Assembly (NCBI GenBank): GCA_902539745.1
Contig: CACBKA010000005.1
Span: 10,957-74,956, forward strand
Length of the DNA stretch: 64,000 nt
Source of the DNA: an uncultured Pelagibacteraceae bacterium
GTDB taxonomy: Bacteria; Pseudomonadota; Alphaproteobacteria; Pelagibacterales; Pelagibacteraceae
Direction: 5' to 3'
Position numbers and translations under genes: made by a program. The notes beneath the pieces were generated by a model that saw only the letters and a list, made by a program, of their open reading frames with translations, was not told the origin of the DNA and searched no databases. How positions within the stretch are numbered: position 1 is the first letter of the stretch; each line of letters begins with the position of its first letter. Shown piece by piece: positions 1 to 64,000 of the stretch.

Positions 1-154
1 TTGAAAAATCTTTGGCCTCTTGTAATGATTTATTCGATATAAGCTCTTTTAAAGTCTGTGCTCCTTTAATTTTACCTGTTAGATCTGTGATATTATTTCC
101 ATCAGAAATACCGAATTTTGGCTGGCCTTTAAGTAAAAAAGAAACAAATTTCAT
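1..154 (-). CDS. Fumarylacetoacetate hydrolase (FAH) family protein, N-terminal fragment; gene continues past the window start
   Basis: Hand translation of the reverse strand from ATG at 154-152 gives MKFVSFLLKGQPKFGISDGNNITDLTGKIKGAQTLKELI. This resembles typical FAH/2-keto-4-pentenoate hydratase family N-termini. The frame is open to position 1. Not in the ORF track because it is partial. Confidence 0.45.
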   Translation of the reverse strand, partial: MKFVSFLLKGQPKFGISDGNNITDLTGKIKGAQTLKELISNKSLQEAKDFS

Positions 155-207
155 AAATTATTATATGTGCCTTTATCTATTAATCTCTGCTAGGCTACAA
201 TATTCTT

Positions 208-687
208 ATGCAAATTAAAATAAATAAAATTTTTGACTATGCAGCAATAATATCTGGACTGATTTTATTCTCTTTAGCTATACTTACTTTTTGCGATGTT
301 TTTGGAAGACGTTTTTTAAATTCACCCGTTGCAGGTACAATAGAAATTGTAGAATTTGGTATTGCATTAGTTGCATTTCTTGCAATGCCTCGAGCTTTTT
401 TTTTAAATGATCATGTATCAGCTGATTTTATAAAAAACATTGCTATTTCTAAATTACAAATTTTTATTAAAATTTTCAGATTTATTTTGATGTTAATAAT
501 AATGTCATTTGTTGCATACGGTACCACAAAAGAAGCATTTGCTTTTTTTGAAAACAAGAGAGTTACAATTGATCTGGAATTAAGTTTTTATCCGTTCTAT
601 TTCGCAACAGCTATAGCAATGTGGTTAAGTGTTTTAGCAATAATACTTTGGTTTATTCAATCTATAACAGAGAGAAATAGTAAATGA
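208..687 (+). CDS. dctQ: TRAP transporter small permease subunit (DctQ family)
   Basis: 159 aa, four hydrophobic helices. 4-nt ATGA overlap with the downstream DctM-type gene. Confidence 0.8.
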   Translation: MQIKINKIFDYAAIISGLILFSLAILTFCDVFGRRFLNSPVAGTIEIVEFGIALVAFLAMPRAFFLNDHVSADFIKNIAISKLQIFIKIFRFILMLIIMSFVAYGTTKEAFAFFENKRVTIDLELSFYPFYFATAIAMWLSVLAIILWFIQSITERNSK

Positions 688-1994
688 GTTTTGATCCAAT
701 AGTAAACGGTGCTTTAGCTTTTTTAGCTGTTCTAATTTTAATGGCACTTAATATTCCAATTGGAATTTCAATGCTGATAGTAGGTTTCACTGGATTTGGT
801 TTCATAGTTGGTTTTGAACAAGCTTTTTTTATTTTAGGAACGGCACCATATGAAGCTGTATCAAAATATAGTTTATCAGTTTTACCTTTCTTTGTTTTAA
901 TGGGTAATCTTGCAAATAGAGCAAACCTTTCTAGAAATCTTTATGACGCTGCATATGCAATAGTTGGTCACTATAAGGGTGGCCTTGCAATGTCAACTGT
1001 TGGTGCCTGTGCTGGATTTGGAATGATTTGTGGTTCTTCAATTGCAACCGCAGCAACAATGTCTCAAATGGCAGCCCCAGAAATGAGAAGACATGGTTAC
1101 AGCGATGCGTTGATAAGTGGATCGATCGCATCTGGTGGGACTTTAGGAATAATAATCCCACCAAGTGTCATTTTAGTTATATATGCCTATCTAACAGAAC
1201 AATCCGTTCAAAAACTTTTCTTCGCTGCATTAATACCAGGTTTAATAGCTGTTGTACTTTATATGGTTGCTATACGTGTTTATCTTTTAATTTATCCTGA
1301 CCAAGGTGGTTACGGAAATAAAATGCCATTTAAAGAAAGAGTAGCTGCTTTATGGAAAGTTTTTCCAATATTTTTAATTTTTGCAATTATCATGGGTGGA
1401 CTTTATTTAGGATTTTTTACCGCAACAGAGAGTGCTGCGGTGGGTGTGATACTTGTTTTAATTTTTATTTTTTTAAGACGACAATTAACTTTGGAAATGT
1501 TGAAAAATTCAGTCTGGGATACAATTAAAACTGTTGGTGCACTTTATCTTATAGTAGTAGGTGCTGCAGTATTTAATGTTTTGATAACTGTTACACAATT
1601 ACCTTTTACCGTGGTTGATTTTATTAACGACTTACAATTAAGTCAGGTTGGAATAATTCTTGTTATTTGTGCAATATACTTAGTGCTTGGAACAGTAATG
1701 GATTCTCTTGCTATGTTATTTTTAACAATACCAGTTTTTTACCCTGTAATTGCTGATGCAGGAATAGATCCAATATGGTTTGGTATATTCGCTGTTATAG
1801 TTGTTGAATTTGGTTTAATTTCTCCACCAGTTGGAATGAATTTGTTTGTTATTAAAGGTGTAATGCAAAAAACTCCTCTTCAAACAATTTGGTTTGGAAC
1901 ACTTCCTTTTTTATTTACTGATATGATTAGACTTGCACTTATTATTGCATTTCCTGCAATATGTTTGTTTCTTCCAAGTTTAATGATGTCTTAG
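684..1994 (+). CDS. dctM: TRAP transporter large permease subunit (DctM family)
   Basis: 436 aa polytopic membrane protein with typical DctM length and sequence character. Translationally coupled to dctQ. Confidence 0.9.
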   Translation: MSFDPIVNGALAFLAVLILMALNIPIGISMLIVGFTGFGFIVGFEQAFFILGTAPYEAVSKYSLSVLPFFVLMGNLANRANLSRNLYDAAYAIVGHYKGGLAMSTVGACAGFGMICGSSIATAATMSQMAAPEMRRHGYSDALISGSIASGGTLGIIIPPSVILVIYAYLTEQSVQKLFFAALIPGLIAVVLYMVAIRVYLLIYPDQGGYGNKMPFKERVAALWKVFPIFLIFAIIMGGLYLGFFTATESAAVGVILVLIFIFLRRQLTLEMLKNSVWDTIKTVGALYLIVVGAAVFNVLITVTQLPFTVVDFINDLQLSQVGIILVICAIYLVLGTVMDSLAMLFLTIPVFYPVIADAGIDPIWFGIFAVIVVEFGLISPPVGMNLFVIKGVMQKTPLQTIWFGTLPFLFTDMIRLALIIAFPAICLFLPSLMMS

Positions 1995-2317
1995 TGTTCG
2001 TGTTTCTCTATACCGTGTTGCTCTAATAAATCGTGCATTCTTTCGTGTTCTTTATAAGTTAAGCTATAAAAAACTGCAGCAGTCACAAATGATCCAAGTA
2101 CAACACCTTGTATAAATCTAAAAATAGTTTTTCTGTTCCTAGCTTTAGTTTCATCATTCATTTTTAAACCTCTTTTTCGTGACTCATAGAATTTATAAAC
2201 TGCATATAATATCAAAATAATACTTATTGCCCACGAAATAGGATGATTTACTACAGCTATCATTGAGCCTCCAAGTAATGCAGCTATAAAACCACTAATC
2301 CAACAAATTGGGCACAT
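1991..2317 (-). CDS. Small membrane protein of unknown function (N-terminal CPIC, His-rich C-terminal tail)
   Basis: 108 aa with 3 predicted TM helices. Starts MCPICW and ends HERMHDLLEQHGIEKHEH. Last gene of a co-directional string. No family recognised. Confidence 0.5.
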   Translation of the reverse strand: MCPICWISGFIAALLGGSMIAVVNHPISWAISIILILYAVYKFYESRKRGLKMNDETKARNRKTIFRFIQGVVLGSFVTAAVFYSLTYKEHERMHDLLEQHGIEKHEH

Positions 2318-2320
2318 AAT

Positions 2321-3166
2321 TTATTTTACGAAAGTTCCGCTATGATAATCTTCTATAGCTTGCTGAATTTCAGCTTTTGTATTCATTACAAATGGTCCAC
2401 CTCGAGCAATTTGTTCACCAATTGGTTTACCTGATATCAATAGAAATTTAGCTTTTGAAGTTGCTAGAACTTCTAACTCATGGCCTTTATCTAATAAAAT
2501 TAGTGTAGAGTCTTTTGTTTGTTTATGTTCCTTGTCTCCAATTTGAATTTCTCCTTCAATCAAATAAATAAACGAATTATGTGTTTTAGGTAATTTAAAT
2601 TTAAAATATTTATTTTCATTTAATTCAACATCAAAATATATTGGTTCAACATTATGTTTTTTGACTGGTCCTTCTGCTTTTTCAAATTTACCTGCAATAA
2701 CTTTTACTTGTTTATCTTCATCTTTGTGAATACTCATTTTTTTTGAGTCTATATAAATATATTCAGGTTTGTTCTTTTTAAATTTTGCTGGCATATTTAT
2801 CCAAAGTTGAAAGCCATGAAGTTTACCTTCTTTCATTGCAGGCATTTCTGAGTGAATTATTCCGCTTCCTGTTTTCATCCATTGAACATCGCCTGCTGTC
2901 ATTCGTCCTTTTCCACCGGTGCTATCTTTGTGTTCAAATTCACCAGCTAACATATATGTAACTGTTTCTATACCTCTGTGTGGGTGAGCGGGAAACCCAG
3001 CAACGTAGTCATCTTTATTTTCTGATCCAAATTCATCTAACATCAAAAAAGGATCAAAATAGTTTGGTTCAACACCAATACTTCTTTTTAATTTAACACC
3101 AGCTCCGTCTGAAGCGGGTATTGGATCAATAATTTTACTAATTTCTACTTTACTCATTATTACCAA
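2321..3166 (-). CDS. Pirin family protein
   Basis: Bicupin with metal-site motif FPAHPHRGIETVTYML. 281 aa. The start may be M4 (3157) rather than 3166. Confidence 0.85.
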   Translation of the reverse strand: MVIMSKVEISKIIDPIPASDGAGVKLKRSIGVEPNYFDPFLMLDEFGSENKDDYVAGFPAHPHRGIETVTYMLAGEFEHKDSTGGKGRMTAGDVQWMKTGSGIIHSEMPAMKEGKLHGFQLWINMPAKFKKNKPEYIYIDSKKMSIHKDEDKQVKVIAGKFEKAEGPVKKHNVEPIYFDVELNENKYFKFKLPKTHNSFIYLIEGEIQIGDKEHKQTKDSTLILLDKGHELEVLATSKAKFLLISGKPIGEQIARGGPFVMNTKAEIQQAIEDYHSGTFVK

Positions 3167-4740
3167 ACTCCAATCATTATATCGTCCTCTTTTGTATAAT
3201 CTCTATCCTTTAAAACAAACTCATCAGAAGCTGCAACTCTATTTTTCCTACTCACTAATTTTTTAAGTAATAACTCTTTCATCTCATTTCTTACTTTAGA
3301 ATAATCTTTGGACTGACCTAAATCTTCAAATTCCTCTGGATCATTTTTTAAATCAAATAGCTGAGGTGGAAAACTTTTAAAATAAATATATTTCCATTCG
3401 TTATTTCTAATCATATATCCTCGCGCGTCTGAAGCACCTAAATTAAGTATCTTTCTAGCTTCATTAAATGAATAATCAATTTCACTAAATACCGCATCTT
3501 TCCAATTAGCAATTTTATCAGAATTTATTAAGGGTATTAAAGAATTGCCTTCTAGTCTGTGTTTGCTTTCTTTACTTTCGACCGCATCTAGAAAAGTGGG
3601 TAAAAGATCAATTGCTTCGACAAAACGTTTTTCTTTTTTCCCTCTAGTTTTGTTAGCCATTTCCCTTGGGTCATAAATAATCATTGGAACTTTTACTATT
3701 TGTTCATGAAATAGTTCTTTATCTCCTAACCAATGGTCTCCAAGATAATCACCATGATCAGATGTAAAAATTATCATTGTGTCTTTCATGTTTCCTTTTT
3801 TTTCAAGGAAATCAAAAAGTCTACCTAGGTTATCATCAATTTGTTTGATTAATCCCATATAACCTGACATAACTGTATTTCTAACCTCGTCTTTTGAAAA
3901 AGTTTTCGAGACTCTCGTTTCTACAAAAGCTTTATAAACTGGATTCATATTTTCTTTTTGTTTCTCATTTCTTTGAACTTGATTAAACTGATTTTGAGAA
4001 AACATATTGTGATATGGGGCTGGGGCAATGTAAGGCCAATGTGGTTTGATATAGGATAAATGTAAAAACCAAGGCTTATCAGAACTGTCCTCTATAAACT
4101 CCATGGCTCTATTGGTCATGAAAGCAGTTTCAGAATGTTTTTCTGAAATTCTTGCAGGTTTATTTGAGTTTCTTAATTTCCAGCCGCTAAGTAATTCGCC
4201 ATTCTTTCCTTCAGCAGAATTAGCCCAACTGTCCCATGGATTATCTCCATCGTAACCAAGTTTATTCAGCCATTCATTGTAGGATAATTTTTTTTTATAT
4301 TTTTTAACATGGTTATTTGGGTGAAGACCATCGTCTCTTTCATAAGGCTCAAAACCTGGTTCACTTACAATCAAACCAATTTCTGTATCTTTATTAATAC
4401 CAAGACGTGCCATACCTTCTGCATCAGGCTTCATATGTGTCTTACCAACAATTCCAGTTCTTATTCCTGATTTTCTTAAGTAGTCACCAATTGTTAACTC
4501 TCCAATTGGAAGGGGAACTTGATTCCAAGTTGAACCATGACTGAAAACTGTTCTGCCAGTATAATAAGAAGCTCTTGATGGACCACAAACTGGTGATTGC
4601 ACGTAAGCAGATTCAAATAACACGCTTTTTTTAGCTAGACTATCAATGTTTTTTGTTTGTAAGTGTGGATGGCCATAACATGAAAGATAATCCCATCTTA
4701 ATTGATCAGCCATAATAAATAAAATATTTTTTACCTTCAT
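3160..4740 (-). CDS. Sulfatase-family hydrolase (alkaline phosphatase superfamily), resembling the phosphonate monoester hydrolase subgroup
   Basis: N-terminus ILFIMADQLRWDY. Cys-type formylglycine motif CGPSRASYYTGR. Also WFLHLSYIKPHWPYIAPAPYHNMF and IIFTSDHGDYLGDH. 526 aa. Confidence 0.85.
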   Translation of the reverse strand: MKVKNILFIMADQLRWDYLSCYGHPHLQTKNIDSLAKKSVLFESAYVQSPVCGPSRASYYTGRTVFSHGSTWNQVPLPIGELTIGDYLRKSGIRTGIVGKTHMKPDAEGMARLGINKDTEIGLIVSEPGFEPYERDDGLHPNNHVKKYKKKLSYNEWLNKLGYDGDNPWDSWANSAEGKNGELLSGWKLRNSNKPARISEKHSETAFMTNRAMEFIEDSSDKPWFLHLSYIKPHWPYIAPAPYHNMFSQNQFNQVQRNEKQKENMNPVYKAFVETRVSKTFSKDEVRNTVMSGYMGLIKQIDDNLGRLFDFLEKKGNMKDTMIIFTSDHGDYLGDHWLGDKELFHEQIVKVPMIIYDPREMANKTRGKKEKRFVEAIDLLPTFLDAVESKESKHRLEGNSLIPLINSDKIANWKDAVFSEIDYSFNEARKILNLGASDARGYMIRNNEWKYIYFKSFPPQLFDLKNDPEEFEDLGQSKDYSKVRNEMKELLLKKLVSRKNRVAASDEFVLKDRDYTKEDDIMIGVW

Positions 4741-4742
4741 TT

Positions 4743-5657
4743 TTATTTAATTCCAAATCTGAGACTTTTATCAACTGTTTTTCCATCTAGTGTTTTTAAT
4801 TCAATTTTAATATCTTTATTAAGTCTCATATCTTTATTATTCTTCCAAAGACCAGCTGCCAAATGAATTATGCCAATTCTGTCATTAGGAAGATAAGGTT
4901 CAACAAAAGTGTCGTTCTGAATATCGTATTTTGGTAACAAATGACTTGTAATCCAATTGCATTTTAAAGGTAGGAACTCAACTGGTACATTATCGTGATA
5001 AACAGCAATATTAATTGCTAAACCTTCTGATCCAAAGACTTTTCCTTTTGATAAAGTTTTTTCTAAATTTTTTTGCCAAACTTCCCAACATTTAGAATTT
5101 TTTTCTAAAGAAAAAACACCAATATTAATATGTGGTGCAAAGGCTAATTTTCTTGAAATTTCATCTTCAATTCCTGAAGCTTTAGCATGTTTATAATTCT
5201 GTGATTTTATAATGGCTACTTTTCCTAATAACCATTTAACTTTTGACATTATTCTATAACCTGGACCAATACTTTGTGTTATTCCCAATTTTCCATTATC
5301 ACATGCTTTAAAGTAAAGCTTTACTGCAGACCAAGAATTTATCCATGCATCGCAGTCTATCCAAAGATATTTTTCAAATTCTGGAAAATATTTTGGAAGA
5401 AAAGCTCTAGAGACTTGGCTTTTTAACCATTCTTTTTTTAAGACTTTGTATCCTGGAACTTTAATATCCCACTCAGCTTTTTTAATTGCGTATACCTTTC
5501 CTTTCAAATCTTTTCTTTGTTGGTCAGTTAAACCAGCATCTAAAACACAGATTGAAATACTTTTGCTATCGTCATGTTTATTTATAGAATCAATTAATTC
5601 ATTTAATAATTCAAAATAATTGGAGTCTGCTAGAGTTACGATAGCCTTAGAATTCAT
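4743..5657 (-). CDS. Putative GT-A fold glycosyltransferase (GT8-like)
   Basis: 304 aa. N-terminus AIVTLADSNYFELLNELIDSI, candidate DxD motif WIDCDAW. Abuts the GT17-like gene. Confidence 0.5.
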   Translation of the reverse strand: MNSKAIVTLADSNYFELLNELIDSINKHDDSKSISICVLDAGLTDQQRKDLKGKVYAIKKAEWDIKVPGYKVLKKEWLKSQVSRAFLPKYFPEFEKYLWIDCDAWINSWSAVKLYFKACDNGKLGITQSIGPGYRIMSKVKWLLGKVAIIKSQNYKHAKASGIEDEISRKLAFAPHINIGVFSLEKNSKCWEVWQKNLEKTLSKGKVFGSEGLAINIAVYHDNVPVEFLPLKCNWITSHLLPKYDIQNDTFVEPYLPNDRIGIIHLAAGLWKNNKDMRLNKDIKIELKTLDGKTVDKSLRFGIK

Positions 5658-6554
5658 TTAGTTTTTAAGTATCCAATGATTAAATTTTTCTTTATTTGTT
5701 TGAATGTAATTAGGTAACTCATTTAAATCTGTTATTTTGAGTTTTGTATGGCTTCTATCTTTTGACTCTTTTGAATTTGCCATTAAATCATATACAGGTT
5801 TTTTTTCTTTAATCATTTTATCAATATCTTTTGGTCCTATATTGCTTTGGTCATATTCAGGATGATGTAGATATGATCTTAATTTTTTATCAATTTCTTC
5901 AGGTGTTTTAATATTTGTAAAATGCCATCCGCCATTATCCACAAAATAAATACTATTATATTTTTTTTTTGAAAAGTAAGTATCGAGTCTCCACATAGGA
6001 TATTTTTTATCTTTAACCTCTCTTAACCATTGTGGTGAAATAAGATCGATTTTTTTACATGATTTTGATCCACACCAAATCATCTTGTCTAATAATAGGT
6101 TAAATTTATAGTAAAACATTTTCTGTTTAAATAAAATTAACTTTGTTTTAATATTTTTAAAATTGACTTTTTCTAAATTGGGAATTTCATCAACATCAGA
6201 GATAATTATTTGGTCATTGGCATCAGCAGATCCTAATAAATTATTAATTGCATTTCTCTGTGAATTTTCAAACCAGACTGCATTCATAATGGTTTTATTT
6301 TCTTTTACGTGATCAGTATCATATGAATTAATAGTTTCAACCATGTCAGGTTTTTTTTCAACTACATAATATTTAATTTTATCTTTAAATTTTTTATATT
6401 TTTGTAAATCAAAAACTAAGTTTCTTTTTTGACCACTGTGGGTAAAAGTACTTTCAACAATAACAAATTGATCAACGAACTTATTCAAAATATTTAATCT
6501 AATATCTAACAACATTTCTTCGTCATAAAACATAAAACAATCAAATATTTTCAT
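5658..6554 (-). CDS. Glycosyltransferase family 17-like (bisecting GlcNAc-transferase family)
   Basis: N-terminus MKIFDCFMFYDEEMLLDIRLNIL and ISDVDEIP are characteristic of GT17. 298 aa. Confidence 0.7.
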   Translation of the reverse strand: MKIFDCFMFYDEEMLLDIRLNILNKFVDQFVIVESTFTHSGQKRNLVFDLQKYKKFKDKIKYYVVEKKPDMVETINSYDTDHVKENKTIMNAVWFENSQRNAINNLLGSADANDQIIISDVDEIPNLEKVNFKNIKTKLILFKQKMFYYKFNLLLDKMIWCGSKSCKKIDLISPQWLREVKDKKYPMWRLDTYFSKKKYNSIYFVDNGGWHFTNIKTPEEIDKKLRSYLHHPEYDQSNIGPKDIDKMIKEKKPVYDLMANSKESKDRSHTKLKITDLNELPNYIQTNKEKFNHWILKN

Positions 6555-6979
6555 TTTACTTTTATTTTTTTATTTTTTGAAATCACTATGTAATTATTTC
6601 TATAACCACAATCTTTATAACCCTGTATAATTAAATTTAGATACCTTTTGCTTGGAAGAATGTGCTTTGTTTTTTTTGGCATATAATAAAACATGACCTT
6701 TTTGCCAAGTAATCTAAAATACTTTTTAATATATGTTTTTGGAAAATCTTCATAAATATCAAGTTCTCTCTCATCTTTTTTTGAAATTTTGTATATTGCT
6801 CCTAAAACACTACTGTTGTTTTTTTTTTCCACGTCAGCTACACCGCCGCCCAAAAAATAATTTCTAAAAACGAGTTTATAGTTTTTAAGACTGTAGCAAC
6901 CAATATATTTTGAATCTCTACATCGTCTCTTCATTTGTTTCTGATTTAAATTACTACCGAAAGCAAAATATAACATCAT
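6551..6979 (-). CDS. Gamma-glutamylcyclotransferase-like (AIG2/GGCT fold) protein
   Basis: N-terminus LYFAFGSNLNQKQMKRRC is the GGCT-family signature. 142 aa. Confidence 0.7.
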   Translation of the reverse strand: MMLYFAFGSNLNQKQMKRRCRDSKYIGCYSLKNYKLVFRNYFLGGGVADVEKKNNSSVLGAIYKISKKDERELDIYEDFPKTYIKKYFRLLGKKVMFYYMPKKTKHILPSKRYLNLIIQGYKDCGYRNNYIVISKNKKIKVK

Positions 6980-7737
6980 TAACCTTTAAATATCTTTATT
7001 TTTTTCCTGTTTAACATTTTAATAATTGTTTTGTGGCAAGATTGTAGTCGTAATTTATTTGATGATCTAATCACAATTGATACACCTATTTTGCCCAATC
7101 TGAAAAATGGATAACTCCCGATATCTACATACTTTTTGTATTTTTTTTGAGCCCTCTCCAATTCTCTAGCTATACTACTTTCAACAGTAACTGTAGAAAT
7201 ACTTGTGCTATATATTTTTGATCCTGGTTTTAAATATTTTTTTAAATTATAAACCATTGACCTCAATATTGATGGCACACCCGGAAGGCAAATAACATTT
7301 TTGATCATAAAACCAGGTGCGGCACTAGCTGGGTTTAAAATTAATTTTGAGCCACTAGGCATTTTCGCCATTTTCTTTCTAGGATCATTGAAATCTTTAT
7401 CACCATAATATTTTAATAAAATATTATAAGCTTCATTATGATAAATATATTTTTTCTTAAATGCTTTTGATATTGATTTAGAAGTAATATCATCATGAGT
7501 TGGTCCTATTCCCCCTGTGGTTAAAACATAGTCGTTTTGTTTACTTAAAGAAAGAGCGTTCTTTATAATTTCTCTTTCTTCATCTGGAACTATTCTTACT
7601 TCTTTAACTTTAATTCCTAAATTATCATTCAACCATAGAGCTAAAAATGAAATATTTTTATCAATTGTTCGACCAGATAAAATTTCATTTCCAATAACCA
7701 ATATACCAGCAGAAATTTTTTTATTTTTTTTGTTCAT
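6979..7737 (-). CDS. CinA-like / molybdopterin-binding (MoCF_biosynth) domain protein
   Basis: GILVIGNEILSGRTIDKN and TTGGIGPTHDDIT motifs. 252 aa. Confidence 0.75.
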   Translation of the reverse strand: MNKKNKKISAGILVIGNEILSGRTIDKNISFLALWLNDNLGIKVKEVRIVPDEEREIIKNALSLSKQNDYVLTTGGIGPTHDDITSKSISKAFKKKYIYHNEAYNILLKYYGDKDFNDPRKKMAKMPSGSKLILNPASAAPGFMIKNVICLPGVPSILRSMVYNLKKYLKPGSKIYSTSISTVTVESSIARELERAQKKYKKYVDIGSYPFFRLGKIGVSIVIRSSNKLRLQSCHKTIIKMLNRKKIKIFKG

Positions 7738-7757
7738 ATTTTGTTAATATTACAAAA

Positions 7758-8462
7758 ATGGATTTTGAAAATAAATTAATACCAGGTGTTCTAATAAAAA
7801 GATATAAGCGATTTTTTGTTGATATTAAATTAAAAAATAAAACTGTAACTGCACACTGTCCTAATCCTGGATCAATGATTAACTTACTGGACAAAGGAAA
7901 CCAAGTATGGATAACAAAATCTACAAATCCTGATAGAAAACTTCAATATACTCTTCAAATTATAAAAGCCAATAAAATTAAGATTTGTATAAATACACAT
8001 ATAACAAATAAGATAGTTCAAGAGTCAATTAACAATAAGCTTATTAAAGAGATTAAAGATTTTAATATTATTAGACCTGAAAAGACATTCGGCAAAAATA
8101 CGAGATTTGATTTCCTTTTACATAATAATAAAACTGATAAAAAAGCATTTCTTGAGGTAAAAAGTGTTTCATTACAACGACGTAAAGATCATGCAGAATT
8201 TCCTGACTCTGTAACAAGTAGAGGTAAAAAACATTTAGAAAATTTAATAAATGCATTTCAACAAGGTTATGAGAGTTATCTTATGTTTCTCATTCAAATA
8301 GAAAAATGCAAATCTTTTAGTATAGCTGCAGATATTGACCCAGAATATTATAAAGTTTTTAACAATGCGTTAAAAAAAAATGTAAATGTTATTTGTTATG
8401 ATTGTAAATTTACAAACAAAGGAATAGAAATAAATAAGAAAATTGATTTATTTAATGAATGA
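7758..8462 (+). CDS. sfsA: Sugar fermentation stimulation protein SfsA homologue
   Basis: 234 aa. N-terminus LIPGVLIKRYKRFFVDIKL and EVKSVSL...AEFPDSVTSRGKKHL are typical SfsA. Confidence 0.8.
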   Translation: MDFENKLIPGVLIKRYKRFFVDIKLKNKTVTAHCPNPGSMINLLDKGNQVWITKSTNPDRKLQYTLQIIKANKIKICINTHITNKIVQESINNKLIKEIKDFNIIRPEKTFGKNTRFDFLLHNNKTDKKAFLEVKSVSLQRRKDHAEFPDSVTSRGKKHLENLINAFQQGYESYLMFLIQIEKCKSFSIAADIDPEYYKVFNNALKKNVNVICYDCKFTNKGIEINKKIDLFNE

Positions 8463-9231
8463 TGAAATTTTAGAGTCCTTTGAAGGTACAAGAAAAGCTG
8501 GTGCTATTGCAGCTGGAGCTTTGGACGAGTTAAATTCAATTATTAAACCCGGGGTAACAACTGAAGTTATAGACAAGTTTTGCTACGAATATATTAATGA
8601 CAACGGAGCTTATTCTGCGCCACTATTTTATAGGGGTTTTCCAAAATCTTGCTGCACGTCTACAAACCACATTGTATGTCACGGGATACCACAAAATAAA
8701 TTATTGAGGGATGGTGATATAATAAATGTTGATGTCACGGCAATTAAAGACGGATGGCATGGTGATACAAGTAGAATGTTTTTAGTAGGAAGCGTATCAG
8801 TAAAAGCCAAAAAATTAGTTAAAGCTACTTATGAATCAATGATTAAGGGAATCAAAACATTAAAAGAGGGATCTTTTACTGGAGATATAGGATCTGCAAT
8901 ACAAAGTCATGTGGAACAAGAAGGTTTCTCAGTAGTAAGAGACTTTTGTGGTCATGGTCTAGGTAAAAAATTTCATGAACCTCCAAATATTTTACATTAT
9001 GGAGAACCTAAAACTGGAAAAAGACTGTCTGCAGGAATGTTGTTTACAATTGAACCAATGATTAATGAGGGTGAATATAATACAAAATTGCTACAAGATG
9101 GTTGGACAGCAGTTACTAAAGACAAGTCTTTGTCAGCACAATTTGAACACACAGTTGGAGTAACTAGTAATGGTTATGAAATTTTTACTTTATCTAAGAA
9201 AAAATTGGATCTACCTGAAACATTAAAATGA
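8455..9231 (+). CDS. map: Type I methionine aminopeptidase
   Basis: Metal-ligand context VCHGIP, DVT, GHGLG, FTIEP, FEHT. I prefer the ATG at 8455 (MNDEIL) over the track's TTG at 8443. Confidence 0.9.
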   Translation: MNDEILESFEGTRKAGAIAAGALDELNSIIKPGVTTEVIDKFCYEYINDNGAYSAPLFYRGFPKSCCTSTNHIVCHGIPQNKLLRDGDIINVDVTAIKDGWHGDTSRMFLVGSVSVKAKKLVKATYESMIKGIKTLKEGSFTGDIGSAIQSHVEQEGFSVVRDFCGHGLGKKFHEPPNILHYGEPKTGKRLSAGMLFTIEPMINEGEYNTKLLQDGWTAVTKDKSLSAQFEHTVGVTSNGYEIFTLSKKKLDLPETLK

Positions 9232-10520
9232 TAGAAAGATACTCTAGAGAAGAAGTTAAGAAAATCTGGCAAGATCATAATAGATATAAAATTTGGTTAG
9301 ATATTGAGCTTGCAGCAGCTTTGGCAATGGAAAAATACAAACTAATACCAAAGGGTGTTTATAAAAAGGTTAAATCTAAATCAAAAATTGACGTAAAAAA
9401 AATTTTAAAAATTGAAGGCAAGGTTAGACATGATGTGATTGCTTTTCTAAGTTCCATAATGGAAAGGTCAGGAAAAGAGGGAAGATTTTTACATAAGGGA
9501 ATGACGTCATCAGATGTATTGGATACTTGTTTTAATTTACAGCTAAAACAATCTGGAGAAATACTCCTTAAAGATATTGATAATTTATTAAGCGCAATTA
9601 AAAAACAATCTATAAAACACAAATTTACTCTTTGTATTGGTAGAAGCCATGGTATTCATGCGGAACCAACAACATTTGGGCTTAAGCTTCTTACTTATTA
9701 TGCAGAATTCTTGAGAAATAAAAAAAGACTTGAAAGAGCTATTGAAGATATTTCAACTTGTGCAATTTCTGGGGCTGTTGGAACGTTTGCAAATATAGAT
9801 CCAAGAATTGAAAAGTTTGTTGCGAACAAATTAAAATTAAAAATTGAACCAATTTCAACACAGATTATTCCAAGAGACAGGCATGCTCATTTCTTTTCAG
9901 TGTTAGGTATAATTGCAAGTTCTATTGAAAGATTTTCTGTCGAGATACGAAATTTACAAAGAACAGAAGTTGCAGAAGTTTATGAGTTTTTTAAAAAAAA
10001 ACAAATGGGTTCATCTGCAATGCCTCATAAAAAAAATCCGGTCCTAAGCGAGAATTTAACCGGTTTAGCAAGATTAATAAGGTCAATGGTAATACCCGCG
10101 ATGGAAAACGTTGCATTGTGGCATGAAAGAGATATTTCACACTCAAGTGTTGAGAGAAATATTGGTCCAGATGCAACTGTAACTCTAGATTTTGCTCTAA
10201 ACAGAATGAATGAAGTAGTTAATTCTATGAAAATAAATAAGAATAATATGAAAAAAAATTTAGATTTAACAAAAGGATTATTTTTTTCACAAAGAGTAAT
10301 GCTTTTTCTTACTGAAAAGGGACTTAAAAGGGAAGTTGCCTACAGAATTGTACAAAAATGTGCTCTAAGAGCAATTGACCAAAATATATCTTTTTACGAT
10401 AGTTTGATGGAAGATAAAAAAATTAGGGACATAATAACTGTTAATAATTTAAAAAACTTATTTGATTTTGGTTATCATACTAAGAAAATTAATGTAATTT
10501 TTAACAGAGTGTTAAAATGA
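9228..10520 (+). CDS. purB: Adenylosuccinate lyase
   Basis: 430 aa. [11 protein letters not shown] signature. ATGA overlap with map. Confidence 0.95.
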
Positions 10521-11302
10521 ATAAAGGTAAAAAACTTTACGAAGGAAAAGCCAAAATAATCTACGAAACTAAAGAAAAAGGCTTGGCTATACAACATTTC
10601 AAAGACGATGCGACAGCTTTTAATAATAAAAAAAAAGCTACAGTTGAAGGCAAAGGTGTATTAAACAATCGAATATCAGAGCACATTTTAAATAATTTAA
10701 ATCAAGTCGGTATTAAAAATCATTTGGTAAAAAGACTTAATATGCGAGAACAACTTATAAAGCTTGTTGAGATCATACCTATAGAAGTTATCGTAAGAAA
10801 TATCGCTACAGGGTCCCTTACTAAAAGATTGGGTGTTACTGATGGAACCGTTCTTGAAAATCCTTTAATTGAGTTTTGTTACAAAAAAGATGAGCTTGAT
10901 GATCCCCTCATTGCAAAAGAGCATATATTTGCATTTAATTGGGCAACTGTTGAGGAAATAAAAATAATTGAGGAAATGACTTTTAGAATTAACGATTTTA
11001 TGTCAGGAATGTTTCGAGGTATAGGCATAAAACTTGTGGACTTTAAATTGGAATTTGGAAGAATTTGGAATAACGATCAGAAAGAGGTCATACTTGCTGA
11101 CGAAATTAGCCCTGATACTTGTAGACTTTGGGATATTAAAAGTGAAAAAAAATTAGATAAAGACAGATTTAGAAAAGATTTAGGAAATATAATTCAAGCT
11201 TACCAAGAAGTTGCTAGAAGACTTGGTATAGTTCCGGAAACAACCAATGTTAGTGAAGTAAATTTTAAAAAACCTACATCGATAAATATAAAAAAAAGAT
11301 AA
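10517..11302 (+). CDS. purC: SAICAR synthase
   Basis: N-terminus [10 protein letters not shown], and [12 protein letters not shown]. 261 aa. Confidence 0.95.
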
Positions 11303-11303
11303 A

Positions 11304-11546
11304 TTGAAATTTGCAGTAACAGTCACTTTGAAAAAAGATGTACTAGATCCTCAGGGTAAAGTAGTGAGTCAAACTTTAAAAAATATGGGTATGAATAATC
11401 TAAGTCAAGTTAGACAAGGAAAGTTTTTTGAAATTGATTTAAAGGAAAAAGACTCCTCCAAAGCACATAATCAAGTTAAAGAAATGTGTGAAAAACTATT
11501 GGTTAATCAAATCATTGAGGATTTTAAAATTAGTAAAACAGAATGA
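11304..11546 (+). CDS. purS: FGAM synthase subunit PurS
   Basis: 80 aa, VLDPQG motif, TTG start, located between purC and purQ. Confidence 0.85.
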   Translation: MKFAVTVTLKKDVLDPQGKVVSQTLKNMGMNNLSQVRQGKFFEIDLKEKDSSKAHNQVKEMCEKLLVNQIIEDFKISKTE

Positions 11547-12220
11547 AATCATCAGTTATAGTTTTTCCTGGATCAAATTGTGATAGGGACGTAGCAGTTG
11601 CATTAGAAAAATTACAATTTAAAAACTCTATGATATGGCATAAAGAAAACGTCCTGCCAAAATCAGATCTTATTGTTGTTCCTGGAGGTTTTTCGTACGG
11701 TGATTATCTTAGATCTGGCGCCATAGCTGCTAAATCAAATATATTAAATGAAGTAATAAAGGCTGGAGAGCGTGGGTCTTTAATACTTGGTATTTGCAAT
11801 GGTTTCCAAATTCTCATTGAATGTGGTCTTTTAAAAGGCGCACTTTTAAGAAATTCAGGTTTGAAATTTATATCAAAAAATATTTTTATAAAAATTCAAT
11901 CAAATAAAAATAAGTTTTTTAACAAATATAAAAAAAATGAAATATTAGAACTCAATATAGCTCATAATGAAGGTAATTTTTTTACTGATAAAAAACATTT
12001 AAATGAGTTGGAAGACAATGATTTAATACCTATAAAGTATTGTGATAAAGAGGGAAATATAAACCAAAAAACAAATCCAAATGGTTCTATAAATAATATA
12101 GCTGGAATTTTTAATAAAAATAAAAACATTCTAGGTATGATGCCTCATCCCGAGAGAATGGCTGATAAAACATGTTCTAATGAGGATGGTCTTCCACTTT
12201 TTTTGAGTTTAATGAATTAA
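11543..12220 (+). CDS. purQ: FGAM synthase glutaminase subunit PurQ
   Basis: Catalytic GICNGFQ and MPHPER motifs. 225 aa. Confidence 0.9.
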
Positions 12221-12221
12221 A

Positions 12222-14414
12222 ATGAAAATTAATAAAGAACAGATTGAAAAACATGGTTTAAAATTAGAAGAATATAATAAAATTAAAGAACTTTTAGGAA
12301 GAGAAGCAAATTTATTAGAACTTGGAATTTTCTCTGCTATGTGGAATGAGCATTGTTCTTACAAATCCTCTAAGATACACCTAAAAAAATTGCCCACAAA
12401 AAATAACATAGTTATCCAGGGACCAGGTGAAAACGCTGGTGTCATTGATATTGGAGATGATGATGCAATTATTTTTAAAATAGAAAGTCATAATCACCCT
12501 TCGTTTATTGAACCTTATCAAGGAGCAGCTACTGGGGTTGGTGGCATTTTAAGAGATGTTTTTACAATGGGAGCTAGACCAATAGCTTTGATGAACTCAA
12601 TTCATTTTGGCTCACCAACAAATAAAAATACTCAAAACTTATTAAATGGTGTCGTTTCCGGAATTGGTGGTTACGGAAACTCAGTTGGTATACCTACGGT
12701 TGGTGGAGAAACTAAGTTTAATAGCACTTACAATGAAAATATTTTAGTTAATGCAATGGCTGTGGGACACGCAAATAAAAATAAAATTTTTTACTCAAAA
12801 GCAAAAGGAATTAATAAACCAGTGGTTTATGTTGGCTCAAAAACTGGTCGAGATGGAATTCATGGAGCAACTATGGCCTCTGCAGAGTTTGATGAAAACT
12901 CTGAAGAAAAAAAACCAACTGTCCAAGTAGGAGACCCGTTTACTGAAAAGCTTTTGCTTGAGGCATGTTTGGAATTAATGAGGGAAAACTCGATTATATC
13001 AATTCAAGATATGGGTGCAGCTGGTTTGACATCATCAAGTATCGAAATGGCATCAAAAGGCAAACTTGGGATTGAGTTAGATTTAAATAAAGTTCCATGT
13101 AGAGAAAATAATATGTCTCCTTATGAGATGATGCTATCAGAAAGTCAGGAACGAATGCTAATAATACTTGACGAAAAAAAAGAAAAAAAAGCAAAAAAAA
13201 TATTTGATAAATGGGACTTAGATTTTGTAGTAATTGGGAAAACTACAGATACTAATCGTCTAGTTTTAAATTTTGATAACAAAATAGTTGCAGATATTCC
13301 CATACCAGCACTAGCAGATAAAGCTCCCCAGTATGATAGGAAATGGAATAAGCCTAAAATTAAAAAAAATAATTTGAAAAAATATGATCTGAAAAAAATT
13401 AAAATTGAAGATGCTTTAATAAAAATTTTATCCTCTCCAGATCATTCAAATAAAAGTTGGATTACCGATCAGTATGATCAAGTAGTAATGTGTGATACAA
13501 TACAAAAATCAGGTGGAGATGCTGCGGTTGTGAGAATCCATAACAAAAATAAAGCAATATCAATATCAGTAGACTCTTCAGCAAATTATTGCAGCTCTGA
13601 TCCTAAAAGTGGAGGAAAACAAATTGTTTGTGAAAATTGGAGAAATCTAATTTCAGTTGGTTCAAAACCATTAGCTATCACAAATTGTTTAAACTTTGGT
13701 AGCCCGGAAAAACCAGACGTGATGGGAGAATTTGTTGAATGTATAAATGGTATGAAAGAGGCCTGTGAATTTTTAAATTTTCCAGTGGTTTCTGGCAATG
13801 TATCTTTTTATAATGAAACAAACTCAAAAAGTATTTTTCCAACTCCTGTGATCGGAGGTATAGGCTTGTTAGATAATTTAAATAAAATTATCAATATGAA
13901 AACAAAAAAAGTTGGCAATTTAATTATTGTAGTAGGAAAAACATTTGGACATTTAGGTCAAAGTTCTTTTATGAGAGAAATCTATTCAGCTAATGAAGGT
14001 GCACCTCCTGAAATAAATTTAACTAATGAGAAAAATAATGGAAATTCCATTTTAAATTTAATTAATCTAAATTTAGTATCATCATGCCATGACGTCTCTT
14101 CTGGTGGAATTCTAATTAGTTTAGCAGAAATGTCTATGGCCTCTATGTTGGGGTTAAAGATACTGAAGCCCAAAAAGTTTACAAATTTGAATGAATATTT
14201 TTTTGCAGAAGATCAAGGAAGATATTTAGTAGAAATTGAAGTAGATAATCTTAAAAAAGTTGAGGGTATACTAAAAAAAAGCAATATTTTTTATGAAGTT
14301 GTTGCTGAAGTACAAAATGACATATTTGAGTTAAGTAAAACTTTTAGTATAAAAACTCAAGAGCTATATAAAAATAATAATCAGTGGTTTAAAAAATTTA
14401 ATGCCATTAACTAA
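12222..14414 (+). CDS. purL: FGAM synthase subunit PurL (small type)
   Basis: 730 aa. [22 protein letters not shown] motifs. Confidence 0.95.
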
Positions 14415-14634
14415 AGATGAAATATCAAAAATGATAATGAGCGCTTTTCCAGACGCATCTCTTGAGTTGAAAGATACAATGGGAGATAACAATCACTATT
14501 CAGCAAAAATAATCTCAAAAGTTTTTAATGGTAAATCTAGAGTTGAACAACATAAAATGGTATATAAAGCCTTGAAAGGTAAAATGGGTAATGAGCTTCA
14601 TGCCTTAGCATTAACTACTGAGGAACAAAAATGA
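14401..14634 (+). CDS. BolA family protein
   Basis: 77 aa, BolA-like sequence. Translationally coupled to the monothiol glutaredoxin gene. Confidence 0.8.
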
Positions 14635-14954
14635 GCGATATAAATCAAAAAATAAAGGATATAATTTCATCTAATGATATAGTTCTATTTATGAAAGGTA
14701 CACCTGATGCACCACAGTGTGGTTTCTCTATGGCTGTTTCAAATATTTTAAAACATTTAAGTGTTAAATTTGAAGGAGTTAATGTTTTAGTTAGTGATGA
14801 ACTAAGACAAGGAATAAAAGATTTTACAGACTGGCCAACAATACCACAGCTCTATGTCAAAGGAGAATTCGTTGGAGGATGTGACATTATAAAAGAAATG
14901 TTTGAAAAAGGTGAGCTCAAAAAACTTTTTGAGGAAAAATCTTTATTATCTTGA
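14631..14954 (+). CDS. grxD: Monothiol glutaredoxin (Grx4 family)
   Basis: CGFS active site (PQCGFS) and WPTIPQLYV motif. 107 aa. Confidence 0.9.
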
Positions 14955-15563
14955 ATAATATTCGATTACTAGTTTCGGTTCCATTACTGTTGGATAAGGA
15001 ATATCTGCAAACTTGGGCACCCTAACTAATTTTGCTGTTTTGTTTTTACTATCATGCTGAATATACTCTGGCACATCTCTCTCTTTACTACTTAAACATC
15101 CCTCTATAATTGTAAGAGTTTTTGATTTATCCTTTACCTCGATTAAGTCATTTTCTTTAACTGTGTAACTTGAAATATTAACTTTCTTTTTATTTACTTT
15201 GAAATGACCATGATTGATGAGCTGCCTTGCAGAAAAAACTGTTGGAGCAAATTTTGCTCTATAAATGACTGTGTCTAATCTCGTCTCTAAAAGCCCAACT
15301 AAATTTTCTGTTGTATCGCCTTTCTTCTTTAAAGCTTTTCTGTACACATTTCTAAACTGTCTTTCGTTAATATTGCCGTAATAAGATTTTAATTTCTGTT
15401 TTGCGTTAAGCTGAATACCATAATCAGTAGGTTTGCCTTTTCTACTTTGCCCATGTTGTCCTGGTGGATAATTTCTTGTATTAAAGGGACTTTTTGGTCG
15501 ACCCCATAAGTTGACTTTAAGTCTTCTATCTACCTTATGTTTTGCATTTATACGTTTTGTCAT
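14946..15563 (-). CDS. rpsD: 30S ribosomal protein S4
   Basis: 205 aa. Typical S4 N-terminus and S4 RNA-binding domain ([25 protein letters not shown]). Confidence 0.95.
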
Positions 15564-15573
15564 AAAAAAAATC

Positions 15574-15601
15574 TTTATAATCGTTCTTATAAATTTGTCA
15601 A
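15574..15601 (-). promoter_or_regulatory. Candidate sigma70-type promoter for rpsD
   Basis: On the minus strand: TTGACA (15601-15596), 16-nt spacer, TATAAA (15579-15574). Only 10 nt separate the -10 element from the ATG, which would make the mRNA nearly leaderless. The AT-rich background makes chance matches likely. Confidence 0.3.
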
Positions 15602-15607
15602 TTAGTC

Positions 15608-16312
15608 TTATAATTTACTAAAAACACTTGATAAAATCCTTAATTCTTTATTACTTAACTCAATTCTTCCAAAGATATTTCTAAGATTTATAAGCATAGT
15701 TTTTTTCTTTTCTTTTGGAACAAAAAAACCCTTTTTTTCTAATCTTGTTTCTAGGAAATCAAAAAATACGTTAAGTTTTCTTTTGCTTGCAATATCGCCC
15801 AAATGCTTTTCTTTTTTAAAGAAACTTGGTTTAAGCAGTTTAAAAATCTCAAAACATACAATTATTAAACTATGTGATAAATTTAATGACTCAAATTTTT
15901 TATGTGCTGGGATCTTAAATATATAATTAGAGTATCCTATATCTTCATTAGATAAACCTGATGCCTCAGGACCAAATAAAATACCAATCTTTTTATTTCT
16001 ATTCTTTTTTATACTTTTAATAAATTGTTTAAATGAAAGATGTTTTTTGTTTATATCTCTTTTCCTTGCTGTTGAGGCATAAATAATATCATATTGGTTT
16101 GATGCAATTTTTAAAGAGGAATATATTTTAGTTTTATTGAGAATATCATTTGCTCCCACTGAAGTGGCAATAGCTTTTTTGTTTGGCCATTTTTCTTTTG
16201 GATTAATTATATCCAATTTTTTAAACCCAAAGTTCTTTAATGCTCTAGCGCAAAAACCTATATTTTCTGGAAGCTGTGGGTTAACAAGTAAAAAGCCAAC
16301 GCTTTTAATCAT
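15608..16312 (-). CDS. SpoU/TrmH-family RNA 2'-O-methyltransferase (TrmJ-like)
   Basis: N-terminus [21 protein letters not shown] and [11 protein letters not shown] motifs. 234 aa. Confidence 0.75.
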
Positions 16313-17906
16313 TTGCAGGAGCTTTTTCTTTATAAAGTTTATAATCTAAACTATCAATTAATGCTTTAAAAGATGCATCAATAATATTTGGTGACACACC
16401 AATTGTGAACCAGTTTTTTCCTTCTTTATCAGTACTTTCAATTGAGACTCTCGTTGTTGCATTTGTGCCAGTATTTAAAATTCTAACTTTATAATCTACC
16501 AGTTTTAAATCTTTTAAATATTTTGAATATTTACCAACTTTATCTACATTTGATCTTATCGCATTGTCTAATGCATTGACTGGTCCGTTACCTGACCCTT
16601 CACAAATAATTTCTTTACCGTCAACTACCAAATGCGCTTTTGCAAAAGAATTTATTTTATCTTTCGAATCTCTTTTAACAGAGACATCGTATTTAGAAAT
16701 TGTTAAGTATTTTGGTATTTCACCGAGAAGACGTCTTGCTAACAATTCAAATGAAGCATCTGCGCCATCATATGAATAACCAGCAAATTCTCTTTCTTTT
16801 ACTTCATCAAGTAAACTTTGAACCTTTGGATCATTTTTATCTATTTTAATTCCATATTTTTCTAATCTAGAAATTATATTAGACTTACCTGACTGATCGG
16901 AGACAACTATATTCCTAAAATTTCCAACTAAATTAGGAGTTATATGTTCATAAGTTTTAGGATCTTTTGTAACCGCAGATACATGAAGACCGCCCTTATG
17001 AGAAAAAGCTGATGCACCAACATATGCCGCATGTCTATTTGATTTTCTGTTTAAAATTTCATCAAGTAATCTAGAACATTCAGTTAATTTTTTTATTTTT
17101 TCTTTTTTAATACCTATCTCGAATTTTTTTGAAAAGGATTCTTTTAGGACTAGTGTCGGAATTACTGACATTAAATTTGCATTACCGCATCTTTCGCCAA
17201 GACCATTAATTGTTCCTTGTACTTGTCTTGCGCCAGATAAAATTGCAATTAATGAGTTTGCTACTGCATTTTCAGTATCGTTATGTGCATGGATACCTAA
17301 ATTTTTACCAGGTATAACTTTGGATACTTTTGAAACAATTTCTCCTACTTCATGTGGGAGAGTACCCCCATTTGTATCACAAAGAACAATCCATCTTGCC
17401 CCCTCGTTATAAGCAGTTTTTAAGCAACTTATTGCATAATCTCGATTATTTTTGTAACCATCAAAGAAATGCTCAGCATCAAACATAAATTCTTTTTTAT
17501 TTTTGACAAATAATTTTGCTGACTCTTTTATGTTTTCTAAATTTTCTTTTTTGGTTATACCTAAAGCTACGTCCACATGGAAATCCCAAGATTTTCCAAC
17601 CAAACATACCGCGGGTGTATTAGAGTTTAAAATAGCAGATAAACCTGGATCATTTTGTGCACTTCTTCCACTTTTTTTTGTCATTCCGAAAGCAGTTAAG
17701 ACTGTATTGCCGAGACTCGGAGGTTTATTAAAAAAAGTAGTGTCTAATGTATTTGCTCCTGGCCACCCGCCCTCTAAATAGTCTACACCAAGTTCTGAGA
17801 GAGATTTAGCAATTTTATTTTTTTCATCTATAGAAAAATTCACGCCCTCTGTCTGGGCTCCATCTCTTAAAGTTGTATCAAAAATATATATTTTTTCCTT
17901 ACTCAT
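16305..17906 (-). CDS. cimA: Citramalate synthase / 2-isopropylmalate synthase family
   Basis: IFDTTLRDGAQ and HAHNDTENAVANS motifs. 533 aa including the C-terminal LeuA-dimer-type domain. Length and N-terminus fit CimA better than LeuA. Confidence 0.8.
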   Translation of the reverse strand: MSKEKIYIFDTTLRDGAQTEGVNFSIDEKNKIAKSLSELGVDYLEGGWPGANTLDTTFFNKPPSLGNTVLTAFGMTKKSGRSAQNDPGLSAILNSNTPAVCLVGKSWDFHVDVALGITKKENLENIKESAKLFVKNKKEFMFDAEHFFDGYKNNRDYAISCLKTAYNEGARWIVLCDTNGGTLPHEVGEIVSKVSKVIPGKNLGIHAHNDTENAVANSLIAILSGARQVQGTINGLGERCGNANLMSVIPTLVLKESFSKKFEIGIKKEKIKKLTECSRLLDEILNRKSNRHAAYVGASAFSHKGGLHVSAVTKDPKTYEHITPNLVGNFRNIVVSDQSGKSNIISRLEKYGIKIDKNDPKVQSLLDEVKEREFAGYSYDGADASFELLARRLLGEIPKYLTISKYDVSVKRDSKDKINSFAKAHLVVDGKEIICEGSGNGPVNALDNAIRSNVDKVGKYSKYLKDLKLVDYKVRILNTGTNATTRVSIESTDKEGKNWFTIGVSPNIIDASFKALIDSLDYKLYKEKAPAND

Positions 17907-19261
17907 TTATATTTCCATATCGTTTTATTATTTTTATCCTCAATTGAAATCCCGTTGTCTTCTAACTCTTTTCTTATATCATCAGCCAATTTATAATTAC
18001 CTTTTTTTCTAGCATTTTCTCTTTCCTTAATTTTTAGTTCAATTGTATTTTCATCAATATTTATTTTTGTTTTTTTAAAATTTTTCCAAGATTCCTGATT
18101 TTCCTCCATTAATCCAATTAACTTACAACCTTCAAGAAAAAGTTTTTTGGAAGACTTGTCGCCTTTTGAAGCTTTTTCGTACAATAAATGAAGTTTTGCA
18201 ATAAACCCAGGTGTATTTAAATCCTCTAGGAGTGGACTTACTAAATTATCATCTAAATTACTATCTTTGACTGGTTCGTATAAGCTATACCATTTATCAA
18301 GGGTACTTTGACTTTCACTAACTAACTTTTCGTTCCAATCTAATGGTTGTTTATAATGAGAGCTCAATAATGCCAAACGAATAACTTGACCATTAATTTT
18401 ATTTTTCATTTTTTGCATTGTGACTATATTACCTAATGATTTGGACATCTTCTCTTTGTTATAAGTAACATAACCATTGTGTAACCAATAGTTTGCAAAT
18501 TTATCTGTTTTATTTGCACAACAAGATTGAGCTATTTCATTTTCATGATGAGGAAAAACAAGATCTAACCCACCACCATGAATGTCAAAATTTTTTCCTA
18601 AATATTTTTCACTCATAACTGAACACTCGAGATGCCAACCTGGTCTACCCCGACCCCAAGGAGAATCCCAGCCAGGATCATCTGTAGAAGATGGTTTCCA
18701 AAGAACAAAATCTAATGGATTATTTTTTAATTTTGAAATCTCTACTCTTGAACCTGCCTCAAGTTCACTAGGTTTCTTATTAGATAACTTTCCATAATTT
18801 TTAAAAGAGTTTACTGAAAAATAGACGTGTTTGTCTTTTTCATAAGCATGTTTATTATTCAATAAATTTTCTGTCATACTAATCATTCCTTTAATATGTT
18901 CTGTAGCTCTTGGTTCAAAATTTGGTTTTAAACAATTTAAATATTTACAATCGTCGTGAAAGTTTTTTGTAATATCATTTGTAAGCTTATCTATTGAAAT
19001 TTTTTTATTTTTAGATGCTTCGATAATTTTATCATCAATATCAGTTATATTTCTCACATAAGTAACTTTATCATTACCATTAAGTTTTTTTAGCAATCTA
19101 AACAGAACATCAAAAACAACAAGTGGTCTTGCGTTTCCAATATGTGGAAAATCGTAAACAGTTGGTCCACAAACATACATCCCAACCTTACCTGTATTAA
19201 TGGGTATAAATTTTTCTTTTTTTCCTGAAAGAGTATTAAATATATTTAATTGTTTATTCAT
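17903..19261 (-). CDS. cysS: Cysteinyl-tRNA synthetase
   Basis: HIGNARP (HIGH) and KMSKS motifs. 452 aa. Confidence 0.95.
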   Translation of the reverse strand: MNKQLNIFNTLSGKKEKFIPINTGKVGMYVCGPTVYDFPHIGNARPLVVFDVLFRLLKKLNGNDKVTYVRNITDIDDKIIEASKNKKISIDKLTNDITKNFHDDCKYLNCLKPNFEPRATEHIKGMISMTENLLNNKHAYEKDKHVYFSVNSFKNYGKLSNKKPSELEAGSRVEISKLKNNPLDFVLWKPSSTDDPGWDSPWGRGRPGWHLECSVMSEKYLGKNFDIHGGGLDLVFPHHENEIAQSCCANKTDKFANYWLHNGYVTYNKEKMSKSLGNIVTMQKMKNKINGQVIRLALLSSHYKQPLDWNEKLVSESQSTLDKWYSLYEPVKDSNLDDNLVSPLLEDLNTPGFIAKLHLLYEKASKGDKSSKKLFLEGCKLIGLMEENQESWKNFKKTKINIDENTIELKIKERENARKKGNYKLADDIRKELEDNGISIEDKNNKTIWKYK

Positions 19262-19994
19262 CTTTCATCATACAAACGGGTATAGGATTCATCTTGTGTA
19301 GATTTTTTTTTCTAATTTCAAGATACTTGCTATAACCTTCACTAGTTTTGTCCATCATAGCTTTTTCAAGCTCGTCATAAGACATACCTAACTGATTTGT
19401 ATCGGTTCTTCCGTCGTCCCACAAACCATCAGTTGGTTCTGCCTCAATTATTTCTTTTATGATGCCTAGTGATTTTCCCATCTCCCAAACTTGTGTTTTT
19501 GTGCAGTCAGCTATTGGAGAAATATCAACTCCTCCATCACCATATTTTGTGTAAAAACCAACGCCAAAATCTTCTACTTTGTTTCCAGTTCCCACAACTA
19601 TACCATTGTTAGATGCAGCAACTTGATAAAGTGTTGTCATTCTTAATCTTGCTCTAGAATTAGCTAATCCATGATTATTTTTAAAGTTTGATAAACTATT
19701 TTTAAAATTATCAAAGACATTATCAAGTTTAATTATGTGTCCTTCTACATTTTTAAACTTATTTTTTAACCATTCCTGATGCTTAAGACTTAGATCATGT
19801 TGATCTTTTATTTGGTTGATAGGCATTGAAAGTATAATCGTTTTTTTTCCTGTAAGAGCACAAAGTGTGCTTGTCACTGAGGAATCTATGCCTCCTGAAA
19901 CACCAATTACTAAAGTTTTTGCCTCTATCGGCATATTTTTACAGTAATCAATAATCCAGTTTTTTATACGATTTATTCTTTCAGTAGTTTGCAT
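19254..19994 (-). CDS. nadE: NH3-dependent NAD+ synthetase
   Basis: PP-loop GVSGGIDSS. 246 aa. Confidence 0.9.
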   Translation of the reverse strand: MQTTERINRIKNWIIDYCKNMPIEAKTLVIGVSGGIDSSVTSTLCALTGKKTIILSMPINQIKDQHDLSLKHQEWLKNKFKNVEGHIIKLDNVFDNFKNSLSNFKNNHGLANSRARLRMTTLYQVAASNNGIVVGTGNKVEDFGVGFYTKYGDGGVDISPIADCTKTQVWEMGKSLGIIKEIIEAEPTDGLWDDGRTDTNQLGMSYDELEKAMMDKTSEGYSKYLEIRKKNLHKMNPIPVCMMKDE

Positions 19995-20021
19995 AATGTT
20001 ACTATCATCTTATTAATAGAC

Positions 20022-20048
20022 CTTAGTAATTGTTTTTCAATTACTAAG
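20022..20048 (-). other. Perfect 11-bp stem / 5-nt loop hairpin overlapping the DAHP synthase stop codon (possible terminator or RNA-stability element)
   Basis: CTTAGTAATTG-ttttt-CAATTACTAAG. All 11 pairs checked by hand. There is no U-tract after it on the minus-strand RNA. Confidence 0.35.
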
Positions 20049-21423
20049 ATGCCGCTTGAATAATATTTTTTGAATATTGAGAATTTTTCTTAATTTCATC
20101 TGAGATTAAGAATGCAAGCTCTAAAGCTTGGTTTGCATTCAATCTAGGGTCACAATGTGTGTGATATCTGTGAGATAAATCTTTTTCAGATATTTTTTGA
20201 GCTCCACCTGTGCATTCTGTCACATCTTGTCCTGTCATTTCTATATGTAAGCCTCCTGCATAAGAACCCTCGGATTGATGAACAGCAAAAACTTTTTTGA
20301 TTTCCTTAACTATATTATTAAAAGGCCTCGTTTTAAAACCTGTGGTAGATACAAGAGTATTTCCATGCATTGGGTCACAGGACCAAATCACATTTAATCC
20401 CTCTTTCTTCACTGATCTTATCAATTTAGGTAAAAATTTATCAACATTATCTGCTCCGAATCTAGAAATTAAAGTTAATCTTCCGGGTTCATTTTGTGGA
20501 TTCAGCTTATTGCATAATTTTATTAATTCTTCGGGTTTAAGTGTGGGCCCACATTTCAAACCTATTGGATTTTTAATTCCTCTACAAAATTCGACGTGTC
20601 CTCCATCTAATTGTCTTGTCCTGTCTCCGATCCAAACAAAATGTGCTGACGTATCATGATATTCTCCAGTTGTTGAGTCAACTCTTGTCATTGCTTGCTC
20701 AAATGGTAAAAGAAGAGCCTCGTGGGAAGTATAAAAGTTCACTGTTCTTAATCTTCTGTTATTGTCAGCATTTATCCCGCATGCTTCCATAAATGCTAAT
20801 GCATCACTAATTTTGTCCTCTACTTCTTTATATTTTTTTCCTTGAGAACTGTCCTTTACAAAACCAAGATTCCATAAATGAACCTGACGTAAGTCTGCAA
20901 AGCCTCCTTGTGAAAATGCCCTTAATAAATTTAAAGTTGAGGCAGATTGTGAGTATGCTCTAAATAATCTCTTAGCATCGGGTTTACGAGCCTCTTCAGT
21001 AAATTCAATACCGTTTATATTGTCCCCTAAATAAGTCGGTAATTCTTTGCCATTCTTATTTTCCACAGGAGAACTTCTTGGCTTAGAAAACTGTCCAGCT
21101 ATTCTTCCTACTTTAACCACGGGTAGAGATGCTGAGGATGATAAAACTAAAGCCATTTGTAAAATTACTTTGAAAGTATCTTTTATGTTGTCAGGATGAA
21201 ATTCAGCAAAACTTTCTGCACAATCACCACCTTGTAATAAAAAAGCTTTTCCATCACAAACATCTGACAGTTGTTTTATAAGAGATCTAGACTCTCCAGC
21301 AAATACTAATGGTGGAAAACGTTTAATCTTATTTAGTACAAGATTAAGCTCATCCATATCATCATATTTAGGTATATGCTTGACAGGGTAATTTTTCCAA
21401 CTATCTAATTTCCATTTTTTCAT
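20044..21423 (-). CDS. Class II (plant-type) 3-deoxy-7-phosphoheptulonate (DAHP) synthase
   Basis: KPRSSP, WIGDRTRQLDGGHVEF and CDPMHGNT motifs. I place the start at MKKWKLDSW (ATG 21423), not the track's 21561. Confidence 0.9.
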   Translation of the reverse strand: MKKWKLDSWKNYPVKHIPKYDDMDELNLVLNKIKRFPPLVFAGESRSLIKQLSDVCDGKAFLLQGGDCAESFAEFHPDNIKDTFKVILQMALVLSSSASLPVVKVGRIAGQFSKPRSSPVENKNGKELPTYLGDNINGIEFTEEARKPDAKRLFRAYSQSASTLNLLRAFSQGGFADLRQVHLWNLGFVKDSSQGKKYKEVEDKISDALAFMEACGINADNNRRLRTVNFYTSHEALLLPFEQAMTRVDSTTGEYHDTSAHFVWIGDRTRQLDGGHVEFCRGIKNPIGLKCGPTLKPEELIKLCNKLNPQNEPGRLTLISRFGADNVDKFLPKLIRSVKKEGLNVIWSCDPMHGNTLVSTTGFKTRPFNNIVKEIKKVFAVHQSEGSYAGGLHIEMTGQDVTECTGGAQKISEKDLSHRYHTHCDPRLNANQALELAFLISDEIKKNSQYSKNIIQAAS

Positions 21424-21475
21424 ATTCAACCTACAGTCTATATAAGGTATACAGTTAAAAAAGTTAAGTAATAAG

Positions 21476-22156
21476 ATGGTTAAATTTACAAAGAAAATCG
21501 TTGAAAATAGTGAAAATTTTTTAATTAAAAAATTTATTAACCAATTTAAAAGAAAAATCAAAAATAAAGGGGGAGCACGATTTTCATTTGTTCTGACTGG
21601 AGGGAAAAGTCCAATTAAACTTTATAAAAATTTAGCAAAAGAAAAAAATATACCATGGCGAAATATAGACTTTTTTTTTGGTGACGAGAGATGTGTGAAT
21701 AAAAATTCTAAAGATTCAAACTTTAATATGTGTAAAAAAAATTTACTGAAAAAAATACCTATTCTTAATAGTCAAATTTATGAAATAAATATTAAAAACA
21801 AGAAATTTAAAAATATTGCTAGAGAATACGAAAAAAAAATCAAGAAATATTTTAATGGAAAAAAAATTTGTTTTGATTTAACTCTTTTAGGAATTGGTAA
21901 TGATGGACATATTGCTTCTCTTTTCAAAAATAACATAAGTAAAATTAATAAAAAAGATGTAGATTTTGTAATTAGAAAAGATTTTAAAAGAGTGACCTTA
22001 ACAATAAAATGTATAAATAATTCAAAAAATATTTTTCTTTGGGCGCCAGGAAAAAATAAAAAAAAGATTATTAAAAATATTATAAAGGATAAAAGACTTG
22101 TATATCCAGCGTCTTATTTAAGATCAAAAAATAATATTTTATTCTACTGTAACTGA
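21476..22156 (+). CDS. pgl: 6-phosphogluconolactonase
   Basis: LTGGKSP and LLGIGNDGHIASLF motifs. 226 aa. Confidence 0.8.
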   Translation: MVKFTKKIVENSENFLIKKFINQFKRKIKNKGGARFSFVLTGGKSPIKLYKNLAKEKNIPWRNIDFFFGDERCVNKNSKDSNFNMCKKNLLKKIPILNSQIYEINIKNKKFKNIAREYEKKIKKYFNGKKICFDLTLLGIGNDGHIASLFKNNISKINKKDVDFVIRKDFKRVTLTIKCINNSKNIFLWAPGKNKKKIIKNIIKDKRLVYPASYLRSKNNILFYCN

Positions 22157-23956
22157 TTTAGCTAAATTTCTTGGCTTATCAATATCGCACTTTTTAAATA
22201 AAGCTACATGATAAGAAAGAAGTTGAAGAGGTATTGTAAATATAAAAGGTGTAAGAGATAAATCTGAAGGAGGTAAATCAATCTGAAATCTAATATTTTC
22301 ACTTATTACTTTTCCATCAGTGTTTGTTAGAAGTAAAACTTTTCCTCCTCTTGCAATAACCTCTTGCATATTTGACAAAGTTTTTTCAAAATATTTATCT
22401 TTTGGTGCGATCACGACAACTGGTAATCCATCTTCAATTAATGCTAAGGGTCCATGTTTCATTTCACCAGCAGGATATCCCTCGGCATGTAGGTATGAAA
22501 GCTCTTTTAATTTTAATGCTCCTTCCATAGCTATTGGATAAGACGAGCCTCTACCCAAAAACATTGAGCCTTTAGAATTGTAAATATCTTTTGCTATAAG
22601 TTGAATTTTTTGTTCTTCTTTTAGTGTTTCTTTAATTAATTGTGGTAAATTTTTTAAATTACTTATTAATTTTTTATATTTTTTTTTATCTAAATCTCCC
22701 CTCACCTCTCCAATCTTTAATGAAAATAAATACAGAACAAGCATTTGACCTAAAAAAGCTTTTGTTGAAGCTACACCGATTTCAGGTCCAGCATGGATTG
22801 GTAATACACAATCTGATTGTCTAGCTATCGAGCTCTCAACAACATTTACTACAGAACATGTTTTTAAATTTTCTTTTTTACAAAGATCAAGTGCTGCAAA
22901 AGTGTCTGCTGTTTCCCCTGATTGTGAAACAAAAATATAAAGATTGTCTTTGTCAAACCTATTATTTCTATACCTAAATTCAGAAGCTATGTCTGTCTCA
23001 ATAACTAAATTCGTAAACTCCTCAAGCCAATATTTTGTAACTAAACAAGAGTGATAAGCAGTTCCACATCCTATAAGCACAATTTTTTTAATTTTTTTTG
23101 GTTCAATTGGGAGATTATAGAAATTTATCTCCTCTCTAATTTTATCAATATATTCTTTTAAACAAGTTTTTAATGTTATCGGTTGTTCAAAAATCTCTTT
23201 GATCATAAAGTTTTTATAATTTCCCTTGCTTGCTTCAGACTTGTTTTCAGAAAGAGTAAATATCTGTTTATTTATTTTTTCTTTATTTGAATTATAAAAC
23301 TTCACTTCATCTTTGGATAAAATACAAACATCCCCGTCATCTAAATATGAAATTTTATTTGTCATAGATTTTAAAGCATAAGAGTCGGATCCTAGATAAT
23401 TCTCATCATTTGAATATCCAACAGCTAAAGGACTGCCTCTTCTTGCGCCAATAACAAAATCTTTATAATTTTTAAATATTATTCCTAATGCGAAACTGCC
23501 TTTTAAAAGACCTAGAGTTTTAAAAACTGCTTCCAAAGGTTCTGTGTTTTTCAATTTTTCAGTCAACAACACTGTTATTACCTCAGTATCTGTCTGCGAT
23601 TTAAAAGTTTTTCCCTCTTTCTCCAAAATCTTTTTTAATTCATTTGAGTTTTCAATAATACCATTGTGTACTACTGAAACTATTTCAGTTGAGTGTGGAT
23701 GAGCATTTACTTCGTTGGGTACGCCGTGAGTAGCCCATCTAACATGACCTATGCCAAGATTTCCCTCACTAGGGTTTTGAAACAAAATTTTTTCTAATTT
23801 TTCAACTCTTCCTGGACATTTTTTTTCATCTATTTTTCCTTTGTTAATTGTTGCCAATCCAGCTGAGTCATATCCTCTATACTCTAATTTTTTAAGAGCA
23901 TTTATGATATTTACTGAAACAGATTTATTGCTAGCAATACCTATAATTCCACACAT
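22139..23956 (-). CDS. glmS: Glutamine--fructose-6-phosphate aminotransferase
   Basis: N-terminal nucleophile MCGIIG, two SIS domains, C-terminal KSVTVE. 605 aa. Confidence 0.95.
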   Translation of the reverse strand: MCGIIGIASNKSVSVNIINALKKLEYRGYDSAGLATINKGKIDEKKCPGRVEKLEKILFQNPSEGNLGIGHVRWATHGVPNEVNAHPHSTEIVSVVHNGIIENSNELKKILEKEGKTFKSQTDTEVITVLLTEKLKNTEPLEAVFKTLGLLKGSFALGIIFKNYKDFVIGARRGSPLAVGYSNDENYLGSDSYALKSMTNKISYLDDGDVCILSKDEVKFYNSNKEKINKQIFTLSENKSEASKGNYKNFMIKEIFEQPITLKTCLKEYIDKIREEINFYNLPIEPKKIKKIVLIGCGTAYHSCLVTKYWLEEFTNLVIETDIASEFRYRNNRFDKDNLYIFVSQSGETADTFAALDLCKKENLKTCSVVNVVESSIARQSDCVLPIHAGPEIGVASTKAFLGQMLVLYLFSLKIGEVRGDLDKKKYKKLISNLKNLPQLIKETLKEEQKIQLIAKDIYNSKGSMFLGRGSSYPIAMEGALKLKELSYLHAEGYPAGEMKHGPLALIEDGLPVVVIAPKDKYFEKTLSNMQEVIARGGKVLLLTNTDGKVISENIRFQIDLPPSDLSLTPFIFTIPLQLLSYHVALFKKCDIDKPRNLAKSVTVE

Positions 23957-24597
23957 TATTTTTTTCTTTTATAGTTTTCAATTTCCTCTTGTTCTGATCT
24001 TTCAATAGATAAGGAATTTTCTTTTACATCTTCTGTAATTACTGATCCCGCACCAACTACAGCATTTTTATTTATTTTTATAGGTGCTACAAGTGAACTA
24101 TTTGATCCTATAAAAACATTATCAGAAATAGTTGTTTTGTTTTTTTTAACTCCATCGTAGTTACAAGTAATTGTACCAGCACCGATATTAGAATTTTTAC
24201 CGATTAGCGTGTCTCCGATATAGGAAAGATGATTAACTTTAGAATTTTTTTTAATTTTTGATTTTTTTGTCTCAACAAAATTACCAATTTTAACCCCAGA
24301 CATTAGATGTGTTCCCTCTCTTAATCGTGCGTAAGGTCCAACCTTAACTTTATTTTCAATTTTTGCTCCCTCAATATGACTAAACGATAAAATTTCAACA
24401 TTGTTTCCGATTTTCACTTTTTTTCCAATAACTACATAAGGATTTATAGTTACATTTTTTCCAAATTTAGTATCTCTTGATAAAAATATAGTTTCAGGTG
24501 CAATTAAATTTACACCAGATTTTATTGCTTTTTTTCTCAGCAACTCTTGGTTTGACCTAAAGTTATCAATTTTTTTTAGATTTGATTTTGTTTTCAT
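23956..24597 (-). CDS. glmU: Stand-alone GlmU-type glucosamine-1-phosphate N-acetyltransferase (left-handed beta-helix domain only)
   Basis: 213 aa. GAGTITCNYDGVKKNKTTISDNVFIGSNSSLVAPI matches the GlmU C-terminal domain. No uridylyltransferase domain is present. 1-nt TAATG coupling to glmS. Confidence 0.8.
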   Translation of the reverse strand: MKTKSNLKKIDNFRSNQELLRKKAIKSGVNLIAPETIFLSRDTKFGKNVTINPYVVIGKKVKIGNNVEILSFSHIEGAKIENKVKVGPYARLREGTHLMSGVKIGNFVETKKSKIKKNSKVNHLSYIGDTLIGKNSNIGAGTITCNYDGVKKNKTTISDNVFIGSNSSLVAPIKINKNAVVGAGSVITEDVKENSLSIERSEQEEIENYKRKK

Positions 24598-24669
24598 AGA
24601 AATTTGTATTTACATTAGATTTAATATGGTAATAAGTCACAAAATATTTCTTTATAATACTTAATAAAA

Positions 24670-25332
24670 ATGACTCAAAAATTAACAATTTTATTTGATT
24701 TAGATGGAACCCTTGTTGATACAGCGCCAGACTTGATGGGTGCTCATAATCATGTCATGAAAAAATTTGGTTATCCTCAAAAGAGTCTAGATGATATCAA
24801 GCATATTGCAGGTCGAGGAGCCTGGATAATGATGCAAAGAACATTTAGAGATGAAATCAAAGATGAAAATTTAAAAAAAGAAATGGTTAAAGAGTTCATA
24901 AATTATTATGCAAAAAATATTGATAGGGCAAGCAAACCGATTAAAGGTGTAGTTAAATTTCTTGATTGGGCAAAATCAAAACAAATTTTAATGGCTGTTT
25001 GTACAAACAAGCAAGAAAGACTTGCGGTTGATCTACTCAAAAAAATCAATCTATCACAATATTTCGAATATATAGCCGGGTGTGATACTTTCGATTTTAA
25101 TAAACCTGACCCAAGACATTTAACAAATGTTATCGACATAATTGGTGGAGATATAAATAAAAGTATTATGATTGGCGATAGCGAAGTGGATTCGCAATCA
25201 GCATATAACGCCAAAATTCCATTTATTTTGGTTGAGGAAGGATATACAGAAAAAAATATAAATGAAATTCCACACAAAACTCTTATAAAAGATTTTTCTA
25301 ATTTTGAAAAAATTGTTGAAAAATATTTATGA
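24670..25332 (+). CDS. HAD-superfamily phosphatase (phosphoglycolate phosphatase-like)
   Basis: FDLDGTLVDT motif I and GDSEVD motif. 220 aa. Confidence 0.75.
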   Translation: MTQKLTILFDLDGTLVDTAPDLMGAHNHVMKKFGYPQKSLDDIKHIAGRGAWIMMQRTFRDEIKDENLKKEMVKEFINYYAKNIDRASKPIKGVVKFLDWAKSKQILMAVCTNKQERLAVDLLKKINLSQYFEYIAGCDTFDFNKPDPRHLTNVIDIIGGDINKSIMIGDSEVDSQSAYNAKIPFILVEEGYTEKNINEIPHKTLIKDFSNFEKIVEKYL

Positions 25333-25931
25333 TTGATCTTCAGTTGTTTGGTGCCCTTGTTACTTATTATTTTATAATGTTTGCTACACCTGGTCCAAAT
25401 AATGCAATGTTGACAGCATCGGGATTAAAATTTGGGTTTCTTAGAACACTCCCTCACTTAGTTGGTATTCCATTGGGTCACATTTTTCAAATAGGACTAG
25501 TTTGCTTCGGTATTGGGAACTTATTTTTAATATTTCCTGATTTGCAATTTTATATGAAAATATTGTGTTTTATTTATTTACTTTATTTGGGATGGAAAAT
25601 AATAGGTTCTTTTAGTCTTGCTGAAAAAGATACAAAAGGAAGACCATTAAAATTTTATGAAGCGTCTTTATTTCAATTTATTAATCCGAAAGCCTGGACT
25701 ATAGCGATCACAGTTGCCTCAGGTTTTTTTCCAACAGAAGAAAATTTTTTAATAGCTGTGATGTTCATAACAATTACTGCTGCTGTAGTTTGTTTCCCGT
25801 CAATATGTATTTGGGCTATATTTGGAAATAGCTTAAGAGTTTTTATTAAAAATGAAAAAACTAAAAAAATTACTGAATATATCTTGGCTATATTGTTGGT
25901 TTTAACTGCTATTACAATACTTTTAAAATAA
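25329..25931 (+). CDS. LysE/RhtB family amino-acid exporter
   Basis: 200 aa, six hydrophobic segments. N-terminal TPGPNN motif. Confidence 0.8.
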   Translation: MIDLQLFGALVTYYFIMFATPGPNNAMLTASGLKFGFLRTLPHLVGIPLGHIFQIGLVCFGIGNLFLIFPDLQFYMKILCFIYLLYLGWKIIGSFSLAEKDTKGRPLKFYEASLFQFINPKAWTIAITVASGFFPTEENFLIAVMFITITAAVVCFPSICIWAIFGNSLRVFIKNEKTKKITEYILAILLVLTAITILLK

Positions 25932-25969
25932 TCTTTGATTTTATATTTTTGTTTTAATATAAAAACTTA

Positions 25970-26866
25970 ATGCATTTTACAAAAAAAAATGCTGGGGAGA
26001 AAAGAAAAGATTTTATAAACAATCTTAAAGAAAAAAAATTACTTAGATTTCCTGGCGCATACAATCCTTTATGTGCAAAATTAATTGCTGAAATTGGATT
26101 TGATGGTATTTATATTTCTGGCGGGGTGATGTCTAATGATCTTGGAATTCCAGATATAGGACTTACAACACTTAAACATGTAAATTATAGAGCAAGCCAA
26201 ATAGCTAAAGTAAGTGATTTGCCTTCTATCGTTGATGCAGACACTGGTTTTTCAAATTGCAAAAATACAATTGAAACTTTTGAGAATTCTGGTCTTGCTG
26301 GGTGTCATATTGAAGATCAAGTAGCTGAAAAAAGATGCGGTCACTTAGAAAATAAAGAACTTATTTCAACAAATGAAATGGTAAAGAAAATTAAAGATTC
26401 GATAAAAGCAAGAAAGGACAAACATTTTTCAATAATTGTAAGAACAGATGCAAATCTCGTAGAAGGTCTTAATAAAACTATTGATAGAATAAAAGCTTAT
26501 GAAGCGGCTGGTGCTGACATAATATTTCCTGAATCTATGAAAGATGAGAAAGAATTCGAAAATGTTAGAAAAAATTCAAAGGCTTATTTACTCGCAAACA
26601 TGACTGAATTTGGAAAATCTAAATTATTATCTACAAAAGAATTAGAGAATTTAGGATATAATATTGTAATATACCCAGTAACTACCCAAAGATTAGCAAT
26701 GAAGAGTGTTGAGGAAGGATTGAGGTCTATTTTTAAGGATGGACATCAAAATAATATTATAGATAAAATGCAAACTCGTAAAAGATTATACGAACTTGTA
26801 GAGTATGAAAAATATAATACTCCAAACAAGAAAATTACAGATTTTAAAACTGAGGGACATGAATAA
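25970..26866 (+). CDS. prpB: Methylisocitrate lyase (ICL/PEP-mutase superfamily)
   Basis: IEDQVAEKRCGHLENK signature. Adjacent to the prpC-type citrate synthase gene. Confidence 0.8.
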   Translation: MHFTKKNAGEKRKDFINNLKEKKLLRFPGAYNPLCAKLIAEIGFDGIYISGGVMSNDLGIPDIGLTTLKHVNYRASQIAKVSDLPSIVDADTGFSNCKNTIETFENSGLAGCHIEDQVAEKRCGHLENKELISTNEMVKKIKDSIKARKDKHFSIIVRTDANLVEGLNKTIDRIKAYEAAGADIIFPESMKDEKEFENVRKNSKAYLLANMTEFGKSKLLSTKELENLGYNIVIYPVTTQRLAMKSVEEGLRSIFKDGHQNNIIDKMQTRKRLYELVEYEKYNTPNKKITDFKTEGHE

Positions 26867-26869
26867 ATT

Positions 26870-27994
26870 ATGAGCGATGAAGTAAAAAAAGGTTTAATGG
26901 GTATAGTTGTTGATGAAACTACTATCTCACAAGTTATGCCAGAAATTAATTCGCTTACATACAGAGGATACAAAGTTCAGGATCTTTGTGAAAAATGTAT
27001 TTTCGAAGAAGTTGCTTATCTAGTTTTAAATGGTGAGCTTCCAAGATCAAAAGAATTAAAAAAATTTATAAACGAGGAAAGAAATAATCGTAAATTATCA
27101 AAACAAATTTTGAATGATATTAAAAACATGCCAAAGAAAGCACATCCAATGGATGCGATAAGATCAGCTGTTAGTTTAATGGGTCTTGAAGATAAAGATG
27201 CAGGTGATAATTCGCCAAAAGCAAATATGAGAAAAGCTATGAGAATTTTTGCTCAAACCCCTACAGCTGTTGCAGCTTATTTTAGAGCAAGAAAAGGTAA
27301 AAAATTTATACCGCCGAACAAAAAATTATCGTATTCAGAAAATTTCTTTCATATGATGTTTGGTAAAGTTCCAAAGAAAGAAATAGTAGAGGCTTTTGAT
27401 GTTTCTATGATTCTTTATGCTGAACATAGTTTTAATGTTTCTACTTTCACTGCAAGAACAATAACAAGCAGTTTGTCTGATATGCATGGTGCAATAACTG
27501 GGGCGATCGCTAGTCTTAAAGGACCATTGCATGGAGGTGCTAATGAAGCTGTAATGCATATGTTTAAAGAAATTAAATCTCCTCAGAAAGCAAAGTCTTG
27601 GATCAATGATGCATTAGATAAGAAAAAGGTGATTATGGGGTTTGGTCATCGAGTTTACAGAAGTGGAGACTCTAGGGTGCCCACGATGAAAAAATATTTT
27701 TTAAAGGTAGCTGAGTTAATGAAAAATACTAAATATCCTGAGATGTATGACACTTTAGAAAAAGCTATGCTTGAAAGAAAAAATATTCATCCTAATGTTG
27801 ATTACCCTTGCGGACCGACTTATCATTTAATGGGAATAGATACAGACTTTTTTACACCAGTTTTTGTAATGGCTAGAATAACTGGGTGGTCTGCTCATAT
27901 CATGGAACAGCATACTGCAAATAAATTAATTAGGCCTTTATCTAAGTATAAAGGGAGCGAGCACAGAGAGGTGCTGGCTTTAAATATAAGATAA
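26870..27994 (+). CDS. prpC: 2-methylcitrate synthase / citrate synthase family
   Basis: GPLHGGANE and GFGHRVY motifs. 374 aa. Confidence 0.85.
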   Translation: MSDEVKKGLMGIVVDETTISQVMPEINSLTYRGYKVQDLCEKCIFEEVAYLVLNGELPRSKELKKFINEERNNRKLSKQILNDIKNMPKKAHPMDAIRSAVSLMGLEDKDAGDNSPKANMRKAMRIFAQTPTAVAAYFRARKGKKFIPPNKKLSYSENFFHMMFGKVPKKEIVEAFDVSMILYAEHSFNVSTFTARTITSSLSDMHGAITGAIASLKGPLHGGANEAVMHMFKEIKSPQKAKSWINDALDKKKVIMGFGHRVYRSGDSRVPTMKKYFLKVAELMKNTKYPEMYDTLEKAMLERKNIHPNVDYPCGPTYHLMGIDTDFFTPVFVMARITGWSAHIMEQHTANKLIRPLSKYKGSEHREVLALNIR

Positions 27995-28639
27995 TTATAT
28001 TGTTATTTTTGCAAATCTTTTTTCAATAATCTCAAATTTTAACTTTTTTTCTTTTACAAATTGGTCAACAGCCCTCTTAACACCTGTAATATAGTCTGCG
28101 TCTTCATAATCATCACACAAAATTATTGCGTCTTTATTTAACGAAATTTTATCAAAAAGTAAATTTAGATCATTAAAAACAGTTTCAAAACTATGTCCGC
28201 CATCTAAGAATGCGAAATCAATGTTTTCCATGTCCAAATGTTGTAAAATCTTATTAGAATTTCCCTTAATTAAAGTAATATTTTTTGAATATTTTTTCAA
28301 AAATTTTTGAACACTCTCATAAGAATTTAAATTTTCTCTTAAAATTATATTGTAAAATAAGTTTTTAATTGGATTAGAAAAACTTTGTTTTTTCAAGTAG
28401 TTGGGTACTTTTTCATCTTCATTTGTTTTATCCCCAAACAGGTCTATGCCAATATATTTGAAATTTCCTGAGTGAATAATATTTAAAAGTTCACAAACAT
28501 TCCTCGCCGTAACACCACAAAAAACACCTACTTCCAGGAAAACTTTAGGCCTGTGTTGGTTGACAATATTTAAAAAAATATTTCCCCAATCTTTTTTTAA
28601 TCCCGATTTTCTCCAGTAAGTTTTATAATCAATGCTCAA
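27995..28639 (-). CDS. Class I SAM-dependent methyltransferase (Methyltransf_24-like)
   Basis: FLEVGVFCGVTA SAM-binding loop and FAFLDGGHSFE. 214 aa. Confidence 0.6.
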   Translation of the reverse strand: MSIDYKTYWRKSGLKKDWGNIFLNIVNQHRPKVFLEVGVFCGVTARNVCELLNIIHSGNFKYIGIDLFGDKTNEDEKVPNYLKKQSFSNPIKNLFYNIILRENLNSYESVQKFLKKYSKNITLIKGNSNKILQHLDMENIDFAFLDGGHSFETVFNDLNLLFDKISLNKDAIILCDDYEDADYITGVKRAVDQFVKEKKLKFEIIEKRFAKITI

Positions 28640-28642
28640 TGA

Positions 28643-29644
28643 TTAAGAAAATGCTTCTGCCCAAGAACCTTTTGTCGATGCCTTAGAATATTCAGTTGCT
28701 CTGCCTTCGAAGAAATTCATGTGTTCAACAGCATTAAGCATTGTGTCTAACCAGGTTAGTGGGTTTTCTTTAACTTTATAAATTGGTTGTAAACCAAGCT
28801 GGATAAGTCTTCTGTCCCCTATCCATCTAATATATTTTTTAACCTGATCAGCTGTTAAACCTTGTATTGGGCCCATCTTAAAAGCCAGATCTATGAAAGC
28901 ATCCTCGTGGGCAATAATAGTTTTACAAGCATCGTAAAGATCTTTTTGTAATTTTTCAGTCCATATCTCCGGATTTTCCTTAATGAAAGCTCTAAATAGT
29001 CTAATCATAGAGTTGCAGTGGAGAGTTTCGTCTCTGACTGACCAAGTAACGATTTGACCCATTCCTTTCATTTTATTGTGCCTTGGAAAGTTTAATAAGA
29101 TTGCAAAACTTGCAAAAAGTTGAAGTCCTTCTGTGAAAGCACTAAATACAGCAACGGTTTTAGCAATGTCAGCTTTTGAATTTACATTAAAACCTTGCAT
29201 GTAATCATACTTATCTTTCATCTCTTTATATTTCATAAATGCTGAATACTCTGACTCAGGCATTCCGATTGTATCTAATAAGTGAGAATAAGCTGCAATA
29301 TGCACTGTTTCCATTGCTGCAAATGCAGTCATCATCATCAAAACCTCTGTTGGTTTAAAAACTGTTGTGTAATGTCTCAAATAACAATTGTTTACCTCTA
29401 CATCAGCTTGAGTAAAAAATCTAAAAATTTGAGTTAATAAGTTTTTTTCTTCTTGAGATAGGTTTTTTTGCCAATCTCTTACATCGTCACCTAGTGGTAC
29501 TTCTTCTGGTAACCAGTGTATTCTTTGTTGTGTAAGCCATGCATCATAGCACCATGGATATCTAAATGGTTTGTATACTGGATTTTCTACTAATAGCCCG
29601 CCCTTAAAAACTTCTTGATCTTTTTTTAGTTTAATTACTGACAT
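28643..29644 (-). CDS. nrdB: Ribonucleotide reductase class Ia beta subunit
   Basis: Diiron/tyrosyl motif AAMETVHIAAYSH (E-x2-H-x3-Y, radical Tyr present). I prefer the ATG at 29644 (MSVIKL) over the GTG at 29653. Overlaps the nrdA stop codon. Confidence 0.9.
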   Translation of the reverse strand: MSVIKLKKDQEVFKGGLLVENPVYKPFRYPWCYDAWLTQQRIHWLPEEVPLGDDVRDWQKNLSQEEKNLLTQIFRFFTQADVEVNNCYLRHYTTVFKPTEVLMMMTAFAAMETVHIAAYSHLLDTIGMPESEYSAFMKYKEMKDKYDYMQGFNVNSKADIAKTVAVFSAFTEGLQLFASFAILLNFPRHNKMKGMGQIVTWSVRDETLHCNSMIRLFRAFIKENPEIWTEKLQKDLYDACKTIIAHEDAFIDLAFKMGPIQGLTADQVKKYIRWIGDRRLIQLGLQPIYKVKENPLTWLDTMLNAVEHMNFFEGRATEYSKASTKGSWAEAFS

Positions 29645-31584
29645 GATAAACACTCCTCATATTTGTTCTCCTCATTATCTGATTCTTTTTTATTTGAATA
29701 AACATTCTTTGTCACATCTGTTGATGAACCTGAATTAATATTTTCTGCTCTTTGTATAGATTTAGATCTACAGTAATAGAGGCTTTTAAGTCCTTTTTTC
29801 CACGCTTGAAAATGAAGTTGGTGAAGATCTTTTTTGTGCACATCAGCTGGGACAAAAACGTTAACTGATTGTGCTTGTGAAACATGTGGTGTTCTATCTG
29901 CACCTAGTTCTACAATCCATCTTTGATCAATTTCAAAAGCTGTTTTAAAAGTTTCTTTTTCTTCTTTTGTTAAAAAATCTAAATGAGATACCGAACCTTG
30001 GTTAGTGGTAATACTTGACCAAATTTCATCAGTGTTTTTATTATATTTTTCTAGGACCTCAGTTAAATATTTATTTCTAACGTTATATGAACCAGACAAT
30101 GTTTTGTGGGTGTAACTATTTGCAGCAATAGGTTCTATACCAGGTGAAGCGCCGCCACAAATTATAGATATAGATGCCGTTGGCGCAATTGCGGTCTTAT
30201 TCGAAAATCTCTCTTTAATTCCAAACTCTTCAGCATCAGGGCATGCGCCTCTTTCTTCGGCTAAATCTTTTGAAGCTTTATTAACTTTTTCATCTATATT
30301 TTTAAATATTTTTTTGTTCCAAACTTTGCTCATCACAGATCCAAAAGGAATACCTTTTTTTTGAAAAAATGAGTGTAAACCCATCACTCCTAGACCCACG
30401 CTTCTTTCTCTTGCTGCTGCGTATTTTGCATTTGCAAAACTATCTGGGGCTTTGTTTATAAAATCTTCGAGAACATTATCTAAAAACCTCATAACATCTT
30501 CTACAAAATTTTTATCGTCTTTCCATTCATCATATTTTTCTACATTTAAGGATGATAAACAACAAACTGCTGTTCTTTCTTTTCCATCTCTGTCCTTACC
30601 GGTTGGAAGTGTAATTTCACTGCACAGGTTAGATGTTTTTACTGTTAGACCAGCTAATTTATGATGCTGAGGGATTTGACGATTAACTGTATCAATATAA
30701 ACAATATATGGTTCACCTGTTTCAACTCTAGCTGTAAGTAATCTAATCCATAAATTCCTTGCAGAAAGTGAACTTTGTACAGAACCATCTTTAGGACTAC
30801 GCAGTGCCCATTGACTGTCGGTTTCTACAGCTCTCATAAATGCATCTGAAACTAAAACGCCATGGTGTAAATTTAGAGACCGTCTATTTGTGTCCCCACC
30901 TGTTGGTCTTCTCATTTCGATAAATTCTTCAATTTCAGGATGATCAATTGGCAAGTAGCATGCGGCAGAACCTCTTCTTAAAGAGCCCTGGCTAATTGCC
31001 AGTGTAAGAGAGTCCATCACTTTAATAAAAGGAATTATTCCAGATGTTTTTCCAACCTTTCCAATTTTTTCACCTATTGATCTTAGATTACCCCAGTAAC
31101 TTCCTATACCACCGCCTCTTGCAGCTAACCAAACATTTTCACTCCAAAGTCCTAATATGCCTTCAAGACTATCTCCGGCTTCATTTAAAAAACAAGATAT
31201 TGGCAAACCTCTTTCTGTTCCACCGTTAGACAATACTGGCGTGGCTGGCATAAACCAAAGGTTACTAATGTAATTGTAAAGTCTTTGTGCGTGTAGATTG
31301 TCATCAGCATAAGTGCTTGCAACTCTCGCAAATAGATCTTGGTAAGACTCATCTTGTCCCAAATATCTGTCGCTAAGAGTAGCTCTTCCAAAATCTGTTA
31401 AGTTTTTATCTCTAGATCTATCTATTTTTATTGTTATACCCTTGTCATTCTGAAATAATTCTGTTTGATCGTTTAATGAAAATAAGTCTGGTTTTTTATT
31501 ATTTAGTTCTTCTAGACTGCTTTTCTCAATCCTATCTAGGTTTAGGACAGCTTTTTCTATCGCCAAAGACACGTTTTTATTCAT
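29635..31584 (-). CDS. nrdA: Ribonucleotide reductase class I alpha subunit, without a recognisable ATP-cone
   Basis: 649 aa. LSNGG, NLCSEI and C-terminal redox-shuttle pair ECLSCQ. The N-terminus goes directly into the helical domain. Confidence 0.9.
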   Translation of the reverse strand: MNKNVSLAIEKAVLNLDRIEKSSLEELNNKKPDLFSLNDQTELFQNDKGITIKIDRSRDKNLTDFGRATLSDRYLGQDESYQDLFARVASTYADDNLHAQRLYNYISNLWFMPATPVLSNGGTERGLPISCFLNEAGDSLEGILGLWSENVWLAARGGGIGSYWGNLRSIGEKIGKVGKTSGIIPFIKVMDSLTLAISQGSLRRGSAACYLPIDHPEIEEFIEMRRPTGGDTNRRSLNLHHGVLVSDAFMRAVETDSQWALRSPKDGSVQSSLSARNLWIRLLTARVETGEPYIVYIDTVNRQIPQHHKLAGLTVKTSNLCSEITLPTGKDRDGKERTAVCCLSSLNVEKYDEWKDDKNFVEDVMRFLDNVLEDFINKAPDSFANAKYAAARERSVGLGVMGLHSFFQKKGIPFGSVMSKVWNKKIFKNIDEKVNKASKDLAEERGACPDAEEFGIKERFSNKTAIAPTASISIICGGASPGIEPIAANSYTHKTLSGSYNVRNKYLTEVLEKYNKNTDEIWSSITTNQGSVSHLDFLTKEEKETFKTAFEIDQRWIVELGADRTPHVSQAQSVNVFVPADVHKKDLHQLHFQAWKKGLKSLYYCRSKSIQRAENINSGSSTDVTKNVYSNKKESDNEENKYEECLSCQ

Positions 31585-31766
31585 AATATCCTTATTAATC
31601 GATTTTTAGAGCAAAACAACTACATGTTGTGTTACATATACATTGATACACCATATAGGAGTAAAATCAATAGAACATTATAAGAACATTCAATTTAATT
31701 TGCAAGTGTAAAATTTGTTAATAAAAATTTATAAAAAAAGCCCTAATTCAATAGTATTTATTGTTA

Positions 31767-33209
31767 ATGAAAATTAATCCTAATGGTTTTAGAGAATACG
31801 ATGCGAGGTGGTTATTTCAAAAAGAAATCGATATAGATGGAATCAAGGATTTAGGAAAAGGTTTGGGGTCTCAGGTAATTAAACATACTAAAAAAACAAA
31901 TCCAAGAATAATAGTTGGTCATGATTATAGATCATACAGTGAAAAAATAAAAAAAGCTCTTATTGAAGGGTTAACTTCAACAGGATGTTATGTTGAAGAT
32001 GTGGGACTATCTTTGTCTCCAATGGTTTACTACGCACAATTCAATTTAAAATCAGATGCGATAGCAATGGTTACAGCTAGTCATAATGAAAATGGATGGA
32101 CAGGAGTAAAAATGGGAATAAAAAAAGGTTTAACTCATGCTCCAGATGAAATGTTAGAATTAAAGAACTTAACTTTAAATAAACACTTTATTGTAGGCAA
32201 GGGAGAGGTAAAGAAAATAGAAGATTTTAAACAAATTTATATAAATGATTTAATAAAAAAAAATAAGGTTTCAAAAAAAATTAAAGCTGTTGTTGCATGC
32301 GGTAATGGGACTGCAGGTATTTTTGCTCCACAAATTTTAAAAGGTATTGGGTGTGAGGTAATTGAATTAGATTGCAATTTAGATTGGACTTTTCCAAAGT
32401 ACAATCCTAATCCAGAGGACTTAAATATGCTTCATGCTATATCAAAAGTAGTCAAAGAAAATAATGCAGATATCGGGTTTGGTTTTGATGGTGATGGAGA
32501 TAGATGTGGAGTAATTGATAATGAAGGTAATGAAATTTTTTCAGATAAAATTGGTTTACTAATTGCAAGGAATTTATCAGATAAATACAAAAATTCAAAA
32601 TTTATTGTAGATGTTAAATCAACAGGTCTTTATTCAAGAGATAAAGTCTTAAAAGAAAATAAATGTAAAACGATTTATTGGAAAACTGGCCATTCACATA
32701 TTAAGAGGAAGGTACATTTAGAAAATGCATTAGCTGGGTTTGAGAAAAGTGGTCATTTCTTTTTTAACAAACCTCTAGGTTATGGTTACGATGATGGAAT
32801 AAATTCATCTATTCAAGTCTGTCATTTAATTGATATTAAAAATAAAAAAATTAGCGAAATTATTAAAGAATTACCAAAAACTTTTCAGTCACCAACAATG
32901 GCTCCTTTTTGCAAAGATGAAAATAAATATCAAGTTGTAAATGATATAGTTAAAAAGATTGAAGAACTAAAAAGTAAAAAAATCAAAATAGATGAACAGA
33001 ATATATCCGAAATCTCAACAATTAATGGAATTAGATTTACTTTAGAAGATGGATCATGGGGCTTAGTACGTGCATCCTCTAACAAACCATCGTTAGTTGT
33101 TGTAGTCGAAAGTCCTTCATCAGAAAAAAGGAAAAAAAATATTTTTGATTTTATTGATAGTCTCCTCAAAAAGACGAATAAAATTGGTGAATACGACCAA
33201 AAAATTTAA
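31767..33209 (+). CDS. Phosphomannomutase / phosphoglucomutase
   Basis: Phosphoserine loop TASHNENGWTG and metal loop GFDGDGDRCG. ATG at 31767 (the track uses TTG at 31761). Confidence 0.85.
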   Translation: MKINPNGFREYDARWLFQKEIDIDGIKDLGKGLGSQVIKHTKKTNPRIIVGHDYRSYSEKIKKALIEGLTSTGCYVEDVGLSLSPMVYYAQFNLKSDAIAMVTASHNENGWTGVKMGIKKGLTHAPDEMLELKNLTLNKHFIVGKGEVKKIEDFKQIYINDLIKKNKVSKKIKAVVACGNGTAGIFAPQILKGIGCEVIELDCNLDWTFPKYNPNPEDLNMLHAISKVVKENNADIGFGFDGDGDRCGVIDNEGNEIFSDKIGLLIARNLSDKYKNSKFIVDVKSTGLYSRDKVLKENKCKTIYWKTGHSHIKRKVHLENALAGFEKSGHFFFNKPLGYGYDDGINSSIQVCHLIDIKNKKISEIIKELPKTFQSPTMAPFCKDENKYQVVNDIVKKIEELKSKKIKIDEQNISEISTINGIRFTLEDGSWGLVRASSNKPSLVVVVESPSSEKRKKNIFDFIDSLLKKTNKIGEYDQKI

Positions 33210-34036
33210 AAATTAAAATATTCATACAAAAACCTGCTTGCTATAACTATTAAGAAAAAACCAAAAAGTTTTGCTATTATTTCTCTTTTGATTTTATGAA
33301 CTGATGTTGCGCCAACTTTTGCCATTATAATTGTAATTGGAATAAATATTAAAAAAGCAGGAATATTTATAAAGCCAGTACTTAAAGGGATATTTTTTTG
33401 CATAATTAACCCCGTGCTTAAAAATCCTATTGTGCCAAATATTGATATTAAAAAGCCAATTGAAGCAGCAGTTCCTATTGCTTTATTAATAGTGTATCCA
33501 ACAAATTTTAAGATAGGTACGTTCATAATGGCTCCTCCTATACCCATTAAAGAAGATATAAAACCCACAACAAAACCAAATGTAGTTCTTTGAATTAGAT
33601 TAAACTTTATTTTTAATTTTGTTTTATCTTTTAAGAAAATTAAATTTAATGCGAGAAGATAAATAATTAAGCTAAAAAAAAGCACCAATGATTTTGTATC
33701 CATTAAAGCAGCTGAAAAGGCACCAATTACAACACCAATTACAACAAATATTCCATAAGTTTTTAAAATATTTAAATCGACTGCTTTATGTTTGTAATGT
33801 GTGTAAACAGACATCATGGCTGTTGGAACAATTATTGCAAAGGAAGTTCCTACAGATAAATGCATTATTAGGGACTTATCAATACCTATTGAATTAAAAA
33901 TATAAAAAAGACATGGTACAGTTATAATGCCTCCGCCGATCCCAAAAAAACCTGCAAAGAATCCAGCTATAGTGGCGGTTATTGCCATTACAATTAATAA
34001 AAATAATACTTGGTCAGATCCAAACGTTTCAATCAT
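33206..34036 (-). CDS. TauE/SafE family (DUF81) anion exporter membrane protein
   Basis: 276 aa, about 8 TM helices, duplicated GxGGG motifs (GIGGGIITVP, GIGGAIMNVP). Confidence 0.8.
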   Translation of the reverse strand: MIETFGSDQVLFLLIVMAITATIAGFFAGFFGIGGGIITVPCLFYIFNSIGIDKSLIMHLSVGTSFAIIVPTAMMSVYTHYKHKAVDLNILKTYGIFVVIGVVIGAFSAALMDTKSLVLFFSLIIYLLALNLIFLKDKTKLKIKFNLIQRTTFGFVVGFISSLMGIGGAIMNVPILKFVGYTINKAIGTAASIGFLISIFGTIGFLSTGLIMQKNIPLSTGFINIPAFLIFIPITIIMAKVGATSVHKIKREIIAKLFGFFLIVIASRFLYEYFNF

Positions 34037-35025
34037 TGAGATGCTTGGTTAGCTTTTTCATTATTCTGAGCGATTGTCATTATATGTTGTACTTTTTGAA
34101 AATCTGAGTCCCTTGCCATCATATTGTCACTTAAATACCTCTTCCATTTATTTGCTCCGCTCTGACCATGGTACAATCCAACTGTATGTCGCATTATTTG
34201 GTTTACTCTAGTGCCTTTTTTTACTTCATCTTTAACATACTCAACTAACTTTTCTGCAATTTCAGATCTTGTTGGAATATTGGTATTATTAAATATCCTT
34301 TTTTCAATATCAGCCAAAAAATATGGATTTTGATAAATAGCCCTTCCAATCATTACACCATCACATTTGTTTAGATGTGTAATAATTTGATCTGAATTAG
34401 TAATTCCACCATTTAAAATTATTTCTAGATCTTTATTATTTCTTTTTATTTCGTAAACCATAGGATAATTTAATTTAGGTATCTTCAAATTTTCTTTTGG
34501 TGTAAGGCCTTTTAAAATTGCTCTTCTAGCATGCAATATTATTGTTTTGCAACCAGCTTCTGAAATTTTTTTTACAAAAGAGTTTAGATACTCAAACGTT
34601 TCTGTATTATCAAAACCTATTCGTGTTTTTGCTGTTACTGGTATTTTACAGTTTTGAACCATACTACTTATACAATCTGCTACCAATTCTGGTTCTTTGA
34701 TTAAACAAGCTCCAAACTTATTTTTTTGAACTTTTTTACTTGGACAACCCAAGTTTATATTAATTTCATCATAACCCATATCTTCTGCTATTTTACATAC
34801 CTCAATTAACTCTTTTTGGTTTGAGCCACCAATTTGAAGTGCTAAAGGCTTTTCAATTTTGTTAAATCCTAAAATTTTTTTTCTATCCCCGTGAATTGCT
34901 GATTTTGTTGCAACCATCTCTGTATAAAGCATTACATTTCTGCTCATTAAACGTAAAAAAAATCTTTCGTGACGATCTGTACAATCCATCATTGGAGCCA
35001 CACTCACAGTTCTATTTATTTTCAT
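34033..35025 (-). CDS. dusA: tRNA-dihydrouridine synthase A
   Basis: N-terminus VAPMMDCTDRHERFFLR, and NLGCPS. 330 aa. Confidence 0.9.
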   Translation of the reverse strand: MKINRTVSVAPMMDCTDRHERFFLRLMSRNVMLYTEMVATKSAIHGDRKKILGFNKIEKPLALQIGGSNQKELIEVCKIAEDMGYDEININLGCPSKKVQKNKFGACLIKEPELVADCISSMVQNCKIPVTAKTRIGFDNTETFEYLNSFVKKISEAGCKTIILHARRAILKGLTPKENLKIPKLNYPMVYEIKRNNKDLEIILNGGITNSDQIITHLNKCDGVMIGRAIYQNPYFLADIEKRIFNNTNIPTRSEIAEKLVEYVKDEVKKGTRVNQIMRHTVGLYHGQSGANKWKRYLSDNMMARDSDFQKVQHIMTIAQNNEKANQASQ

Positions 35026-35033
35026 AATATTTG

Positions 35034-35777
35034 TTATGTTTTGTCTTTAGGTAAAAAAATATAATTATCTCCAATTTGCTTGATTAATTTATATCCTAAA
35101 TTTATGACATAGTTAATAATTTCATCGTTAGTAGTCTGCATACTTTCGAGATTTCTTTTGTTATTATTCCATATTTCCACAATTATAATTGGTTTATACT
35201 TTATTATTTTATTTTTTCCCCCTTTTAAAACCTCATACTCTTTACCTTCAACATCAGCTAATAAAATATCAAAATTTGAAATATTTAAATCATCTAACTT
35301 TTTCATTTCATTAGAATATTTTTTACTATGAATATTAGATGAAAGTCTTTTGTTTGATATATCGTCGTCTGTGATTACATGCATACCGCCTGTATTATTT
35401 TTAATTCTAATATTTTCATTATCTAGAAAATAGATTTTTTTATTTTCATCACCTATTGCTAAATTAAAAACTTCAATATTTTTTAAATTATTAATCTTGA
35501 TATGCTCTTCCAAATGTTCAAATGTGAGTGGATATGCTTCAATCGCTGTAACTTTTTCAATATATTTAGAAATTGGTAGAGCCACTGTTCCTATATGGCA
35601 ACCAATGTTAAGAAAATGTTTTAAATTAAATTTTTTGATTAATTGTCCAATTATAAAGAGAATATTATTATTCCATTGGATATTGTTTACAAGAGATTTT
35701 TGTATTAGATCATTTTCGTTTTTAATAATATATTTAATTTCGTTGATTTTAACAGTCTGTTTAAGATTTTTTATCAT
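35034..35777 (-). CDS. FkbM family methyltransferase
   Basis: NIGCHIGTVALP...AIEAYPLTFEHL...VFNLAIGDE pattern. 247 aa. Confidence 0.7.
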   Translation of the reverse strand: MIKNLKQTVKINEIKYIIKNENDLIQKSLVNNIQWNNNILFIIGQLIKKFNLKHFLNIGCHIGTVALPISKYIEKVTAIEAYPLTFEHLEEHIKINNLKNIEVFNLAIGDENKKIYFLDNENIRIKNNTGGMHVITDDDISNKRLSSNIHSKKYSNEMKKLDDLNISNFDILLADVEGKEYEVLKGGKNKIIKYKPIIIVEIWNNNKRNLESMQTTNDEIINYVINLGYKLIKQIGDNYIFLPKDKT

Positions 35778-35821
35778 AAGTCCAAAATATTTTAAAAACT
35801 TTTGGAATTATATCAGATAAA

Positions 35822-36292
35822 TTATTTTTTTTCTTCTTCGGCCGTTAAAGGTTTTTCTTCTGTTTCTGATTTAACTTCTTCTGTCAATTGGAGAGTTGTT
35901 TCTGGCTCTTTTTTTTCATTTGTAGAAGAACTATTTTGGATGGGGGCTTTTCTCATTCTTTTAGAAGGTAATATTGCTACACCACTTTTTGAAACTTCTC
36001 CTTTATATTCTTTCTCAAAATCATCATTTGAAACTTCTTCTTCGATTACTTCTTCATCACTTTCGTTAGGTTCTTTTCTCAATCTTAGAACTGCGTTCTT
36101 TTTCAGTTCATTAATGTCGAGTTTTCCTTCTCCTATTTCTCTTAAAGCTACTACAGTATTTTTGTCGTTATCTTTTTCTACAAGCATTTCAGCTCCAGAA
36201 TTTAATTGAGAAGTTCTCTCTTTTGCCAAGAGAACTAAGTCATATTGATTATCAATTTTTTTTAAACAGTCTTCTACAGTGATACGTGCCAT
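35822..36292 (-). CDS. rpoZ: RNA polymerase omega subunit with a long acidic C-terminal extension
   Basis: [30 protein letters not shown] is the canonical omega N-terminus. I place the start at ATG 36292, not 36304. Confidence 0.85.
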
Positions 36293-36329
36293 AAATCTGA
36301 GCAATAAGTATTAAAAAGAATTCAAGAAA

Positions 36330-37553
36330 TCAAGTTTTTTGTTGAATATTTTTAGGTTCAATCGAGCTTTTTATAAAAACTAACATAATTAATGTTATAC
36401 TTACATACAAAGCGCTAATCATTGCAATATTTTCAATCGAATATCCATTATCAATTAAAAAACCGAAAAGTGCTGTTCCAAAAGCAGTTGAAAAAACCAT
36501 TAAAGCAGTCGTAAGTGCTCTAATTCCTCCAAGAAATCTAACCCCATAAATTTCAGCCCATAATGAAGAGCCCAAAACATTTGCCAACCCATTTGATGCG
36601 CCCATTAATCCAAAAAATATGTAAGCATAAAAAGGATTATCAAATACATATAAAATAATAAGTCCAATAAGAAGAGGTATGTTTACAAAGGGTATAAGTT
36701 TTCTGCTTGTAAACTTGTCAACCAAAAAACCAGAAAATATTAAAGTCAAAATTGAAATTATAGAATAAATCATAAACGATTTTGGTATTACATAAATATT
36801 CCATAATTTTGACTCAGCTATAAAAGATTGATAAATGAATATTCCTGTAGCAATCCAAGGTAATGCTAGCATGTTTAAAGCTATGATATAAAACCTAAAG
36901 TCTTTTAATACCTCAGATCTTTTCCAACTTTTTATGTCAATGAAATTTTTATTTTTAATATTTGTGTCTTCTCTTGAGTCAATTGTAATATTTTTAATTG
37001 TATAGAAAACTACTAACGGTAAAACTATTATAATAATAATTGAAATTAAATGCCATATAATTCTCCATGAGTAAAAGGTTAACAAAAAAACAATTAGCAC
37101 TGGTAGAATAAATTCGGCTGAAGAAAGCCCGAACCAAATTCCACTTAACGCTCTTCCTCGTCTTTCAGTAAAATATCTTGAAATTGTTGTAGATGAAGTG
37201 TGTGACATTAACCCTTGACCAGAAAATCTCATTAAAAAAATTCCAAAAATTAATAAATAAATATTATTTATGAAAGAGAAAAATACCGATGAAAAAAATA
37301 AAATACCTATAACAACTATTGAATAGTTCAATAGTTTATACTCATCAATTTTTTTTCCAAACCAAATTAAAACAATACTTGAGCAAATAGTGGCTATTGC
37401 ATAAATTGTGCCAAATTGTCCATGTGATATGTCAAGCTCATTTCTAATACTAGGATTAAATAGCCCAAGAAAAAAACTCTGTCCAAAACTTGAAAAAAAT
37501 GTAAATATAAATCCAAATAATAATACTTTTTTATTTAAACTAAGGTTAAACAT
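36330..37553 (-). CDS. MFS transporter
   Basis: 407 aa, about 12 TM helices, MFS loop motif (RFSGQG / ERRGRA). Confidence 0.8.
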   Translation of the reverse strand: MFNLSLNKKVLLFGFIFTFFSSFGQSFFLGLFNPSIRNELDISHGQFGTIYAIATICSSIVLIWFGKKIDEYKLLNYSIVVIGILFFSSVFFSFINNIYLLIFGIFLMRFSGQGLMSHTSSTTISRYFTERRGRALSGIWFGLSSAEFILPVLIVFLLTFYSWRIIWHLISIIIIIVLPLVVFYTIKNITIDSREDTNIKNKNFIDIKSWKRSEVLKDFRFYIIALNMLALPWIATGIFIYQSFIAESKLWNIYVIPKSFMIYSIISILTLIFSGFLVDKFTSRKLIPFVNIPLLIGLIILYVFDNPFYAYIFFGLMGASNGLANVLGSSLWAEIYGVRFLGGIRALTTALMVFSTAFGTALFGFLIDNGYSIENIAMISALYVSITLIMLVFIKSSIEPKNIQQKT

Positions 37554-37555
37554 TT

Positions 37556-38422
37556 ATGAGTAAAGTTTCTTTCATAGGTTTAGGTGTTATGGGTTACCCC
37601 ATGGCTGGTTATATATCAAAAGCAGGCCATGATGTAACTGTTTATAACAGAACAAAGTCAAAAGCAGAAAAGTGGATCAAAGAATACAAAGGTAAATCAG
37701 CTGATACTCCAATGGACGCAGCTAAAGACAGTGACTTTATCTTTACATGCGTAGGAAACGATAATGATTTAAGAGAGGTGACTCTTGGAGATAGAGGATT
37801 GTTTAAAACTGCTAAGAAGAGTTCAGTTTACATTGATAATACAACTGCATCTGCAAATATTGCTAGAGAACTTTATAAAGAAGCTAAAACAAAAGAGTTT
37901 GATTTTTTAGATGCTCCAATATCTGGGGGGCAAGCAGGAGCGGAAGGTGGCACTTTAACTGTGATGGTTGGTGGAGATGAAATCGCATATAAAAAGGCTG
38001 AACCCATTATTGATTGTTACAGTAAAAAAATAAAATTATTAGGCCCTTCAGGAAGTGGTCAGTTAACTAAAATGGTAAATCAAATATGTATTGCTGGTGT
38101 TGTTCAGGGTTTATCTGAGGCTATTAATTTTGGGATGAACGCTGGTTTAAATATGATTGATGTCATTGAAGTGATATCAAAAGGAGCGGCTCAGTCATGG
38201 CAGATGGAAAATAGACATAAAACAATGATTGAAGATAAGTTTGACTACGGATTTGCAGTCGACTGGATGAGAAAAGATTTAAAAATAGCCATGGATGAAG
38301 CAAAAAAAAATAATTCACCTCTACCAATAACTAAAATAATTGACGAATATTATGCTGAAGTTCAGAAAATGGGTGGACAAAGATGGGATACTTCGAGCTT
38401 GATAAAAAGATTTAGAAAATAG
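37556..38422 (+). CDS. NAD(P)-dependent 3-hydroxyisobutyrate dehydrogenase family oxidoreductase
   Basis: N-terminal FIGLGVMGYPMAG Rossmann motif and DAPISGG. 288 aa. Confidence 0.85.
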   Translation: MSKVSFIGLGVMGYPMAGYISKAGHDVTVYNRTKSKAEKWIKEYKGKSADTPMDAAKDSDFIFTCVGNDNDLREVTLGDRGLFKTAKKSSVYIDNTTASANIARELYKEAKTKEFDFLDAPISGGQAGAEGGTLTVMVGGDEIAYKKAEPIIDCYSKKIKLLGPSGSGQLTKMVNQICIAGVVQGLSEAINFGMNAGLNMIDVIEVISKGAAQSWQMENRHKTMIEDKFDYGFAVDWMRKDLKIAMDEAKKNNSPLPITKIIDEYYAEVQKMGGQRWDTSSLIKRFRK

Positions 38423-38425
38423 ATT

Positions 38426-39034
38426 GTGTCTAAAGAAGTAAGCTATTACGAAAATTCACAAGAAATCGAAAAAAAAATTTGGAAGCTTTTGACAAATGCA
38501 GTTAAGGACAGATCTTCTGAATTCAGAACTCCAACTTTTATATGTGGTAATGGTAAAGATATTGATGGACGAGTGGTTGTTTTAAGAAAAGCAGATCAAC
38601 AGAATAATATTATTCAATACCATAGCGATATAAGATCATCAAAAATAGAGAAGATTAAAAACAATCCAAATTGCTCAATATTATTTTATGGAAAAGAAGA
38701 AAAAATACAATTGAGAATTAAAGCTGTTTGCGAAATAAATTATAATAATAAAGTTACTAAAGAGTCTTGGGAAAAGACAGGCCATATTAGTAGAAAATGT
38801 TATTTAGTTTCTAATAGTCCTGGAACAAAATCAGATATACCAACTTCAGGTTTAGATAATAAATTTGATAACTTTGACTTCACAAAAAAAGAAAGTGAAG
38901 AAGGGTATAAGAATTTTTGTGTTATTAGATGTAAAATAAAAAGTATTGAGTGGCTTTACTTGGCAGCAAAAGGACATCGGAGAGCTTTAATTGATTTAAA
39001 TGGACCAAAAAATTTTACCTGGTTAGTTCCTTAA
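38426..39034 (+). CDS. Pyridoxamine 5'-phosphate oxidase-like FMN-binding protein
   Basis: 202 aa, split-barrel-like pattern (RTPTFICGNG...GRVVVLRK). GTG start. Confidence 0.55.
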   Translation: MSKEVSYYENSQEIEKKIWKLLTNAVKDRSSEFRTPTFICGNGKDIDGRVVVLRKADQQNNIIQYHSDIRSSKIEKIKNNPNCSILFYGKEEKIQLRIKAVCEINYNNKVTKESWEKTGHISRKCYLVSNSPGTKSDIPTSGLDNKFDNFDFTKKESEEGYKNFCVIRCKIKSIEWLYLAAKGHRRALIDLNGPKNFTWLVP

Positions 39035-39538
39035 TTATTTTTTATACTTTTTAGATCCATCAACATAGTGTTGTGCATTTTCGTGGATAGCTTTAATTTC
39101 TTCTTCTGTAACTTTTCTTAAAACTCTTCCTGGGCTTCCAACAACCAAAGAATTGTCTGGAATGATTTTATGTTCTGTAATCAAACTGTTAGCACCAATT
39201 ATACAATTTTTTCCAATTTTAGCATTGTTTAAAATAATACTTCCTATACCAATCAATGTATCATCACCTATTTGGCAACCATGTAGCATAACCATGTGTC
39301 CAACAGTTACACCTTTACCAACATTTAATTTAAATCCTGGGTCAGTATGAAGTACACTTCCATCCTGTATATTAGAGTTTTCACCAATTGTTATTGGTTC
39401 AATATCTCCTCGAAGTACAGCATTAAACCAAATACTTGAATTTTTTTCTAATTTAATCTTTCCTATAAGTGTAGCATTTGCTGCGACCCATGCTTCAGGG
39501 TGAACCTCAGGTACATTTTTTTCGAAGTCATAAATCAT
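39035..39538 (-). CDS. Gamma carbonic anhydrase family (hexapeptide repeat) protein
   Basis: 167 aa. LRGDIEPITIGENSNIQDGSVLH and GHMVMLHGC motifs. Confidence 0.85.
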   Translation of the reverse strand: MIYDFEKNVPEVHPEAWVAANATLIGKIKLEKNSSIWFNAVLRGDIEPITIGENSNIQDGSVLHTDPGFKLNVGKGVTVGHMVMLHGCQIGDDTLIGIGSIILNNAKIGKNCIIGANSLITEHKIIPDNSLVVGSPGRVLRKVTEEEIKAIHENAQHYVDGSKKYKK

Positions 39539-39558
39539 ATTTTTATGTATAATACATT

Positions 39559-40113
39559 ATGGTTTTAACTAAAACACCTATATGTAATTTTGGTGAAAAA
39601 ACTAAATCTTTTGAGCTCAAAGGAATTGATGGTCAATTACACAAATTAGAAGACCACATTGGGAAGAATGGTTTGTTGATTATGTTTATTTGCAATCACT
39701 GCCCTTATGTAAAAGCTGTAATAAGAGATATTGTTGAGGATTGTAAAAATTTAAAAAAAGAAGGTGTAAATTCAATTGCAATTATGTCTAATGATACAAA
39801 GGAGTATCCCGAGGACTCCTTTGATAATATGAAAATTTTTAGTAAAAAATTTAATTTTTCTTTTCCTTATTTAATAGATGAAACTCAAATTGTAGCTAAA
39901 CAATATGGTGCCGTATGTACGCCAGATTTTTTTGGTTATAATAGTAAAATGGAACTACAGTACAGGGGTAGAATAAGAGAACTAAAAGATTTAAAACCAG
40001 TTGGTTCAGGTAAAAGTGACTTAATTAGAGCAATGCAATTAATAATAAAAACTAAAAAAGGGCCAAAAGAACAAATCCCTAGCATGGGCTGCAATATCAA
40101 ATGGACTAAATAA
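39559..40113 (+). CDS. Thioredoxin-fold thiol-disulfide oxidoreductase (AhpC/TSA-like)
   Basis: CNHCPYV redox motif. 184 aa. Confidence 0.75.
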   Translation: MVLTKTPICNFGEKTKSFELKGIDGQLHKLEDHIGKNGLLIMFICNHCPYVKAVIRDIVEDCKNLKKEGVNSIAIMSNDTKEYPEDSFDNMKIFSKKFNFSFPYLIDETQIVAKQYGAVCTPDFFGYNSKMELQYRGRIRELKDLKPVGSGKSDLIRAMQLIIKTKKGPKEQIPSMGCNIKWTK

Positions 40114-41207
40114 TGTTTGTTATTTCAACAAGAAACTTTCCACCCGAAATTGGAGGAATGCAAAATTTGATTGGTGGTTTAGCTAATGAATTGGTGAATC
40201 ATGGTCCGGTAACAGTATTTGCAGATAAAACTGTTAGGCAAGAAGAGTACGATAAAGTTTCTAAGGCTACAATTGAAAGATTTGGTGGATTTAAACTTTT
40301 TAGAAAATACAGAAAGGCAAATAGGATTTCAGAATTTATCAAAGAAAACGAGAGCATAAGATCAATTTTCTTTGATCACTGGAAAAGTGTTGAAAAAATT
40401 AATTTAAATAATATTAAAAATATACCATCGTTCTGTCTTATTCACTCCAAAGAGATAAATCACGAAAAAGGTACAAGTTCAAACAAAAGGGTTTTGCTTT
40501 CACTTGAAAAAGTTAAGTTTATTATTGCAAATTCTAGATTTACAAAGACTTTAGCTATTAATGTTGGTTTGCCTGAAAAAAAAATTCATATTATTCATCC
40601 TGGGCATGATGAACCTATAGATATCGAGAAAAGATTTATAAATGAGTCAAAAAAAATTTATGGCGATAGTTTCCCTAAAATTTTAACAGTAGCAAGGTTA
40701 GAAAAAAGAAAGAATCATCAAAATATTTTGATGTGTATTAGAAATTTAAAAGAAAAATTTCCAAAAATTAAGTATATAATTGTAGGTGACGGTGATGAAA
40801 AGAAGAAACTATTATCATTGGTTTATGAGCTTAGATTGGAAAAAGAAGTAATTTTTTTAAATAATATTGATCAAAAATTAAAAATATCTCTCATTCAAAC
40901 TTCTGATTTGTTTTTAATGCCATCAATAAAATACAAAAGATCTGTAGAGGGATTTGGAATATCTTTTATAGAAGCTGCAAGCTATGGCGTGGGTTCAATT
41001 GGTGGGAGAGATGGTGGAGCCGAAGATGCTATAATAAATAATGAAACCGGTTTAATTTGTGATGGTCAGGATATAGGATCAATCTATAACAGCATTGTGG
41101 AATTTTTCAGAAACGATAACTATAAAAAATTTGGATCAAGCGCTATAAAATTTTCTGAACACTTTACTTGGAAAAAAATAATTAGACAGTATTTAGATCT
41201 CATTTAG
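40113..41207 (+). CDS. GT4-family (GT-B) glycosyltransferase
   Basis: C-terminal E-x7-E context SVEGFGISFIEAASYG. 364 aa. Confidence 0.8.
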   Translation: MFVISTRNFPPEIGGMQNLIGGLANELVNHGPVTVFADKTVRQEEYDKVSKATIERFGGFKLFRKYRKANRISEFIKENESIRSIFFDHWKSVEKINLNNIKNIPSFCLIHSKEINHEKGTSSNKRVLLSLEKVKFIIANSRFTKTLAINVGLPEKKIHIIHPGHDEPIDIEKRFINESKKIYGDSFPKILTVARLEKRKNHQNILMCIRNLKEKFPKIKYIIVGDGDEKKKLLSLVYELRLEKEVIFLNNIDQKLKISLIQTSDLFLMPSIKYKRSVEGFGISFIEAASYGVGSIGGRDGGAEDAIINNETGLICDGQDIGSIYNSIVEFFRNDNYKKFGSSAIKFSEHFTWKKIIRQYLDLI

Positions 41208-42131
41208 ATCTGTTTTAATTTTACTAATTACGGTATCAACTTTTAAATCTTTTAAATTTTTAACTTCTAATGCTTTCATGTTATTTTCACCAATACTTAC
41301 TTTTTGTGGTGAAGTGTGGCTTCCAAATAAAGCAAGACCTTTCTTATTTAAATGTGATGATATATGCGCTGGACCCGTGTCATTAGAAACAATATAACTT
41401 GCTTCTTTTATAAAACTTACTAGCTCTATTAAATCTAAAGCATTTCCATTATTCAAAATAACATTTGCATTTAAGTTTTTAGCTTTTTCTATTTCATTTG
41501 AAGCAGGAGCAATAACTATATTGTATTTGCCCGCAAATAAAGATTTCATTTCTTTAATCAACTCATAATAATAAGGCCAAATTTTATTTTTATGTTTTCC
41601 GGAACTAAAGGGAAATATCGCTATATACTTCCCATCGATATGTTGATTTATTAAAGGTTTAATATTTTTAAAAGCCCAAGTTAAATCTAAATTTTCCGTA
41701 TATTTAGTTTTAATTAGACTTTTTTGCAATTGAACTTTCATCCTTTTTAAAACAGGTTCTTTATCAAAATCTGATTTTTTCTGGTCTTTCTCTAATGACG
41801 TATCCGAACTTGACCAGTCTATACCTCTAAATAAAAAATTTCTGTAAAAATTTGTTCTAGAGGAGTTTTGTAAATCAAATACTTTTTCAAAAGAAAATCT
41901 ATTTAACATTTTTTTTAATTTAAATAGATAAAATAAATTCCATCTTGGAAGCCTTCTATCTATAAGAACCCCGTTTATATATGGGCAGTTTGACATAAAA
42001 TTTACATATGGAGGAGTTGTCATTAAAAGAACATTATCGCTTGGAAAAGACTCTTTAATATCTTTCATTGCTCCATTTGCTTGGATTAAGTCTCCCAAAG
42101 AACCATGCTTGATAATCAATATATTTGACAT
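41193..42131 (-). CDS. GT9-family glycosyltransferase (heptosyltransferase-like)
   Basis: N-terminus ILIIKHGSLGDLIQANGAMKDI, and SNDTGPAHI. 312 aa. Confidence 0.8.
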   Translation of the reverse strand: MSNILIIKHGSLGDLIQANGAMKDIKESFPSDNVLLMTTPPYVNFMSNCPYINGVLIDRRLPRWNLFYLFKLKKMLNRFSFEKVFDLQNSSRTNFYRNFLFRGIDWSSSDTSLEKDQKKSDFDKEPVLKRMKVQLQKSLIKTKYTENLDLTWAFKNIKPLINQHIDGKYIAIFPFSSGKHKNKIWPYYYELIKEMKSLFAGKYNIVIAPASNEIEKAKNLNANVILNNGNALDLIELVSFIKEASYIVSNDTGPAHISSHLNKKGLALFGSHTSPQKVSIGENNMKALEVKNLKDLKVDTVISKIKTDLNEI

Positions 42132-42165
42132 TAAAAGTTAAAATAACATAATTTATAAATATTCA

Positions 42166-42552
42166 ATGAAAAAAATTTTAGCTGAAATTTCTCTGGGCGA
42201 ATTAGCAGATAAACTTACTATTTTAGAGATCAAGCTCAAAAAAATAGAGGATAAAGAATCAATTAATATTATTAATAAGGAATATCAAAGTCTAAATAAT
42301 ATTGATTTAAAAGGTATAGATTTAAAAAAATACAAAGCCCTTTTTAATGAACTTAAGTCGGTAAACGAAAAACTGTGGGATATTGAAAATGAAAAAAGAT
42401 TATTGGAAAAAAATTCGCACTTTGAAGATAAATTTATTCAAGTTTCAAGAAATGTTCATTTCATGAATGATAAAAGAGCTAAAATTAAAAAAGAGATAAA
42501 TAGGACATTTGGATCAAATATTGAAGAAGTTAAAGAGTATACTAAGTACTAA
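42166..42552 (+). CDS. Conserved hypothetical helical protein (possibly DUF6165-like)
   Basis: 128 aa. GELADKLTILEIKLKKI ... NEKLWDIENEKR ... MNDKRAKIKKEIN. The family assignment is from memory only. Confidence 0.45.
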   Translation: MKKILAEISLGELADKLTILEIKLKKIEDKESINIINKEYQSLNNIDLKGIDLKKYKALFNELKSVNEKLWDIENEKRLLEKNSHFEDKFIQVSRNVHFMNDKRAKIKKEINRTFGSNIEEVKEYTKY

Positions 42553-43601
42553 GATTGATCTTTATTTAATAATGAAGAAGCAAAGTTCCATCTACAGTCG
42601 AAGCTAGGTATGAAAACCTCATCAAGTACAACATTACCAAAATTATTTTTTAATAAATCTAACCAATTTTTAACTTGCTTTGGTTTTTTTGACATGCAAC
42701 CCACTTGTGCTGTTAAAACACCATCCGGTTTTAAAATTCTTTTTAGACCTTTCATATTTTTAGCTGCTAGATTTATACAAAACTGATCATCATTTAGATC
42801 AACAAAAATTTTATCATATTTAGAATCTTTTACTTTTTTTATACTTTCAAAAGCATCCCCCCAATATGTTTTTACTTTATTGTTAGCTTTAGTATCTCCA
42901 CAAATTTTTGGAAGGTGTTTTTGACAAACTTTGACTACTTCAGGGTCTAGTTCATACCAATCAATTAAATCAAAGCCTTTTGATAACAATTCTCTTGCTA
43001 CGCCTCCGTCTCCACCGCCTATTATTGCGGCACTTGAGTTATTTTTTTGTAAATTCAGTGCGGAGGAAACAAATTGACTGCTATATTTTTTTTCATCTTT
43101 TTCTGCAACTTGCAATTCACTATCAATAAATAATGCGCATCCAAATTCCTCCAATTTAAGTATTTCAATATGCTGACCTGCTTTAGATACAAAGTTTTCT
43201 AAAGCATCAGTCACCACATAATATTTCTTGTGTCCAGGCGTACTATATATATCTTCATAAACTCCTTTGTTGCTTCTATCAAAACTTCTTACTACGGCTC
43301 TTTCATGTTTAATTTCTTCTTTTAAAATATCTAGTGCTGCAGTAGGTGAAATCTTACCACACGTAAAAAAATCGAAACTAATTATTCCCTTTTCAGGAAA
43401 AGTATGAAAACTCATATGGCTCTCTGCTAAGAGTGCTAAACAAGTATATCCCTGAGGTTTAAATATTTTTTCTGCGATGTTAAGGACTTCAATTTTGGCT
43501 TTTTTTGCTATTTTATATATAACCTTATTATAAAAATCTGGAGCGTAATCTCGTTTTACGCCTAAAAAATCTATCGTTACGTGTTCTCCAACTTTTTTCA
43601 T
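42549..43601 (-). CDS. Fusion of pyruvoyl-type S-adenosylmethionine decarboxylase (SpeD/SpeH) and spermidine synthase (SpeE)
   Basis: The N-terminal ~110 aa contain HVTIDFLG and the self-cleavage/pyruvoyl site LLAESHMSFHTFPEKG. The C-terminal ~230 aa contain the aminopropyltransferase motif IIGGGDGGVARELL. 350 aa. Confidence 0.8.
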   Translation of the reverse strand: MKKVGEHVTIDFLGVKRDYAPDFYNKVIYKIAKKAKIEVLNIAEKIFKPQGYTCLALLAESHMSFHTFPEKGIISFDFFTCGKISPTAALDILKEEIKHERAVVRSFDRSNKGVYEDIYSTPGHKKYYVVTDALENFVSKAGQHIEILKLEEFGCALFIDSELQVAEKDEKKYSSQFVSSALNLQKNNSSAAIIGGGDGGVARELLSKGFDLIDWYELDPEVVKVCQKHLPKICGDTKANNKVKTYWGDAFESIKKVKDSKYDKIFVDLNDDQFCINLAAKNMKGLKRILKPDGVLTAQVGCMSKKPKQVKNWLDLLKNNFGNVVLDEVFIPSFDCRWNFASSLLNKDQS

Positions 43602-43697
43602 TGTATCAACCTTTTTTAACGACTCTTTAATTTTTTAACTTGTTATTTAATTTTTTACAACTAAAAATATTCTTGTTAATAAAAAAGGAGATTGATT

Positions 43698-45731
43698 TTG
43701 AGAAACAATTGGTCAAACAAAATTGCAAACCGTTATGTAAAAAAGTACAAAAAACTTGGTTTTTCTAAGGATTTGGCTTTAAGAGTCTATACAACTCGTC
43801 TTCTTGGAAGAAATCCTGAACTTGTTCTTCATGGCGGGGGTAATACATCTGTAAAAACTACGATTAACGATATAGACGGAAAAAAATATAATGTTTTATG
43901 TGTTAAAGGTAGTGGTTGGGATATGGCAGACATTGAGCCACCTGGTCTTCCGGCAGTAAAATTAGATCCCCTTTTAAGTCTTAGAAAGAAAAAATATTTG
44001 TCAGACGAAGATATGGTTGCTTTTCAAAAAAGAAATTTAATAGATATTAAATCTCCAAATCCTTCTGTAGAAACATTTCTACATGCCTTCTTGCCTTATA
44101 AATATGTGGACCACACACATGCTGATGCTGTAATGAATGTAACTAATAGACCAGGAGGACTAAATTTAAGTAAAAAAATATTTGGAAAAAAAGCTAGCAT
44201 TGTTCCTTATGTAATGCCTGGTTTTATGTTAGCAAAAAAAGTGAATGAGGTTTATTCTGAAAATCCAGATATCGAATGTCTAATACTTATGAATCACGGA
44301 ATTTTTACTTTCTCTAATGATTGTAAAAGAGCTTATGATTTAATGATTAAATACGTTTCTAAGGCAGAAAGAGCTGTTAAAAAATTAAGATCAAAAAAAA
44401 TAAAACAAATTAAAAAAAATAATATTAAATTTAATCCACATGATATTGCACCGATAGTAAGAGGTCTTTTATCAGAAAATAAAGATCAAAAATTTGTGAT
44501 TAATTATAGATTAAATAAACATCTTAAATACTTCATAAATGGTAAAAATGTCAGAACTTATACCTCAAAAGGTACAGCAACACCTGATCACGTAATAAGG
44601 GTAAAGCCATTCCCTCTAATTATTACACCTAAAAAAAATTCATCTATAGATGATTTTAAAAAGACCGCAGAAAAAGCTTTTGATAATTATAGAAAAAAAT
44701 ATGTAAATTATTTCAAAGTAAATAGTAAAAAAGTTAAAGGTAAAAAAGTTATGTTAGATACTTCGCCAAGAGTGGTTCTTGTGCAAAATGTTGGTATGTT
44801 TAGCGTTGGTAAAGATCTTGGTTCAGCTAAAATAGCAGGCGACTTAACAGAAACTAATGCAAAAGTGATTAGTTCTGTCGAAGAAACTTCTACATATAAA
44901 TTTATACCTGAAAAAGATCTTTTTGATGTTGAATATTGGTCGTTGGAGCAAGCTAAAATTAAAAAAAAGAAAAAACTTTTAGAGGGAAATATTGTTGTTA
45001 TAACTGGAGCCACAGGAACAATTGGTTTTGAAACCTATAAAATATTTAAAAGTTACGGGGCAGAAGTTGTTTTGCTAGATAACGATCTTAATCGTTTAAA
45101 AGAAGTTCAATTGAAAATTAAAGACCTTTGTATACATTGCGATGTTACAAATAAAAAAAGTGTAAAAAGAGCCTTTAAAATAATTTGCGAAAAGTTTGGT
45201 GGGTTCGATATTTTAATATCAAATGCAGGGGCTGCACCTGGAGGAGAAATAGGTGAAGTAAGTGATGAGATATTAAGAAAAAGTTTTGAAATTAATTTTT
45301 TCTCCCATCAAAACTGTGCTTCAGAAGCAATTAAAATTATGAAAAAACAAAATATTAATGGTTGTTTATTGTTCAATATTTCAAAACAATCTGTCAATCC
45401 AGGAAAGAATTTTGGACCATACGGTTTACCTAAATCGGCTTTATTAAGTTTGTGTAAACAATATGCAGTTGATTATGGATCTATAGGTATTAGATCTAAT
45501 GGAGTGAATGCTGATAGAATAAAAAGTGGTCTAATGACTGGTAAAATGATTAAGACAAGAGCAAAAGCTAGATCTGTAAGTGCGGAGACATACATGAGAG
45601 GAAATTTATTATCTAATGAGGTAAAAGCTGAGGATGTAGCAAAAGCTTTTTTTCATCTTGCAGTTTCTAAAAAAACAACTGGAGCTGTGCTTACAGTTGA
45701 TGGTGGTAACATTGCTGCTTCTTTAAGGTAA
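43698..45731 (+). CDS. Bifunctional class II aldolase/adducin domain - short-chain dehydrogenase fusion (RhaD/YuxG-type)
   Basis: Aldolase part: HGGGNTSVK, PSVETFLHAF, VDHTHAD. SDR part: ITGATGTIG, NAGAAPGG, YGLPK (YxxxK). AAGGAG at 43685-43690 favours the TTG at 43698 over the TTG at 43692. Confidence 0.85.
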   Translation: MRNNWSNKIANRYVKKYKKLGFSKDLALRVYTTRLLGRNPELVLHGGGNTSVKTTINDIDGKKYNVLCVKGSGWDMADIEPPGLPAVKLDPLLSLRKKKYLSDEDMVAFQKRNLIDIKSPNPSVETFLHAFLPYKYVDHTHADAVMNVTNRPGGLNLSKKIFGKKASIVPYVMPGFMLAKKVNEVYSENPDIECLILMNHGIFTFSNDCKRAYDLMIKYVSKAERAVKKLRSKKIKQIKKNNIKFNPHDIAPIVRGLLSENKDQKFVINYRLNKHLKYFINGKNVRTYTSKGTATPDHVIRVKPFPLIITPKKNSSIDDFKKTAEKAFDNYRKKYVNYFKVNSKKVKGKKVMLDTSPRVVLVQNVGMFSVGKDLGSAKIAGDLTETNAKVISSVEETSTYKFIPEKDLFDVEYWSLEQAKIKKKKKLLEGNIVVITGATGTIGFETYKIFKSYGAEVVLLDNDLNRLKEVQLKIKDLCIHCDVTNKKSVKRAFKIICEKFGGFDILISNAGAAPGGEIGEVSDEILRKSFEINFFSHQNCASEAIKIMKKQNINGCLLFNISKQSVNPGKNFGPYGLPKSALLSLCKQYAVDYGSIGIRSNGVNADRIKSGLMTGKMIKTRAKARSVSAETYMRGNLLSNEVKAEDVAKAFFHLAVSKKTTGAVLTVDGGNIAASLR

Positions 45732-45737
45732 ATTTTA

Positions 45738-46211
45738 TTAATCGTTTAAAAGAACTGGGAAAACTGGTTTCATTTTTAAAAATAATCTTTGATATTCTTG
45801 TTTTATACATTTATTCATAATGCAAGTCAGTCCAGCGGATTTGGAGATCTCCTCAGCCTCATTGTTTTGAATTCCAAACTGTAGCCACAGTGTCTTGGCT
45901 CCAACTTTGATTGCATTTTTTGCTATATCGGGAGTTTCTTTGGATGGTCTAAAAACATTTACAATATCTATTTGTGAAGAAATATCCTCTAATTTTTCAA
46001 CTATTTTTTCTCCATTAACTTTTTTTCCAACTGAAAATGGATTTACAGGTATAACTTTATATCCAAATTCCAAAAGATATTTCATAACAATTATCGAGGG
46101 CTTTAGTCTCATTTTGGCAACTGCTTCATTTTCCTTAGGAACACTTGCTCCAACCATTGCTATGATTTTAGAAGTCTGAAGTGTTTCTTTAATTAAATTA
46201 TCTGATGTCAT
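45738..46211 (-). CDS. CoA-binding domain protein (YccU-like)
   Basis: 157 aa. IAMVGAS...GYKVIPVNP pattern. Confidence 0.7.
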   Translation of the reverse strand: MTSDNLIKETLQTSKIIAMVGASVPKENEAVAKMRLKPSIIVMKYLLEFGYKVIPVNPFSVGKKVNGEKIVEKLEDISSQIDIVNVFRPSKETPDIAKNAIKVGAKTLWLQFGIQNNEAEEISKSAGLTCIMNKCIKQEYQRLFLKMKPVFPVLLND

Positions 46212-46993
46212 TTATCTTTCCAATTTGGTTTTCTTTTCTCAATGAAAGCAGATATACCCTCTTTTGCATCAATGGCCATCATATTTTCACTCATAACTCG
46301 GCTTGTAAATTTATAGGCTTTATCTAAAGGCATTTCTAATTGCTTATAGAAAGCTTTTTTTCCAATTTTTACAATCTTTTTAGACTTTGAAGAAATATTT
46401 TCTGCTAACTTTACAACTTCCTCTTCTAAATTATCGTTGCTAAAATGATCATTAATTAAACCGATATCTTTAGCATGTTTAGCGCTAACTGGTTCACCTG
46501 TTAAAAGCATTCTCATTGCTTTCTTTCTTGCAACGTTTCTGCTTAAAGCAACCATTGGGGTACTGCAGAAAAGACCTATGTTAACTCCTGGTGTTGAAAA
46601 AATTGCATCGTCAGTACTCAATGCTAAATCACAGGTAGCAACTAATTGACAGCCTGCTGCAAATGCTGCACCATGCACTTTTGCAATAACTGGTTTATTG
46701 CAATTTATTATTACCATCATCAGCTCAGAGCATAATTCAAATAGTTTTTTATAATTTGGTTTGCCTTTTAAAGATTTTACCTCTTTCAAATTATGACCAG
46801 CGCTAAATCCCTTTCCTGAACCTTCAATAATGATAACTCTAGTTTTTTGATCTTTATCAAGCTCTTTAAATCTACTTATTAATGATTTCAACATACTAGT
46901 TGATAAAGAATTATATGTTCCTGGATCGTTTAATTTTAGTCTAGTTATACCGCTATTTGATCCTTGTAAAATTGTATAAGAATTGTTTTTCAT
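46208..46993 (-). CDS. Enoyl-CoA hydratase/isomerase (crotonase) family protein
   Basis: 261 aa. VIIIEGSGKGFSAGHNLKE and HGAAFAAGCQLV oxyanion-hole segments. Confidence 0.85.
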   Translation of the reverse strand: MKNNSYTILQGSNSGITRLKLNDPGTYNSLSTSMLKSLISRFKELDKDQKTRVIIIEGSGKGFSAGHNLKEVKSLKGKPNYKKLFELCSELMMVIINCNKPVIAKVHGAAFAAGCQLVATCDLALSTDDAIFSTPGVNIGLFCSTPMVALSRNVARKKAMRMLLTGEPVSAKHAKDIGLINDHFSNDNLEEEVVKLAENISSKSKKIVKIGKKAFYKQLEMPLDKAYKFTSRVMSENMMAIDAKEGISAFIEKRKPNWKDK

Positions 46994-48060
46994 TTAAATA
47001 AACTTTCTAATCCCTCAATTGATGCATTACAAACACCTTTTTCTGTGATTAGGCCGGTTACATATTTGGCCGGGGTAATATCAAATGCTAAATTCATTGA
47101 TTGACTTTTTTCTGGATAAATTAGAACTTTTGTTAATTTATTATTTTTATCTAACCCCTCTACATGGGAGAGTTCTTCAGAATTTCTTTCTTCGATTGGA
47201 ATATCCTTAGAATTTTTTATATTCCAATCTATTGTTGAACTAGGCAATGCCACATAAAAGGGTACCTTATTATCATGTGCAGCAAGAGCTTTTAGATAAG
47301 TTCCAATTTTATTACAAACATCCCCGTTAGATAAAGTTCTGTCAGTTCCAACTATACACATATCTACTTGTCCTCTTTGCATTAAAATACCACCTGCATT
47401 ATCAGTAATTATTGTATTTGATATTCCCTCCTCATTTAGTTCATATGATGTAAGATTGGCCCCTTGGTTTCTAGGTCTTGTTTCGTCTACCCAAACATGA
47501 ACTTTAATACCTTTTTTATGTGCATGATATATTGGAGAAGTTGCAGTTCCCCAATCAATAGTTGCCAACCAACCAGCGTTACAATGAGTTAAGATATTTA
47601 TCGTGTCTTTCTTTTTTTTAGATATTTCTTCAATTATTTTTAAACCATTGAGTCCTATGTTTTTACAAAAACCAATATCTTCTTCACAAATATTTTTTGC
47701 TTCTTTTATAGCAATATTTAAAATTTCCTCACTATTAACTCCGGATAATTTTTTCATCATTCTATCAACTGCCCATTTTAGATTTATTGCAGTTGGTCTT
47801 GAATTGATCAGATCTTCACCCGATTTTTTTAAAAAAGACTGATCATTCTTTTCAATTATTGATAAAACTAATCCGTATGCTGCTGTTGCTCCAATTAATG
47901 GCGCTCCTCTCACTTCCATATTTTTAATCGCAAGAATTGCGTCTTTAACACTTTTTAATTCTTTTATAATAAATTGATGTGGAAGTTTTGTTTGGTCAAT
48001 TATTTTAACAATATTATTATCAAACCATATAGTTCTAAATGCTTTTCCGTTTATATTCAT
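46990..48060 (-). CDS. mtnA: S-methyl-5-thioribose-1-phosphate isomerase
   Basis: 356 aa. eIF-2B-related fold. MEVRGAPLIGATAAYG and VGTDR motifs. Confidence 0.9.
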   Translation of the reverse strand: MNINGKAFRTIWFDNNIVKIIDQTKLPHQFIIKELKSVKDAILAIKNMEVRGAPLIGATAAYGLVLSIIEKNDQSFLKKSGEDLINSRPTAINLKWAVDRMMKKLSGVNSEEILNIAIKEAKNICEEDIGFCKNIGLNGLKIIEEISKKKKDTINILTHCNAGWLATIDWGTATSPIYHAHKKGIKVHVWVDETRPRNQGANLTSYELNEEGISNTIITDNAGGILMQRGQVDMCIVGTDRTLSNGDVCNKIGTYLKALAAHDNKVPFYVALPSSTIDWNIKNSKDIPIEERNSEELSHVEGLDKNNKLTKVLIYPEKSQSMNLAFDITPAKYVTGLITEKGVCNASIEGLESLFK

Positions 48061-48932
48061 TTATTTTTAAAAACTCTTCCAGCTATATGTTTTAATTTTT
48101 CTTTAGTTTCTTTTGTCATTAATTTTAGATCTGTAATAATAGCTGTATCCAAACAATTGTTTGCTGGATCTTTTTCATCATAGAACTGTTTGTAGGTTTT
48201 AATTAATTCTTTAATCATGTTTTGTGCATTAGATGCATTATTTTGTAAAGTTTTAACAACCATAGCAACATCTACTTCGTCATGCTCAGAGTGCCAACAA
48301 TCATAATCCGTAACCATCGCTACCGTGCAATACCTAATTTCAGCTTCTCTTGCTAATTTTGCTTCGGGCATATTTGTCATACCAATTACGTCAGCTTTCC
48401 AAGATCTATATAAATTTGACTCTGCAAAAGTTGAAAACTGAGGGCCTTCCATAACTACGTACGTTCCTCCCATTTGATGTTTTATATCAAGTTTTTTTAG
48501 AACTTCTTCACAACATTCTCTTAAAATTTTGCTAGTTGGTTGGGCCATTGATACATGAGCAACAATTTCGTTATCAAAGAAGGTTTTTACTCTTGAAAAA
48601 GTTCTATCTATGAATTGATCAACAATGACAAATGTTCCTGGGTCTAAATTTCCTTTTAATGAACCTACAGCGGATACAGATATTAGATCGGTTACCCCAA
48701 GTTGTTTCATAGCATCAATGTTTGCTCTAAAGTTTATATTTGTGGGGCTTATTTTGTGACCTCTTGAGTGTCGAGGTATAAAACATATCTCATTTCCATA
48801 AAATTTTGCTATCATCACAGAGTCAGAGGGGCTTCCCCAAGGAGTATCTACTTTTTTCCACTTCGGTTTTTCAAAACCCTCCATTTTATACAAACCGCTT
48901 CCACCAATTATCCCAAGCTTTCTATTTTTCAT
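48057..48932 (-). CDS. mtnP: S-methyl-5'-thioadenosine phosphorylase
   Basis: LGIIGGSGLY and FIPRHSRGH motifs. 291 aa. Confidence 0.9.
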   Translation of the reverse strand: MKNRKLGIIGGSGLYKMEGFEKPKWKKVDTPWGSPSDSVMIAKFYGNEICFIPRHSRGHKISPTNINFRANIDAMKQLGVTDLISVSAVGSLKGNLDPGTFVIVDQFIDRTFSRVKTFFDNEIVAHVSMAQPTSKILRECCEEVLKKLDIKHQMGGTYVVMEGPQFSTFAESNLYRSWKADVIGMTNMPEAKLAREAEIRYCTVAMVTDYDCWHSEHDEVDVAMVVKTLQNNASNAQNMIKELIKTYKQFYDEKDPANNCLDTAIITDLKLMTKETKEKLKHIAGRVFKNK

Positions 48933-48975
48933 GATTTAATTATTAATCTTTTTTTGTTAGATAATGAAGTAAAAT

Positions 48976-49503
48976 ATGGATTTAAAAGAATATATAAGAT
49001 CAATTCCTGACTACCCTAAAAAAGGCATACTGTTCAGAGATATTACTACTTTAATAAAAGATTCAAAGGCATTCAACTACTCAATTGATAAAATTGTAGA
49101 AATTTCAGAGAAATTAAATTTCGATAAAATAGCGGCTATAGAATCAAGAGGTTTTGTTTTTGCTTCGGCAGTCTCCTATAAGTTGAAAAAACCTTTCATA
49201 ATGTTGAGAAAAAAAAATAAATTACCTGCTGGAAAAATTTCAGTAGATTTTCAATTGGAATATGGAACAGCAACATTAGAAGTCCATAAGGATTCTATTA
49301 GCTCTGGGGAAAGAGTATTAATAATAGATGACCTAATTGCTACTGGAGGAACCGCAGAAGCTGGTGCTAAATTAGTTGAAATGTCTAAAGGGAAAGTTGC
49401 AGGATTTATTTTTATTATAAACTTATTTGATTTAGGTGGAAATAAAAAACTGAACGAAAAGTCTTATTTTACTAAAAGTTTAATAGAATTTCCTGGTCAC
49501 TAA
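48976..49503 (+). CDS. apt: Adenine phosphoribosyltransferase
   Basis: PRPP loop VLIIDDLIATGGT and N-terminal IPDYPKKGILFRDIT. 175 aa. Confidence 0.9.
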   Translation: MDLKEYIRSIPDYPKKGILFRDITTLIKDSKAFNYSIDKIVEISEKLNFDKIAAIESRGFVFASAVSYKLKKPFIMLRKKNKLPAGKISVDFQLEYGTATLEVHKDSISSGERVLIIDDLIATGGTAEAGAKLVEMSKGKVAGFIFIINLFDLGGNKKLNEKSYFTKSLIEFPGH

Positions 49504-49506
49504 AAA

Positions 49507-50394
49507 TTAATTTAACTTAAGTAAAAAGTTTTGAATGTAATTTTTAAGCTCAATTTTACCAAAGTATTTATATACTTTATTTGAAAGACTTTTATTTGTA
49601 AGCGCAGAAGCATATCTTTCACCTTTGCGTTTAGGCAAATATCTAATTTTTGTGTTAAACATTTTTGCAACTTCTTTAATTGAATGTTCCTTTTTGTTAG
49701 CAATGCTATAATGCCTACATAATTTTCTTTTCCAGGCCATATAACAAACATCAACAGTATCAAATATATGTGTAAACCTCCTTGTTTGTGTACCAGGTTT
49801 TACAACAGGAAGAGATTTTCTTTTTTTATAATGATTCTCGAAGATGCCGATAACAGTGGCCATCTCTCCTTCACAAATCTGATATGGACCATAAACATTG
49901 TAAAAGTAAATTACTTCATATTTAAAATTAAACCATTTTTTTAAATTTTCTAATAATTCTAAATTTTTTGCTTTTGTGAATGCATAAGGGGATAAGTTTT
50001 TGTCATTACCTTTATTACCTAAAGAAGCTGAAGTAGCAGAGTAAATAAGTTTTATTTTATTTTTTAAACAAAAATTAAAGACAGCATTGGTACCTACCGA
50101 ATTTGAATTAATACATTGATTCATTTTCTTAAAACTTTGATATATTCTTGCAAATTCACCAAAATGAAACACAGCAATTATTTCTCTCGGATTTTTTATT
50201 ATTTCAGCGATATTCTTAGTGTTACCTCTATAGTATTTTACTCTATTATTTCTTATGTGATTATTTTTTGTGCCTGATGAATAATCATCAATACTAATAA
50301 TTTTAAATTTTGTTTTTTTCAAAAGAAGGTTTATTAAATTAGTCCCGACAAATCCAGCACCGCCTGTTACTAAAATATTCTTAATTTTTGGCAT
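49507..50394 (-). CDS. NAD-dependent sugar-nucleotide epimerase/dehydratase (extended SDR; UXS/GalE-like)
   Basis: VTGGAGFVGTNL and YAFTK (YxxxK). 295 aa. Confidence 0.75.
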   Translation of the reverse strand: MPKIKNILVTGGAGFVGTNLINLLLKKTKFKIISIDDYSSGTKNNHIRNNRVKYYRGNTKNIAEIIKNPREIIAVFHFGEFARIYQSFKKMNQCINSNSVGTNAVFNFCLKNKIKLIYSATSASLGNKGNDKNLSPYAFTKAKNLELLENLKKWFNFKYEVIYFYNVYGPYQICEGEMATVIGIFENHYKKRKSLPVVKPGTQTRRFTHIFDTVDVCYMAWKRKLCRHYSIANKKEHSIKEVAKMFNTKIRYLPKRKGERYASALTNKSLSNKVYKYFGKIELKNYIQNFLLKLN

Positions 50395-50497
50395 TCAAGA
50401 TTTATATTTTAAAAATTGATTAAATCAACAATTGATTTTAACAAGTAATTCTTTTACTAATTAAATATATTAGATCATTTCTTTTTAAAATTTATAT

Positions 50498-51529
50498 ATG
50501 AGGAAAATCATAGTAACAGGTGGTCAGGGTTTTATTGGTAGTAATTTGGTAGAGTTTTTATTAGAAAAGAACTACTTTGTTATAAATATTGATAAATCGA
50601 ATTACTCAGCAAATCCCTACAATGTTAAAGATTTTAAAAAAAATAAAAAATATATTTTTTATAAATTAGATATAAACAATAAAACCAAACTCTTAAAAAT
50701 TATTAAAAAATTCAAACCTGATGGTATTTTCAATCTTGCAGCTGAAACGCATGTAGATAGATCGATAGATAGCCCATACGCATTTTTAAAAACTAACATA
50801 ATGGGTGTTTTTAATATTTTAGAAACTCTAAGATCTTTTAATAAAAAAAATAAAAAAGTCATTAAACTTATTCATGTTTCAACTGATGAAGTTTATGGTG
50901 ATATTCCAAAACATAAACAAGTTAACGAAGATTATAATTATAATCCAAGCTCTCCCTATTCTGCATCTAAAGCTGCTGCTGATCAATTATTGAAAGCATA
51001 CTTCAGAACCTATTCATCTAAAATAGTAATAGCAAATGCATGTAATAATTATGGCCCAAGACAATTACCAGAAAAATTTATTCCAAAAATTATTTATAAT
51101 ATTTTAAAGAATAAATCTATACCCCTTTATGGAAAGGGCACTAATGTAAGGGAGTGGATCTATGTAAAAGATAACTGTGAAGCTTTACTTAAAATTTTTT
51201 TAAAAGGTAAAATAGGAAGAAATTATAATATTGGTACTGGAAAAAGAATAAAAAATATTGAAATAATTAAAAATATTTTAAGTATTGCAAAAAAAAATAA
51301 AGTTAAATTTTCAAATAAATTAAAGATTAAATATGTAAAAGATAGACCAGGTCATGACAAAAGATATGCGGTAAATTCAAATAAAATTAGAAATGAACTA
51401 AACTGGAAACCAAAAATATCACTTTCGGTTGGGTTAAATAAAACTTTAAGGTGGTATGTGACTAACAAAAAGTTTTTTGAACAAATTTCAAAAAAAAATA
51501 TAAATAAAAGGTTTGGACTTAAAATTTGA
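50498..51529 (+). CDS. rfbB: dTDP-glucose 4,6-dehydratase-type enzyme
   Basis: VTGGQGFIGSN, STDEVYGD and YSASKAAAD motifs. 343 aa. Confidence 0.85.
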   Translation: MRKIIVTGGQGFIGSNLVEFLLEKNYFVINIDKSNYSANPYNVKDFKKNKKYIFYKLDINNKTKLLKIIKKFKPDGIFNLAAETHVDRSIDSPYAFLKTNIMGVFNILETLRSFNKKNKKVIKLIHVSTDEVYGDIPKHKQVNEDYNYNPSSPYSASKAAADQLLKAYFRTYSSKIVIANACNNYGPRQLPEKFIPKIIYNILKNKSIPLYGKGTNVREWIYVKDNCEALLKIFLKGKIGRNYNIGTGKRIKNIEIIKNILSIAKKNKVKFSNKLKIKYVKDRPGHDKRYAVNSNKIRNELNWKPKISLSVGLNKTLRWYVTNKKFFEQISKKNINKRFGLKI

Positions 51530-53073
51530 TATCAGAAAAAAATAATAAGATAGTATATTTAATAATTATTTTAACTTGTGTTTTTTTAAGTTTCTCACAT
51601 TCTTTATATCAGGTAGCAATAAATGGCGGTTTGACATTATCCGAGATAATTAAATATCCCGAACCTTTATCTCCGATGAAATACTACTATCATAATAGTT
51701 GGACATTGTTACACCAATTTGCTGAAATTTTATTAAATTCTGGATTATCTATAAATAATAGCTCAAGAGCAATTCTTTTTCTTTCTACTTTATGTTTTGG
51801 AATAAGCTCATTTTTAATTGTAAATAAACTAACCTTTAATAAATATTTGGCACTTCTTGTAAGTATATTAATGCTTATTTTACAAAAAAATTTTGGGGAC
51901 ACTGATTATCCCTCTCTTATTTTTTCTAATCAAAGTTATGGCATGTTTAGTTTGGCTCTTACATCTTTAATTTTTAGTTTGATTTTAAATGAAAATTTTA
52001 AATATTCAGGCTTTTTCACACTTTTATTAATTTCTGTACATCCTGTTGTTGGTTTTTGGATGTTATCAATATTAGTAATAAGTTTAATAATTTATAAAGA
52101 TAAAAAGATAAGTTTAGAATTTTTTAAAGGTGGTTCTTTCGGACTAGTCATAACATTGCTAAGCCTTTTTTTCTTTTACAGCAATTATATCGAAAAAGTA
52201 GAGTTTGATAGTAGTTTTTATAAAATTTATATGGAACTCTGGGATGGCCATAGGAATTTATCTGGGATAGTCCATTATGAATATTTAATAAAGACTTTAT
52301 TGTTGTTTGCTACATTAAATACTTATTATTTTTTACAAAAGAATAAACAAAAAAATTTTTTTCATTTAATAATAAATTTGTCTATTACGTTTTCCACGAT
52401 ATTTTATCTTTCTTATAAGTTTTTTCCAAATTTATTTCCAGATATTTTTATCAGATTAATGCCAACAAGATTTTTGATATTACACTCATATATTGGATGG
52501 CCTTTAATTATTTCAATTATATATTTTATTTTTTTAAAGTTAAATTCTATTAAAAAATTTGTTCAGATTTTTATTTTTGCAGTTTTAATTATTCACTCAA
52601 TTCAACATTATAAAAAATTTATTTTTTTAAAAAATAACTTTATAATAAATATATCTAAGGAGGATAAACTTTATAATTTTGATATTTTTAAAGAAATATC
52701 AAAATTAGACTATAAAGGATATTTTATTACTTCATCAGACACAGTAAATTACGTAAATCAATATTCATTAAAACCAGTTTTATTGGATACACAATCATTG
52801 GATTTTCTTCCTTATCACCCATATCTTATTAAAGTTTCATTTGAAATACTTGAGGATATTTATGATGTTCAAATGAATAATCCACCAAATAAAAATGATC
52901 CGCGTATTCCAAATGAATTTATAAAAAAAAGTTTTGAGGCAAAAAATAAATCTGATTGGGAATATATTAAAAAAAAATATAATGCAAATTATGTAATAGT
53001 TCCAAAGAATTGGAAAATAAATTTAAATTTATTGAATAGTAATAATTTTTATTCTATTTATCAAATCGAATAA
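51526..53073 (+). CDS. Large polytopic membrane protein, candidate GT-C-type glycosyltransferase or polymerase
   Basis: 515 aa: ten or more hydrophobic helices followed by a soluble tail of roughly 150 aa. 4-nt overlap with rfbB. Lies next to a GtrB/ArnC-like GT2 gene. No family motif recognised. Confidence 0.5.
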   Translation: MISEKNNKIVYLIIILTCVFLSFSHSLYQVAINGGLTLSEIIKYPEPLSPMKYYYHNSWTLLHQFAEILLNSGLSINNSSRAILFLSTLCFGISSFLIVNKLTFNKYLALLVSILMLILQKNFGDTDYPSLIFSNQSYGMFSLALTSLIFSLILNENFKYSGFFTLLLISVHPVVGFWMLSILVISLIIYKDKKISLEFFKGGSFGLVITLLSLFFFYSNYIEKVEFDSSFYKIYMELWDGHRNLSGIVHYEYLIKTLLLFATLNTYYFLQKNKQKNFFHLIINLSITFSTIFYLSYKFFPNLFPDIFIRLMPTRFLILHSYIGWPLIISIIYFIFLKLNSIKKFVQIFIFAVLIIHSIQHYKKFIFLKNNFIINISKEDKLYNFDIFKEISKLDYKGYFITSSDTVNYVNQYSLKPVLLDTQSLDFLPYHPYLIKVSFEILEDIYDVQMNNPPNKNDPRIPNEFIKKSFEAKNKSDWEYIKKKYNANYVIVPKNWKINLNLLNSNNFYSIYQIE

Positions 53074-53080
53074 TCTTAAA

Positions 53081-54016
53081 TTATTTTTTATAGTCTTTAA
53101 TATCTTTTATAACGTATCTTGTTCTACCTTTTGTTTGTTCAAAAATTCTTGCTAAGTAAATTCCCATTATTCCAATAGTTGATAATAGAGCTCCTGAAAA
53201 AAAAGATATTACAATTAAAATTCCGGTTGTACCGGGTACAGCAATTCCTGATACTTTTGCATAAAAAGCATAAATGATTAATAATATTGAAAAAAGAAAA
53301 GCAAAAAATCCCAACAATACGCCCAGGTAAAGTGGTTTTAATGAATAACTAGTAACACCCCTTATAAATTGAGTTACTGGTCCTTCAGCAAACAATGAAA
53401 ATTTAGATTCTCCTGCCTCTCTTGCTTCTCTAACATAATCTACATAAGTTTGCTTAAAGCCAACCCAAACGGATAAGCCACGAATATATGGATTATATTC
53501 TTTTTGCTCTAAAATTTTATCTAAAGCTCTTTTAGATATCAATTTAAAGTCTCCTACATCTTTTTCTAAATTTATATCTGATAATTTGTGAATAATCGTG
53601 TAAGCAATATTTGTAAAAAATAATTTAAATTTTGGCTCTCCTAACCTTTTCGTTCTTTTCGTGTGAACAATATCAAAACCTTTTTCATGTTGTTTTACTA
53701 ATTCGGTAATTAGTTCAGGTGGGTCTTGAAGATCTGAGTCCATGTAGATTATACAATCACCCGAGCAATTTTCAAAACCAGCTAAAACACATGGGTTAGT
53801 TCCAAATCTTCTAGACATGTTAATAATTTTTATTGGAAATTGTTTCTGTAAATCTAATAATATATTTTCAGAATTATCAGTTGAATCATCATTCACAAAT
53901 ATCAACTCATAATCCCAATTTTGAGTTTTTTTAACTGATTTGTGAACTCTATCAATAAGACTTTTTAAATTTTTCTCTTCGTTTCTAAATGAAAAAACAA
54001 AAGAAATTAATTTCAT
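53081..54016 (-). CDS. GT2 polyprenyl-phosphate glycosyltransferase (GtrB/ArnC/DPM1-like)
   Basis: FVNDDSTDNS and YMDSDLQDPPE motifs plus two C-terminal TM helices. 311 aa. Confidence 0.8.
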   Translation of the reverse strand: MKLISFVFSFRNEEKNLKSLIDRVHKSVKKTQNWDYELIFVNDDSTDNSENILLDLQKQFPIKIINMSRRFGTNPCVLAGFENCSGDCIIYMDSDLQDPPELITELVKQHEKGFDIVHTKRTKRLGEPKFKLFFTNIAYTIIHKLSDINLEKDVGDFKLISKRALDKILEQKEYNPYIRGLSVWVGFKQTYVDYVREAREAGESKFSLFAEGPVTQFIRGVTSYSLKPLYLGVLLGFFAFLFSILLIIYAFYAKVSGIAVPGTTGILIVISFFSGALLSTIGIMGIYLARIFEQTKGRTRYVIKDIKDYKK

Positions 54017-54084
54017 AATATTTGAATAAAAGACTATTTAATAATATCTTAAAATGATAAAAAAAGTAACCATAGAATATCAAA

Positions 54085-55272
54085 ATGCACTCTTTAGATT
54101 TAGTAGTTTTAGCTGGAGGTAAAGGTTCTAGAATTAAATACCTTCTAAAAAAGAAAGCTAAACCAATGGCTATTTTTAACAAAAAACCATTCATAGAATA
54201 TATTATACAGAATTATAGTAAATATCGTTTTAAAAATATCTTTCTACTAACTGGTTACAAATCTAAGGAAATAATAAATAAATTTCATAAGAAGTACTAC
54301 AATTTCACGTTAATAAATTGTCTTAAAGAAAAAAAGCTTATGGGTACAGGTGGTGCTCTTAATATTTTAAAGAAAAAAAAATTAAACGATTTTATTTTAA
54401 TTAATGGGGATACATTTCTTAATGTTGATTTGAGTAAATTAATTAAATCGTGCAGTAGAAATAGTTTTGGATCCCTTTGTTTGGTAAAAAGTAAATCATA
54501 TAAATCAAATAGGAAATTAATAACTATGGGTTTAAAGCAAGGAAGAATTGTTTTTAAAAATTCAGGTGGCTTCATGAATGGAGGTGTATATTTCTTTAAA
54601 AAAAAAATTTTGAAACTCATTAAAAATAAAAACCTCTCTTTAGAAAATGAGATTTTACCGAATTTAATAAATAAGAAAAAAATTTCAGGAATTGTTGCAA
54701 GCAGTTTCTTTTTAGATATCGGTACACCTATTAATTTTAAGAGAGCAAAAAAACTTTTGATTAAAAATTGTTCAAAACCTGCTGCGTTCTTAGATAGAGA
54801 TGGTGTAATAAATTATGATACCGGTTACGTTCATAAAATTAGAGATTTTAAATTTAGACCCGGAGTTATTGAAGGATTAAAATTATTAATAAAAAGGAAT
54901 TACTTTATTTTCATTGTTACAAATCAAGCAGGAATTGGTAAAGATATCTTTTCAAAAAGTGAGTTTTATAGACTGCATAATCAAATAAAAGAAAAACTTC
55001 AAAATAAAAATATATTTTTTGATGATGTAAATTACTGTCCATATCATCCAAAGGCAAAATTAAAAAAATATAGAAAAAAAACCGAACTAAGAAAACCAGG
55101 AAATTTAATGATACGTCAAATTAAAAAAAAGTGGCATATAAAAGACAGTGGTAGTTTTATGATTGGGGATAAAATTTCCGACAAAATTTGCGCTAAAAAA
55201 AGTAAGTTGTATTTTGAATTTGCAGAAAGAAATTTTCTTAATCAAATTAAAAGAATTACCAAACGAAGCTAG
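54085..55272 (+). CDS. Fusion of sugar-1-phosphate nucleotidyltransferase (HddC/RmlA-like) and D,D-heptose 1,7-bisphosphate phosphatase (GmhB, HAD)
   Basis: N-terminal part: VVLAGGKGSRI and LMGTGGAL. C-terminal part: FLDRDGVIN, TNQAGIGK, YCPYHP, RKPGNLM, GDKISD (GmhB signature set). 395 aa. Confidence 0.8.
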   Translation: MHSLDLVVLAGGKGSRIKYLLKKKAKPMAIFNKKPFIEYIIQNYSKYRFKNIFLLTGYKSKEIINKFHKKYYNFTLINCLKEKKLMGTGGALNILKKKKLNDFILINGDTFLNVDLSKLIKSCSRNSFGSLCLVKSKSYKSNRKLITMGLKQGRIVFKNSGGFMNGGVYFFKKKILKLIKNKNLSLENEILPNLINKKKISGIVASSFFLDIGTPINFKRAKKLLIKNCSKPAAFLDRDGVINYDTGYVHKIRDFKFRPGVIEGLKLLIKRNYFIFIVTNQAGIGKDIFSKSEFYRLHNQIKEKLQNKNIFFDDVNYCPYHPKAKLKKYRKKTELRKPGNLMIRQIKKKWHIKDSGSFMIGDKISDKICAKKSKLYFEFAERNFLNQIKRITKRS

Positions 55273-56204
55273 TAATTATTTATAATTTTTTTATTATCCG
55301 TACTAAATAAATCAATTAATTCTTCAATGCCTTGTTCCAAAGATGCTTTTGCTTTAAAGCCTTTTTTTTCAATTTTTTTATTACTTACAAAATAATCTCT
55401 TTTGTCTGGATCTTTTCTGTTTGTAATAATTTTAATTTTAAGTTTATTCATTTTTTTCTTTATTTTTTTTGCTAACATAAGTTTACTTATATTTGCAGAT
55501 GAAAGTCCCAAATTATAAATATTTGATTTTAATTTATTAAAATTTTTTATCGCGTAAATTATTCCTAAAACTACATCCTTAATATGTATAAAATTTCTTC
55601 TAAAATGAGGTTCGAAAATTGTTAGTTTTTTTGTTTTTACTGATTTATAAACAAAGTTATTTACTAATAAATCTGTTCTCATTCTATAACTGTATCCAAA
55701 AACTGTTGCTAATCTGAAGCAAATAAAATTTTTAGATTTTTTTACCTCTTCCTCTGCATCGCATTTTGTTCTACCGTAAAGTGATATTGGGTTTAAAGGA
55801 CTGTTTTCATCACAAAATTTATTTTTTTCTCCAACTCCATATCCAGAATTGGTAGTTAAAAATATTATTTTATTTTTTTTTGAGCTCAAAGATACAAGAT
55901 TTTTAATTGAATGGTGATTTACTGATATTGCATCTTTCTTATATTTATCACACAAAGGAGCACCGACTAAAGCAGCTAATGGTATTATAAATTCATTTTT
56001 TTTAAGTAAAGATTTTAATAATTTTTTATCTCGGACATCTTTTTTTATTAATTTAAAATTTTTAAAGTAATAAAGATGATTTAGTGATCCTCTATCATAT
56101 TTCATCAAATCTAAAACAGTAACTTTATGGCCTAAATTAACAAGGGCTGTGGATAGCATTGATCCAACATATCCTCCCCCACCAGTTATTAAAATTTTAC
56201 TCAT
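55269..56204 (-). CDS. NAD-dependent sugar-nucleotide epimerase/reductase (extended SDR)
   Basis: ITGGGGYVGS and YGRTK (YxxxK). 311 aa. Last gene of the operon. Confidence 0.75.
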   Translation of the reverse strand: MSKILITGGGGYVGSMLSTALVNLGHKVTVLDLMKYDRGSLNHLYYFKNFKLIKKDVRDKKLLKSLLKKNEFIIPLAALVGAPLCDKYKKDAISVNHHSIKNLVSLSSKKNKIIFLTTNSGYGVGEKNKFCDENSPLNPISLYGRTKCDAEEEVKKSKNFICFRLATVFGYSYRMRTDLLVNNFVYKSVKTKKLTIFEPHFRRNFIHIKDVVLGIIYAIKNFNKLKSNIYNLGLSSANISKLMLAKKIKKKMNKLKIKIITNRKDPDKRDYFVSNKKIEKKGFKAKASLEQGIEELIDLFSTDNKKIINNY

Positions 56205-56205
56205 T

Positions 56206-56694
56206 TTACAAATATTTTGAAGTTCTATCCCTTTTACTTAGAATTGGTTTTCTTATTGGCCATTTAATTTTAAATTTTGGGTCATTCCATCTGTAACTTT
56301 TTTGTTTATTTGAGTCTACATATTTTCCTTTATAAGACCATTTGTAATGAAAAACACATTTATTAGATAAACATAAATAGGCATTGGCAAAATGTGGTGG
56401 TATTAATATTAAAGTTGGTTTTTCATGTTTTAGGAACCAGCTTTTATGTTTTAAATAATTTTTTGATTTTTTCTCCATATTTACAACAACAAAAAAAACT
56501 TTTCCATAAGTGCATGTTACCAATTTCCAAGACTTAAAATCACAATGCAAACCTCGTAAAACATTTTTGTTTGAAATGGAAAACTTATCATGATTAAATT
56601 TAAGTTTCCGTAAAATACCTTTTTTCCACGTTGTCCAATAAAAACCTCTCTTGTCTCTAAAAGTAGAATTTTTTATAACTTTAAGTTTAATCAT
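56206..56694 (-). CDS. RmlC-like sugar-nucleotide 3,5-epimerase (cupin)
   Basis: FRDKRGFYWTTW and VLRGLHCD motifs. I place the start at ATG 56694, giving a 4-nt ATGA overlap with the upstream gene (the track uses 56721). Confidence 0.7.
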   Translation of the reverse strand: MIKLKVIKNSTFRDKRGFYWTTWKKGILRKLKFNHDKFSISNKNVLRGLHCDFKSWKLVTCTYGKVFFVVVNMEKKSKNYLKHKSWFLKHEKPTLILIPPHFANAYLCLSNKCVFHYKWSYKGKYVDSNKQKSYRWNDPKFKIKWPIRKPILSKRDRTSKYL

Positions 56695-57872
56695 AATTTT
56701 ATTGCATTTAAAATCGAGCAAATTTTTTTTATTCTAGATGACTTTAAACTTGGATAATTCCCAATATAATAGCCAAAGAAATGAACATGATCAACTTCTG
56801 GAAACTTTTTTAGATTAATTTTCTTCAAGTAAGTTTTTAAATACGGTTGTCTAAGCTGATTGCCACCTCCAGCATTTCCTCTTCTAAATTCAATGTTATA
56901 TCTTTTTAAGGTCAACTCAAAACGATCTCTAAACTTAAAACTTTTGTTTTTAAAAACAACTGGAAATGCGTAATTTGAACTACCATCAACTTCATAATCA
57001 ACCCTATATTTAGATGGGTCTAATAAATTTAAGAAAAGTTTTAAATTTTTTGTTCTTGTCCTATTATTTTTATCGAGTCTTTTAAGCTGGTTTATACCAA
57101 TCACAGCTCCAATTTCATTATTTCTAAAATTAAAAGTTGGATGTAAAAAAATAAATTGGGGGGATAATTTTGGATATTTTTTTATCATTTGTTTTTCAAA
57201 TTTCAGATTTTTTGCTTCTCTTGCCATGCCGTGAGACCTAAAAATTCTTGCTAATTCATAAATTTTTTTATTATTTGTGCAGATCATCCCGCCTTCAATA
57301 GTTGACATATGATGTGCATAATAAAAAGAAAAATTGGATATCAAACCAAATGTTCCTAATTTTTTGTTTTTATATTTAGCTCCATGTGACTCACACACAT
57401 CTTCTACAAGAATTATCTTTTTTCTTTTAATTTTTTTTAAAAGTTTTTCTGACAAACTATTAAATCCTTGTACGTGTGTTACAAAAACAGCAAGTGTATT
57501 TTTGTTTATTTTGCTCAAAACTTGATCTTGATTCATAGAAAGTGTTCTTGGATCAATATCGACAAATACAGGTTTAAAACCTGCCATTATTACAGAATTT
57601 ATATCTGAAACCCAAGTTAGTGTAGGAACAATAATCTCTTTTTTTTTAAGAGATAAGCTTTTTAATATTAACATACTTAATAAGTTAGCTGAAGATCCAG
57701 AATTAACAAAAACACTAAATTTTACACCAAGCCATTTGGACCATTTTTTTTCAAACTCAATAACATTCTTTGATTGTGTAAGAATTAAATTCTTATTTTT
57801 AATTAATTTTCTAACAGAATCCATATCGGATTTAATAAAATTATTGTGCATTAGTGGATGATTAATCTTCAT
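56691..57872 (-). CDS. DegT/DnrJ/EryC1-family PLP enzyme of the ColD/E1 3-dehydratase type
   Basis: SGSSANLL, and FSFYYAHHMSTIEGG where His occupies the usual Schiff-base Lys position. Only three Cys in total, so no E1-type Fe-S motif. 393 aa. Confidence 0.75.
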   Translation of the reverse strand: MKINHPLMHNNFIKSDMDSVRKLIKNKNLILTQSKNVIEFEKKWSKWLGVKFSVFVNSGSSANLLSMLILKSLSLKKKEIIVPTLTWVSDINSVIMAGFKPVFVDIDPRTLSMNQDQVLSKINKNTLAVFVTHVQGFNSLSEKLLKKIKRKKIILVEDVCESHGAKYKNKKLGTFGLISNFSFYYAHHMSTIEGGMICTNNKKIYELARIFRSHGMAREAKNLKFEKQMIKKYPKLSPQFIFLHPTFNFRNNEIGAVIGINQLKRLDKNNRTRTKNLKLFLNLLDPSKYRVDYEVDGSSNYAFPVVFKNKSFKFRDRFELTLKRYNIEFRRGNAGGGNQLRQPYLKTYLKKINLKKFPEVDHVHFFGYYIGNYPSLKSSRIKKICSILNAIKL

Positions 57873-58864
57873 TTTTTATCCTTTTTTAATTGATCAAAAA
57901 TTATTTCACTTCCTGCTGAAGTGAATTTAAACGGAATATTAATTAGTTTATAATTTTTTTTAAAAAATTTTTTTCTTTGATCTTGTCTCATGTACATAAG
58001 TAAAAAACCACCACCGCCTGCACCTAACAATTTACCTCCTAAAGCTCCAAATCTAATTGCATCATCATAAATATCATTTATTTTTGAATTTGTAATTAAA
58101 CTACTAAGAGCCTTTTTTTCCATCCAAGCATCATTTAAAAGTCTTCCAAAATCATCAATATTACCATATTTTAAAATACGTTCACCTTCTTTAACGTAAT
58201 TTAATATTTTACTAATATGTTCTTTCTTAATCGTTGTAAGTTTACTTACATATTGATTTGCTATTTTATGAGCAGTTCTATTAATGCCTGTGTAAATTAA
58301 AACAAGATTTTCATTTAATTTTTTTATATTTTTTTTTGAAGAAACTCTTTTAACATTAATAGAATTATTTTTATTAAATAGAATCTTATTAAAACCACCA
58401 TAAGAAGCTGAGGTCTGATCTTGTGAGCCCACCACTTCTCTCATTATATTTTGTTCAAAATTAATACTATTTTTTGCTAACTCAGCTCTAGTTAATTTAA
58501 TATTTTTAATTTTATATAAAGCCTGCATCAGTCCAACAGTGAAAGATGAGCTAGAACCCATTCCGCTTCTTGCAGGTAAATCACCATAATAATGGATTTC
58601 TAATCCTTCTTTAATATTTAGATGTTTTAGTAGATATCTTACAGCTTTGTGATTTATTTCATTAATTTTTTTTACATTCTCAATTTTTCTCCATACTATT
58701 CTATATTTTTGTTTAAAATAACCTGGTGAGAAACGACAAGTAATATAAATATGCTTATCAATTGTAGAAGATAATACAGCACCTCCATTTTTTTTATACC
58801 ATGAGGGATAATCACTACCGCCTCCAAAAAATGATATTCGATACGGTGTTTTTGTAATAATCAT
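57869..58864 (-). CDS. GHMP kinase of the heptose 7-phosphate kinase (HddA) type
   Basis: N-terminus TKTPYRISFFGGGSDYPSWY and GHMP loop PARSGMGSSSSF. 331 aa. Confidence 0.75.
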   Translation of the reverse strand: MIITKTPYRISFFGGGSDYPSWYKKNGGAVLSSTIDKHIYITCRFSPGYFKQKYRIVWRKIENVKKINEINHKAVRYLLKHLNIKEGLEIHYYGDLPARSGMGSSSSFTVGLMQALYKIKNIKLTRAELAKNSINFEQNIMREVVGSQDQTSASYGGFNKILFNKNNSINVKRVSSKKNIKKLNENLVLIYTGINRTAHKIANQYVSKLTTIKKEHISKILNYVKEGERILKYGNIDDFGRLLNDAWMEKKALSSLITNSKINDIYDDAIRFGALGGKLLGAGGGGFLLMYMRQDQRKKFFKKNYKLINIPFKFTSAGSEIIFDQLKKDKK

Positions 58865-58867
58865 ATT

Positions 58868-59404
58868 TTACTTTTCGCTATAATAATCTCCATACTCAAC
58901 TAGAATTGTACTTTTCCCATCTTTCCTCTCAATTGCTTTTTTGTATGATGTAAATATATCTGATGGTTCCTCAAGTCTTATGATTTCTACTGTGCTTAAA
59001 ACTTTTTGAAATGCTTCCGTAAAATCTCCAATGTGTTGGTGTTGAGGATGTAAGGGCCTTTGTGAACCGATTGATGTTCTTATAATTACTTTGGTTTTAA
59101 ATTTGCCTTGTGACATTATACTAAATTTATCTAAATGACTAACTAACTGATTTGTAGCAAGTAAAAGAAAATTCCATCTTGGAAATATACTTATAGGAAT
59201 ATGTCCGTTTAAAGCTAATCCATTGCTTATTCCTAATTGCATTTCTTCTGCGACAGGTAATTCATAGAGTTTACTTTTTGGTATACTTTTTAAAGTGTTT
59301 GTCATTGCAGTGCCTGGGTATGCAACTGCTTGTCCAAGAAATATAGTTCTTGGATCTTTACTCAGATAAATCATTGATTTAGTTAATTCCTCGGCGTATT
59401 TCAT
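58868..59404 (-). CDS. Minimal E1-beta/transketolase Pyr-domain protein
   Basis: 178 aa. ELPVAEEMQLGISNGLALNG matches the E1-beta Pyr-domain Glu context. The C-terminal domain found in E1-beta is absent. Confidence 0.55.
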   Translation of the reverse strand: MKYAEELTKSMIYLSKDPRTIFLGQAVAYPGTAMTNTLKSIPKSKLYELPVAEEMQLGISNGLALNGHIPISIFPRWNFLLLATNQLVSHLDKFSIMSQGKFKTKVIIRTSIGSQRPLHPQHQHIGDFTEAFQKVLSTVEIIRLEEPSDIFTSYKKAIERKDGKSTILVEYGDYYSEK

Positions 59405-59407
59405 AAA

Positions 59408-60010
59408 TTAAAATTGTATCCTTTTCCCTGCACCAGCATGTGGCCACTTAGACTTATAGCTGTAAAAAGTGACAAATTTATCATTAGAACCCTCAAAACT
59501 TAAATTTTTTTGCTGCCATGTTTTTCTAGTGTCTGTACAAACAGATAATGAATTATCCTCTATAACAAAATGAATTGGTAAATCAAAATTTCTACTGTAT
59601 TTAATACACTCATGGGCTATACCTGTTTCAGATGTCATCTCTCCCATAAAACAATAAACCATTGCGCTTTTTTCTTTTCTAAGCTTCAAAGACATTGCTG
59701 TACCTACTGCTATAGGAATAGAGCCTCCAACTAATGCTGATGAGTATATTTTGTACTCAGGAAAACACAAAGATATGGATCTGCCTGATAAAATTTCATT
59801 TTTAACTTCTTCTTTTGGAACACCTTTGAGAAGACATTGATAATGTGATCTCCAACTACAAAAAACCCAATCTTGCTTGTTAATTTTTTTAAAAATTTCT
59901 ATTATTTTATCTTCATTACCTTGATAAAGATGAACTGGAGCTCTTATTTTACCTTGATTAAATAAAGATGCAATTTCCTCCTCAAAGTTTATTAAGTCCT
60001 TTTTATTCAT
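59408..60010 (-). CDS. Minimal E1-alpha-like ThDP (PP-domain) protein
   Basis: 200 aa. FEEEIASLF..VHLYQGNE, and a ThDP motif variant GEMTSETG..(x)..VIEDNSLSV. Shares the C-terminal W-x-H-[AS]-G-A-G motif with the 279-aa paralogue. Confidence 0.55.
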   Translation of the reverse strand: MNKKDLINFEEEIASLFNQGKIRAPVHLYQGNEDKIIEIFKKINKQDWVFCSWRSHYQCLLKGVPKEEVKNEILSGRSISLCFPEYKIYSSALVGGSIPIAVGTAMSLKLRKEKSAMVYCFMGEMTSETGIAHECIKYSRNFDLPIHFVIEDNSLSVCTDTRKTWQQKNLSFEGSNDKFVTFYSYKSKWPHAGAGKRIQF

Positions 60011-60011
60011 T

Positions 60012-60929
60012 TTATACTCTTTTTTTTATTTTTATTTGTTTAATTTTATTTATTATTTCTAAAGCTGAGGGCGGAAAATTGCTAGTTTCAAGTGTATATC
60101 CCGCAGACTTATCTTTTAATCCTAAAACATAAACTTTTTTATTGGTCTGCTCATTTATTTTATGAGCTAAAGTTCTAATTATACCATCAACATAATCATT
60201 ATCAGTCATAAGAACTCCATATTTAGAGCTTTTAATCATGCTTATCCATTTTTTTTTCAAGACAAAGGGTTTTAATTCATATAAATGAATTATCCCAACC
60301 TTATAGCCATTGTTATTTAAATAATTTTTTGCTTTTTCTGCCTCGAAACGAGTTACTGATATTGGCATTAAAATTATATCAAGATTCTTTTTTATAGAAT
60401 TTTTGAACTCTATTTTATTTTCATAACTTTTTCTATGTTCTGAGACATAAAAAACATCGTCTGACTTCATAAATTTTTTATAAGTTTTAGTGTATTCATT
60501 TTTAGTCATGGGAGAATAAATTTTGATCCCAGGCATTTTGTAAAAGATTGATATATGGCTTGATGTAGAAACTGGACCTAAGCCACCTTCACTTGAAAGA
60601 CCTCTAATAAACATTGGTGCGGGCTTGTTCCAAATTTCTTTAGACTTACATGCGTAATTAACAATAAAAATACAATTTAACCAGTTATATCCTTGATATC
60701 TTATTATATAGAACGGTCTCCTCCCAACTAATGCCGCACCAGTAACCATTCCGCCGTTAGCAACGTCGGCCATTGGTAGCTCTATCACGCCATCTTTCTC
60801 ATAAAGTTTTGGTAAGGTTCCGGCTACCCAACCAACACCTGTTAGGTTTTGTCCAAAAACCTGACCTTTAAATTTTTTTAAGTGTTTAAAGGTTATTTGT
60901 TTTATTACTTCTCTAAGCGTTGTTTCCAT
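60012..60929 (-). CDS. E1-beta-like ThDP enzyme subunit (Pyr plus C-terminal domains)
   Basis: 305 aa. IELPMADVANGGMVTGAALVG and PGIKIYSPMT pattern. Confidence 0.7.
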   Translation of the reverse strand: METTLREVIKQITFKHLKKFKGQVFGQNLTGVGWVAGTLPKLYEKDGVIELPMADVANGGMVTGAALVGRRPFYIIRYQGYNWLNCIFIVNYACKSKEIWNKPAPMFIRGLSSEGGLGPVSTSSHISIFYKMPGIKIYSPMTKNEYTKTYKKFMKSDDVFYVSEHRKSYENKIEFKNSIKKNLDIILMPISVTRFEAEKAKNYLNNNGYKVGIIHLYELKPFVLKKKWISMIKSSKYGVLMTDNDYVDGIIRTLAHKINEQTNKKVYVLGLKDKSAGYTLETSNFPPSALEIINKIKQIKIKKRV

Positions 60930-61744
60930 AAATTTTCAATCTTTTTTTTTATATTTCTATGAATTTTTTCTGCTTTTTTTCCTAAAAATTTTTTTTCTAA
61001 TGTTAGTCTATCTCCTTTTACTTCTTCATCTACACCTGCACCCGAATGCCAGAAAAGTCTCTTAGTATTTACATTTATAAAAATTGGTTTTTTAAACAAG
61101 TTTTTTTTTAGTACTGAAAAAATATTTTTGGGTTGGTCATCAATATCGTAAGATTCTAATTTAAACGCTTTTGCAACATCCTTAGCTTTCCAATCTCTTC
61201 TGTCCTTCTTTTTAGTTAACACGGCATAATTATTATCCTCTACTACAAAAAGTATAGGTAATTCCTTTTTGGCTGCCCAACTTAATGAGGCTAAAACATA
61301 GTCTTCCTCGACAGATGCATCACCTAAGAAGACGATAGTAGGTTTTGCAGATGAAAAACATGCTCCAACACCCATACATGCATTGCTTCCCATTAATCCC
61401 TCATGACCAAACATGTTAATTTTATTTGAATTTATTGATAATGATCCGCCCATACCTCGTGTACATCCAGTTTTTTTTCCCAAAAGTTCGTCAATTAGTT
61501 CTACAATATTTCCTCCAAAAGAAAGATATATCGAGTGTCCTCTATGCTGCCCAAAGATAAGAGGTTTTTGTTTTTTATCTTTTACTATCTGAGCTATTGA
61601 TGATGGAACATATTCTTGTCCGGCTGATAGATAAACTGGAAAATTGATAATTTTTTCATTAACTCTTTTAAAAACCTCATTTTCAAAATTTCTGCACAAA
61701 GAAGCCTTTTCAAATGTTTTTAAACGATAATTTTTGTATGACAA
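60905..61744 (-). CDS. E1-alpha-like ThDP enzyme subunit
   Basis: 279 aa. RNFENEVF, SAGQE, GMGGSLS, and the ThDP motif GDASVEEDYVLASLSWAAKKELPILFVVEDNNYAV. Confidence 0.7.
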   Translation of the reverse strand: MSYKNYRLKTFEKASLCRNFENEVFKRVNEKIINFPVYLSAGQEYVPSSIAQIVKDKKQKPLIFGQHRGHSIYLSFGGNIVELIDELLGKKTGCTRGMGGSLSINSNKINMFGHEGLMGSNACMGVGACFSSAKPTIVFLGDASVEEDYVLASLSWAAKKELPILFVVEDNNYAVLTKKKDRRDWKAKDVAKAFKLESYDIDDQPKNIFSVLKKNLFKKPIFINVNTKRLFWHSGAGVDEEVKGDRLTLEKKFLGKKAEKIHRNIKKKIENLWKQRLEK

Positions 61745-61745
61745 T

Positions 61746-63266
61746 TTAGTCTCCCAGTAGTTTTCTTTTTAGTTTAATCTTAGTTGTGCTTTTAATATTA
61801 TCTACTGCGTTTTGACCAAATTTTTCTTTTATTAAATTTAAATATTTCTCATTAGTATGGTATTTCATCCAAGCTTCATCTCTAAATTTAAGTATTTGAC
61901 TAGCAGAAAGTTTCGTAGTTGACAAATTTTGTGTATCGTATGAATGTTGACTATATCCTGAATAAGTCGATGGAAGTTCAATTCCATTTTTTCGAGCCTC
62001 TAAGAAAAGAGGACTACCAGGATATGCCATCGCAGAATAAAAGTTTACCATCTCTGAATTTGTTTCTTCAGCAAAGTCATATGTAAATTTTAAACTTTTC
62101 TCTGTATCCTCTGGCAAGCCAAAAATATAATTGGCAGCGACATTTATTCCAGAGTCTCTAATTCCATTTATAACATCTATGATTTTAACTTCTTTATATG
62201 AGTCTTTGTGAACCTCTTTTCTTAAAACGGTATCTGGATTTTCTATTCCAAGACCTAGCCAATTAACTCCCGCTTTTTTTAGTTTTTCTAAATATTGTGG
62301 CTTGCAAGTATCAATTCTTGAGTAAGCCCAAATATTAAAACCATAATTTCTCTCAATTAATAAATCACATATCTTCATAAAATGGTTTGGATTAAGTACA
62401 AAAAGTTCATCTGCGATTTTTACATTTTTAACTCCTTGCTTTGCAATATAATCGAACTGTTTAATTATAAATTCTGGTGACCACCATCTAAAAATATTCG
62501 AGTTTTGAGATGAAATGTTTTCATCATTGTTAGTTCTATTAATTATATTTATCATACAAAATGAGCATTTGTATGGACACCCCAGACTTGTATATAAAGC
62601 TGCGAAAGGTTGTTTGTCAGAATTATTTGACCAAGAATGCCATCCTGCAGTCCTATATTCGGATAACTTGGGTAACAAATCCCAGGCTATTCCTGGTAAA
62701 TCATTTTCTAAAAGTTTTTTTGGTACTACTATTTCTGGTTCGTTTAAAATAATTTGGTTTTCATTATTTCTAAAACCTATTCCTTTAATTTTTTTTAGAT
62801 AAGACTCTTCATTTAAATTATCAGCACTCAATAAATTTGATATTGAGTATACTCCTTCATTTAATGCAACGAAATCAATACTAGATTCATTTAGTAAAGT
62901 TTCTCTAGGTAAGGCAGCAACATGACCTCCAACAAATAAAGTTTTAATTTCATTATTTAATTTTTTTAATTCTATGGAGGTTTTTGTAGCTCCCTCCATA
63001 TTTTGAGATGAAGCTGAGGGTTGTTGCCCATAGACTACAAAACAAGCAATTTTTGGTTTAAGATTATTTATTTCTTTAGCACTTTTTTCATAATCGAGTT
63101 TACTAACTTCGCAATCCAAAATTGCTGTTTTAAAATTATTAGACCTACAGTGGTTTGCTAACATTCCTGCCCATATAGGCGGCTCATATGCAGAATGGTC
63201 TTTGCTAAGTTCTTGATAAATTTTTTTAGATGCGTTTGGGTGAATAAATAAAATATCTAGGCTCAT
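61746..63266 (-). CDS. B12-binding-domain radical SAM enzyme (class B, methyltransferase-like)
   Basis: N-terminal Rossmann-like cobalamin-domain pattern (ILFIHPN...FVGGHVAALP) followed by the CxxxCxxC motif in LGCPYKCSFCM. 506 aa. Confidence 0.8.
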   Translation of the reverse strand: MSLDILFIHPNASKKIYQELSKDHSAYEPPIWAGMLANHCRSNNFKTAILDCEVSKLDYEKSAKEINNLKPKIACFVVYGQQPSASSQNMEGATKTSIELKKLNNEIKTLFVGGHVAALPRETLLNESSIDFVALNEGVYSISNLLSADNLNEESYLKKIKGIGFRNNENQIILNEPEIVVPKKLLENDLPGIAWDLLPKLSEYRTAGWHSWSNNSDKQPFAALYTSLGCPYKCSFCMINIINRTNNDENISSQNSNIFRWWSPEFIIKQFDYIAKQGVKNVKIADELFVLNPNHFMKICDLLIERNYGFNIWAYSRIDTCKPQYLEKLKKAGVNWLGLGIENPDTVLRKEVHKDSYKEVKIIDVINGIRDSGINVAANYIFGLPEDTEKSLKFTYDFAEETNSEMVNFYSAMAYPGSPLFLEARKNGIELPSTYSGYSQHSYDTQNLSTTKLSASQILKFRDEAWMKYHTNEKYLNLIKEKFGQNAVDNIKSTTKIKLKRKLLGD

Positions 63267-63271
63267 GAAAA

Positions 63272-64000
63272 TTAATAGTCTTTAAAAGCATCGTATATCT
63301 TTTGTCTAGGATCCGTAATAACCTCAATAAAAAGAGGTTTGTTATTTTTCATTATTTTTTTCAAGTCGTTATCTATTTCTTTGAAGTTATGTATCAAATA
63401 ATGGTCTAAATCAAATGCTTTTGCAATATTTTTGAAATTAAGTGTGCCTGTTCCGGTATCTTCTGGATTATCTAGTCTTCTTCCTTTGAAAAATGTATCG
63501 GCCCAATTATGCATAGATACGTAACCACCATTGTTAATAACAAATAATTTAATGTTAAACTTGTTGTGAGAAATTGTTTTAAGTTCCTGGATATTTAATT
63601 CTAGTGATCCGTCACCTGTCACTGCTAAAACTCGAGATCTTGGAGCTGCAACTGCTGCTCCAATCGCCAGAGGAACAGATAGACCCATAGCTGCATTAGA
63701 TACTGAAGTGATTTCCTTTGTTCCTTTTTCAAAAGTCCAAACTTGTCCACCGATATAATAATTTGAACCAGCATCTGTTACTAAAATATCATTTTTTTTT
63801 GCAATTTTTCCAAGTTTTTGCATAAAAAAATATAAATCAATTGGATTTTTTTGTTTTAATTTTGAGGGAATAATTGGTTTATTCTTTTTATTATTTAAAC
63901 AAAAATTTATCCAACTATTGTAGCTGGGAAATTTAGAAACTTTTGTCATTTTATTTAAAATCGGTAAAAAGTTTTTCAAGTCATAATTAAATCTATAATT
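63272..64000 (-). CDS. Acetolactate-synthase-family (YerE/IlvB-like) ThDP enzyme, C-terminal part; gene continues past the window end
   Basis: ThDP motif VTGDGSLELNIQELKTISHNKFNIKLFVINNGGY. The frame stays open from 63979 to 64000 (NYRFNYD upstream of the track's TTG start). Confidence 0.8.
   Translation of the reverse strand, partial: NYRFNYDLKNFLPILNKMTKVSKFPSYNSWINFCLNNKKNKPIIPSKLKQKNPIDLYFFMQKLGKIAKKNDILVTDAGSNYYIGGQVWTFEKGTKEITSVSNAAMGLSVPLAIGAAVAAPRSRVLAVTGDGSLELNIQELKTISHNKFNIKLFVINNGGYVSMHNWADTFFKGRRLDNPEDTGTGTLNFKNIAKAFDLDHYLIHNFKEIDNDLKKIMKNNKPLFIEVITDPRQKIYDAFKDY

What the first reader, a model, noticed from the sequence alone, without database searches (positions are those of the whole stretch)
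61746..63266. Cobalamin-domain radical SAM enzyme in a genome type reported not to use B12
Seen in sequence: a 506-aa protein with an N-terminal B12-binding-like Rossmann domain and a CPYKCSFC radical SAM cluster motif.

Established knowledge, to my recollection: cultured SAR11 genomes are described as lacking both cobalamin biosynthesis and cobalamin-dependent enzymes.

Inference: if this is a genuine class B methyltransferase, then either the strain needs exogenous cobalamin for surface-glycan tailoring, or the domain works without cobalamin. Some B12-domain radical SAM enzymes may do this.
Basis: partly seen in the sequence, partly recalled or inferred. Interest (0 to 1): 0.6.

Follow-up and report, generated by a model that had tools for sequence, protein, structure and literature searches.

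The report
B12-type radical SAM enzyme in SAR11
A SAR11 ocean bacterium carries an intact vitamin-B12-type radical enzyme inside a cell-surface sugar gene cluster. Such enzymes, and a B12-sensing uptake system, turn out to be common in SAR11 relatives, so the group's "B12-free" reputation does not hold for its variable genes.

Summary
**Observation: confirmed.** Window 61746-63266 (minus strand) encodes an intact 506-aa protein.
- It has a Pfam B12-binding domain above the curated cut-off.
- It has a radical SAM core with the cluster motif CPYKCSFC.
- The genome is Pelagibacteraceae (SAR11).

**What it is.**
- It is an uncharacterised subfamily with class-B radical SAM architecture.
- It is the best-conserved gene (58-65% identity across phyla) of a mobile nucleotide-sugar cassette.
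- The cassette also holds an HddA-like kinase, a nucleotidyltransferase, a ColD/RfbH-like enzyme, an SDR and a PDH-E1-like ThDP pair.
- The same cassette occurs in T4-like ocean phages.
- No curated family claims the protein.
- The nearest solved structure is AprD4, which works without cobalamin. Cobalamin-dependent enzymes follow closely.

**The paradox is softened, not settled.**
- 87 of 301 Pelagibacteraceae species genomes encode B12-domain proteins of radical-SAM size.
- 32 of 150 carry an AdoCbl-II riboswitch. In the loci examined it precedes a BtuB-like receptor and, where the sequence reaches far enough, DUF6580. The cultured strain HIMB114 is among them.
- 31 of those 32 also carry such a B12-domain protein.
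- In this 80%-complete genome no uptake gene was found. A contig breaks at the site where a sister genome has the module.
- Four of eight genomes with the ortholog have the riboswitch.

**My reading.** It is a sugar-tailoring enzyme, probably cobalamin-dependent (about 55%). Its chemistry is unresolved.

Earlier notes of this scan describe the SAR11 and phage B12 modules on other DNA.

The parts
61746..63266 (-). 506-aa radical SAM enzyme with class-B architecture (P0001)
   Evidence: ORF. Pfam PF02310 plus PF04055, both above cut-off. AF2 model pLDDT 87.5. Whole-chain structural matches to AprD4, MgmA, CysS, OxsB, TsrM and TokK.
62841..63185 (-). N-terminal Rossmann-type B12-binding-like domain (residues 28-142)
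   Evidence: PF02310, 40.9 bits against cut-off 32.1. The loops after strand 3 (YGQQPSASSQNMEGA) and strand 4 (FVGGH, a GG motif) are invariant or nearly so in orthologues from several phyla.
62070..62591 (-). Radical SAM core (residues 226-399). The [4Fe-4S] motif CPYKCSFC lies at 62556-62579.
   Evidence: PF04055, 66.7 bits. C230, C234 and C237 are invariant.
63272..64000 (-). 3' part of a 566-aa three-domain ThDP enzyme (ALS/YerE-like). The gene runs to 64972 on the contig, beyond the window.
   Evidence: Full ORF found on contig C5. TPP_enzyme_N, M and C domains.
60905..61744 (-). PDH-E1 alpha-like ThDP subunit (279 aa), long pair
   Evidence: E1_dh / TIGR03182, 103 bits, below cut-off. 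Co-conserved with the radical SAM gene in Pelagibacter, Methylopumilus, SAR116 and phage loci.
60012..60929 (-). PDH-E1 beta-like subunit (305 aa), long pair
   Evidence: Transket_pyr plus Transketolase_C. Co-conservation shown.
59408..60010 (-). Short E1 alpha-like subunit (200 aa)
   Evidence: E1_dh, 66.7 bits. Present at about 48% identity in 47 of 70 loci from other phyla.
58868..59404 (-). Short E1 beta-like subunit (178 aa, Pyr domain only)
   Evidence: Transket_pyr. Present in 46 of 70 loci from other phyla.
57869..58864 (-). HddA-like GHMP sugar kinase
   Evidence: GHMP_kinases_N and C. Best NCBIfam match is D-glycero-D-manno-heptose 7-phosphate kinase, 136 bits, below cut-off. Present in 75 of 80 loci.
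56691..57872 (-). DegT-family PLP/PMP enzyme with His at the Schiff-base Lys position (ColD/RfbH-like 3-dehydratase type)
   Evidence: PF01041, 219 bits. Best NCBIfam match RfbH, 184 bits. Motif SFYYAHHMSTIEGG and only 3 Cys.
56206..56721 (-). RmlC-like cupin, 3,5-epimerase family
   Evidence: PF00908, 127 bits; TIGR01221, 110 bits, below cut-off.
55269..56204 (-). NDP-sugar SDR (epimerase / dehydratase / reductase family)
   Evidence: PF01370 and related families. Present in 71 of 80 loci at about 48% identity.
54085..55272 (+). Nucleotidyltransferase fused to a GmhB-type heptose bisphosphate phosphatase
   Evidence: NTP_transferase plus a HAD domain. NCBIfam matches: TIGR00213 GmhB (128 bits) and HddC-like (92 bits).

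Best explanation
**What it is.** The gene encodes a functional radical SAM enzyme of class-B architecture. A B12-type Rossmann domain is packed onto a [4Fe-4S]/SAM barrel.

**What it acts on (inferred from gene context).**
- It tailors a nucleotide-activated sugar made by its own operon.
- An HddA-like kinase and a nucleotidyltransferase-GmhB fusion activate a heptose-type sugar.
- An SDR and a ColD/RfbH-like PMP enzyme make a deoxy-keto intermediate.
- ThDP enzymes (E1-like pairs, plus a YerE-like enzyme in SAR11) add a carbon branch.
- The radical SAM enzyme performs a radical step on an unactivated carbon of this sugar or of its side chain.
- The product goes into the variable surface glycan.

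**Cofactor (inferred).** I think it more likely than not (about 55%) that the N-terminal domain holds cobalamin and that the step is a methyl transfer or rearrangement of the GenK/OxsB kind. Cobalamin would be scavenged through the module that many SAR11 relatives carry: an AdoCbl-II riboswitch, a BtuB-like receptor and DUF6580.

**Shown versus inferred.**
- Shown: domain architecture, fold, the conserved cassette, its distribution, and the B12 uptake module in relatives.
- Inferred: the substrate, the chemistry, cobalamin use, and whether this strain has the uptake module.
For: **Architecture and fold.**
- Sequence profiles place it nearest HpnJ (124 bits), BchE (92) and PhpK (83). These matches span both domains.
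- The AprD4 profile matches only the core, at 51 bits.

**Cassette.**
- In 80 genomic loci from Pelagibacteraceae, Methylopumilus, SAR116, Methylococcaceae, Planctomycetales, Omnitrophota and Elusimicrobia, the radical SAM gene co-occurs with a kinase (75), an SDR (71), a nucleotidyltransferase (66), a DegT-like gene (64) and an E1-like pair (about 50, or 17 for the long pair).
- SIS/GmhA-like and HAD genes join it in Methylopumilus.
- The YerE-type acyl-branching logic on 3,6-dideoxy-4-keto sugars is established (PMC9306805).

**Cobalamin.**
- PF02310 is above cut-off and near full length.
- The GG motif after strand 4 and the strand-3 loop are kept in all orthologues.
- In Pelagibacteraceae, 31 of 32 riboswitch-bearing genomes have a PF02310 protein, against 1 riboswitch among 95 genomes without one.
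- Orthologue carriers (at least 79% identity) have the riboswitch in 4 of 8, including genomes with 97% and 86% identical enzymes. Non-carriers of the same two genera have it in about 2 of 31.
- 12 of 16 carriers from other phyla have cobalamin riboswitches.
- In the loci examined, the riboswitch precedes a receptor whose best NCBIfam match is the TonB-dependent B12 receptor. Where the sequence reaches far enough, a DUF6580 membrane protein follows.
Against: - **No uptake genes here.** No riboswitch, TonB receptor, DUF6580 or adenosyltransferase was found in the assembled 80% of this genome.
- **Family members without uptake.** None of the seven SAR11 genomes of at least 95% completeness that carry family members has the riboswitch, two of them closed. 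The four of these tested also lack a TonB receptor, DUF6580 and the adenosyltransferases. However, these carry the 41-51% identical subfamilies, which have GS or GT in place of GG.
- **Nearest solved structure is cobalamin-free.** By sequence and by fold the nearest solved structure is AprD4 (phmmer 2.9e-10; Z 30.0 against 27.2 for the next). AprD4 does not bind cobalamin (PMC12931638).
- **No diagnostic motif.** As far as I know, class-B enzymes have no sequence motif diagnostic of cobalamin binding.
- **Weak statistics.** Related genomes are not independent, so the co-occurrence counts overstate significance. Part of the association is physical linkage of the riboswitch to a different radical SAM gene.
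- **Substrate untested.** The heptose substrate is inferred from below-cut-off matches. No GmhA was found in the assembled genome.
Confidence: 0.55

Rival explanations
1. The N-terminal domain is a B12-like Rossmann domain that binds no cobalamin, as in AprD4. The enzyme would use only SAM and its [4Fe-4S] cluster. One possible reaction is a radical 1,2-diol dehydration or another redox-neutral rearrangement of the sugar nucleotide, with a neighbouring SDR reducing the product, as AprD3 does for AprD4. SAR11 could then use it with no B12 at all.
For: - AprD4 is the best match in the PDB by sequence.
- It is also the best match by Foldseek (E 8e-22) and by VIA-align (Z 30.0, rmsd 3.0, 417 of 453 residues).
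- AprD4 acts on an aminosugar and binds no cobalamin (PMC12931638).
- Family members sit in seven near-complete SAR11 genomes, two of them closed, none of which has the riboswitch. The four tested further also lack a TonB receptor, DUF6580 and adenosyltransferases.
- An SDR is adjacent to the radical SAM gene in most Omnitrophota and Planctomycetales loci.
Against: - The AprD4 family model scores only 51 bits (cut-off 500), and only over the core. Identity is 19%.
- Cobalamin-dependent MgmA, CysS, OxsB and TsrM are within 3-4.5 Z units.
- No HpnJ or BchE structure exists for comparison.
- The uptake-free complete genomes carry diverged subfamilies, not the orthologue.
- The cassette already has a ColD-like deoxygenation enzyme.
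- The orthologue co-occurs with the B12 riboswitch more often than the background rate.
Confidence: 0.33
2. The gene is carried but idle in this strain. The cassette arrived by transfer from a phage or another bacterium and cannot work, because the cell has no cobalamin supply.
For: - The cassette is mobile. It occurs in several phyla and in T4-like phage records.
- Inteins with homing endonucleases sit in family members.
- No uptake genes were found in the assembled genome.
Against: - The ORF and all nine neighbours are intact and tightly packed.
- Orthologues in other SAR11 single-cell genomes are 79-98% identical and full length, which fits selection rather than decay.
- SAR11 genomes are streamlined and, by established knowledge, rarely keep dead genes.
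- The genome is only 80% complete.
Confidence: 0.05
3. The enzyme belongs to a phosphonate pathway (a Fom3- or PhpK-type methyltransferase) rather than to sugar tailoring.
For: - The PhpK family is the third-best NCBIfam match, at 83 bits.
- A PEP-mutase-family gene lies in the same window.
Against: - The PEP-mutase-family gene lies 35 kb away and sits next to a citrate-synthase-family gene. That is the PrpB/PrpC arrangement of the methylcitrate cycle.
- It is the only PEP-mutase-family match in the assembled genome, so no separate PEP mutase candidate was found.
- The ThDP enzymes of the cassette match E1-type or ALS-type families, not a phosphonopyruvate decarboxylase model.
- All conserved neighbours are nucleotide-sugar enzymes.
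Confidence: 0.02

Closest known systems
AprD4 (PDB 6FD2), radical SAM 1,2-diol dehydratase of apramycin biosynthesis
   Same: - Same two-domain layout: a B12-like Rossmann domain plus a radical SAM barrel of similar length.
- Best sequence and fold match among solved structures.
- Its substrate is a sugar.
   Different: - Only 19% identity.
- The AprD4 family model scores 51 bits against a cut-off of 500, and only over the core.
- AprD4 acts on a pseudodisaccharide, not on a nucleotide sugar.
- AprD4 binds no cobalamin, whereas cobalamin use here is open.
Cobalamin-dependent class-B radical SAM enzymes with solved structures: MgmA, CysS, OxsB, TsrM, TokK
   Same: - Whole-chain structural alignment with Z 23-27.
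- PF02310 plus PF04055 architecture.
   Different: - 13-17% identity.
- None acts on a nucleotide sugar.
- None of their family models reaches its cut-off.
HpnJ (hopanoid-associated radical SAM, TIGR03471) and BchE (TIGR02026)
   Same: They are the best curated profile matches, covering both domains (124 and 92 bits). From memory, HpnJ is thought to act on a sugar-derived head group.
   Different: - Scores are far below the cut-offs (577 and 481).
- There are no hopanoid or bacteriochlorophyll genes nearby. The context is a nucleotide-sugar cassette.
GenK / GenD1 / Fom3-type cobalamin-dependent C-methyltransferases
   Same: This is the proposed kind of chemistry: methylation of an unactivated sugar or side-chain carbon.
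   Different: Not compared here. No reference sequence or curated model for them was available in the tools.
Yersiniose / erwiniose / caryophyllose acyl-branched sugar pathways (YerE, ErwE; PMC9306805)
   Same: The operon combines a 3-deoxygenation-type PMP enzyme, SDRs and a YerE/ALS-like ThDP enzyme. This is the logic of acyl branching on a 3,6-dideoxy-4-keto sugar.
   Different: - A text search of the paper describing those pathways found no mention of a radical SAM enzyme or of cobalamin.
- The genes it does describe include no E1 alpha/beta-like pair.
- The cassette conserved across phyla lacks the YerE-like gene.

Membership tests
Class B (cobalamin-dependent) radical SAM enzymes | Radical SAM core with a CxxxCxxC [4Fe-4S] motif | tested here: met
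   PF04055, 66.7 bits. C230, C234 and C237 are invariant.
Class B (cobalamin-dependent) radical SAM enzymes | N-terminal Rossmann-type B12-binding domain | tested here: met
   PF02310, 40.9 bits against cut-off 32.1, covering profile positions 12-117 of 121. The whole-chain fold matches TsrM, OxsB, TokK, CysS and MgmA.
Class B (cobalamin-dependent) radical SAM enzymes | The protein actually binds and uses cobalamin | not testable with these tools
   This needs purified protein. AprD4 shows that the architecture alone is not proof.
Class B (cobalamin-dependent) radical SAM enzymes | The organism can obtain cobalamin (uptake or synthesis) | tested here: inconclusive
   - Nothing was found in the 80%-complete genome.
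- Contig C7 breaks where sister genome G063 has the riboswitch-BtuB-DUF6580 module.
- 4 of 8 orthologue carriers have the riboswitch.
Curated class-B subfamilies (HpnJ, BchE, PhpK, HpnR, KedN5, MgmA/TIGR04014, TsrM-type, BzaD) | Score at or above the NCBIfam cut-off | tested here: not met
   The best is HpnJ at 124 bits against 577.6. All others are lower.
AprD4 family radical SAM diol dehydratases | Score at or above the NF033070 cut-off over the full length | tested here: not met
   51 bits against 500, over residues 222-429 only.
AprD4 family radical SAM diol dehydratases | Shared fold, including the cobalamin-free N-terminal domain | tested here: inconclusive
   AprD4 is the top structural match (Z 30.0, 417 residues). 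Cobalamin-dependent enzymes score 25.6-27.2, and occupancy of the pocket could not be examined.
GenK / GenD1 / Fom3 / HpnP C-methyltransferases | Phylogenetic placement within those clades | not tested
   No reference sequences or curated models for these were available.
Phosphonate-pathway methyltransferases (Fom3/PhpK context) | Linked PEP mutase and phosphonopyruvate decarboxylase | tested here: not met
   The only PEP_mutase-family gene is PrpB-like and sits beside a citrate-synthase-family gene, 35 kb away.
SAR11 / Pelagibacteraceae genome | Nearest relatives, size and composition | tested here: met
   - 97-98% identical loci occur in Pelagibacteraceae single-cell genomes.
- The genome is 0.92 Mb at 80% completeness, with 29-30% G+C.
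- Family-level searches place it in a genus with 34 other sampled species.

The most novel reading that the evidence does not exclude
The enzyme catalyses a so far undescribed, cobalamin-dependent radical step on a nucleotide-activated deoxy-keto heptose or its ThDP-added side chain. The step belongs to a cassette shared by SAR11, several other phyla and T4-like ocean phages.

If so, part of the SAR11 population needs scavenged vitamin B12 to build its surface glycan, and only for that. B12 supply would then shape O-chain chemistry and phage susceptibility in the ocean's most abundant bacterium.
Probability: 0.3. Interest if true: 0.75.

Novelty: new member of a known kind. Interest (0 to 1): 0.55.

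Why it matters
**The B12 budget of SAR11.**
- SAR11 is routinely treated as neither needing nor using vitamin B12. That view feeds into models of B-vitamin traffic in the ocean.
- The variable surface-glycan genes of many SAR11 lineages hold B12-type radical SAM enzymes.
- About a fifth of sampled species also hold a riboswitch-controlled B12 receptor.
- If these enzymes do use cobalamin, SAR11 has a strain-variable B12 demand tied to cell-surface chemistry. That chemistry is the target of phages.

**The enzyme itself.**
- It is the conserved core of an uncharacterised sugar pathway. The pathway spans free-living bacteria, ultra-small Omnitrophota and large phages, so its reaction is worth determining.
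- If the enzyme instead works without cobalamin, it would be a second lineage, after AprD4, in which a B12-binding-type domain does not report B12 use. It would be a very widespread one. That matters for genome-based predictions of B12 dependence.

Tried and rejected
**Checks that led nowhere or misled.**
1. *Classic cobalamin riboswitch model (RF00174).* It gave no hit in the own genome or in four carriers. It proved insensitive for SAR11. In the family survey it gave only 2 hits above cut-off, whereas RF01689 (AdoCbl-II) gave 32 hits at 44-101 bits. A negative from RF00174 alone would have misled.
2. *FecCD (BtuC-type) hit in the own genome* (29.6 bits). It is a ZnuB-type ABC-3 permease next to an ABC ATPase and a Fur-family regulator. 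Rejected as B12 transport.
3. *PEP-mutase-family gene at window 25970-26866.* It is PrpB-like and sits beside a citrate-synthase-family gene. The phosphonate reading is rejected.
4. *TonB barrel model PF00593.* It missed several partial SAR11 receptors, so I repeated the test with the Plug model, with DUF6580, and by tblastn with the SAR11 receptors themselves. All were negative for the own genome.
5. *DUF6580 against the PDB by sequence.* No match. A BtuM-like role is only my guess from memory.
6. *GenBank phage collection.* No match to P0001. IMG/VR gave more than 100 matches.
7. *Literature searches.* Searches for SAR11 with radical SAM and cobalamin, for the SAR11 O-chain cluster paper, and for btuB with riboswitch found no paper discussing these enzymes. 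One 2016 paper tabulates TonB transporters and btuF for SAR11 genomes.
8. *GmhA.* tblastn with two SIS proteins from related cassettes found none in the assembled genome.

**Not done.** A phylogeny against GenK, GenD1, Fom3 and HpnP was not possible, because no reference sequences were available.
Full report
**1. The observation**

- The ORF at 61746..63266 is real and lies on the minus strand.
- Its 506-aa product (P0001) has a Pfam B12-binding domain at residues 28-142. It scores 40.9 bits against a cut-off of 32.1 and is nearly full length.
- It also has a radical SAM core at residues 226-399, scoring 66.7 bits.
- The cluster motif C230-PYK-C234-SF-C237 is invariant in 26 aligned homologues.
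- No curated NCBIfam family reaches its cut-off. The best matches are HpnJ (124 bits against 577.6), BchE (92) and PhpK (83). The AprD4 model gives 51 bits, over the core only.
- The AlphaFold model built on an alignment of 26 sequences is confident: pLDDT 87.5, pTM 0.90.

**2. Whose genome**

- The assembly has 25 contigs, 0.92 Mb and 29-30% G+C, and is 80% complete.
- The closest loci in a species-level genome collection are Pelagibacteraceae single-cell genomes at 97-98% protein identity.
- NCBI names the homologues 'B12-binding domain-containing radical SAM protein [Candidatus Pelagibacter sp.]'.
- The SAR11 assignment holds.

**3. The setting**

The gene is the second of ten tightly packed minus-strand genes in a low-G+C glycan island that starts near 49.5 kb. 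In order:

| Position | Product |
|---|---|
| 63272 to 64972 on the contig (beyond the window) | 566-aa three-domain ThDP enzyme of the ALS/YerE type |
| 61746-63266 | the radical SAM gene |
| 60012-61744 | long PDH-E1 alpha/beta-like pair |
| 58868-60010 | short PDH-E1 alpha/beta-like pair |
| 57869-58864 | HddA-like GHMP kinase |
| 56691-57872 | DegT-family enzyme, best match RfbH, with His at the Schiff-base Lys position (SFYYAHHMSTIEGG, three Cys) |
| 56206-56721 | RmlC-like cupin |
| 55269-56204 | SDR |
| 54085-55272 (plus strand, divergent) | nucleotidyltransferase fused to a GmhB-type phosphatase |

All of these are nucleotide-sugar enzymes. The combination of a 3-deoxygenation-type PMP enzyme, SDRs and a YerE-like ThDP enzyme is the published logic for acyl-branched 3,6-dideoxy sugars (PMC9306805). 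A text search of that paper found no mention of a radical SAM enzyme or of cobalamin.

**4. A conserved, mobile cassette**

- I compared the window's proteins with 80 genomic loci that encode relatives of P0001. In them the radical SAM gene is 58-65% identical across Methylopumilus, Burkholderiaceae, Methylococcaceae, SAR116, Planctomycetales, Omnitrophota and Elusimicrobia.
- It travels with the kinase (75 of 80 loci), the SDR (71), a nucleotidyltransferase (66), the DegT-like gene (64) and one E1-like pair. About 50 loci have the short pair and 16-17 the long pair.
- The Methylopumilus locus adds SIS (GmhA-like), HAD, DJ-1, cupin and NUDIX genes.
- The YerE-like gene is confined to SAR11 among the genomic loci. 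Weak relatives of it (29% identity) also occur in 21 of the 80 viral loci.
- More than 100 IMG/VR viral contigs encode 46-69% identical relatives, together with the SDR, DegT-like, kinase and E1-like genes.
- Six of 16 large viral records carry a T4-type Gp23 capsid gene on the same contig. One is a 186-kb record rated complete.
- Many family members carry inteins, some with HNH or DUF559 endonucleases, inserted at the cluster motif.
- The family has 410 clusters at 50% identity with E at most 1e-30.
- The radical SAM enzyme is therefore the conserved core of a widely transferred sugar module, not a stray gene.

**5. Fold**

| Structure | Cobalamin | VIA-align Z | Other |
|---|---|---|---|
| AprD4 (6FD2) | none bound | 30.0 | rmsd 3.0, 417 of 453 residues, 19% identity |
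| MgmA | dependent | 27.2 | |
| CysS | dependent | 26.6 | |
| OxsB | dependent | 26.2 | |
| TsrM | dependent | 25.6 | |
| TokK | dependent | about 23 | |
| MiaB/RimO | not a class-B enzyme | about 21 | |

- Foldseek also ranks AprD4 first.
- AprD4 is the best PDB match by sequence as well (E 2.9e-10, core only).
- A 2026 review states that AprD4 does not bind cobalamin (PMC12931638).
- The gap to the cobalamin enzymes is about 3 Z units, and no HpnJ or BchE structure exists. This leans towards the cobalamin-free rival without deciding for it.

**6. Is SAR11 really B12-free?**

[quoted passage not shown] Another paper calls it a B12 auxotroph (PMC9296465).
- I surveyed 301 Pelagibacteraceae species representatives.
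  - Relatives of P0001 (at least 41% identity) occur in 29 of them.
  - Any PF02310 match occurs in 91, and in 87 it is above cut-off. There are up to nine per genome.
  - Nearly all the listed matches lie in open frames of about 450-730 aa, the size of class-B enzymes. A few are shorter frames, at least some cut by contig ends. None is of MetH size.
- The general cobalamin riboswitch model gave only weak hits. Re-scanning two of them showed an AdoCbl-II riboswitch (RF01689) at 71-74 bits.
- Searching with RF01689 found it in 32 of 150 species representatives at 44-101 bits. Seven of these are closed or nearly closed genomes.
- In all eight loci examined, the riboswitch is followed by a TonB-dependent receptor. 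In the one scored against NCBIfam, the best match is the vitamin B12 receptor (133 bits).
- In the three loci long enough to see, a roughly 160-aa ORF follows the receptor. In the one scanned against Pfam it is a DUF6580 protein, and that sequence is strongly hydrophobic. A different, roughly 540-aa B12-domain radical SAM gene and glycosyltransferases lie alongside.
- One of these genomes is the cultured isolate HIMB114. Its receptor is deposited as 'outer membrane cobalamin receptor protein'.
- A 2016 paper already tabulates TonB transporters and btuF for SAR11 genomes.
- Of the 32 riboswitch-bearing genomes, 31 have a PF02310 protein. Of 95 genomes without such a protein, one has the riboswitch (handles taken as stable between calls).
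- The only B12-binding-domain proteins seen in SAR11 are these radical SAM enzymes, and the uptake module follows them. This is the strongest indirect argument that at least some of them use cobalamin.

**7. This enzyme and this genome**

- Own genome: no riboswitch of either class was found. No TonB receptor, DUF6580 or PduO/CobA adenosyltransferase was found either.
- The single weak FecCD hit is a ZnuB-type permease.
- The genome is 80% complete. Contig C7 ends about 200 bases into a fragment 51% identical to a glycosyltransferase of sister genome G063, just after a pntA-like gene. At the same place G063 (enzyme 86% identical) has glycosyltransferases, a SIS gene, a kinase, DUF6580, the receptor, the riboswitch and the second radical SAM gene.
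- For this strain the question is therefore undetermined.

Among all 29 SAR11 carriers, 11 have the riboswitch. The seven carriers of at least 95% completeness do not. Aligning the carriers splits them into three subfamilies:

| Subfamily | Identity to P0001 | After strand 4 | Genomes | With riboswitch | Notes |
|---|---|---|---|---|---|
| A (orthologues) | at least 79% | FVGGH | 8 | 4 | all 73-89% complete |
| B | 45-51% | GSH | 16 | 5 | holds six of the near-complete negatives |
| C | 41-44% | GTH | 5 | 2 | holds the seventh near-complete negative, a closed genome |

- The four positive subfamily-A genomes include those whose enzymes are 97% and 86% identical to P0001.
- Non-carriers of the same two genera have the riboswitch in about 2 of 31.
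- These genomes are related to one another, so the counts are only suggestive.
- Twelve of 16 carriers from other phyla have cobalamin riboswitches. That fits cobalamin use but does not discriminate.

**8. Verdict**

The either/or is the right question, but the premise that the genome type has no B12-related genes does not hold at the level of the SAR11 pangenome, nor for one cultured strain.

| Statement | My estimate |
|---|---|
| Sugar-nucleotide tailoring role | about 0.8 |
| Cobalamin use by this orthologue | about 0.55 |
| Methyl transfer specifically | about 0.4 |
| Cobalamin-free, AprD4-like chemistry | about 0.33 |

- The family is uncharacterised, so it is a new member of a known kind of enzyme, in a cassette that I did not find described.
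- Earlier notes of this scan on other DNA describe the SAR11 B12 uptake operon and phage-borne versions. I reached the module independently before reading them.

Noticed in passing
L086, L087, L088-L096, L179-L184 (other Pelagibacteraceae genomes): - An AdoCbl-II riboswitch (RF01689, 44-101 bits) occurs in 32 of 150 Pelagibacteraceae species genomes, including cultured HIMB114.
- In the loci examined it is followed by a BtuB-like TonB receptor and, where the sequence reaches far enough, a DUF6580 membrane protein.
- It lies beside a roughly 540-aa B12-domain radical SAM gene inside glycan islands.
- The general model RF00174 mostly misses it.
   Followed up: yes
P0167, P0169, P0180, P0189 (family members from metagenomes): Inteins are inserted at the CxxxCxxC cluster motif (about residue 231) of this radical SAM family. 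They include a mini-intein and forms with HNH or DUF559 homing endonucleases.
   Followed up: partly
L099-L178 (IMG/VR viral contigs): - More than 100 viral contigs encode 46-69% identical relatives of the enzyme, together with the SDR, DegT-like, kinase and E1-like genes.
- Six of 16 large records carry a T4-type Gp23 capsid gene, including 186-kb and 318-kb records.
- The GenBank phage collection gave no match.
   Followed up: partly
G000 contig C7, last 2.6 kb (L098), compared with L096: The own contig C7 ends just after a pntA-like gene, about 200 bases into a fragment 51% identical to a glycosyltransferase of sister genome G063. At that position G063 has a glycan island holding the B12 uptake module, so a second island of this genome is unassembled.
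   Followed up: partly
window 25970-27994 (+): A PEP-mutase-family gene is followed by a citrate-synthase-family gene. This is the PrpB/PrpC arrangement of the methylcitrate cycle, not a phosphonate pathway.
   Followed up: partly
L013:11516-12064, L016:11517-12065, L085:10549-11073: A roughly 180-aa gene sits directly after the radical SAM gene in Methylopumilus, Methylococcaceae and one Pelagibacter locus. The Methylopumilus and Pelagibacter copies scan as DJ-1/PfpI. The Methylococcaceae copy was not scanned. The window's operon lacks it.
   Followed up: no
L016:14681-16141: The Methylococcaceae version of the cassette holds a second, 29% identical radical SAM gene of the same architecture.
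   Followed up: no
window 58868-61744 (-): Two PDH-E1 alpha/beta-like pairs lie in tandem. Other phyla keep only the short pair (200 + 178 aa). Methylopumilus, SAR116 and most SAR11 loci keep only the long pair. One Pelagibacter locus (L084) has a split transketolase in that place instead.
   Followed up: partly
G000 contig C1:113441-115447 (L097): A ZnuB-type ABC-3 permease, an ABC ATPase and a Fur-family regulator lie together. This was the only FecCD-like hit in the genome.
   Followed up: yes
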